Positions 1 to 34,033 of a stretch of 34,033 bases of DNA are shown here, piece after piece. Position numbers and translations under genes: made by a program. Origin of the DNA: a virus (lineage: Duplodnaviria; Caudoviricetes); IMG/VR virus record IMGVR_UViG_3300039239_000009, positions 1 through 34,033 of that record; one strand, 5' to 3'. Every line of letters starts with the position of its first letter. The first letter of the stretch is position 1. Below the pieces are notes generated by a model. That model searched no databases. It was given only the letters and a program-made list of their open reading frames with translations, and was not told the DNA's origin.

Positions 1-23
1 CCTCATTGATTTATGTGATATCG

Positions 24-41
24 CACTGCTAATGCGAGAAC
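24..41 (+). repeat. Left crossover repeat CACTGCTAATGCGAGAAC
   Basis: Exact reverse complement of 569-586; similarity extends to 28 bp with 3 mismatches. Confidence 0.9.
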
Positions 42-312
42 CATAGGCAGCTTCCAGGGCGATGCGCTTCAGAGGATCCAAGGGCAGATGCAATTGCGAC
101 CCGACGACACAGGAGGCGCTGCCATCCTCAATACGCCCAGCGGCGCGTTCGGGATCGTCATCGCCGCGGGCTCGACGGGCGCGGCGCGCATGGTTTCCAA
201 TGCCGCGCCCCTGACGCAGAACGTCGTCAGCTTTGATGCTGACCGAGTGGCCCGCACGTCTACGGAGACCCGCCCCTCAAGCACGGCAATGCTGCCCCGG
301 CTACACGTGTAG
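25..312 (+). other. Silent alternative tail-fibre tip cassette (about 95 aa, no start of its own)
   Basis: Frame reads TANARTIGSFQGDALQRIQG...VSFDADRVARTSTETRPSSTAMLPRLHV*, homologous to the fibre end TANARTMGSRQADAMQNVTG...VSFDTSRVVRSSTETRASNVALSPRLHV*; in-frame stop codons lie just upstream of the repeat. Confidence 0.88.
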
Positions 313-318
313 CCGGGG
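295..318. repeat. 24-bp perfect palindrome encoding PRLHV* on both strands
   Basis: CCCCGGCTACACGTGTAGCCGGGG is its own reverse complement. Confidence 0.95.
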
Positions 319-2838
319 GCTCAAGGCCACGTTACTGGCGCGGGTTTCCGTCGAGGACCGGACCACCCTGCTCGTATCGAACGAAACCGCGTCGCCGTTT
401 GTAATTCCCGCGTCGTGGGCCAGGGGGGCAGAGTTTGTACCTTCCGACTTGCCATGGATCACAAAGGCGCCGGACGCGCCGATGAGCGCGCCAAAGGCCG
501 AGATCGAAGAGCGTGCCTGGATTCGGCCGGTGACGTTCTGCATAGCATCCGCCTGCCGGCTACCCATTGTTCTCGCATTAGCAGTGTCAACATCGGTCCC
601 GGTAAATCGGACAAACATATTCCGCAAGTCCGGCAGCCGAATTTGGGTTCCGAGGTCTGCGTATTGCAGGGTTCCAGCCGCCCAGGCAGCCGACGCCACC
701 AACAAACCGTTCTCCTGCGCGTAGGCGACCAGTCGCGGCTGTGCGGTCTTGAGCACAGTTTGACCAATCGCGTCGATCTGGTACGGCAAGGGGTTGACGG
801 TGTGCCCGAATTCGACTGCACCGCACTGCGGCGACCGGTAACCGGTGAAGTAAGCACTGGTGGCCCAGACCCAGATCTCCTGCCGTTCGGTCACAAAGAC
901 CGGGCCGACGTTGGTCGTCGGCAAGCTGGCCAGGGCCACCACGGGGATACGAGAATCCAGCGCCGCCTGCAGGCCGCTCACCCGAGCAATGTCCGAACGA
1001 GCGAATGCCAGATTGCTCACCGGCACCACCAGGGATACCGTCTCGAATGCCGTGACGGGCTCTACCTTCCACCCGACTCCCCAGGCAGCAACGGTGGCGC
1101 CCGCGGTGTTGTACTTGGCCAGGACTTCGGACACGCTGACGGTAGGGTATGACCACGACCGATTGGTGTCGCCCAGCCAAATGCACAGGTTTCCGCCCGC
1201 GTCCGATCCGAAGCGGACCGGAAGATCGGAGACCGGGCTTCCCGCCACCAGGGTCACTGCGCAGCGCGTCCATGCCTTGGTGGTTTGCACGTAGCCGTGG
1301 ATCAACACCGATACCGGAAGTTGATCCGCCGCGTACTCGAACACATCAACTCGCATGCGGATCATGGTGTTCACGCCAACTGCGGCCGGGGGCAACGTGA
1401 TTTTCATCGCGCCCACGACGGTAGCTGTATGGGTCGAGAACCCGCCACCGTCTGGCAGAACAATCTGCGCCGTCTGCCCCGACGTCGCATTGCTGCCGTA
1501 TTGGCTACCGACCGTTGCGCCCGCCCCTAATACGATAGGGCCACTAACGTTGCCGCCGGCCTTCGGCAACGCTTGGATATCATCTAACACCTCTGCCGGC
1601 GTACGGGGCACCAATGCACCCGCCCCGGCCCCCGCCAGGTACGAACCTGCCGCCACAGTAGCCACGCCGGTACCGCCGCGCGCCACAGGCAAGGTTCCGG
1701 CATTCGCCTTGGACACGTCCAATGCCGTTACGTTAAGGGCCACGTTTCCGGAGCCATCAAAACTCACGCCGCCGGCCGTCGCCCCACCTGTGACGGAGAA
1801 CAAGCGCGTCGTGGCCAGCTTCGTCGCGGTAGCCGCATTTCCCAGCGCGACCTCGCCGGCGGCAGACACGCGGCCTTTCGCGTCCACGGTAAAGGTGGGC
1901 ACCGCGTTGGCGTTGCCGTAGCTGCCCGCGGTGACGCCGCTTGCGGCCAACGTCAAGCCCACCGACAGGTTCGCCGAGCCATCGAACGAGCCGGAGCCGG
2001 TCGCATCGCCCGTGGCCGCAATGGTGCGCGCCGTCGCCAGCTTGGTCGCCGTAGCCGCGTTACCCACGGCGACGGATCCCGCGGCCGTCAGCCGGCCCTT
2101 GGCGTCAACAGTGAACGTCGGCAGCGCATTCGCGTTGCCATAGGTGCCAGCAGTTACGCCACTGGCGGCAAGGGCCAGCGCCACGGACGCATTGGCCGAG
2201 CCGTCGAACGAGGTCGACCCGGTTGCATCGCCGGTGGCCGAGATCGTCCTGGCGGTGGCCAGTTTGGTGGCGGTCGCGGCGTTGCCGACCGCTACCGTAC
2301 CAGCAGCGGTGAGACGCCCCTTTTCGTCCACCGTGAACGTGGGCAAAGCATTGGCGCTTCCGTAAGAGCCCGCCGTGACTCCACTCGCGGCCAAGGCCAG
2401 AGCTATCGAGGCATTCGCAGATCCGTCGAACGTAGCCGAGCCCGTCGCGTCGCCGGTGGTTGCGATCGTCCTGGCCGTCGCGAGCTTCGTAGCAGCCCCC
2501 GCCGTCAGCGATGTGGCGGTCCCCGACAGCCGCGCCACCGGCACCGTGCCCGACTTCAGATTGGTGGCATTCAGGTTTTGCTGCGCAAAGCTCAGCGCAT
2601 CAGCGCTTGCAGCCGTCAGTGGCCGGCCCGTCACCGCGGCCAGGCCCTCAAGTTGCTGATACAGCCACGCCAGGCGTTCGTCCGTGGCCTGCTGGACCTT
2701 GTTGAACTGCTCAACCGATGGCGGCACGGATCCGATGTACGCCCAGCCGGTTTTGTACTGCAGATCGGTTATGCCTTCGGTCAAGCCGTTTTGCGCCCAG
2801 GTGACCTTGAACAGGTCAAAGAAGGTGGGATCAGCCAT
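301..2838 (-). CDS. Tail fibre protein (845 aa) with internal repeats, collar-like domain and switchable tip
   Basis: Follows the baseplate genes; rich in G/A/T residues; IRLPDLRNMFVR collar-like motif; true start MADPTFF at 2838, right after the upstream stop. Confidence 0.92.
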   Translation of the reverse strand: MADPTFFDLFKVTWAQNGLTEGITDLQYKTGWAYIGSVPPSVEQFNKVQQATDERLAWLYQQLEGLAAVTGRPLTAASADALSFAQQNLNATNLKSGTVPVARLSGTATSLTAGAATKLATARTIATTGDATGSATFDGSANASIALALAASGVTAGSYGSANALPTFTVDEKGRLTAAGTVAVGNAATATKLATARTISATGDATGSTSFDGSANASVALALAASGVTAGTYGNANALPTFTVDAKGRLTAAGSVAVGNAATATKLATARTIAATGDATGSGSFDGSANLSVGLTLAASGVTAGSYGNANAVPTFTVDAKGRVSAAGEVALGNAATATKLATTRLFSVTGGATAGGVSFDGSGNVALNVTALDVSKANAGTLPVARGGTGVATVAAGSYLAGAGAGALVPRTPAEVLDDIQALPKAGGNVSGPIVLGAGATVGSQYGSNATSGQTAQIVLPDGGGFSTHTATVVGAMKITLPPAAVGVNTMIRMRVDVFEYAADQLPVSVLIHGYVQTTKAWTRCAVTLVAGSPVSDLPVRFGSDAGGNLCIWLGDTNRSWSYPTVSVSEVLAKYNTAGATVAAWGVGWKVEPVTAFETVSLVVPVSNLAFARSDIARVSGLQAALDSRIPVVALASLPTTNVGPVFVTERQEIWVWATSAYFTGYRSPQCGAVEFGHTVNPLPYQIDAIGQTVLKTAQPRLVAYAQENGLLVASAAWAAGTLQYADLGTQIRLPDLRNMFVRFTGTDVDTANARTMGSRQADAMQNVTGRIQARSSISAFGALIGASGAFVIHGKSEGTNSAPLAHDAGITNGDAVSFDTSRVVRSSTETRASNVALSPRLHV
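569..586 (-). repeat. Right crossover repeat inside the tail-fibre gene (encodes TANART)
   Basis: GTTCTCGCATTAGCAGTG on the plus strand, the inverted copy of 24-41. Confidence 0.9.
1720..2492 (-). repeat. About 3.5 tandem 222-bp (74-aa) repeats in the fibre shaft
   Basis: ATKLATARTI..GDATGS..FDGSAN..LAASGVTAG.YG.ANA.PTFTVD.KGR unit; CC(G/A)TCGAACG recurs at 1979, 2201 and 2423. Confidence 0.92.
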
Positions 2839-2840
2839 TG

Positions 2841-3503
2841 TCAAATTCCTCGCGCCAGCACGCCGACGCCAAAGCCATAGAAACCTTGCTCGCGAAAGCC
2901 GAACGGCTTCTCGGTCGAACCGGTGATGATTTGCACGCCGACGCCGGCGGCCTGCGGCACCCACTTGTAGGGGTTTGCCATTAAGGGATCGTTCGGGCCC
3001 GGGATCCGGCTTACCCATATCCGGATCTTCGCGTTGCCCGCGTTCTGCACAATCACGCGTGTCACGTCGAAGATCGGCTTCAACGATCGGGATATTTCGG
3101 GCGCAGTGCCGTGCCCGTTGTTGAGCGCAATCTTCCAATACAGGAGCTTCCTGTACTCGGTGTCCAGCAGCGTCGCGGATCCAGCCACCGGCCGCTCATT
3201 CGCGCGCCGAAAACGGGCCTCGCCGAAGCCGCCGACATTTGGCTGCCCCTGGAACCCGAAAAAGCGGATGTAGATGGCCTCGTCGATAACCCGTGGCAGC
3301 CCGACAATCTCGCCAATGCCGTCCAGTTGCTTGCCGACGGCCGTGTCGAGCCACCGGTCCTCATACAGGGCGCGCAATGCGCCTTGCAGGCCCTCAGCCG
3401 GCTTCAGCAAGGCCTTGACCAATGCTTCCAACCGGCGCTTGCCTTGGAACTGGCCGAGCCAATGCCCCCACGCCACCTGGCCGTGGTCTTGGGTCAATTC
3501 CAT
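2841..3503 (-). CDS. Baseplate wedge protein (DUF2612-like)
   Basis: LDTAVGKQLDGIGEIVG motif; position between baseplate J and the fibre. Confidence 0.8.
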   Translation of the reverse strand: MELTQDHGQVAWGHWLGQFQGKRRLEALVKALLKPAEGLQGALRALYEDRWLDTAVGKQLDGIGEIVGLPRVIDEAIYIRFFGFQGQPNVGGFGEARFRRANERPVAGSATLLDTEYRKLLYWKIALNNGHGTAPEISRSLKPIFDVTRVIVQNAGNAKIRIWVSRIPGPNDPLMANPYKWVPQAAGVGVQIITGSTEKPFGFREQGFYGFGVGVLARGI

Positions 3504-4954
3504 TACGTCACCTCTATGCGGGACAGGTCAAAAGCCGCGACCTGGAAGTCCTGGATCTCGATGTTGGCCGCCTTGTAGTCGGCAGGCTGCGGTACGAATG
3601 AAGGATTCGTCGAAAAGGCCAGGCGCAGATCGACGGACGCCAGCCCGGGCGTGCGGAATATCGCGCCATAGAGCCGCTGCAGGATGACGTCCTCACCGAT
3701 CGCGAACGCGGCGCCGGCGGCGGCCAAGTTGTCGGCAATCTCTTGAAACCCTCCAGCGGGGAAAGCCTGTTCGGACGGCGGTAGCAACGTCGTGGCGCAG
3801 CGCGCCCAGATGAACACACGCTCAGGACGATCAAAGCGGATCTCCTGGTCCGCGCCCTCATCATCCTTGACCACGACCAGCTGCTGTCCGTGCGTGTCGA
3901 TGCCCGCGGCTACCACCCGGAATATCGCCTCGGCAACTTCGTCATCAAGACCGCCGTCTACGACGACGTGCACACTATGTGGGGGACGGCCCAGCGCGTC
4001 AGGTAGGTCCGTGTTGTTCATGAACAGCTTGACCGTGCGCACGCCGGCCACGCGATCGCGGACGTTCGGCGCGATGCTTGGCGGCGTCGCGGCGCCCAGG
4101 CGAAACAGGCCAGTCGGGTACCGCGCGCGCAACTCGGCCGCGTTCTCAGCCAGCCGCCCAGAGACGCCGGCCTGCAGGTTGGCGACGGCATCCCAGCCGT
4201 CCACCTGCGTCACAACCCCATTGAGGTCGCCTATTGCGGCCCCTTCCGTGGAGGCCGCCAACGTCTGGGCCAGCGCAGGCGAGCCCACTCGCACCAGCGC
4301 CAGGTTTGCCGTCCAGGTGAAGGCGGCCGTAACGCGCCCGTCTGTGTGGATCCGCACCATACTGCCGTCGCTGGAAACGTCCAATCCGCTCGGAGACAGT
4401 GCCGAGACCAGGCCCGCCAGGATCTGCGGGAGGTTGGTTGTCGCGCCAGTCGTGTAGGTGAACGGCGTGCCGTCGATCGATACGCGATACACGGCGTTCG
4501 GCGCGACACTCGGCTGCAGGATCACGTCAGCCGCGGCGCCAGGCTGAATCTGCGCTGGCGCGACCAGCGCCCACAGGTTTTGGCTGACCTGGTGGCGGAT
4601 CTGCGCGCCGCCCGGCACCGTCGTGCCCGGGGCGCCGTACAGCACCACATAAGCCCGCGACCGTTCCGCGGTGTATCGAGACACCCCGGTAAAGGAGACC
4701 GAGCGGTCCAGCGACACACCGGTCGCAGAGCCGGGGTACATGGCGTAATAAACGCCTTCGGCCTGCTCCCAGAGGGCCGCTTCGCGCTCTGCGAATGTGT
4801 CAATCAGTAGCCCGGTAATGCTGTCGGGACGAGTTTCGACCGTCCCGGCAAAGCCGGCTGCCTGCATTCGGGCGCGCAGGTCCGCCACGATTTCTTGGCG
4901 GATTTCGGGCAGGCGCGGGCGCACGAACCCGTCCGGCGTTACACCGTAGGCCAT
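3503..4954 (-). CDS. Baseplate J/gp47-like protein
   Basis: MAYGVTPDGF start, ATGVSLD, E..AELRAR and PPHSVHVVVDGG motifs; synteny. Confidence 0.88.
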   Translation of the reverse strand: MAYGVTPDGFVRPRLPEIRQEIVADLRARMQAAGFAGTVETRPDSITGLLIDTFAEREAALWEQAEGVYYAMYPGSATGVSLDRSVSFTGVSRYTAERSRAYVVLYGAPGTTVPGGAQIRHQVSQNLWALVAPAQIQPGAAADVILQPSVAPNAVYRVSIDGTPFTYTTGATTNLPQILAGLVSALSPSGLDVSSDGSMVRIHTDGRVTAAFTWTANLALVRVGSPALAQTLAASTEGAAIGDLNGVVTQVDGWDAVANLQAGVSGRLAENAAELRARYPTGLFRLGAATPPSIAPNVRDRVAGVRTVKLFMNNTDLPDALGRPPHSVHVVVDGGLDDEVAEAIFRVVAAGIDTHGQQLVVVKDDEGADQEIRFDRPERVFIWARCATTLLPPSEQAFPAGGFQEIADNLAAAGAAFAIGEDVILQRLYGAIFRTPGLASVDLRLAFSTNPSFVPQPADYKAANIEIQDFQVAAFDLSRIEVT

Positions 4955-4981
4955 AGATACCTCTGAAAAATTGGGGTGTTA

Positions 4982-5347
4982 CTACGCGCGCAGCTCAACC
5001 ACACGCGGGACGCGGCCCGCGGCCGTATCGGCGTCGTACGACACGCGCAGGATGCGCAGTTCGCGCTCGATCTCGAGGCCCAGGCGGCGCACGCGCTCGA
5101 CACCGGGCACGGCCTGGATGCGGGCGCGCAGAATCGCTTCAATGCTGGCCCTGTCCGGATCCTTTACGAGAATCGATTCGAAATATGGAACGCCAAAGGT
5201 CGTGTCTAGAAACCACTCGCCGAGGAAGGCTAGCAGCGTCACCTTGACCTGCTGGGCGACCCGCTCGGCGCCGTCCACAAAGGACGCGCGCCCGAGCAGG
5301 TCCAGGTCAAGATCGTGATCAGGGGTAAGTGCGAGATCCAAAGCCAT
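4982..5347 (-). CDS. Baseplate gp25/gp46-like (sheath initiator) protein
   Basis: FLGEWFLDTTFGVPY motif; start MALDLAL overlaps the upstream stop. Confidence 0.8.
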   Translation of the reverse strand: MALDLALTPDHDLDLDLLGRASFVDGAERVAQQVKVTLLAFLGEWFLDTTFGVPYFESILVKDPDRASIEAILRARIQAVPGVERVRRLGLEIERELRILRVSYDADTAAGRVPRVVELRA

Positions 5348-6042
5348 CAGAGGGGACCATCCGTAGTGCCGCCGGCGTAGTTGTGCCGATGGTTGTCGCC
5401 GATGTTCTTGCCGTTGTGCGTGATGGCGCCGCCTTCGTAAGCCACGCCGCCACGGATCCGCATCGATGCGCCGCCCTCCCCACCCTCGCCCGACAAGCCC
5501 TGCGTGTACAGCAGGGGCCCGTTGATGGTCACGGGCGTGTTGAATGTGGTCTGCTCGGCCTGGACGGTCCACGTCTTCACCTCGAATGTCAGCTCGCCGG
5601 CTGGCGACAGCTTTAACCGGCCGGGCCCGTACTGAATGCTGACGTTCTCGGTGTCGGCGGCCATCGTGCCCGGGCGGAGCAACGGCGAAGCGAAAGCATC
5701 CGACAGATCGAACTGCCTGGGATCGTCCGGCGGTCCGTTGTCGCCCGCCAGCCAGTTCTCCAGCGCGCGGGCCGAGAATGACAGCTTGATTGCATCCCCA
5801 GGCTTCAGCGGGACGGAGATCAACGCCTGGGCACCGTTCACATCGCCCACCGGCCAGCAAACCGGCACCCGGACGACTTGCGGCGGAGGCAAGCTGTCTC
5901 CGTTGGTCAGCCGCTTGGCCAGGGCGGGCCGCGCCGTCACGAACGTCCCGTCGTAGGCCACGACTTCGCCGGGCAGCGTCGTATACACGTCGGCCAGCTC
6001 GGTCGCGATCACTGATCGCATTAACTTGACGATGTCGCTCAT
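5347..6042 (-). CDS. Baseplate central spike (Gp138/gpV-like)
   Basis: TTLPGEVVAYD, R.FDLSDAF and C-terminal HxH (HRH) metal-binding tip. Confidence 0.85.
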   Translation of the reverse strand: MSDIVKLMRSVIATELADVYTTLPGEVVAYDGTFVTARPALAKRLTNGDSLPPPQVVRVPVCWPVGDVNGAQALISVPLKPGDAIKLSFSARALENWLAGDNGPPDDPRQFDLSDAFASPLLRPGTMAADTENVSIQYGPGRLKLSPAGELTFEVKTWTVQAEQTTFNTPVTINGPLLYTQGLSGEGGEGGASMRIRGGVAYEGGAITHNGKNIGDNHRHNYAGGTTDGPL

Positions 6043-6956
6043 GACTTACCTTTCTTTTTCGGTGGCGCCGATCGATCGACAAGCTCCAGCTCGGTCTGCC
6101 AGTCGCCACCCTCGCTATCGCCGGTGTGCCGGACCGCCTCGACCCGTTGGAAAGCTTCGACCGATCTGCTTTCAAGTTTGACCAGGTCGCCCGGATTGAT
6201 CGTCGGCAGCAGCAACGACGTCACCCGCCAGCCGTCGCGCTGCTGGCGCGCACTGACCAGGTTGACGTCGTCACCGGTCGTCTTGTCCTTGACCTTCGCC
6301 TTTTCACGCGCGGCCTCGCGCGTGCGCTCCGGATAGCCCAGCATGCCGGTGTCGGCCGCAAGCACCACGGCCTGGCGCCGTGTCGTTCCCCGGCGCTGGA
6401 CCACCTGCAGCTGCTGATTCTGAATCGACCATTCCAGGCCTGTGCCCTGCGTGACCTTGTGCAGCGCGGTGCGCGCAGCGCCATAGAACGAAAAGCCCTG
6501 CTGCCAGCGCCGGTCGGGCACGTCGTCGGCCATGACCAGGGGCAGGCCCATCTGGCGGGCGATGTCCCGGATGATGGCACTGGCCTGGGCGCCTGAGCCC
6601 AGGCCGATCGAAACGGCCGTATCCCGAACTTCGGTAAAGCCGTCCTTGACGATCAACTCGGTCACAACGTCGGGCTGCTCGAACTTCGTGTAGGCGAAGA
6701 CCACACTGCCCGATGCCATCAGCAACGGGCCCGCCTCCTCTGCGTAGCCCGCGTACAGCACGCACCGAAGGTCCGGCTCTTCCAACGCCTTACGCGTAGC
6801 AGCGGCCAGGTTGTAGATGCGGATGGTGTGGTCGTTCGGCTCCTCGTCGGCGTCCTTCGAAATGTCGAAGGTCATTCGAATGGGGGGCAGAATTTCTACC
6901 CCCTTGGCGCCGCCCTTCCCTACGAGCAGGCGATAGACCCTGTCAAACCTGGCCAT
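6039..6956 (-). CDS. Baseplate hub protein
   Basis: IRIYNL, LYAGY, WSIQNQQLQ, LLLPTINPG motifs; start MARFDR. Confidence 0.8.
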   Translation of the reverse strand: MARFDRVYRLLVGKGGAKGVEILPPIRMTFDISKDADEEPNDHTIRIYNLAAATRKALEEPDLRCVLYAGYAEEAGPLLMASGSVVFAYTKFEQPDVVTELIVKDGFTEVRDTAVSIGLGSGAQASAIIRDIARQMGLPLVMADDVPDRRWQQGFSFYGAARTALHKVTQGTGLEWSIQNQQLQVVQRRGTTRRQAVVLAADTGMLGYPERTREAAREKAKVKDKTTGDDVNLVSARQQRDGWRVTSLLLPTINPGDLVKLESRSVEAFQRVEAVRHTGDSEGGDWQTELELVDRSAPPKKKGKS

Positions 6957-7275
6957 CTGCGATTTCCTCCGCATTGACGTACAGCAGCGCGACTTCTCCA
7001 GCCGGCAGCGCCGCACGGCTTACCGTGTCGCGCCGGTCCGGTGCCAGCGCCACCAGTTCCCCCGCCGGCACGTCCAAATGCCGATAGCGGGCGAGCAAAG
7101 GTGTGTCGGGAACTACGCAAATGCCCGCCACGATCAGCTCGTTGTATGCGTTCTCGATCGACAGCGCCCACAGCTCGGCCTCGCTGTTCCACGACAACCG
7201 CACGAAGTAGGTGGCGCCGTCCAGTTCAATCTCGGTGAGGCTGTCATTCGCGTCCAGCACAGGGATGACTATCAT
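6943..7275 (-). CDS. Small baseplate (plug-like) protein
   Basis: 110 aa, ELDG...LSWN...W pattern, synteny. Confidence 0.7.
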   Translation of the reverse strand: MIVIPVLDANDSLTEIELDGATYFVRLSWNSEAELWALSIENAYNELIVAGICVVPDTPLLARYRHLDVPAGELVALAPDRRDTVSRAALPAGEVALLYVNAEEIADGQV

Positions 7276-7901
7276 TCGCCGATACCCGTCAGTTTTCCGA
7301 GGTCCGTCTTTTGCTTTGGCGTCGCCTCGGCGCCGTTCGTCTTGCCGGCGTTGGTTTTGGTTTGCCCTGCCTTACCGCTTGCGCTCCCCGACGTTTTCTC
7401 CGGGGGGATATCAGCTTGACGAAGCTTCACCTTGCGGATCCGCTTGAAATCGGCCGATATCTCGAAACGGTCGCCGCCCTCGTTGGTTCGGCCGATTTCG
7501 CACCGCTCCATGACGAAGTCCACATAGACGTCCAGGCCCGTGGTCACGGTGATGGGCAGCCGGTCCGCGTGGATCTTGCGCAGCGCATCCTTCGCGCTGA
7601 TCAGCTTGGACCGCCCGGCGCCGGCTGTGAGCCCGCTCAGTGCACCACCGCTGCGGATCCCCCGTGCCGTGCCCGCCACCAGGCCCCCCAGCAGCGACAC
7701 CTCGGCGGCGGTCACCCAGCCGTCAAGGGTCAACAGCTCCGATTCCTGCACCACGTGGTCCGTCACCGGCGGCCCGTCCTCCACCGCATACTCCGTAGCG
7801 CGGCTGTTGAGTGACGTCTTTTCGCTCAACAGTGCGTCCAGAGGCACGGTGCCGATGCTGGTGCCGCCGTTCCACCCAAAGATCATGGATACAAAGCTCA
7901 T
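7272..7901 (-). CDS. Tail tube initiator / Dit-like protein
   Basis: TEYAVEDG...TDHV motif directly downstream of the tape measure gene. Confidence 0.75.
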   Translation of the reverse strand: MSFVSMIFGWNGGTSIGTVPLDALLSEKTSLNSRATEYAVEDGPPVTDHVVQESELLTLDGWVTAAEVSLLGGLVAGTARGIRSGGALSGLTAGAGRSKLISAKDALRKIHADRLPITVTTGLDVYVDFVMERCEIGRTNEGGDRFEISADFKRIRKVKLRQADIPPEKTSGSASGKAGQTKTNAGKTNGAEATPKQKTDLGKLTGIGE

Positions 7902-7921
7902 GCCCTAGTCCCTCGCCATTT

Positions 7922-10660
7922 CTAACGGCCTTCTTCCACGCCCGTGACGAAAAAGCGCGACATGGCGTCGACCGTGCGCTGACGCCCCACGTTCATGCCG
8001 CGTTGCGCGGCATTCGCCACGGTGTCGGGGTTCGCGTTGGGCGCGTGGATGGTGATGTCCGTGTTGTTCTCCACCGTCACAGCGCCGCGCGCGCCGGATA
8101 CGCCGGCTTGCGCCACTGAGCCGCCGGAGATTAGCGGCAGGGGCTCGCCGTTGATGATTGCCCGCATCGCCGGCGTGTCAGCCAATAGCGGGCCCCTCTT
8201 GGGACCCGTCATGATCGCCTGCGTTTCTTCGTCCGGGCCTTCGGGCAGTAAGCCCTTGAACCAGTTCTTTGCGGCTTCGACTTTGTCCGTAATCCAGGTC
8301 TGGATGGCGGTCCCGATTTCCTTGATCTTTGCGATCATCCGGCCGCCGATGCCATCGAAGAAATTCCACAGGCCGCTGAATGCTTCCCGCCACTCTTTGA
8401 CCGCCCCGCCCCAATCGCCCTTAAAGGCAGCGATGACGCCGTTGAAGATCTTGGACCAGAATTTCCAGATCGCCTCGATGTACTCCAGCACCGGGCCCAT
8501 GAAGGAGCCCTTCGCCTTGTCCTTGAGTTCATCCCACGAAGCGGAAATCCGCGCCTTTACCTGATCCCAGTTTTTCCAGATTTCCCAGATTGCGGTCGCC
8601 AGTAAGAACACGCCCGCGATGATCCGCCCGATGGGCGTCATCGCGAATGCCCGCCACAGAAGCGGTACCGCCGTCCGGGCCAGGAACATGATCAAGCCCC
8701 GGACTGGGGAAAGAATCTGCCACAAGCCATAGACCAGCACTGTGAGCGTGCCCCACTTCGTGATCCACGGCCCCAACTCCTGGCCAGCGCCGCCGAGTAG
8801 GTCCTTGATGTAGACCAGTGCGCCCTTTACCGCGTCAATCTCGGAACGCCACTCCTCCACTCGACCGATCAGCGCGCCTGTGACCGAAATATCGCCGCGA
8901 AGCCAGCCGGCGATATCGTCCCCGATCAGATAGATGGTCGTCAGGATGGCGGCCATACGCAGAAGCGGGGCCAGCGTCCGATTCCAGAGCGAGAGCATCC
9001 GCAGGGCGCCGGCCGGGCCCCGTCGTAATGCCATCGCGCTATCCAATCCGATGGCGGCACGCGCCGCGCCCACCAGCGAACGGGTCAGCCCGCCGGATTG
9101 GAATGTCGCCAACCTCAGCCAGCCACGCAGCTTGACCAGGCCCCACGTCGCGCCCGTGAGCGCCAATAGTTTGACCAGGGTAGCGATGTGGTCGGCCATA
9201 AATTCGATCGACTTCGTCACGCCCAGCACGACGGCGCGCCCAGACGTCAGAGTCTTGCCAAAGAACCGCTGGAAGGCGTCATTCCATACCGTCATCGCGT
9301 CTGCGACAGTGACGGGCATGCTCTCGGCCTCGATACGCATCTTGGCCAGCTGGGTCTGCAGCGCAGGCAGGAACCGATCGGTCGTGACCTTCCCGGCTTT
9401 CACCTGCTCCAAAAGCTTGGCCGTGGTGATGCCCAGCCCGTCGGCCAGGGCGACCTGCAGGCGCGGCGCGGCACGCATCAGCGTGCTGTACTCGTCCATG
9501 CCCATCTTGCCCTGCATGATGGCTTTGGTCAGGGACGAAATGACGGATTCCTGGTCTTGCGCCTTGGTGCTGGAAAGCGCCATGCCAAGCGACAGACTTT
9601 CGGTCACGTCCACCGTGTCTTGCGTCGTCTTGCCGAGGTCGGCCATGGTGCGCCGTGTGCGCACAAACAGCTCGGCATTCGAGGCGTAGGACTTGTATGA
9701 CACGCGCGAGATCCGCGCCAGGTCCTTGTCCACCTCCGCGTATTCTTGGGCCGTGCTGGTAGCCTGGCGCATCCGCGCTTCCATCTGGCCCCAGGCATCG
9801 ATATCGCCAAAGATCCGCTTGACCAGAGAGACGCCCAGCACCGCGCCAATGATCCCGCGCAGGCCGGAAAATGCGCTCTGCTGCTCCTTGATTGCCCGCA
9901 CACCTTGCCACTGGGACCGGGTCATCCGGTCCTGTGCTTGGCGTGCGTCCTGGATACCCAGGCGGATCCCTTGCCACGCGCCGATGCCGGCCTCGCGCAC
10001 CGTGTGCAGCCCACCCCGGACGCGCCCCATAAGCCCGTTATAGGCCCCCTGGATCTGGGCAAACTTGCCACGGGCGCCTGCCACGTCAACCGGGAACGAC
10101 GCGGGCCGGCCCAGCTCGGGACGGAACGCTGGCGCTCGCGGCACCAATGGCGCCGGCCGGGGCTGAAGCATCGGCGTCGGTGCTGGGCGGGGCTGAAACG
10201 TCGGCGCTGGTGCCGTGGGCGCGACATAAGCGGGGGACGGCGCCGGCATCCGCGGCGCCGGGGCGGCCGGCTGCGCTGGAGCACTTACCGGCGTAGGCGA
10301 TGGTGCCGTGGGGGGCACAATCGGAGCAGCCACCACAGGAGCGGGCGGCGGGGCCATCGGGACTACCGGGGCCGCTGGCCGCGCCGGCGCCACGACAGGC
10401 CGGCCCTCCGTCACCATGGCCGGTTGAGGCGGCTGCGCCGGCCGCTGCTGAGGGATAGCGGGCGCCGGCACAGGCTTGGGTGCCCAAACGCTGGGATGGA
10501 CCCGCGCGCCCACCGCTACCTGCCGCATCGCCTGGACGGTCTTCGCACTGGCCGCGCCCATCGCCGTCTGTGCTGCTTGATAAGTCTGCTGATACTTCTT
10601 CAGCCCGGACTCGTCCACCTCGTAACGCAAGAGCGTCACCAGTTCGCGTACCGTAGTCAT
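7922..10660 (-). CDS. Tape measure protein (912 aa) with a Pro/Ala-rich N-terminal insert
   Basis: Long helical Ala-rich protein with tape-measure-type domain (GKMGMDEYSTLMRAAPRL), downstream of the tail chaperone. Confidence 0.92.
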   Translation of the reverse strand: MTTVRELVTLLRYEVDESGLKKYQQTYQAAQTAMGAASAKTVQAMRQVAVGARVHPSVWAPKPVPAPAIPQQRPAQPPQPAMVTEGRPVVAPARPAAPVVPMAPPPAPVVAAPIVPPTAPSPTPVSAPAQPAAPAPRMPAPSPAYVAPTAPAPTFQPRPAPTPMLQPRPAPLVPRAPAFRPELGRPASFPVDVAGARGKFAQIQGAYNGLMGRVRGGLHTVREAGIGAWQGIRLGIQDARQAQDRMTRSQWQGVRAIKEQQSAFSGLRGIIGAVLGVSLVKRIFGDIDAWGQMEARMRQATSTAQEYAEVDKDLARISRVSYKSYASNAELFVRTRRTMADLGKTTQDTVDVTESLSLGMALSSTKAQDQESVISSLTKAIMQGKMGMDEYSTLMRAAPRLQVALADGLGITTAKLLEQVKAGKVTTDRFLPALQTQLAKMRIEAESMPVTVADAMTVWNDAFQRFFGKTLTSGRAVVLGVTKSIEFMADHIATLVKLLALTGATWGLVKLRGWLRLATFQSGGLTRSLVGAARAAIGLDSAMALRRGPAGALRMLSLWNRTLAPLLRMAAILTTIYLIGDDIAGWLRGDISVTGALIGRVEEWRSEIDAVKGALVYIKDLLGGAGQELGPWITKWGTLTVLVYGLWQILSPVRGLIMFLARTAVPLLWRAFAMTPIGRIIAGVFLLATAIWEIWKNWDQVKARISASWDELKDKAKGSFMGPVLEYIEAIWKFWSKIFNGVIAAFKGDWGGAVKEWREAFSGLWNFFDGIGGRMIAKIKEIGTAIQTWITDKVEAAKNWFKGLLPEGPDEETQAIMTGPKRGPLLADTPAMRAIINGEPLPLISGGSVAQAGVSGARGAVTVENNTDITIHAPNANPDTVANAAQRGMNVGRQRTVDAMSRFFVTGVEEGR

Positions 10661-10662
10661 TG

Positions 10663-10902
10663 CTACCCCGTTTTCCTTTGCGCCGCCACCTGCGCGGCCT
10701 CCTGGGCGTCCATAAGAGCGTTCAGCTTCAAGATGTCCAGGAGATCAACATCGCCGCGCTTGACGGCATCCAGGCTCACGTGGCGGGCCAGGATTGGCCG
10801 CCAGATGATCAGCTCTCGTTCGAACCCGGCATCGAACCGCCCGACAGGCTCGCCAGCTTCTCGCGGGCCGGACCAAAGCGGCCGGCCCAGCGCACCAAAG
10901 GG
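10663..10902 (-). CDS. Tail assembly chaperone -1 frameshift extension (G-T-like)
   Basis: Open -1 frame ...ERELIIWRPILARHVSLDAVKRGDVDLLDILKLNALMDAQEAA...* fills the gap to the tape measure gene; slippery CCCTTTG at 10902-10896. Confidence 0.72.
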   Translation of the reverse strand, partial: PFGALGRPLWSGPREAGEPVGRFDAGFERELIIWRPILARHVSLDAVKRGDVDLLDILKLNALMDAQEAAQVAAQRKTG

Positions 10903-11294
10903 CCGGCGAAATTGTGCTCAAGGACGTGGTACAGCAGCTCCAGGATTTCCGCGAAATCCGAGAAGGCCATGCCGCGGTGCGCGGCGCTCAGCTTTTGCGG
11001 ATCTCGCCCGGCCAGCTCGAAGGTGACCAGCTCCGGATCGATCAGCCGTTCGGCCCACGCTGCCAGTGCGTCGCCACCCAGCCGGGTAGACAGGTCGCGG
11101 AAGGCCTGCAGCATGGCCTGCTCGTCCCTGGCCTGGCCCTCGCCCTCGCCGCCGAACACGGCGGCCATCATCGAACCGGCCGCCGGCAGCACTTCCTTTT
11201 GCAAGTCGCCGAGCAGCTTCAGCTGGCGAAAAGGGTCAAAGCGGGAAATGCGAAAGATCGTGGTGCCGATCGTGACTTCCTTGGTGGCGCTCAT
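10809..11294 (-). CDS. Tail assembly chaperone
   Basis: Between tube and tape measure genes; 161 aa, helical. Confidence 0.8.
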   Translation of the reverse strand: MSATKEVTIGTTIFRISRFDPFRQLKLLGDLQKEVLPAAGSMMAAVFGGEGEGQARDEQAMLQAFRDLSTRLGGDALAAWAERLIDPELVTFELAGRDPQKLSAAHRGMAFSDFAEILELLYHVLEHNFAGPLVRWAGRFGPAREKLASLSGGSMPGSNES

Positions 11295-11722
11295 CAGGTA
11301 TTACCCCCCACGATGTTGATCGATGGCCCGGTCTCGATCACCCATTCGCGAGTGCCCACCTTGGCCGCGTAGCCCGCGTCCGGGGTCTTGACGATCCAGG
11401 CCGAATCCGACGCGTGCAGCGACGTGCCCCGCAGGTCGGTAATTGCGATCGGCACGGTGCCATTCCCATCCGTCGACTTGTCGGCTTGGTGCAGCGCCGT
11501 AAGCGCCGGGTTGCTTGCGCTGGTTTGCATCAACGTGACGGTGATCCGCAGCCGCGAGTCCCGCGACATCGAGCGGGCGACCTCGCCATCGACGCCGGCG
11601 ACGGAGGCAATGCCCTCGCCGATTTCGGCCACCGTCACAAAGGTGTCCTCGGCCAGGCCCGACAGGGGCAAAGCCCCCATGACGATCTTCACCTGATTCG
11701 GTGCGTAAGTTTTAACGGACAT
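11294..11722 (-). CDS. Tail tube protein (DUF3277-like)
   Basis: KTYAP..V, GVDGEV, ITVTLMQTSASN motifs; follows the sheath. Confidence 0.85.
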   Translation of the reverse strand: MSVKTYAPNQVKIVMGALPLSGLAEDTFVTVAEIGEGIASVAGVDGEVARSMSRDSRLRITVTLMQTSASNPALTALHQADKSTDGNGTVPIAITDLRGTSLHASDSAWIVKTPDAGYAAKVGTREWVIETGPSINIVGGNT

Positions 11723-11737
11723 GCTTTTGCACCCCGA

Positions 11738-13096
11738 TTACAGTTGTTGATAGGTCAGGTTGCCCTTGATTTCGGCAACGTGGATGGCGCCAGCCAGGCG
11801 GGCACTGAATTTCAGGTCCCGCAGGATGCGGTTGGCCTTGTCGTTCGGCGAAATACTGGCCGCACGCGGCACGGTGATGACGAAGCCCGGGATCTTCCGG
11901 CCCGCGTCGTCAATTTCGTCGGGCGCGATCAGGCCCCGCGCCTGGCCGAGCATCAGCGCTTGGCGGATCCCGTTCACGATGACCAGGATGCCCGCGTCGG
12001 TGTACGGCACTTTGCCGTCCGCGTTGATCAGCTGGGAGGCAACATTGATCTTGACCTGCTCGGCCAGCCAATCACGGCCGCGGATCACGTCGATCCATTC
12101 GCCCGCCGCGACCTTGCCGTTCTGCGTCACCGCAAAATTGCGCATCTGCTCGAACGTGTTGGCGTTCTTGGCATGGGCGGCCAGCGCCTGCCCCTCGGCC
12201 AGGTTGTCATAGGTCACGCCCGCCAGGCGCGTATTCGCCCAGGTTTCACCGCCGGGGTAATACGTGAAGCGGTTGGCCGCTACGGCCGCTTCGATCGCCT
12301 CCGATCGCGCCTGGCCGTGATACCAGACGTGGGTGCGGAAGTACTGCTTCTGCTGGCACTTGGACGCGATGTCGCTGGAGACTGCCGAGTCGATGATTCC
12401 GGCCTGGTCGCTGGAGACCCCAAACAGGCGCTCGTTGGATTCGACCCATTCGGCCGCATCAAGCACGTCGGCTTCGACGCGGCTGGCCAGCGCGACTCCG
12501 TACCAGTCTGCACTTTCGCGCAAGCACGCGTTCAGCGCCGCGGATGGCGTCTCGGTGCTGGCCGGTGCCTCCAGCTGCAGATTGCCCTTGATCGCGACGG
12601 CCACCGCCTGCCCCGCCTGGTTCGCGGTAATGGATACCTCCGCGCCCACGGCGACGGCGGTGACCGGCGCGCTGGCTGCGGTAACTGCGGCCACCAGTGC
12701 AGTGGCGATGGTTTGCGGCGTGCTGTTGGCCACACCCGTCGCCGAGGCCTGGGCCGTCTTGATTTCGCCGGCGGCGTCGCGCCACGTCATTGCGATCGAG
12801 TAGTCCGACAGCGAAGCGGCTGCCACCGTGATCCGGGACGTTTCCACTTGGCGGCGGCCAACAAAGACGCGGGTCACCGTGGGGATCTGCTTGAAGGCGT
12901 CGCGCACGGCGATATAAAGCGGATCATTCGGGGCAATACCCAGGTCCAGCAGCTCGCCGGGCTCGGTCACCACCATGATGCGGTTGACACCCAGCGCGTG
13001 AGCGCCCAGGACGAGAAGGTCAGAAAAGCTCTGTTCCTTGATCGCCGTGGTGTTCAGGGAGATCGCCACGTTGACGATCCGGTCGATTTTTGCCAT
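11738..13096 (-). CDS. Tail sheath protein (DUF3383-like)
   Basis: IDRIVNVAI start, GEWIDVIRGRDWL, KVPYTDAG and AGAIH motifs. Confidence 0.9.
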   Translation of the reverse strand: MAKIDRIVNVAISLNTTAIKEQSFSDLLVLGAHALGVNRIMVVTEPGELLDLGIAPNDPLYIAVRDAFKQIPTVTRVFVGRRQVETSRITVAAASLSDYSIAMTWRDAAGEIKTAQASATGVANSTPQTIATALVAAVTAASAPVTAVAVGAEVSITANQAGQAVAVAIKGNLQLEAPASTETPSAALNACLRESADWYGVALASRVEADVLDAAEWVESNERLFGVSSDQAGIIDSAVSSDIASKCQQKQYFRTHVWYHGQARSEAIEAAVAANRFTYYPGGETWANTRLAGVTYDNLAEGQALAAHAKNANTFEQMRNFAVTQNGKVAAGEWIDVIRGRDWLAEQVKINVASQLINADGKVPYTDAGILVIVNGIRQALMLGQARGLIAPDEIDDAGRKIPGFVITVPRAASISPNDKANRILRDLKFSARLAGAIHVAEIKGNLTYQQL

Positions 13097-13110
13097 GTGC
13101 GGCTCCAATG

Positions 13111-13132
13111 AAAAAAGCCGCCAGGAGGCGGC
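13111..13132 (-). terminator. Intrinsic terminator-like hairpin just upstream of the sheath gene
   Basis: GCCGCC-TCCT-GGCGGC followed by T6 on the minus strand. Confidence 0.7.
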
Positions 13133-13158
13133 CAGATGGCGATTGCGCGTCGCGGCCG

Positions 13159-13683
13159 CTAGGGCGCGGTCACGACAGTCGCGGTAAAGGGGGTTTCGAT
13201 GCCCGGCGTCAGCCCGCCGGAAGTGGTGACGGTGCCAGTCACGGTTTCGATGATGCCGACAAACGCGGAATGAACACGGGTGTATCGGATTCCAAGCTCC
13301 AGCATGCCGCGGCGCTCGAAGCGCACCGCGTCGCGCAGGGCTGGAACATTCTGCAGGCGCCCTACCTCGTACAGGGCCAGGCCCAACGCCTCAGCCCGGT
13401 CTTCATAGACGGGGTGCCGCAGTTTCAGCGCCAGTTCGTCCAGCGCGTCGTAAGCCGCGGCTCGAAAGCTCTGCAGCTCGACCACCGCGTCGTCGTGGTG
13501 GCGCACGGGCTGCTCGCCTTCATCATCCACCCGTCCGGCCTCTGCGCCGCTGACCCTAGCCCAGCGCACAGCCAGCATGATGTACGGACCGACCGGCCGA
13601 GGGCCATTGTCGTCCGCGAAGATCACAGGAATGCCGCCCGCGGCGGCCTCGATCAGTTCGAAAATTGCGTCTTCTGGGGCCAT
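13159..13683 (-). CDS. Tail terminator / neck protein
   Basis: 174 aa upstream of the sheath; NGPRP..PY motif. Confidence 0.75.
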   Translation of the reverse strand: MAPEDAIFELIEAAAGGIPVIFADDNGPRPVGPYIMLAVRWARVSGAEAGRVDDEGEQPVRHHDDAVVELQSFRAAAYDALDELALKLRHPVYEDRAEALGLALYEVGRLQNVPALRDAVRFERRGMLELGIRYTRVHSAFVGIIETVTGTVTTSGGLTPGIETPFTATVVTAP

Positions 13684-13706
13684 GGTCGTCCGAAAAATTT
13701 AATAGC

Positions 13707-13860
13707 GCATCGATGGGACTATCGGCCACTCCACGCCTACGCGCGCGCCGACTCGATGCTGCCCTACCCGGTAGCCTGGAATGCCCAGCCGGGCCTGGAG
13801 AGTCCTCCCGGACGTTTAGCCCCGTCCGGTCCCAGACCAGGCGGCCGGGAATCCTTGGGC
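13707..13860. ncRNA. Candidate structured RNA element in an intergenic gap of the late operon
   Basis: Nested stems GCATCGA/TCGATGC, GCCCAG/TTGGGC, GCCTGG/CCAGGC, CCGGACG/CGTCCGG; shares a sub-fold with 25272-25382. Confidence 0.5.
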
Positions 13861-14229
13861 TTACTGCAATTCAGAGGCGGCCAGCAGCACCGCCAGGTAT
13901 CGGTAATGCGGTATCACGCCCGACTGCCAGGGCGCCACGCCTACCAGCAGGTACTCGCCCGCCAGCGGGCCGGCGCCCCATACCAGGCGGTCGCCGTTCG
14001 TCCAATCCTGGCCGGCAACATCCAGTACCTCGGACGTGTAGATCCGGACAGCGGCGCGCACGCGCCGGCCTTCCGGATTCGCCTGCAGCTGGTCGTAGTC
14101 GCCGGTCTTGGCGGGTTGCACTGAGGCCTGGATCGTCTTGTCCGGGCCCGGCTCGCCTTCTATCCAGTGACCGCGCTCACGCCGGCCCGGGAGCCGCGTG
14201 CGGATCACGTGCGGTTTTCGGAAGCTCAT
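13861..14229 (-). CDS. Head closure / head-tail adaptor protein
   Basis: IQASVQP...Q..PEG.R....RIY motif; synteny. Confidence 0.75.
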   Translation of the reverse strand: MSFRKPHVIRTRLPGRRERGHWIEGEPGPDKTIQASVQPAKTGDYDQLQANPEGRRVRAAVRIYTSEVLDVAGQDWTNGDRLVWGAGPLAGEYLLVGVAPWQSGVIPHYRYLAVLLAASELQ

Positions 14230-14232
14230 GCG

Positions 14233-14685
14233 CTACACCTTCTCGTATCGGACCGCGCCGACCAGTAGGCCGTCATCGATCAGCGGCACGTCGCTGCCCT
14301 TCTTGGCGATGGTCGACGGTGCGTTGGGCTCGGCCCATTTCTTCGACTGCTGGAAATGTGCCTTCTGGTGCTTCTCAGCGAAGGTACCAAGCTGGTCCAG
14401 CGCCGCGTCCACAGTAATCTGGCCCTCCTGCACCGCGGCGGCGGCGCGGTCCATGGCCTGGTCCAGCACCTGGCCGTTCTTCTCCACGAAATCCCGCAGG
14501 GCAGGACGCGCGGGGATATGCTCGGTGCCGAATTCGTTGATGATGGCGATGTCGAGCAGGTCGACGTCCGTCTCCGGATCCTTCCCGGCGTTTGCCTGGA
14601 TCCCGAACTTCACGCCACGCCCATGGATCGCCTTGGCCAGGCGCACGTGGGCGGCCAGGCCGCGATCAACGAATTTAACAGCCAC
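14233..14685 (-). CDS. Neck / tail completion protein
   Basis: IAIINEFGT.HIPARP, PNAPSTIAKKGS..PLID motifs; GTG start preceded by GGAG. Confidence 0.8.
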   Translation of the reverse strand: MAVKFVDRGLAAHVRLAKAIHGRGVKFGIQANAGKDPETDVDLLDIAIINEFGTEHIPARPALRDFVEKNGQVLDQAMDRAAAAVQEGQITVDAALDQLGTFAEKHQKAHFQQSKKWAEPNAPSTIAKKGSDVPLIDDGLLVGAVRYEKV

Positions 14686-15049
14686 GGGGCGTACTCCGCA
14701 CTGTTGCCGCGCCAACGCCGCAGAGACGAGCAAGGCGCTGGTACCGGCCATAAAACCCTGCCGGATCATCGGCGCCTGCGACTTGGCCGTACGTGCGCTG
14801 CAGGTCGCCTTCCTTTTCGCTCACGACGCCAGGCCTGGCCAACACGCCGTCATCTTCCGCGGCGCGCTGCTGCTTAATCCCGTACAGCAGCCAGGCCGCG
14901 TACCACAGCTGCGCCTCGTCCTGCTTCTTTTCGGGCAGGCAGACGGGCCGATAATCTGCAGCCATCGCAAGCGCCCGCTCCTTGTCCGGGAGCGCTATGG
15001 AGGCCACCGCCGGCGCCAGGAAGTCCAGATCGTTGACGGTGGCCGCCAT
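14675..15049 (-). CDS. Head-tail connector (DUF4054-like)
   Basis: YAAWLL, VVSEKEGDL..TY, YG..Y motifs; synteny. Confidence 0.75.
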   Translation of the reverse strand: MAATVNDLDFLAPAVASIALPDKERALAMAADYRPVCLPEKKQDEAQLWYAAWLLYGIKQQRAAEDDGVLARPGVVSEKEGDLQRTYGQVAGADDPAGFYGRYQRLARLCGVGAATVRSTPRGC

Positions 15050-15051
15050 GA

Positions 15052-15438
15052 TTACTCCCCCTGACTGCCACCGGCGCCGGCCTGGCCGCCGCCGTCGCCC
15101 TGATCTGCGAGGCTGGCCCTCAGGGCCTCGTACAGCCCCTGCAGCTCAGCCTTATTGGCCGAGGCGTCGTACTGTGCGCCCTGCCCATCCAGCCAGGCTT
15201 TCAGGTCCTTGACCGTGGACGGCTCCTTGGTGCCGCCGGCATCATTGTCGGCTTTGGTGCCCTTCTTGGGCGCCGACTGATCGTCCTCCGACGCCTCGGC
15301 TTCGACCAGCATGCCGCGCTTGATCAGGTCCTGAACGCCGCGGATCTCCGGGTCCACCTTGGCCGTCTGCGTCGGGGCGATCACGGTGTGGCCGCCGATG
15401 TTGATGACCGCCTTGGTTGCGTTGGTGTAGTAAGGCAT
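15052..15438 (-). CDS. Phage protein with C-terminal HeH/LEM-like domain
   Basis: TVKDLKAWLDGQGAQYDASANKAELQGL; follows the capsid gene. Confidence 0.7.
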   Translation of the reverse strand: MPYYTNATKAVINIGGHTVIAPTQTAKVDPEIRGVQDLIKRGMLVEAEASEDDQSAPKKGTKADNDAGGTKEPSTVKDLKAWLDGQGAQYDASANKAELQGLYEALRASLADQGDGGGQAGAGGSQGE

Positions 15439-16394
15439 CAGATTTCCCCCTTGGCCAGCGACAGCGGGTAATAAACGACGACCCCGCCGGCACGCGCCAG
15501 GCAGGGCACCACCAGCTCCAGGCCTCGGGCTTGTGCGGCCAGCTGGTTGAACGGCATAGGCAGCTCCATTGCCAGGTTTTCCTCGCTGTATTCGTATGCG
15601 AGGATCAGATCCTTACCACCAGTGCCGGCGCCCTTAAACTCGGCGGCGCCCATGATTTGCAGGCCGGGGTGCTTGTCCTGGAAAAACTGGCCCACCGTCT
15701 TGCCGCCGGAGTCGGGCACCCGTTTGGAAAAGATGCGGCTGCGCTGCTCGGTCGGCATGGCGACACGCGTCGGCTTGTGCACGTCCTTCGACTGGTTGGG
15801 CACCGCGTCGTAGATCATGTCCAGGTCAGCCAGCATTTGATCGGCGGTGGTGTTCGCGTTCAACCAGTCGCCGTGCAACCCAACGACGAGCGGCACGTTG
15901 GGATGGTTGATCAAGCCGTACAGACCGAACTTGGTGTCGCCGATCAGAGCCATCTGATTCAACTTGATGTCGATCGCCTTACGCGCGGCCATCGACTTGC
16001 GCGTCGGCAGGTCGGTACGGTTCGCTGCAGCCGCACGGATTTCCATGATGCTGTAGCCGTACGAATCGCCGATGTTCTTGATCGAGGCGGTCTTTTCCTC
16101 GCCTTTCACGTCAGCGCGCGGGAGATCCGCGGCGTAGTTGGCGACGATCTTCGCCATGCCGACCTCGTCGAACATGGTGTAGGTAAACGTCTCCGCCCAC
16201 TCGGGCACCTCGGTAGAGATCGGCACCAGCTGCAGGCCGATCATAGGCGGCTGCTTCTTGTCGTAGGTGCGCGTCTTGACGTAGTCCAGTTGGCGGGCGG
16301 TGTACAAGCCTTCGTCCTCCCGCATGTCGCCGATCCGCGCCACGGTCTGGACCGCGGGCAAATCAGCCTCGTCGTAATGCTCGTGTTTGTCCAT
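15438..16394 (-). CDS. Major capsid protein (DUF2184-like, HK97 fold)
   Basis: ARQLDYV, DLPRAD, GD...GLYGLINHPN and GGVVVYYP motifs. Confidence 0.9.
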   Translation of the reverse strand: MDKHEHYDEADLPAVQTVARIGDMREDEGLYTARQLDYVKTRTYDKKQPPMIGLQLVPISTEVPEWAETFTYTMFDEVGMAKIVANYAADLPRADVKGEEKTASIKNIGDSYGYSIMEIRAAAANRTDLPTRKSMAARKAIDIKLNQMALIGDTKFGLYGLINHPNVPLVVGLHGDWLNANTTADQMLADLDMIYDAVPNQSKDVHKPTRVAMPTEQRSRIFSKRVPDSGGKTVGQFFQDKHPGLQIMGAAEFKGAGTGGKDLILAYEYSEENLAMELPMPFNQLAAQARGLELVVPCLARAGGVVVYYPLSLAKGEI

Positions 16395-16407
16395 GGTATT
16401 CCCAATG

Positions 16408-16430
16408 AAAAAGGCCCCTATCGGGGCCTT
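16408..16430 (-). terminator. Terminator-like hairpin just upstream of the capsid gene
   Basis: AAGGCCCC-GATA-GGGGCCTTTTT on the minus strand. Confidence 0.65.
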
Positions 16431-16453
16431 GTGTTAATCGGTTGTGGCGCCGG

Positions 16454-16912
16454 TCAGGGAGCCGTGGGCGCCGTAGCGAAGGGCGCGTGCAGTTCGATCA
16501 GAGCGATCCTGCCGCCGGAGACCTCGACGGCGCCCGAGCGAAAGACCGCGTTCGGTACCGCGGTGGTGCCGGCATCGGACACAGTGCCGTCGGCCGCACA
16601 CTTCACGGGGCCGTCCTCCGTCACCGCGCCGCCAGTGGTAACGAGCGCCCACGCACGGCGCACACGCATCACGCTGACGGCGTCGAACTCGCGGTAACCG
16701 CCTTCCCGCGGGATGGTGTGGGTGTGCAGCGCCAGACCGCGAATGCGCGTGCCAGGGCCGGCGACGATGCGGTCGTCCGTGGTGTCGCCCACGATCACGC
16801 CAGGACGGATGTTGCCGGCGGCGGCGTAGGTCTCGACGTCGTCATAGCCCAGGTCGGCCTTCATGCCGGCGTAGGCGACGTCCATGCGGTCGTCATAAAC
16901 GGGGGGCATCAT
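16454..16912 (-). CDS. Capsid decoration / cement protein
   Basis: 152 aa between scaffold-protease and capsid; AYAGMKAD motif. Confidence 0.72.
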   Translation of the reverse strand: MMPPVYDDRMDVAYAGMKADLGYDDVETYAAAGNIRPGVIVGDTTDDRIVAGPGTRIRGLALHTHTIPREGGYREFDAVSVMRVRRAWALVTTGGAVTEDGPVKCAADGTVSDAGTTAVPNAVFRSGAVEVSGGRIALIELHAPFATAPTAP

Positions 16913-17997
16913 TCGCCTCCTTTTTTCAGGTTGGAAAGGTAGGCCGAGCGCGCGCTGCGCGCCGAAGCCGGCTGTTCGGCGCCGTCGGCGCGCTGGCCGG
17001 CTGCCGCCGGCGGCTTCTGGGCGCCGCCCATCTGCTGCCGCTGCTGCGCCACAGCGTCCTGGCGTGCCTGGGCATCGGTCACGGCCAGGTCGAAAGCGGC
17101 CTCCACGTAACCGTCGGACTTGCCCGCCAGGTCGAAAGAATCGCCGCGGACGGCCTTGATGACGCCCTCGCGCAGTACGCGGTCTGCGGTATCGGCCTTG
17201 AAGTCCACCTTGTGCTGCGTGGCGGTGGCTTCCAGCTTCACACGGGCCAGCGCGGCGCCGTGGGCGTCCTGGCGGGCCTTGGCAATGCCGGCCTCCGCAG
17301 TATCGGCGCGCGCCTTCTCAGAGTCGGCGCGGGCTGCCTCGGTGTCTGCCTTGCTGCTGGCGGCCGTCACCGCTGCGCGCAGCCGCTCCAGCTCGTTCGC
17401 CACTTCCGGAGCCGCGTCATACGACAGGCCGGAATCGAGGCGGATTTTGACCATGGTCATGTCAGTTTCCTCTTCGGTTTTCGTTACGGCGTCTGCCGCG
17501 TCAAGATTGAGCCGCGCGTTGCCGGCGCGACCGCGTTTCACCACCGCCAGGTGGTTGTATCGGATGTTTCGCTGGACGGCGTCGTACCGCTCGCCTTCAG
17601 GCGAGACGCCAGGGGTCTCGTCCAACTCCAGCTCGTAGCCCAGCGACAGTTCCTTATTCCCGGCGTCGACCGGCGTCGTGTCGAAGATATGGATATCTCC
17701 GACCATGTTCTCGGTGCCATCCTGGCGGCCGCCGGACAGCGCCGTGCCGATCATGTGCTGGCGCACGTTCTTGGACGTCACCTTTCCAGGATGGCCGTCT
17801 GTGACCGGCTTGCCGCGCAAACTTGCCATCGAGTCGGCGTTGAAGACCTCGTCGGGTGGCCGATACTCGCGGCGTAGGCGGCCGGCACCGTCGCGGTACT
17901 CGAAAACGCCAGTCCGCGTCAGCACCGGCGTATCGGTTAGGTAGCCCTCGTCCGTTCGGGTCGCTTTCAGCGGCACCCGGTCAAATCGCATCACCAT
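16909..17997 (-). CDS. Prohead protease / scaffold (DUF2213-like)
   Basis: TRTGVFEY, RPPDEVF, ELSLGY, NHLAVVKRGRAG motifs followed by a coiled-coil region. Confidence 0.88.
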   Translation of the reverse strand: MVMRFDRVPLKATRTDEGYLTDTPVLTRTGVFEYRDGAGRLRREYRPPDEVFNADSMASLRGKPVTDGHPGKVTSKNVRQHMIGTALSGGRQDGTENMVGDIHIFDTTPVDAGNKELSLGYELELDETPGVSPEGERYDAVQRNIRYNHLAVVKRGRAGNARLNLDAADAVTKTEEETDMTMVKIRLDSGLSYDAAPEVANELERLRAAVTAASSKADTEAARADSEKARADTAEAGIAKARQDAHGAALARVKLEATATQHKVDFKADTADRVLREGVIKAVRGDSFDLAGKSDGYVEAAFDLAVTDAQARQDAVAQQRQQMGGAQKPPAAAGQRADGAEQPASARSARSAYLSNLKKGGE

Positions 17998-18007
17998 GGT
18001 TTTTCCT

Positions 18008-18847
18008 TTAATGGACAATCAGGGCGTCCAGGTCCGCGAACAGCGGCAGCTTCGGCTCCGCCCAGCACCGGCAACGGACGGGCTTGCCCGGATGGCCGTC
18101 GGGCGGCGGCTTGTCCCATTCGAACTCGTGCCCTTCCCGCTCGACGTGTTCGTCCCGCTCACGCTCGTCCAAGACGCCGCGCCACAGGTATTTCTTGACG
18201 CCGATATTGGTCTGGCGGTATTCGGTCAGGTCGCCGTTCAGTTTGCCAATCTGGTCGCGGGCGATCAGTTCGGCACGTTTGCGAGGCAGGTCGTACGTTT
18301 CCCGGATCTGCTTTGTCATGTCGCGCAGCGACGTGCCGTTGCGCACCGCGGCCACCACGCGCCCGTGCAGCGTGTCCAGGTACTGCTCGGGTATCGACTT
18401 GATCAAGCCGATGTTTTCGGCTTCCCAGGGCCGCAGGATCCTGGCCAGGCCTGGCTCCGACTTGAAAACGTCCACGCCATAGGCGCGGCGCAGCAGGCGG
18501 TGGAACTGATCCCGGTTGTATTTTTCGACACGCTGGGCCACCAGCCCGGCCAGGCCTTCCGCCTGGCCGTCGGCCACGGCCGCCGCGCCGAGCGCCTCCA
18601 TGAAAGCGCGCCGCAACGATTCAAACCACCCCTCGTCACCTTCCGGTGTGTTGCGCAGGTCGTCCTGGCGCAGCACCAGGTCCAACACCGGCATGACGTG
18701 CCGTTCCACCGCCAGGATGGCGGCTTCCACTTGCGTGCGCAGCGCGCGCAGATAATCACGCTCGTCGCCCTGCGGGTAACGCCACTGCTTAGGTGGCCGC
18801 GGCGTACGACGTGGCCGACTCGCCGCCGGCGTCGGGGGTGAGGCCAT
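18008..18847 (-). CDS. Head morphogenesis / minor capsid protein (Mu gpF / SPP1 gp7 family)
   Basis: RAELIARDQIGKLN, W..VLDERER.EH, HPG...RCRC motifs. Confidence 0.9.
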   Translation of the reverse strand: MASPPTPAASRPRRTPRPPKQWRYPQGDERDYLRALRTQVEAAILAVERHVMPVLDLVLRQDDLRNTPEGDEGWFESLRRAFMEALGAAAVADGQAEGLAGLVAQRVEKYNRDQFHRLLRRAYGVDVFKSEPGLARILRPWEAENIGLIKSIPEQYLDTLHGRVVAAVRNGTSLRDMTKQIRETYDLPRKRAELIARDQIGKLNGDLTEYRQTNIGVKKYLWRGVLDERERDEHVEREGHEFEWDKPPPDGHPGKPVRCRCWAEPKLPLFADLDALIVH

Positions 18848-20072
18848 AGAGTCCTTCCTGCTTCATGTACCGGTATGCCTCGTCGGGGCTGAGACCGTTG
18901 TCCACCGCCGCGCCCAGCGCATCCATTTCTCGGGCCTGGGCCTCTGCATTGGCCTTCCTGATCTCGGCCTCTTCCTTCGCCGTAGCGGGCTTGAGGGGTG
19001 GCCAGGTGATAGACCAGGCCTCGCCCTGCCCTTCGCCGCTTCCAGCCAGGCTGCGCTGCGCGCGAATCAGCGACACTAGGCGCTCCAGCGCCGGGTTCAC
19101 CTTCACTGCCCGGCCCATGGCCACGCCGTTGTAGAACCCCTCCAGGTCACCGTCGCCGGTCGCGTTCAGCCCCGCGGCCGACTTGCCGAAAAGCTGCGTC
19201 ACCGGGTAGCCAGCTTCGGCCGCGACGGAAATCTGGAACTCGGCCAACGCGTCCTTCACCCCGCTCAAGTCGGAACTGAGGATCTGGTAATCGTCTTCGG
19301 AGTCCACAGCTACGCCATTCAATGCGTTGCGAACGGCGTCGACCATTTCAACCCGTTTGCGAATGGCCGATTCCATGTCCGCCTCGATCGCCTCCGCCAG
19401 GCCCTTCATCTTGTGGACAGCCTGTTGCTTTTTCTCCAGCAGCCGCAATGCCCAGTGAAGGCCCTCGCCGTAGCGCCGGATGGCGCGGAATGGCCTGGTC
19501 ACCGCCGGCCGCCCAGCCCATGGAATGCCCTTGCGATTGAGCTTTGCCGGCAGAGGATCCCCAGGCACCTCGATCAGCCGGCTTTCATGCACGAAGAACT
19601 CGGCCGCGACAGCACCAGGGGTCTGCGTCCGCACGCGGTAGATCTCCGGCATCCCGAAATTGGCCTCGTTCGGATCCGAATATCGCTTCTCCGTGGCCGA
19701 GACGTCGTCCACCGTAAACACTTTCAACTCCTCCAGCCGATCCAGGGCCGCCAGATCCAGCGGCTCGCGCAACGCGCGCCCGTCCTTCGCAATGACGACG
19801 ATCGCACCGCCGCCCGTCAGGCGCGCCCAGCGCCACGCATCGGCGAGCGCCGGCAGCGCCTTCAGACGGTCCAGCTCGCCCCGCACGCGGTCGTCGCCCG
19901 TGATTTCCACGCCGCGCGAGACCGCCGTGTCCGGGATCATGTCCACCACGCGCGCCGGCAGGCCGCCCTCCGCGTACATCGCCAGGTCGTCCAGTGCACC
20001 CAGGCCGACCGTCGCCGCACCGAACATGGCCTGGCCCAGCACCGCGCTCAGATAGCCGTCTTGGTTCATCAT
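18789..20072 (-). CDS. Portal protein (DUF1073-like)
   Basis: [26 protein letters not shown] motifs; follows the terminase. Confidence 0.9.
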
Positions 20073-21652
20073 TTGCTTGCCAGCGCCCTGAAGCGCCCTA
20101 GGTTGCTGCCCGCCGTGGCGAGCATGTCGTTGATGGCGTCGACCATCGGGTCGACTTGGTCGTCGTGTGCGTGCGTATCGTCAGCCGTGATCGCCTCGCA
20201 CTCGGTCACAAAGTCGGCCACCCAAGGTGCCTCCTCCGGAATACAGACCAGGCCGGCCTCGATGTACGACTGCACGTCCATGAAGCGCGTGAACTTATCC
20301 TTGTCCCGCGGGATGCCCTTGACGGGGATTTTCCCGTCGGCGCCGATATCCTGGATCAGTCCCGTACCACTGGACTTGTCCTCGATGAGCAGCTGCCGCA
20401 GGGGCGCCGACAACTTCGGGTTGAACGGTTTGTTCTTGGTCCAGAAGTCCACGGCCCGGCGCTTGAGCTCGGGCGCCTGCCATTTCCCGCGCAGCAGGTC
20501 CAGCAGGTACAGCTTGCCGTCGTCGCCCAGGCCCCAGCATTCGAATACGCTGTAGTCGTTGCGCTCGGCCGTCTTCTGGGCGGTATCCGCGAACACCTTG
20601 CGCGAAAGGATCCTCGGCGGCACCAAATAACGGCCGAACCACGCACCCTTGATCAGGTCGCCGCCCAGCGGCGCCGGACGCTGCTGATATTGCGCCGAGA
20701 AGACGTAGCGGCTGACCCGGGCGCCGTCCTGGTCGGCGCCCGCGCCGGCCTCCATGGCGAGCAGTTCGGCCAGCGGCTCCTTGTAGGGCCAGTAGCTGAA
20801 ACGCCCCTTTTCGTCCCGAACACTGCTGTCGATCTTCGCCTGGACGGACGCCGGCAGGCCCGCGACGTAGGCATCATCGATCAGCGCAGGGATGACGACC
20901 TGTTCCCAGTCCGACCCAAGGTTGCCGGCCTCAATGAAGCCGGTGACATCCTCTTGCGCCAGGCGCTGCATGATCACGATGATCGGCGTGTCGGGGTTTG
21001 CCCGACGGCTTTTCACCGTGGCGATCAGGTCGCGGTTTGCCTTGGCACGGCGCGGCTTGCTATACGCGTCGCCAACCTTGAGCGGGTCATCGATGACGAT
21101 GGCGCCCTGCCACCCGTCCGCCATATGGCCGGCCCGGAAGCCGGTGATCTGACCTCCGAGCGAAACCGCGTACACGCCGCCGGCCTTTCGGCCGTCGACC
21201 TCGATGTTCCAGCGCTTCTTGCTTTTGGCGTCTGCCGCTACTTTCAGCGGCCATAGCTCCTGGAACTCGTCCGACTGGACCAGTTCCTTGGCCGTCTGCG
21301 AGTTCAGCAGCGCCAGATCGTCGGAATAGCTGATGTGCAGGAACCGGGCGCGCGGGTTCAGCGCCAGGCCGCGGGCCATCAGGTTGATGGCGACAAGCTC
21401 GGTCTTGGACGAGCCCGGCGGCACGTTGATGACCAGGTTCTTGATGCGGCCGTCGATGACGGCCTGGACCTTCTCCGCGATCAGCTCATGGTGCCAGTTG
21501 ACCCGGAACTTGATGGCCTGGCGATGTTTGAAAAAGTACCGGCTGAAGAACAGGTGATCCTGCTCGCACATGGCCTTGGCCGTGGCGCGCAGGACGGCGG
21601 GGTCAATAGTCGCCGTTGAGCTGGGCGACGGCGGCGGCGACTTCTTTTCCAT
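20069..21652 (-). CDS. terL: Terminase large subunit
   Basis: NVPPGSSKT Walker A, IVIDDP Walker B, QYQQRP, HDDQVD nuclease motif. Confidence 0.96.
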
Positions 21653-22076
21653 CGACCACCACCGTTTTCTGTTCTATCGGGCCGCCGCCGGCGCCCGTAT
21701 GCTCCCGTCTGTTCGTGAAGGCGCCGCCGGCTTCCTTGGCAGCCTGCTCAAGGACTGCCGCGGCGCCGACGACGTTTCCCCGGCTGAGATGCCGTTCGTA
21801 GATCTTGCCCAATGCGCGCAGCCGGAAGGCCTGGTCGGCAATCGGGATCTCGGCCACTTCCTCCCGGAAGCGCTTGCGCGTGGCCTCGAACAGGTCCACC
21901 CACTTCTTTGCCAACTTCTGGCCGGCCGCCTTGGTCGGGTCGTACTGCGCCACCTGGGAGCGGTGCGCGTCCAGACCGAACTCGACCTTTACCGCATCGG
22001 CCACCTCCTGGGGGCTATCCCAGCAAGCCAGCGCTTGGACGATGAAGCGCTTGTGCGCGTCGGTCAGCTTTGCCAT
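21603..22076 (-). CDS. terS: Terminase small subunit (DUF2280-like)
   Basis: [19 protein letters not shown] and EQAAKE.GG motifs; directly upstream of terL. Confidence 0.82.
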
Positions 22077-22104
22077 GAAGAATCTCTCGGGGATGTGGCG
22101 ATAT

Positions 22105-22134
22105 TCGACAAAGTGCCAGGGGCTGCCCTATGCT
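22105..22134 (+). promoter_or_regulatory. Possible sigma70 promoter for the counter-oriented small gene
   Basis: TCGACA-18 nt-TATGCT. Confidence 0.45.
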
Positions 22135-22168
22135 GGTCTGAAACGTTCCAGAACAACAAGGGGAATCC

Positions 22169-22375
22169 ATGAACGACCAAAGCAGAAACCGCAGGGCGTA
22201 CCGCGCGATCAGGCGCTTGGAGCGCGCACTCAACAGGCACGCACTTCACCCCGGACGCGGCACCAGTCAGAGCGTGCAGGCCCTCAAAGCCAACTTCGAA
22301 AAGATCAAAGCGCGCGCACGCGAAGATGGTCTCGACGAGTTCGAGTGCGCCTGGCACCTCGCCCTCAACGCTTAG
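22169..22375 (+). CDS. Small basic hypothetical protein (68 aa), counter-oriented moron-like gene
   Basis: Fills the gap between two minus-strand genes; AAGGGA RBS-like sequence; upstream promoter-like sequence. Confidence 0.6.
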   Translation: MNDQSRNRRAYRAIRRLERALNRHALHPGRGTSQSVQALKANFEKIKARAREDGLDEFECAWHLALNA

Positions 22376-23019
22376 GCCGCCTTTAGGCAGCACCCACACG
22401 CTCGGGCAATGTCCAGCCGCGGCACAGCCGGTGCGGCGCTAGCAGCCGCCACCAGGCGCTGCACATCGGCCGATGGCCCGTACCGAGCCACCACGCCCAC
22501 GAACTCCTCGACGTCATGCCCGACAATCCGCAGCTTCGGGCGGCCGAGCGTATCGAACGCCGGCGCGCCGTAAGCGTCGGTCGCCTGCCCTATGTGATAC
22601 AGCTCGTGCTCGACCAGAGCGCAGAAGTCCGCGTCGCTGCAGGTGTCGCAGTAGTCCGCCGAAAGAGTGATCAAGAAGGCCGGCACTCGGCCGAACCACT
22701 CGATCATCTGCTGTTCTTGGCGTGCCTTCTGCCAGCCACCCGCGCGGAACATGACCTGTTCGGCCTGACCCAGCACCGTACGGCCCGCCTTCTGGAAGCC
22801 CGTCGACGCCCACGCGAACGCCAGATCCGCCTCGGCCAGGTGCACGTGGTCCGTGTTGTGGATTGATCCGCTACCCGCCACGATCGAGCCCAGCGCCCAG
22901 GCGAGAAGCTCGGGCGCCGGCCGCAGTTGCAGGACGCCCGACTGGCCTGTACGTTCCAGCCATTCGGCCGGGGGCCGCGGCCGTCCCTCGCCCTCCGCTC
23001 GTCCTCGCAACCTAGCCAT
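22372..23019 (-). CDS. Putative phage metallopeptidase
   Basis: LVEHELYHIG (HExxH) plus HDVEEF motif; start MARLRG at 23019. Confidence 0.85.
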   Translation of the reverse strand: MARLRGRAEGEGRPRPPAEWLERTGQSGVLQLRPAPELLAWALGSIVAGSGSIHNTDHVHLAEADLAFAWASTGFQKAGRTVLGQAEQVMFRAGGWQKARQEQQMIEWFGRVPAFLITLSADYCDTCSDADFCALVEHELYHIGQATDAYGAPAFDTLGRPKLRIVGHDVEEFVGVVARYGPSADVQRLVAAASAAPAVPRLDIARACGCCLKAA

Positions 23020-23021
23020 GT

Positions 23022-23642
23022 TCACACCTTGAAGTTTGCCAACTTGGCAGCGCTGAAGGCTGGTTCCCAGGTGGCCAATCCCTCGTCCTGGGCTTGGCCG
23101 ACGATCGGCCCGCCTTGCGCCAGCTGCGCCAGCACCAGCGAGAACAAGCGCAGCCCCATTGGAGCCAGGTCCCGGCGCCATAGGTCTGCCGCGGAATCGT
23201 CCGGGCGGATATGGCACCAGGCCTGCGCCAGGATTGGCCCGGTGTCGGCGCCGTCGTCCATCCGATACACCGTGCCACCGGTGACCGGCTCGCGCATGTG
23301 CACTGCCCATCGGACAGCGTCGCGCCCGCGGTGCCGCGGCAGGAGCGACGGGTGGTAGCCCAGCGCCCCGTGCCGCGCCCGGGCCCGCGCGCCGGCGTCG
23401 ATGAAGCAATGGGCATGCGCCGCCAGCAGCACGTCGCAGCCCTCCGGGACATCCACCGCGCTCAGCCGGCCGCGCGTAGCGCACGCGGGCACGCCGTGCT
23501 GCTGGGCAGCAGCGTACAGCCGGTCGTAATCATTGCCTTCCGCCGGCGGCGTGGCCACGGCCACCACCTGGTGGCCTTCGGCAAGGCACTGGCGCAGCAG
23601 CGCCGCGCCCAGCCACTTCTGGCCGATGATCATGATGCGCAT
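23022..23642 (-). CDS. Formyltransferase-family protein (Fmt/PurN catalytic domain only, 206 aa)
   Basis: GYHPSLLPRHRG, TGGTVYRMDDGADTGPI motifs; GGAG RBS before MRIMIIG. Confidence 0.9.
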   Translation of the reverse strand: MRIMIIGQKWLGAALLRQCLAEGHQVVAVATPPAEGNDYDRLYAAAQQHGVPACATRGRLSAVDVPEGCDVLLAAHAHCFIDAGARARARHGALGYHPSLLPRHRGRDAVRWAVHMREPVTGGTVYRMDDGADTGPILAQAWCHIRPDDSAADLWRRDLAPMGLRLFSLVLAQLAQGGPIVGQAQDEGLATWEPAFSAAKLANFKV

Positions 23643-24730
23643 GTCGGCTCCCCCATGTATCGGAAGCCCTGCACGGCGCGGAAATGCCCGCCGTAACTGG
23701 TCAGCACTGCCCCGGCGGTAGGCTTTCGCAGTTTCCCGCTTGGCGTGCCGCAGAGGGGCGCCGAGACCTGCGTCCACCGCTTGTCGCGGCGCAGCGCGGC
23801 GGCCAGGCCCGGATGGCTGGTATGGAACAGGGTCCGAAGTGGCAGGCCATATCGGTTGTTGCCGGCCAGCCAAGCAGCGCACACGGCATTCAGAAAGCGC
23901 ATGCCCACGCCGGCACCCTGCCATTCTGGCATCACAACCAACCGGCAGGCACGCGCCTCGACCAGGCCCGGCCTGGTGCTGACCGCCATATGCGCCACCG
24001 GTTCACCGTCGATCCAGCCCACATAGTTCGTGGCGGCGATCATCTTGGGCATCTTCAGATAGTGATGCGGCTCAAAATGCGGCCACCAGCGCCAGTCGGT
24101 TTGCTCGATGTCCAGATCCAGCCGCGGCCGGCGTCGAACCGACCCCCGATCAAATTGACCCGTGGCGGTGTCGAACACCCAATCCGGCTGTAGCCAGTCC
24201 AGCACGTCGTAGTGGCAGGACAGCAGCACCACCTGGCCACCAGTCCGGCGCCACGCCTTGGCGAACGCCCCGGCGCCGACCTTGGCAATCTGCCGATCCA
24301 CGACGGAACTGAATTCGTCCACCACCGCGATCGGCGGCGCCTCGACCACCAGGCGCGCCAGGTTCGCGCGGAACTGCTCGCCGTTGGACAGCACGCCATA
24401 CGGCCGCAACCAGGACGGCACGCTGCCCAGGCCCACGGCCGACAATGCGGCGGTCACGTCATCGAATGCGCCGGCCGGCGCGATCGCGTCGATGATGGGG
24501 CGATCCGATGGCCAGGCCGGCGCGTACAGCGGCGCGATTGCACGCCCGATGCTGGTCTTGCCAGATCCGGACGGCCCCACAATCACCCCTACTCGCCATT
24601 CGCCGTCGTCGATGGGCAGATCCGCGTCCAGGTCGAACGCAGCTCCGCTATCCACGTTGAACAGCGATTTCACCCTGGCCGCGCGATAGCTTTCGGCGTC
24701 GGCACAGCGGTGCTGAATGGATACTTTCAT
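23630..24730 (-). CDS. ABC-type ATPase fused to a GNAT acetyltransferase-like domain
   Basis: GPSGSGKT Walker A, LSNGEQ signature, VVDEF Walker B, SCH H-loop; C-terminal RLVVMPEWQGAGVG acyl-CoA-binding motif; no transmembrane partner. Confidence 0.9.
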   Translation of the reverse strand: MKVSIQHRCADAESYRAARVKSLFNVDSGAAFDLDADLPIDDGEWRVGVIVGPSGSGKTSIGRAIAPLYAPAWPSDRPIIDAIAPAGAFDDVTAALSAVGLGSVPSWLRPYGVLSNGEQFRANLARLVVEAPPIAVVDEFSSVVDRQIAKVGAGAFAKAWRRTGGQVVLLSCHYDVLDWLQPDWVFDTATGQFDRGSVRRRPRLDLDIEQTDWRWWPHFEPHHYLKMPKMIAATNYVGWIDGEPVAHMAVSTRPGLVEARACRLVVMPEWQGAGVGMRFLNAVCAAWLAGNNRYGLPLRTLFHTSHPGLAAALRRDKRWTQVSAPLCGTPSGKLRKPTAGAVLTSYGGHFRAVQGFRYMGEPTCAS

Positions 24731-24903
24731 ACGGCTACCACCTTCAGGCGGTAGCCCTTCGCGCGCAGATCATCGAAAACGCGCTGCTGGTGACCTTCGT
24801 CATCGCACAGCACGATCACGCCGTAGCGCGGCTTGTACTTGAAACCGTTGACGCCGGGCTGCTTACGCGCCGGCGCGGCGGTGTTATGGCCGTTGGCCTC
24901 CAT
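24727..24903 (-). CDS. Small hypothetical protein (58 aa) coupled to the ATPase-GNAT gene
   Basis: GAGGA RBS; ATGA overlap with the next gene; YGVIVLCDDEGHQQRVF..L...GY.LKVV compact domain. Confidence 0.72.
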   Translation of the reverse strand: MEANGHNTAAPARKQPGVNGFKYKPRYGVIVLCDDEGHQQRVFDDLRAKGYRLKVVAV

Positions 24904-25087
24904 GCCTGCTTTCCTCAAGGCTGGATGCTCGGGGGCATGCTGGATTGTGGCTCTCGGCGCTCGGGGCGCTCTCGGCCATCGAAAACGCGTTCACGGTCTT
25001 GCACCGGGAACATTTGATACTGAGCCGGACATAGCCGGCGGTTTCGGCGAGCTTGCGCCCGCAGCTGGTGCAGCGTAGTTCTTCCAT
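24884..25087 (-). CDS. com: Mu Com-family zinc-finger translational regulator
   Basis: RCTSCGRKLA...LSIKCSRCKTVN, two CxxC knuckles in the Com pattern. Confidence 0.88.
   Translation of the reverse strand: MEELRCTSCGRKLAETAGYVRLSIKCSRCKTVNAFSMAESAPSAESHNPACPRASSLEESRHGGQRP
24900..24975 (-). promoter_or_regulatory. Candidate Com-responsive translational control region
   Basis: GAGCGCC x2, GAGAGCC and GAGCATCC repeats; CATGCC can pair with GGCATG containing the next start codon. Confidence 0.5.
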
Positions 25088-25116
25088 GAGTGACTTTGCG
25101 GGTGTGTTACCTTAGC

Positions 25117-25220
25117 CCCCGCCTGTACAGGTGGGACGGCCTCGGGTCGCTCACGGCTTACCCCGTGGGTCGGCTGTCGGTCGCGCAGTTACCGCTGCGC
25201 GGCCGTCGCCGTCTTCTTTG
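25117..25220 (+). ncRNA. Candidate small multi-hairpin RNA divergent from com
   Basis: CCCGCCTGTACAGGTGGG hairpin; GACGGC/GCCGTC closing stem enclosing CTCACGG/CCGTGGG and CGGTCGCGCAG/CTGCGCGGCCG arms; G-U pairs favour the plus strand; T-rich tail. Confidence 0.5.
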
Positions 25221-25224
25221 CGTC

Positions 25225-25690
25225 CGGGCGGATGCCCAGACAAGAATGGGTTGATGGTCGTATGGGAGGCCGCTCAGTAGACGAGCACCCCAATTAGGCG
25301 CACCGGTTTGGTCTACAGCGCCCGGCTCATGACACCGCCCGCTGTAGCTTCCACCGGCCGAGCATTCCGGGGCTCATCCCGGCGCTTCTTCCCTGCTACC
25401 CGATCCGTGGCCTTTGCACCGGGCGCCCGCGCTGGCCTACCGCGCGGCATTTCAGACCATCATCAGAGCGTGCCGGGCTTGATTCCGGCTCCACCGATTG
25501 ACCAGCGCACTCAGATCCTCCGGCCGTTGCGCCGAGGATAATCAATCCCAAGCACGCACCGGATTCGCCGCTGGCCCTATCCCAGTTCCCCGCCGCTTCG
25601 TCGCGCGCCTTCGCTTTGGGGGGTGGCCTAACCTTCGAACAACAGGCACGTCCATCCGTGCTGCCGCTCTGATGATGATCCAGACTGTGT
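25225..25690 (-). ncRNA. Candidate large structured non-coding RNA at the 5' end of the late transcript
   Basis: 13-bp perfect (17 bp with G-U) long-range stem 25454-25470/25665-25681 and at least 8 further hairpins; G-U pairs favour the minus strand; no credible ORF. Confidence 0.58.
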
Positions 25691-25699
25691 GCGAGCCGA

Positions 25700-25734
25700 A
25701 AAGCAAAACGCCCCGGTTTTTGGCCGGGGCGTTT
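25700..25734 (-). terminator. tR'-like intrinsic terminator after the late promoter
   Basis: AAACGCCCCGG-CCAAAAA-CCGGGGCGTTTTGCTTTT. Confidence 0.8.
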
Positions 25735-25736
25735 CA

Positions 25737-26366
25737 TCAGGTCGTACTTGCTACGAGTCTGGGCGAATTCTGCTCATCTTGATTCACATTGTCAAGCGCG
25801 GTGGGCGCAACGTCACCTTCCAGGTCGACCACGATGTCCGCATCCCGCATTTGGATATCGAGACGCTTCAGCGCCGCGCGACGCGCACCTTCCACCAGTA
25901 CGCGGTATGCACTTGCCGGCCGCTGCAGAGCGGAATACGGCAGGTCGAACCTGTCGCAAAGGTCGCGGAGCCGCGGCCTGCCTCGCAGGATGTGCGCCGT
26001 CAGCATGTCCGTCACCTCGCGCTCACGGCTATCCGCGGGCGCTTCCGGATTCAACCACTCCGAGACGTGTCGCGCGCTGGCGGCGCCCGCTTCGCCCGTG
26101 CCGTACTGCGCGTGCAGGATGTGAAAGCCTACCCCCTTGCCCAGCGTGCGCTCCATCACCTTGACGGTGAACACCGCCTGCGCATGCCAGTCGTGCGGGG
26201 TCAGGCCCGACAGCGCCTTGCGCTCGTACTCGACGTCGAAGCGCTCCTGCAGGGCCTCGCAGATCAGCTGCGTCGGGTTCTTCGGCTCGATCGGGTAGGC
26301 CAGCATCAGATACGCCACGGCGATCGCATGTTCGGGGCATGAGAACGTTCCGGCTTCACGGCGCAT
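25737..26366 (-). CDS. Late gene regulator, antiterminator Q-like
   Basis: Last gene of the early-right operon after rusA and before a promoter-terminator pair; GLTPHDWHAQA motif; function assigned from position. Confidence 0.65.
   Translation of the reverse strand: MRREAGTFSCPEHAIAVAYLMLAYPIEPKNPTQLICEALQERFDVEYERKALSGLTPHDWHAQAVFTVKVMERTLGKGVGFHILHAQYGTGEAGAASARHVSEWLNPEAPADSREREVTDMLTAHILRGRPRLRDLCDRFDLPYSALQRPASAYRVLVEGARRAALKRLDIQMRDADIVVDLEGDVAPTALDNVNQDEQNSPRLVASTT
25767..25795 (-). promoter_or_regulatory. pR'-like late promoter inside the 3' end of the Q-like gene
   Basis: TTGACA-17 nt-CAGAAT, about 30 nt upstream of the terminator. Confidence 0.75.
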
Positions 26367-26850
26367 TTTTCTTCACTCCCTGGGCGGGTTCCATGTCGAG
26401 CACGGTCAGCACCACGGCCACGCCCGGCACCAGGCCGTAGATCTTGCGCTTGCTGGCCTGGACGACTTGGGCGTCATCGCGGTAGGCGACGCCGTTGCAA
26501 CCGTCCTTGATAGCCTTCTCGACGTTGTCGGCGTCAGGCTTCACGGTCGGCGCGATCTCGCCGGCGGCCGCACGGCGCTGCCGCACACCGGACCAGGACG
26601 GGGGGATCGGCAGGACAATGTCCAGGTCCATCCGTATAGGCCCGGTATAGGCTTCGCGCCCCGCCATGGCCTGCGCCGCGACCAGCTTGACCAGGCTTTC
26701 ATATGCCACTGTCGCCTCTGGCGTGTAGTGGCGCGTGAAAACGCGGGCGGCCCCTGTCTTGGCGTCGCGACCTATACGCGAGCTGGATTTCGCGCGGCCT
26801 TTTCCTTGCGGTACGCCGGGCACGGTGAAAGCGATTTGTTGCGGCATCAT
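26356..26850 (-). CDS. rusA: RusA-family Holliday junction resolvase
   Basis: VPG.PQGKGR, KPDADNVEKAIKDGCNGVAYRDDAQV catalytic motif. Confidence 0.93.
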   Translation of the reverse strand: MMPQQIAFTVPGVPQGKGRAKSSSRIGRDAKTGAARVFTRHYTPEATVAYESLVKLVAAQAMAGREAYTGPIRMDLDIVLPIPPSWSGVRQRRAAAGEIAPTVKPDADNVEKAIKDGCNGVAYRDDAQVVQASKRKIYGLVPGVAVVLTVLDMEPAQGVKKNAP

Positions 26851-27071
26851 GCTCCCTCGCTGCGCACATCGCGCAGCCATTCGATACGCGCGGCGGTCTT
26901 GGCCGCAGGCGCTGGTTTGTGGTCCCGGCATTCGCGCGGGTATTGCGGGCTGACGAAGGTGCCCGGGCGGTCGGTCATGGCGGCACAGCGGCCGAGGCCC
27001 AGCTGGGCATACTTCGGGGCTTCCCGCAGGGTGAACAGGACGCAGCTGACGCACTGGACGGTGCCGGTCAT
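26847..27071 (-). CDS. Small Cys-rich hypothetical protein
   Basis: CxxC...GRC...REC pattern; ATGA overlaps on both sides. Confidence 0.7.
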   Translation of the reverse strand: MTGTVQCVSCVLFTLREAPKYAQLGLGRCAAMTDRPGTFVSPQYPRECRDHKPAPAAKTAARIEWLRDVRSEGA

Positions 27072-28234
27072 ATGTGCACCCCAAGGTCCGCACGGGCGCG
27101 GGCTTTGTCGGTTTCGCTCAGGTCAGCTGCGGCTATCACCCTGGCCTTGAACGAGGGGAACGGTTCGCCTTGCTCCTGCACGATGCCCAGTTCGGCGCCC
27201 TTCGCTTCCAGGCCCGAGGCAGTGGTAAGCCACGCCAGCGGGTCGGACTTCGAAACAGCCGGGCGTGTGCCGTTGACGGCGCTGGTGGCCTGGGGTGGGT
27301 TCAGCACCTTGACGACGAAGATGTCCAGGAAGCCAGGCGTAATCGGGCCGGCGTCGCCAGAGGCTTCGCGGTCCAGCACGGCCAAGTCATAGGCTTCGGC
27401 CAGCTGCAGGCCGGTGACGCCGGCTTTGATCCAGGCTGCGATCCGCGGGTCATTGCTCTGCGTACCGCGGGGCTGCTTCCCTCGGGCCTGCTCCCTGCGA
27501 CGCAGCCAGACAGCAACCGCCATGGCCAGTTCTTCGGCCGTCTTCTCGCCGTCGAGCGGCGGCGGCGCAGGGTCGCCCTCATGCGCGGGCGTGTGCGCGA
27601 GAGACGCCGCCGCTGCTTCTTTTTCTTTTAAATACTGTCCCTGTCCCTCTCCCTGTCCCTTGGAGTGCGTTTCCCGAGGGACTGCGGGGGGGTGTCCCGC
27701 TGGACTGTCTCCGGTGTCTTTGCGGACCCCCTTCTTTGTCCCGGGGACACCGATAGCTTGTCCTTGGGGACAACCGAGGGACAGCCACTCATCCAGATCA
27801 GGGACAGGCAAGTCTGTCTCGTGCCGTTGGTTGTGCTTCTTAATCCGGGCGCACTCGGTCTTCCAGCGCTGGACCATCTTGGCGCGCCACGCCTCGACGG
27901 CCTTCTCGGCGACGACGGGGTGATACAGGCGGCCGTCGCCGCATTTCACCCAGCCGCGCAGCGCCCCGTCACGGTGGCGCAGCCATTCCTTCGTGACGCG
28001 GCCAAAGCCGGCCAACTGCGCCAGGACATCGTCATCATCGGGAAGGCTGGCGGCCGGCACCTGGTGCCAAGACGCGCACCACAGCAGCACGGCACATCTA
28101 AAGGCCTCGCCATCTGCCTTGACGGCCAGGTCGCTGTCGCGCAACCGCAGGACGTCCAGCGGCATAAAGGCGAAATCGCGGAGGTCGCAGTCCGGCGGGG
28201 TGAGAGGCACAGGCGACTGTTGAAGGTCAGTCAT
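27068..28234 (-). CDS. Replication initiator (DUF1376/YdaU-like, lambda O analogue)
   Basis: FMPLDV.RLRDS, LWCASW.Q.PAASLPDDD..LA and DGRLYHPVVAE motifs; internal iterons. Confidence 0.85.
   Translation of the reverse strand: MTDLQQSPVPLTPPDCDLRDFAFMPLDVLRLRDSDLAVKADGEAFRCAVLLWCASWHQVPAASLPDDDDVLAQLAGFGRVTKEWLRHRDGALRGWVKCGDGRLYHPVVAEKAVEAWRAKMVQRWKTECARIKKHNQRHETDLPVPDLDEWLSLGCPQGQAIGVPGTKKGVRKDTGDSPAGHPPAVPRETHSKGQGEGQGQYLKEKEAAAASLAHTPAHEGDPAPPPLDGEKTAEELAMAVAVWLRRREQARGKQPRGTQSNDPRIAAWIKAGVTGLQLAEAYDLAVLDREASGDAGPITPGFLDIFVVKVLNPPQATSAVNGTRPAVSKSDPLAWLTTASGLEAKGAELGIVQEQGEPFPSFKARVIAAADLSETDKARARADLGVHI
27617..27806. repeat. Replication origin candidate: 22-bp-spaced iterons plus an AT-rich tract
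   Basis: TGTCCC-N1/2-GGGACA-like units at 27670, 27693, 27715, 27737 and 27759; AT-rich stretch at 27617-27635. Confidence 0.75.
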
Positions 28235-28806
28235 GCAGCTTCCCTTTCCTCGAGGCGCGCGTAGGCGTCCCACATTCGCAGGCTGGCCAGGCGCGCGATA
28301 TCCACTGCTGCCGCCGGGCTGATGATTTTCGCGTCGCGGTTGGGGGTGGCCGCGCGTCGAACGCGGGCCTTCACCTGCCCGCCTTCATTCGTCAGCAACA
28401 GCACGCCAGAAGCAGGAGAGCCAAGGCAATCCAGCAATTCGTCCGTCCATATCTCAGCAGGCAGCGCGTAGTAGTGCTTCCAGACTTGGCGGGGCCACTC
28501 CCTCAGTTCGAACTGCTGCGCGTACATGCGGCGGCGGCTCTGGAGCCGGCCGCCCTGGTCCAGCTTCTCAACTGTGCGAGGGTTGCCCACATACTGGCGA
28601 TGCCACCACTTGTCCTTCTTGGCGTCGCCCTTCAGGTCGGCGCGGCTGATTTTGATCTCGACGTCGATGATCCGCAGGTTCTCCGTCACCACCAGCAGGT
28701 CGCATTCGTGGCCAGTCCAATTGCAGTTCGGCACGACAACGAGATACTTCCGGTTAAACGTCTGCCGCGCCAGCGCGCGGGCGATGGAAGTCTCAGACCA
28801 GGTCAT
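28231..28806 (-). CDS. PD-(D/E)xK nuclease-like protein (MmcB-like)
   Basis: ECDLLVV...IDVEIKISRADLKGD..K..W, YYALP, GVL motifs. Confidence 0.7.
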   Translation of the reverse strand: MTWSETSIARALARQTFNRKYLVVVPNCNWTGHECDLLVVTENLRIIDVEIKISRADLKGDAKKDKWWHRQYVGNPRTVEKLDQGGRLQSRRRMYAQQFELREWPRQVWKHYYALPAEIWTDELLDCLGSPASGVLLLTNEGGQVKARVRRAATPNRDAKIISPAAAVDIARLASLRMWDAYARLEEREAA

Positions 28807-29150
28807 GCCACTCCCCTTTCGACGTCCAGCAGCTCCTGCACGACCTCGCCCGACTCCACGAAATACCAATCAGAGTCGGTCAGGTTGTTGATGAGCGCGC
28901 GCGAGAACGCCTCGTTGCCCAGCGCGCGCATGACCGTCAGCGTTCGATTCGATGGGCCGCGCCAGGTGGGGGCTACACCGCACATCTTCGCGGCGGCCAG
29001 GTTGTGGTGGCCGTCCAGCAAGATCCGGTAGCGGCGCCCGCGCATCTCGACTTCCGTCGTGCGCACGACGAAAACTTGGAAGCGGCTGGCCTTCCGCAGC
29101 ACCTTAGCTGCATCCAGGTAGCGCTGGCTGCTGATGAGGGGCGCCGTCAT
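28803..29150 (-). CDS. ParB/Srx-like domain protein
   Basis: ILLDGHHNLAAA motif; ATGA overlaps. Confidence 0.68.
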   Translation of the reverse strand: MTAPLISSQRYLDAAKVLRKASRFQVFVVRTTEVEMRGRRYRILLDGHHNLAAAKMCGVAPTWRGPSNRTLTVMRALGNEAFSRALINNLTDSDWYFVESGEVVQELLDVERGVA

Positions 29151-29584
29151 GCCACCCTCCGCATGGTCACCAGCGGCACCAGATACGAAATCCAGTACAG
29201 GCCGTCGTCCATAGGGCCAACGATCCCCGCTTCGTCGATCGACGGGTCCCAGATGATCTGACCGCCCAGGCCGACCACGCTATGGCCTACCCCCGTCCTA
29301 CTAGTCCCGCCGAGCAGGTAATAGGCGTCGGGGTTCGTCGCTCCCATCGTCATCAAGACCTGATCCAACGGCGCCTGGAAAACCACATTCACCAGTGCCA
29401 GGCCGCGGCTGGCCAGGAATTGACGCTCGGCCGCGTGGAAGGCACCGGGGATGCCATAGAACTCACCAAAGTTCGGCACCTCGTCCCGGGGGATATCCAG
29501 GATGCAGGCGATCGCCGTGCGATGGCAGTCCCCGAATTCGCCCTTTTCAGGGCGATGCCGGAAGGCTTGCTTTTGGAAAATCAT
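29147..29584 (-). CDS. Hypothetical protein, possible papain-like fold
   Basis: GDCHRTAIACIL, GHSVV and WDP give a Cys-His-Asp order. Confidence 0.65.
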   Translation of the reverse strand: MIFQKQAFRHRPEKGEFGDCHRTAIACILDIPRDEVPNFGEFYGIPGAFHAAERQFLASRGLALVNVVFQAPLDQVLMTMGATNPDAYYLLGGTSRTGVGHSVVGLGGQIIWDPSIDEAGIVGPMDDGLYWISYLVPLVTMRRVA

Positions 29585-29586
29585 GT

Positions 29587-29871
29587 TTAGCCCCCAAGCC
29601 GATGGCGCGTGACGCTGCCAATCACCTCTTTCGTGCCGGTCGGCGTCGCTGACGTTTCAGCCGAGGCCTCGCCGGCGGGGAGAAGAAACCGAGGCGGCGC
29701 CGTCTGGCCGGTCTGGCGCATGAAATCCACCTCCACCTTCGCCGTGTTGATGATGGTTTGTGCAACCTCAGAAACCGCCTTGGCTCGGTCAATATCCATC
29801 GGCTTTTCGGGGTCGCGCAATGCGGCCAAAGTCGCAAAAAGGTGGTCACGCAGCGCGTCGATGTTGGCCAT
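29587..29871 (-). CDS. Hypothetical phage protein downstream of the HNH gene
   Basis: LRDHLFATL..L, RAKAVSEVAQTIINTAKVE; fits the operon packing. Confidence 0.75.
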   Translation of the reverse strand: MANIDALRDHLFATLAALRDPEKPMDIDRAKAVSEVAQTIINTAKVEVDFMRQTGQTAPPRFLLPAGEASAETSATPTGTKEVIGSVTRHRLGG

Positions 29872-30490
29872 TGATCTTCCTTTTGAGAGCGCCCTGCAGC
29901 TGGATCACTTCGACCAGCTCGGGGGGCAGGTTGTGTACGGAATTGCGCAGCATCATTTCGCGTTTGGTGCGCAGCTCCAGGTTGTCTAGGGAAACGTTCG
30001 CTTTGTTGCCGTCCTTGAACGCCAGGGCGTGCGCCTTGGGGATCGGACCGTGGACGCGCTCCCATTCGTAGCGATGGACGTAGACCCAGGTCTTGGGCTC
30101 GGCGATCTTGCGTTTGATGTAGCCGTCTGCGTCTGGCACTTCGGTGCCCACCGGCACATGGTTGTGCGGCAGCATGCCCGCCTTAAATCGAGTTTCGTGG
30201 CCACCCGTTGCGACGCCCTTCTTCCCCTTGTTCCAGGGGGCATGCCCCTTCGGAAACTGAAAAGCCGCGCCGACGCGATCGCCGCGGCGAAGCCGGCAAG
30301 CTGCTTCGCTTGCCAGGTATGCGGCGGATTTGGCCAACCCGAGTTTCCGCGCCTGCTGGTAGACCTGAGTCAGGGGCCTGCCCAACGCCGCGCTGATCAC
30401 AATCGTGGGCGCGTCCGGGTAGAACTTGCGCAGCACGGCCCGCTCGATATCGGTCCATGCCCGCCGGATCTGGCCTGGTGCCCCCTTCAT
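29846..30490 (-). CDS. HNH endonuclease-family protein
   Basis: FPKGHAPWNKG, HRYEWE..HGPIP, FKDGNKANVSLDNLEL motifs. Confidence 0.85.
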   Translation of the reverse strand: MKGAPGQIRRAWTDIERAVLRKFYPDAPTIVISAALGRPLTQVYQQARKLGLAKSAAYLASEAACRLRRGDRVGAAFQFPKGHAPWNKGKKGVATGGHETRFKAGMLPHNHVPVGTEVPDADGYIKRKIAEPKTWVYVHRYEWERVHGPIPKAHALAFKDGNKANVSLDNLELRTKREMMLRNSVHNLPPELVEVIQLQGALKRKINGQHRRAA

Positions 30491-31086
30491 GACGGGTCCG
30501 CCTCTTTGGCAGGGATCTGCATCCCCGCGGCTGCCATCTGTCGCTCTACCGTCGCGCGGGCTTGGCGCAGCGCGACGATGGATTCCGAGGTTTCGCGGTG
30601 GGCCTGAATCAATTCCTCTTTGGTCGCTTGGCCGTCGAGCAATGCCGCAAGGGCGGCGCTTGCCTCGGCCTGCTCACGCAAGACGTTGGCCAACTGCCCG
30701 ACGCACAAGGTTTCGGCGCCTTCGGTGGCCAGCGTGCGCACGGCCAAGTTGAGCGGGCGCAAGAGGTCATCGACGCAATGCCGGCGCCGGTCATGAGGCA
30801 TGGCTGCCAGCACCGACGGCAAGAAGTTGGCGGGCAGGAGGTTGCTGTCCTTGCTCTCATCGTCCAGCCAGCGCGAAACACGGTCTGCATTGGCCTTCAT
30901 CCTGGCGAATGCATCCTGCGTGGGCGGTTCAAAGCGAATGCCCGTCACGGCCGGGCCGTTGCGGGCTTCGTGTTCCCGCACAATCGTCTCGACCATCGTC
31001 TCCCGGGACCAGTCCAGCGACTTGCGCCAGGCAGAGGTGTGATCGCGCAGAACTGCGATCAAGGTTTTGTGCGATTCATGTCGCAT
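30487..31086 (-). CDS. CII-like / YmfL-like phage regulatory protein
   Basis: Position downstream of cro; RVSRWLDD..KDSNLLPANF motif; helical C-terminus. Confidence 0.6.
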   Translation of the reverse strand: MRHESHKTLIAVLRDHTSAWRKSLDWSRETMVETIVREHEARNGPAVTGIRFEPPTQDAFARMKANADRVSRWLDDESKDSNLLPANFLPSVLAAMPHDRRRHCVDDLLRPLNLAVRTLATEGAETLCVGQLANVLREQAEASAALAALLDGQATKEELIQAHRETSESIVALRQARATVERQMAAAGMQIPAKEADPS

Positions 31087-31144
31087 GCGTCAAATACTCC
31101 GGGCAGTTACATTCCCACCAGACGAGCAGACCGAGGGGTGCACG

Positions 31145-31339
31145 ATGGGAATGAAGATGGAAGACGGAGCAGCCCAGGCCACGCTGGCGCTGCTGAAACT
31201 GGCCAAGGAAATCGCCGACGCGGTGGTGGGCGATGCGGACCAGGCGACCGTCCGCGCCGTGTTCGACCGGCTGTGTCTGGAAAGCGACACACGGCTCGAC
31301 GTTGAACCCGTGTCCGGGGTGCCGGCAACGTGCCACTGA
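31145..31339 (+). CDS. Small hypothetical protein counter-oriented between cro and the CII-like gene
   Basis: GAGGGG RBS before the ATG; helical 64-aa product filling an intergenic gap. Confidence 0.55.
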   Translation: MGMKMEDGAAQATLALLKLAKEIADAVVGDADQATVRAVFDRLCLESDTRLDVEPVSGVPATCH

Positions 31340-31384
31340 CCCCCATGCCGTGGCGGCCAAGCGCTGCGGTGTCTGGCGAGTTGC

Positions 31385-31615
31385 CTAGGCATGGCTCACC
31401 GCATCTGCCTGGACGAATCGCTCGGGATAGATGATCTGCGTTTCGGTCACCTCGCCGCCGAACACCTGGCACAGCTTTTCGGCCAGATCCTTGGACGGCA
31501 CCTGCTTGCCGCGCTCGATGCGGCTCAGGTTGCCGGGGTCGATGCCGACCGAAGTAGCAACCTGCTGAATGGTCAGGCCGCGCTGCTCGCGCGCCATGCG
31601 CAAAGGAGTGGTCAT
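31385..31615 (-). CDS. cro: Cro-like XRE HTH repressor
   Basis: LRMAREQRGLTIQQVATSVGIDPGNLSRIERG; divergent from cI. Confidence 0.88.
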   Translation of the reverse strand: MTTPLRMAREQRGLTIQQVATSVGIDPGNLSRIERGKQVPSKDLAEKLCQVFGGEVTETQIIYPERFVQADAVSHA

Positions 31616-31634
31616 CGAATCAGTCCATAAATTA

Positions 31635-31695
31635 TGCGTGTGACGCATATTATTAACTTTGCGCAATATGCGCAAGGCGCTTTGCGCCACACGCA
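31635..31695. promoter_or_regulatory. Right operator (OR) with PR and PRM-like promoters
   Basis: TGCG-N5-CGCA sites at 31635 and 31683 and a degenerate site at 31660; minus-strand TTGCGC-17-TAATAT; plus-strand TTGCGC-18-GACAAT. Confidence 0.78.
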
Positions 31696-31717
31696 GTTCG
31701 GACACGACAATCTGGCC

Positions 31718-32377
31718 ATGAACTTGGGTGAGAACATTCGCCGCCGACGCAAGGCGTTGGGCTGGACGATCCTGGAACTTGCGAACCGCATCGGAAGCGA
31801 TGTCGGCAACGTTTCACGCCTCGAGCGAGGCAAGCAAGGCTTTAGCGACGACATGCTGGCCAAGGTCGCGGCCGCGCTGGGCTGCTCAGTGGCTGAGCTT
31901 TTTTCCGGGGAAAGCGATGATTCCAACGTACAAACGGCCGCCATCGGCAGCCGGCGTATTCCCTTGCTGAGCTATGTGCAGGCCGGCGCCCTAACGGAAT
32001 GCGTAGTGCCTTACCCGAGTTCCCCACCTGACGACTGGCTGCTGACAGATCTGGACCTTTCGCGTACCGCTTTCGCCCTGCGAATCAAAGGGCTCTCGAT
32101 GTATAGCCCGACCAACGAAGAATCGTTCAATGAGGGCGACATCGTTGTCATAGACCCCGAAGTCGAACCGCTGCCGGGTGACTTCGTCGTCGCCAAGAAC
32201 GGCGAACACGAGGCCACGTTCAAGAAGTATCGGCCCCGGGGCGTTACCGAACGCGGCGCTGTCGTGTTCGAACTTGTCCCCCTCAACCCGGATTACCCCT
32301 CGCTTCGATCAGACATATCGGCTATCCAGATCATCGGCACGATGGTCGAGCACCGCCGGTACAGAAAGCGCCGTTAA
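31718..32377 (+). CDS. cI: CI-type repressor (HTH plus S24 peptidase)
   Basis: N-terminal HTH, VQAG cleavage site, GLSM serine, TFKK lysine, LNPDY. Confidence 0.95.
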   Translation: MNLGENIRRRRKALGWTILELANRIGSDVGNVSRLERGKQGFSDDMLAKVAAALGCSVAELFSGESDDSNVQTAAIGSRRIPLLSYVQAGALTECVVPYPSSPPDDWLLTDLDLSRTAFALRIKGLSMYSPTNEESFNEGDIVVIDPEVEPLPGDFVVAKNGEHEATFKKYRPRGVTERGAVVFELVPLNPDYPSLRSDISAIQIIGTMVEHRRYRKRR

Positions 32378-32427
32378 CGCGTCAAAGACCGTCCAGGCGC
32401 CACCAGGCGCACTCCCCCGCATAAGAC

Positions 32428-32452
32428 ACCGCCGCACCCGGCGGTTTTTTTT
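32428..32452 (+). terminator. Intrinsic terminator after cI
   Basis: ACCGCCG-CACC-CGGCGGT followed by a T run. Confidence 0.85.
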
Positions 32453-32468
32453 CGCCCGCACGCGAATA

Positions 32469-32527
32469 TGCGCTTGACGCATTTCTGAATTTGCGTATCA
32501 TGCACTTCTACATATGCGTAACACGCA
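32469..32527 (+). promoter_or_regulatory. Left operator (OL1-3) overlapping a PL-like promoter
   Basis: TGCGCTTGACGCA (32469), TGCGTATCATGCA (32492), TGCGTAACACGCA (32515) at 23-bp spacing; TTGACG-16-TATCAT. Confidence 0.82.
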
Positions 32528-32542
32528 AATTTAGAGGTTGCC

Positions 32543-32920
32543 ATGCAAGCCCCTTACACCGCCCCGACTTTCGACCTTCGCGACGATGCGTCCCGCGTTG
32601 CGGATCACGGCCACCTGGCCCGCGAAGCAGTCGTCAGCATTCCAGAGATCCAGGACGACCAGGTCATCGGGATTCTGTTCGACCTGTTCGCCGGCCGTAG
32701 CAGTAGCGCCTTCGGCGAGGGCCTCGACTGGTGGGCCGAAACCCTGCAGTGCGATCTAGCCCCGGAAGCCGCATTAGGCGTAGCTCTCGTCGCCCTTAGC
32801 AAATGGCCCTTCGACCACCGCGCCGGCGCGTCTGGCGTGAAGGCCCTGCAGGAGCAGCTGCTGCAGCGCGCGCGCCTGCTGATTGAACGCGCCGCCGGCG
32901 CCGATCGGGGGGCCGCTTGA
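32543..32920 (+). CDS. Hypothetical protein, first gene of the early-left operon
   Basis: AGAGG RBS; 125-aa ORF downstream of PL. Confidence 0.78.
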   Translation: MQAPYTAPTFDLRDDASRVADHGHLAREAVVSIPEIQDDQVIGILFDLFAGRSSSAFGEGLDWWAETLQCDLAPEAALGVALVALSKWPFDHRAGASGVKALQEQLLQRARLLIERAAGADRGAA

Positions 32921-33006
32921 TGCTCGGCTTCTTCATCGTAGGCCTGTTGGCCGTTGGCGCCGCCGTGCGCGACGCAATGGCCGCACGTCGGAAGGCGCGC
33001 AAATGA
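32920..33006 (+). CDS. Very small membrane peptide (28 aa)
   Basis: MLGFFIVGLLAVGAAVRDAMAARRKARK; TGATG and ATGA coupling to its neighbours. Confidence 0.55.
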   Translation: MLGFFIVGLLAVGAAVRDAMAARRKARK

Positions 33007-33110
33007 TCGCCGCCCTCTACCTGATCCCCGTTGCGTACGCCATGGCCCGCGCCATCGACGCGTTCGCAGCCTATCGCCGTCGCACCGACCCCTGGAGGGC
33101 ACAAGCATGA
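33003..33110 (+). CDS. Very small hydrophobic peptide (35 aa)
   Basis: MIAALYLIPVAYAMARAIDAF...; ATGA overlaps on both sides. Confidence 0.55.
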   Translation: MIAALYLIPVAYAMARAIDAFAAYRRRTDPWRAQA

Positions 33111-33610
33111 CCGTTTCCGTCCTCGGCGTGGACCCGCGCAGCCGGAGCAAGACCAAGCTGCGGGCACCCGCCCCTCTCCCCCATGTCTCGCGCCGCGCCC
33201 TGGCGCGCGTGCGTGATCGCATCGAGCCGCCGAAGGCCTGCCATTGCTGCGGCGGCCCGGTGAAGCTGACCAACAACAGCGAAATCTACAACGGGCACTC
33301 CTTCGGCGACTGGCCCTTCGTGTATCGCTGCACGCAATGCCAAGCCTACGTGGGACTGCATCCGGACACAGATCTGCCGCTGGGCATCATGGCCGATCGC
33401 GCGACCGTCGCGGCGCGCAAGGAGGCAAAGGTCGACTTTCAACGGCTGACCGCCGCGCGCTTCGGCTATGACCGCAGCGCCGCCTACGTCTGGCTGGCGC
33501 AGGCGCTGGGCATCGCCAAGTCGATCTGCCACTTCGCCATGTTCACCGAAGACCAGGCCCAACGCGCCGGCGAAGTCTGCCGCCTCGAACTCGGGAGCCG
33601 CCGCGTATGA
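33107..33610 (+). CDS. Zinc-finger protein (DUF3268-like)
   Basis: CHCC...YRCTQCQAYVGLHP.T..PLG, AY.WLA..LG....CH..MF motifs; GGAGG RBS. Confidence 0.82.
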   Translation: MTVSVLGVDPRSRSKTKLRAPAPLPHVSRRALARVRDRIEPPKACHCCGGPVKLTNNSEIYNGHSFGDWPFVYRCTQCQAYVGLHPDTDLPLGIMADRATVAARKEAKVDFQRLTAARFGYDRSAAYVWLAQALGIAKSICHFAMFTEDQAQRAGEVCRLELGSRRV

Positions 33611-33819
33611 CCGCCGCCACTCTCTGGGTCCTTCTGGCCTTCCTGCCCGCCACCCACAACCGCCCGCCGGTCATGGTCATTGAGCGGTTCACGACCCAAG
33701 CCGAATGCCTCGACGTGCTGGCGGTTTTCCCGTTCGGCACCCGCGTCGATTTCACCTGCATGCCCAGCCGGCAGATTCGCGCCGGCGCCGCGCCCACCCT
33801 GGAGAACCGCCCGCTATGA
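33607..33819 (+). CDS. Small hypothetical protein with hydrophobic N-terminus and two Cys
   Basis: ATGA overlaps; F.TQAEC...CMP pattern. Confidence 0.65.
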   Translation: MTAATLWVLLAFLPATHNRPPVMVIERFTTQAECLDVLAVFPFGTRVDFTCMPSRQIRAGAAPTLENRPL

Positions 33820-34033
33820 ACGCCCCTGCCCTTCTGCCCACAAACGAACTGGTCCTGTACGACGCGCTGGACCACATCATGCGCACTGCGCGCGCCAGCT
33901 CAACGCAGACCCGTCGCCTGCGCTGGATAGTCAGCCGTGCCGAGGTCGCGCTGCAGGGCCGCCCCTTCGTCGCGTCCGAACATGACCAGCCCAAGATGGT
34001 CAGCGAGGCCGTGCTGCAGGCGAAGAACCTGCA
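33816..34033 (+). CDS. Hypothetical protein, truncated by the window end
   Basis: ATGA overlap and GGAG RBS; open frame MNAPALLPTNELVLYDALDHIMRTAR... to the edge. Confidence 0.65.
   Translation, partial: MNAPALLPTNELVLYDALDHIMRTARASSTQTRRLRWIVSRAEVALQGRPFVASEHDQPKMVSEAVLQAKNL

Follow-up and report, generated by a model that had tools for sequence, protein, structure and literature searches.

A probable multi-cassette tail-fibre shufflon in a contractile-tailed prophage

The fibre gene and its two tips

The window, as we term the whole stretch of 34,033 nucleotides analysed here (record IMGVR_UViG_3300039239_000009), begins with the converging ends of a tail-fibre gene and a silent, start-less tip cassette (Table 1). 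An 18-bp sequence occurs exactly at 24–41 on the plus strand and at 569–586 on the minus strand, with no further match in the window at up to three mismatches; in 100 shuffles the number of matches averaged 0.02 and never reached two. The inverted repeat of the initial annotation, with one copy inside the fibre gene, is thereby confirmed as exact and far above the shuffle expectation; the 563 bp given there as the distance to the second copy measure the entire segment 24–586 and not the spacing of the copies. Similarly, the 18-bp length holds for the pair formed by tips A and B, since the last two of the 18 bp are common to these two only, and what all five tips of the array described below have in common is a 16-bp core. 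As had been stated, the two sites have unrelated outer flanks. The sites are asymmetric.

Table 1. Features of the fibre locus in the window
Feature	Position	Strand	Basis or remark
Tail-fibre gene	301..2838	-	845 aa = 751-aa constant part + tip A; PHROG tail fibre matches
End of constant part, collar-type motif PDLRNMFVRFTGTDVD directly before site	586..633	-	translation; PHROG 523
Fibre-side recombination site	569..586	-	16-bp core 571-586 + 2 bp common to A/B
Tip cassette A, 94 aa, now fused to fibre	301..585	-	
Silent tip cassette B, 95 aa, start-less	25..312	+	
Left recombination site, 16-bp core 24-39	24..41	+	
Perfect palindrome, 24 bp, spanning tip A/B 3' ends	295..318	no strand	
Left-site outer arm + spacer before fibre-chaperone gene	1..23	-	identical to L020:4978-5000

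Tip A, whose in-frame fusion to the fibre can be read directly from the translation, opens at its site with TANART, and tip B opens with the same residues at the other copy and in the same codon phase, as expected of the homologous start-less cassette that had been proposed. The conserved cassette ends quoted for it (GS.Q.DA.Q and VSFD..RV.R.STETR) are present in both tips. The two tips are 46% identical in a multiple alignment and 50% identical in a pairwise global alignment. Their stop codons lie in a 12-nt overlap inside the palindrome, and such an overlap was found in 18 of 31 converging tip pairs across the family. The collar-type motif is near-invariant in the 23 fibres compared; its reading as a collar, already suggested in the initial annotation, is backed by PHROG 523 (tail collar fibre) and by matching Atlas clusters, 16–19% of whose members bear PF07484. 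A Pfam search returned no significant match for the fibre or the tips.

The cassette array and its arrangements in public runs

In near-identical contigs, five tips (A–E; 86–95 aa, 28–50% identical to one another) were seen directly behind the common 16-bp core, followed by one chaperone gene (PF16778; L020:4972..4358) and a tyrosine recombinase gene (PF00589, E 1.8e-13; L020:3348..4457), both of which lie beyond position 1 of the window. A recombinase and further copies of the repeat, which had been suggested as features to look for left of position 1, are thus present in these contigs, and the description of the cassettes as chaperone-free is borne out by the single chaperone gene outside the array. 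The recombinase gene has an intact reading frame and is located inside the prophage, adjoining the chaperone gene on one side and lysis genes on the other. The window record itself holds no recombinase among its ORFs, and the link to the enzyme is provided by sibling contigs: a single 13,410-nt record of run X1 was observed to carry, in this order, the recombinase, the chaperone, C..E, D, a 1-nt spacer, B..A and the fibre, and hence the enzyme together with the cassettes of the window. This record differs from contig L020 by three substitutions over 2,456 nt, and no difference from window positions 24–1500 was listed.

The arrangements were compared in runs X1, X2, X3, X4 and X6 of two studies (X5 and X7–X21 lay outside the comparison), all as contigs, with junctions read from loose contig ends or from mismatch counts. 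Alternative junctions at the sites were observed in three of these five runs. In X3 the fibre has three partners, A at depth 7, C at 7.3 and D at 5, which sum to 19.3 versus a fibre depth of 19.6, and the left flank has two, A at 15.5 and C at 9.8; in X4 tip C adjoins the left flank at depth 14 and also the fibre at 9.4; and in X6, from another study, the fibre leads to A (6.5) and B (2) and the spacer to B (4.5) and A (5). X1 and X2 each display a single arrangement. Unitigs of X3 and X6 break at the fibre-side site with several partners, the partner of the left flank in sibling contigs is tip C, D or A, and assemblies of several Achromobacter genomes end exactly at the site. The flipped allele has itself been assembled, as protein P0150, found on four contigs, consists of the 751-aa constant part of the window (0 differences) followed in frame by tip B. 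The expectation that both orientations would be met with in sequence data was upheld at the level of contigs. The notion of a two-state switch was not supported: five tips are present in X1, X2, X3 and X4, and X6, with one extra tip D relative to X1, apparently holds six cassette copies in which D is doubled. A joint in X3 that 'goes back 563' had pointed to an excised A/B circle, a reading that was rejected because the mismatch counts of secondary pieces are unreliable (an A-versus-D match was listed with 0) and the start of D accounts for the piece. Neither a 30-nt junction pattern nor a degenerate site pattern found a match in metagenome scans, an outcome that is uninformative on absence.

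Since all of these runs are represented by contigs rather than raw reads, the alternative junctions might instead reflect mixed strains or prophage copies, each with a frozen arrangement, in which case flipping would occur only on an evolutionary timescale. The metagenomic origin of X6 and the single arrangements of X1 and X2 are compatible with such a mixture; against it, three fibre junctions co-exist in X3 and the junction depths partition the depth of the flank, no other letters were listed over window positions 1–1500 in any run compared, the reading frame of the recombinase is intact, and several Achromobacter assemblies break precisely at the site. A mixture of this kind is accordingly considered very unlikely.

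A separate question concerns the number of cassettes rather than the switch, namely whether the two-tip layout of the window is an assembly shortcut across repeated sites in what is truly a five-tip prophage. Near-identical records hold an extra block of 798 nt that corresponds exactly to the D-C-E span of L020, the window record ends 23 bp outside its site, and the left-flank-to-B junction of the window is absent among the joints listed for the four runs compared with it; in X3 a hidden junction of this type is excluded because the depth sum accounts for the flank. On the other hand, relatives differ in how many cassettes they carry (2 in L005–L007, 5 in L001 and 13 in L079), X6 has its one extra D relative to X1, and a 16-bp repeat is shorter than the words usually employed in assembly. 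Layouts were found to differ by whole cassettes between direct sites (a joint that 'skips 271'; the window without C, D and E), a difference to which assembly effects may contribute. The shortcut is thus a serious possibility, to which we assign a little under an even chance.

The site and the neighbouring recombinase

A comparison of 78 sites from 19 loci showed no variation of the core at synonymous positions, and 9–10 bp of it are invariant family-wide. The sites are asymmetric in that the core and inner arm are conserved and the outer arm is variable, with a weak TG signal (78% and 96%). The best ungapped overlays on the sfx site of R64 gave 9 and 8 matches and were not significant (shuffle p 0.10 and 0.38). 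A search of viral records with the 16-mer returned ten matches, of which only L020 represents the same system, and a looser site pattern returned 58, with tips only on the L020 contig.

At least two tips (2–13) were found in 24 of the 35 regions fetched beside recombinase homologues, while five related loci with a fibre gene that lacks the site (L010–L013 and L017) contain no recombinase; the L017 genome yielded no recombinase homologue at E<=1e-20. The recombinase carries the catalytic R, K, H-x-x-R and Y, with the second catalytic His replaced by Asn in the Achromobacter enzymes, and it lacks the N-terminal arm region found in its integrase relatives. The core variant of the window lineage (T for A) accompanies a divergent enzyme, which shares 68% identity with the others. 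Near the recombinase no promoter-like site was found, and no serine invertase was identified among the 48 ORFs of the window or those of L020, although a host could encode one.

The enzyme is homologous to R64 Rci (34% identity over Rci residues 10–293 of 384, E 1.5e-39), as the earlier assignment to the Rci type had implied, but the Rci C-terminal domain is missing from it and it branches apart from Rci. The catalytic Tyr is followed by 28–56 aa in members of its clade and by 69 in L020, as opposed to 104–113 in Rci. A joint clade with Rci was rejected (AU p=0.0003, in a test of 26 rows that included only two Rci and were picked after the first tree had been seen), and in two trees, the first of 38 rows without L034 and the second including it, the sister clade comprises the arm-bearing integrases L093, L095 and L034 (support 100/99; 41–45% identical). 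These Rci/HP1-related island or prophage integrases have an arm-like N-terminal region and 13 aa after the Tyr, and are not accompanied by tip cassettes. By sequence, the recombinase is placed in an armless clade and is not an Rci. The dusA-associated integrases (PMC4482086) form a separate branch, those of BcepIL02 and H66 being 24–25% identical to the recombinase, which, located beside chaperone and lysis genes, was not found to belong among them.

It was also considered whether the switch, though real, is flipped by a host enzyme (XerC/D-like or another invertase) or by RecA-independent recombination between the repeats, the neighbouring gene being an integrase or a passenger. Such an origin could be argued from the arm-bearing integrases that form the nearest outgroup, from the His-to-Asn replacement, and from a 2012 survey in which, in the excerpt available, the Rci-family enzymes of beta-proteobacterial prophages flank no shufflon (PMC3414803). 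It is nevertheless highly improbable, given the missing arm, the position of the gene between chaperone and lysis genes, the tip arrays in the majority of recombinase regions together with the absence of the enzyme from site-less fibre loci, and the pairing of the variant core with the divergent enzyme.

We are therefore highly confident that the locus constitutes a multi-cassette tail-fibre shufflon of a contractile-tailed prophage, in which 86–95 aa tips are joined to a 751-aa body at a 16-bp site, likely through the adjoining armless tyrosine recombinase, and in which a swap would change the receptor. The named relatives make Achromobacter the likely host. In the proposed mechanism, the recombinase would bind the conserved inner arm and pair two inversely oriented sites, strand exchange taking place in or near the invariant CTGC(A/T)AATG block, as for Rci at sfx. 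One chaperone gene outside the array would serve every tip, and occasional recombination between sites of the same direction would delete or duplicate cassettes, which may have given rise to the two-tip form of the window. The variable middle of each tip may represent the receptor-binding end, and the tips are thus proposed to differ in host range; host-range switching is accordingly a prediction from sequence. It is very unlikely that the tips are swapped without being receptor-binding determinants, their variation being neutral or structural. In favour of such a reading, an AlphaFold2 monomer model of the collar and tip A was too poor for use (pLDDT 45) and a sequence search of the PDB found no relative; against it, the tips form the extreme C-terminus after the collar, diverge to 28–50% identity and are kept in frame in numbers of up to 13. 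Furthermore, fibre-tip inversion is described as changing host range in carotovoricin Er (by a title cited in PMC13195805) and in Mu and P1 (as summarised in an excerpt of PMC6109161).

Relation to known shufflons and fibre switches

The R64/IncI pilV shufflon (PMC11852207; R64 record L030) likewise contains two-cassette tail-to-tail segments and a single-cassette segment, its sites vary outside but are conserved towards the cassette, and its Rci is armless and homologous to the recombinase described here. It differs in its target, which is pilV of the conjugative pilus rather than a phage tail fibre, and the present enzyme differs from Rci by two insertions and the missing C-terminal domain. 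That domain is present in all 14 homologues of PMC11852207 and is reported to be essential for the use of asymmetric sites (PMC4482086); its absence here speaks, with the Asn in place of the second His, against the proposed role of the enzyme. Of the cultured-phage records, 107 gave a match to R64 Rci, in no case over 80% of its length, and no tips were seen near the checked genes annotated 'shufflon-specific recombinase' (L036, L034, L035, L037 and L038). We tentatively suggest, at somewhat less than even probability, that the clade represents a shufflon invertase independent of Rci, derived from an arm-bearing integrase that lost its arm domain and acquired a short C-terminal helix, the second catalytic His being exchanged for Asn in the Achromobacter branch. 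Such an enzyme would act on asymmetric sites without the Rci domain and would invert, delete and duplicate cassettes, so that the fibre-tip library of Alcaligenaceae prophages would grow and shrink between 2 and 13 tips; the clade would also have been recruited to other fibre families.

Among fibre switches, chaperones are encoded within the Gin and Cin segments themselves, and Ein is a serine invertase. Min (p15B), Gin (Mu) and Cin (P1) are serine invertases whose inversions swap the fibre C-terminus, with multiple cassettes in the case of Min (excerpt of PMC6109161), whereas a tyrosine recombinase lies beside the array here; Ein of carotovoricin Er shares the inversion-borne swap of the fibre C-terminus (excerpt of PMC13195805). 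The closest precedent, absent from the initial annotation, is the phage Rin shufflon of Bifidobacterium prophages, published in 2018, in which, according to the excerpt of PMC6109161 available, a receptor-binding protein has a constant N-terminus and swappable C-termini of 95–100 aa, a short asymmetric repeat precedes each cassette, and five alleles and several orientations occur in sequencing data; a Rin-type shufflon is also described in Eggerthella lenta prophages (excerpt of PMC8778435). By that published description, the constant part with start-less cassettes of ~95 aa behind asymmetric repeats, the flanking armless tyrosine recombinase and the several arrangements (here in contigs of three of the five runs) are features common to both. 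Rin differs in its actinobacterial hosts, its TP901-1-like tips and its 11-bp rix (PMC6109161, in part), which by inspection is unlike the present site, while the locus described here concerns a contractile-tail collar fibre of Betaproteobacteria, where the core is 16 bp long and a chaperone gene separates the array from the enzyme.

Because the principle has already been published with Rin (PMC6109161, in part), the locus is of specialist interest rather than a surprise. The literature yielded no paper on this Alcaligenaceae lineage, and a 2025 screen of Rci homologues names no Achromobacter or Bordetella enzyme. The array qualifies the 2012 statement, as worded in the excerpt of PMC3414803, on shufflon-less Rci-family enzymes of beta-proteobacterial prophages, although the nine prophages of that survey may not include this clade. 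The enzyme offers a natural test of the model in which the Rci C-terminal domain permits inversion at asymmetric sites and blocks deletion, and may be of use as an orthogonal shuffling tool. A built-in receptor switch would be carried by temperate phages of Achromobacter, Bordetella and their relatives if the tips set host range, with consequences for the reading of prophage host range from single assemblies. The switch also explains the contig breaks at fibre genes, and the homologous tips of 70–100 aa on one scaffold constitute a natural library in which the mapping of tip to receptor is directly testable.

Fibre gene, tips and sites of the window

The window, a single 34,033-nt virus record in which 48 ORFs were scanned, carries head, contractile-tail and early genes. 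Exact copies of an 18-mer (chance expectation 0.02) were found at two positions, with no further copy in the window when up to 3 mismatches were allowed. Both copies open frames that start with TANART and end with PRLHV, confirming the initial annotation, which had described an 18-bp inverted repeat with an in-phase alternative tip (a start-less C-terminal fibre cassette). The 3' ends of tips A and B overlap by 12 nt inside a 24-bp palindrome. Across the family, 18 of 31 converging tip pairs overlap at their stop codons by 4–14 nt, many in near-perfect palindromes, and this overlap ties the two tips together as one segment. The fibre shaft contains three 222-nt (74-aa) tandem repeats, 65–72% alike, which related fibres apparently carry in lower copy number. 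A recombinase gene is absent from the window. The stretch from the terminase region to the early genes includes three consecutive genes, of ATPase-plus-GNAT (PHROG 11143), formyltransferase-like (PF00551) and phage metallopeptidase (PF18894) type, which possibly form a DNA- or surface-modifying moron.

Positions of features in the window and in related loci
Feature	Record	Position	Strand	Length	State
Tail-fibre gene	window	2838..301	minus	845 aa	
Tip A	window			94 aa	fused to fibre
Tip B	window			95 aa	silent, start-less
18-mer, first copy	window	24-41			
18-mer, second copy	window	569-586			
Palindrome at tip ends	window	295-318		24 bp	
Shaft repeats	window	1768-2433			
Three-gene row	window	22372-24730	minus		
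Recombinase/chaperone overlap	L020	4358-4457		100 nt	
Recombinase	L005	9320-10371			frameshifted near start
Recombinase	L006	9309-9656			truncated
Thirteen-tip array	L079	1927-5248			
Recombinase and different fibre-like gene	L089	3520-7052			
Recombinase and different fibre-like gene	L090	242-3487			

Among 78 sites from 19 loci, each position of the block TGCAAATG is 97–100% invariant, synonymous positions included, and the outer arm of the site is variable. In the window lineage, whose enzyme is 68% identical to that of the main Achromobacter group, T replaces the first A of this block.

Five-tip layout and fibre junctions

Window 1–39 is matched exactly by the viral contig L020, which extends further left. 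Leftward of the shared part are a chaperone gene for fibre assembly (PF16778), the intact gene of a tyrosine recombinase (PF00589) and lysis genes; rightward of it lie three further tips, D, C and E. Linkage of L020 and the window was taken from Logan contigs of two public sequencing runs, X1 and X2, each marked as a potential source of the window DNA: one 13,410-nt record contains window 1–39, approximately 800 extra nt and then window 24–1500, the extra block being the 798-nt D-C-E span of L020. Comparison of the X1 record with L020 gave the order recombinase, chaperone, C..E, linker, D, 1-nt spacer, B..A, fibre. The element thus consists of five tips and five sites with a common 16-bp core. 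The recombinase and further site copies that the initial annotation had advised seeking left of position 1 are present in L020. Its two-state reading is not supported, as near-identical contigs hold five tips. Tail-to-tail overlap of the recombinase gene with the chaperone gene in the window's lineage extends the enzyme C-terminus to 69 aa past the Tyr. For the exact fibre protein as well as for the exact recombinase, the longest contig recorded measures 754,786 nt, which fits a prophage; the host is probably Achromobacter, since named relatives of both proteins mostly belong to this genus.

Junctions were examined in 5 of 21 runs (X1, X2, X3 and X6 against the window; X1, X3, X4 and X6 against L020), X3 and X4 belonging to one study and X6 to another. 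X1 and X2 each displayed a single layout. In X3, the fibre is joined to A (depth 7), C (7.3) and D (5), the total matching the fibre depth of 19.6, and the left flank, outside the left site, to A (15.5) and C (9.8). In X4, tip C occurs at both ends (depths 14 and 9.4), while X6 contains fibre-A (6.5), fibre-B (2), spacer-B (4.5) and spacer-A (5) junctions, with D at the left flank and also at the spacer, so that D appears to be doubled. The fibre-C, fibre-D, left-C, left-D, spacer-A, spacer-B and spacer-D junctions were derived from loose ends or exact matches, and left-A (X3) and fibre-B (X6) from mismatch counts against known tip starts; as these data are contigs, they speak to presence only. 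Additionally, the assembled protein P0150 (4 contigs) combines the 751-aa constant part of the window fibre, with 0 differences, with exact tip B, and P0148 and P0151, with bodies of one length and 21 differences each from the window, carry two other tips. Alternative fusions, sites, phase and linkage are shown by these data; the feature is real and appears to be active. Against this reading, the window's own left-flank-to-B junction occurred in none of the runs examined, and its two-tip form would thus reflect either the loss of cassettes between directly oriented sites or a shortcut in assembly.

Published systems and proposed mechanism

In the published sections available, the Rin shufflon of Bifidobacterium prophages is a tyrosine invertase exchanging 95–100 aa RBP ends, presented as the first phage case (PMC6109161), and Rin-type shufflons were extended to Eggerthella (PMC8778435). 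The window element would work comparably, with a tyrosine recombinase likely swapping C-terminal ends, and is a variant of the known phage shufflon principle. The anatomy of sfx, the sites of the R64 recombinase Rci, was defined and 14 Rci homologues were tested in PMC11852207, in the available text of which 'phage', 'tail', 'Achromobacter' and 'Bordetella' do not occur; its P. parvum reporter file labels a site within a tail-fibre CDS, which implies an Rci homologue at a fibre gene. From the portions available, the role of the Rci C-terminus is given in PMC4482086, Rci is an armless member of the IntP2 subgroup (PMC8138268), nine beta-proteobacterial prophage enzymes of the Rci family are said to flank no shufflon (PMC3414803), and the Ein system is treated in PMC13195805. 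Tail fibres are enriched among inversion targets (PMC9881135), the available main text of which mentions neither Achromobacter nor Bordetella, although its supplements may list such loci. The accessible parts of PMC2647930, PMC11850598 and PMC5903667 hold nothing further on the shufflon question, and among openly accessible papers none was found on this Alcaligenaceae system.

We propose that the fibre-adjacent recombinase catalyses tip exchange, with strand exchange presumably occurring within the invariant site block. One chaperone would be common to the tips, the variable tip middle would represent the receptor-binding part, and cassettes may be deleted or duplicated now and then.

Related loci and the recombinase

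A search with the fibre C-terminus collected 17 loci. Seven (L001, L002, L003, L005, L006, L007 and L009) carry 2–5 tips and a recombinase; in five (L004, L008 and L014–L016) the sequence stops at the site or shortly beyond, and for L014–L016 the recombinase, chaperone and terminal site lie close to the end of another contig; both site and enzyme are missing from the locus in the remaining five (L010–L013 and L017). As the recombinase gene of L006 is truncated and that of L005 frameshifted, their two-tip arrays may be frozen.

In the A. kerstersii family sample, the recombinase occurs in 34 of 301 genomes, at 41 places, of which 35 were examined and six near contig ends (three being L031–L033) were left out. 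Using a profile built from 21 tips, at least two tips were counted in 24 of these 35 regions, one tip in one and none in ten. Three of the tip-less regions end within ~2 kb, four hold integrases bearing an N-terminal arm and lying outside the clade, and three hold clade members. In L089 and L090, both among the latter, the neighbours of the recombinase are a chaperone-like ORF and a fibre-like gene of another kind, which has inverted repeats of 14 bp including the family core (L089) or 49 bp (L090); it is possible that the fibre-associated clade was recruited to other fibre families. The thirteen tips of L079, one apparently frameshifted, mostly form tail-to-tail pairs whose back-to-back sites lie 15 nt from each other, and L074 has nine tips.

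The recombinase aligns with residues 10–293 of the 384-residue R64 Rci at 34% identity. The catalytic R, K, HxxR and Y are all kept, and the position of the second catalytic His is occupied by Asn in the Achromobacter branch of the clade and by His or Trp in its other members. There is neither an arm region nor the Rci C-terminal domain. The fibre-associated clade received support of 100/99–100 in two trees (38 and 26 rows), with arm-bearing integrases as its sister group (100/99). A joint clade with two plasmid Rci proteins, the whole of the Rci sampling, was rejected (AU p=0.0003, rows picked after the first tree was seen). The "Rci type" suggested initially therefore holds only loosely: the enzyme would work in the manner of Rci or Rin but is itself no Rci. 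A recombinase fragment (P0154) on a 733-nt contig, recorded as part of a fungal (Rhizopus) assembly, is probably bacterial contamination.
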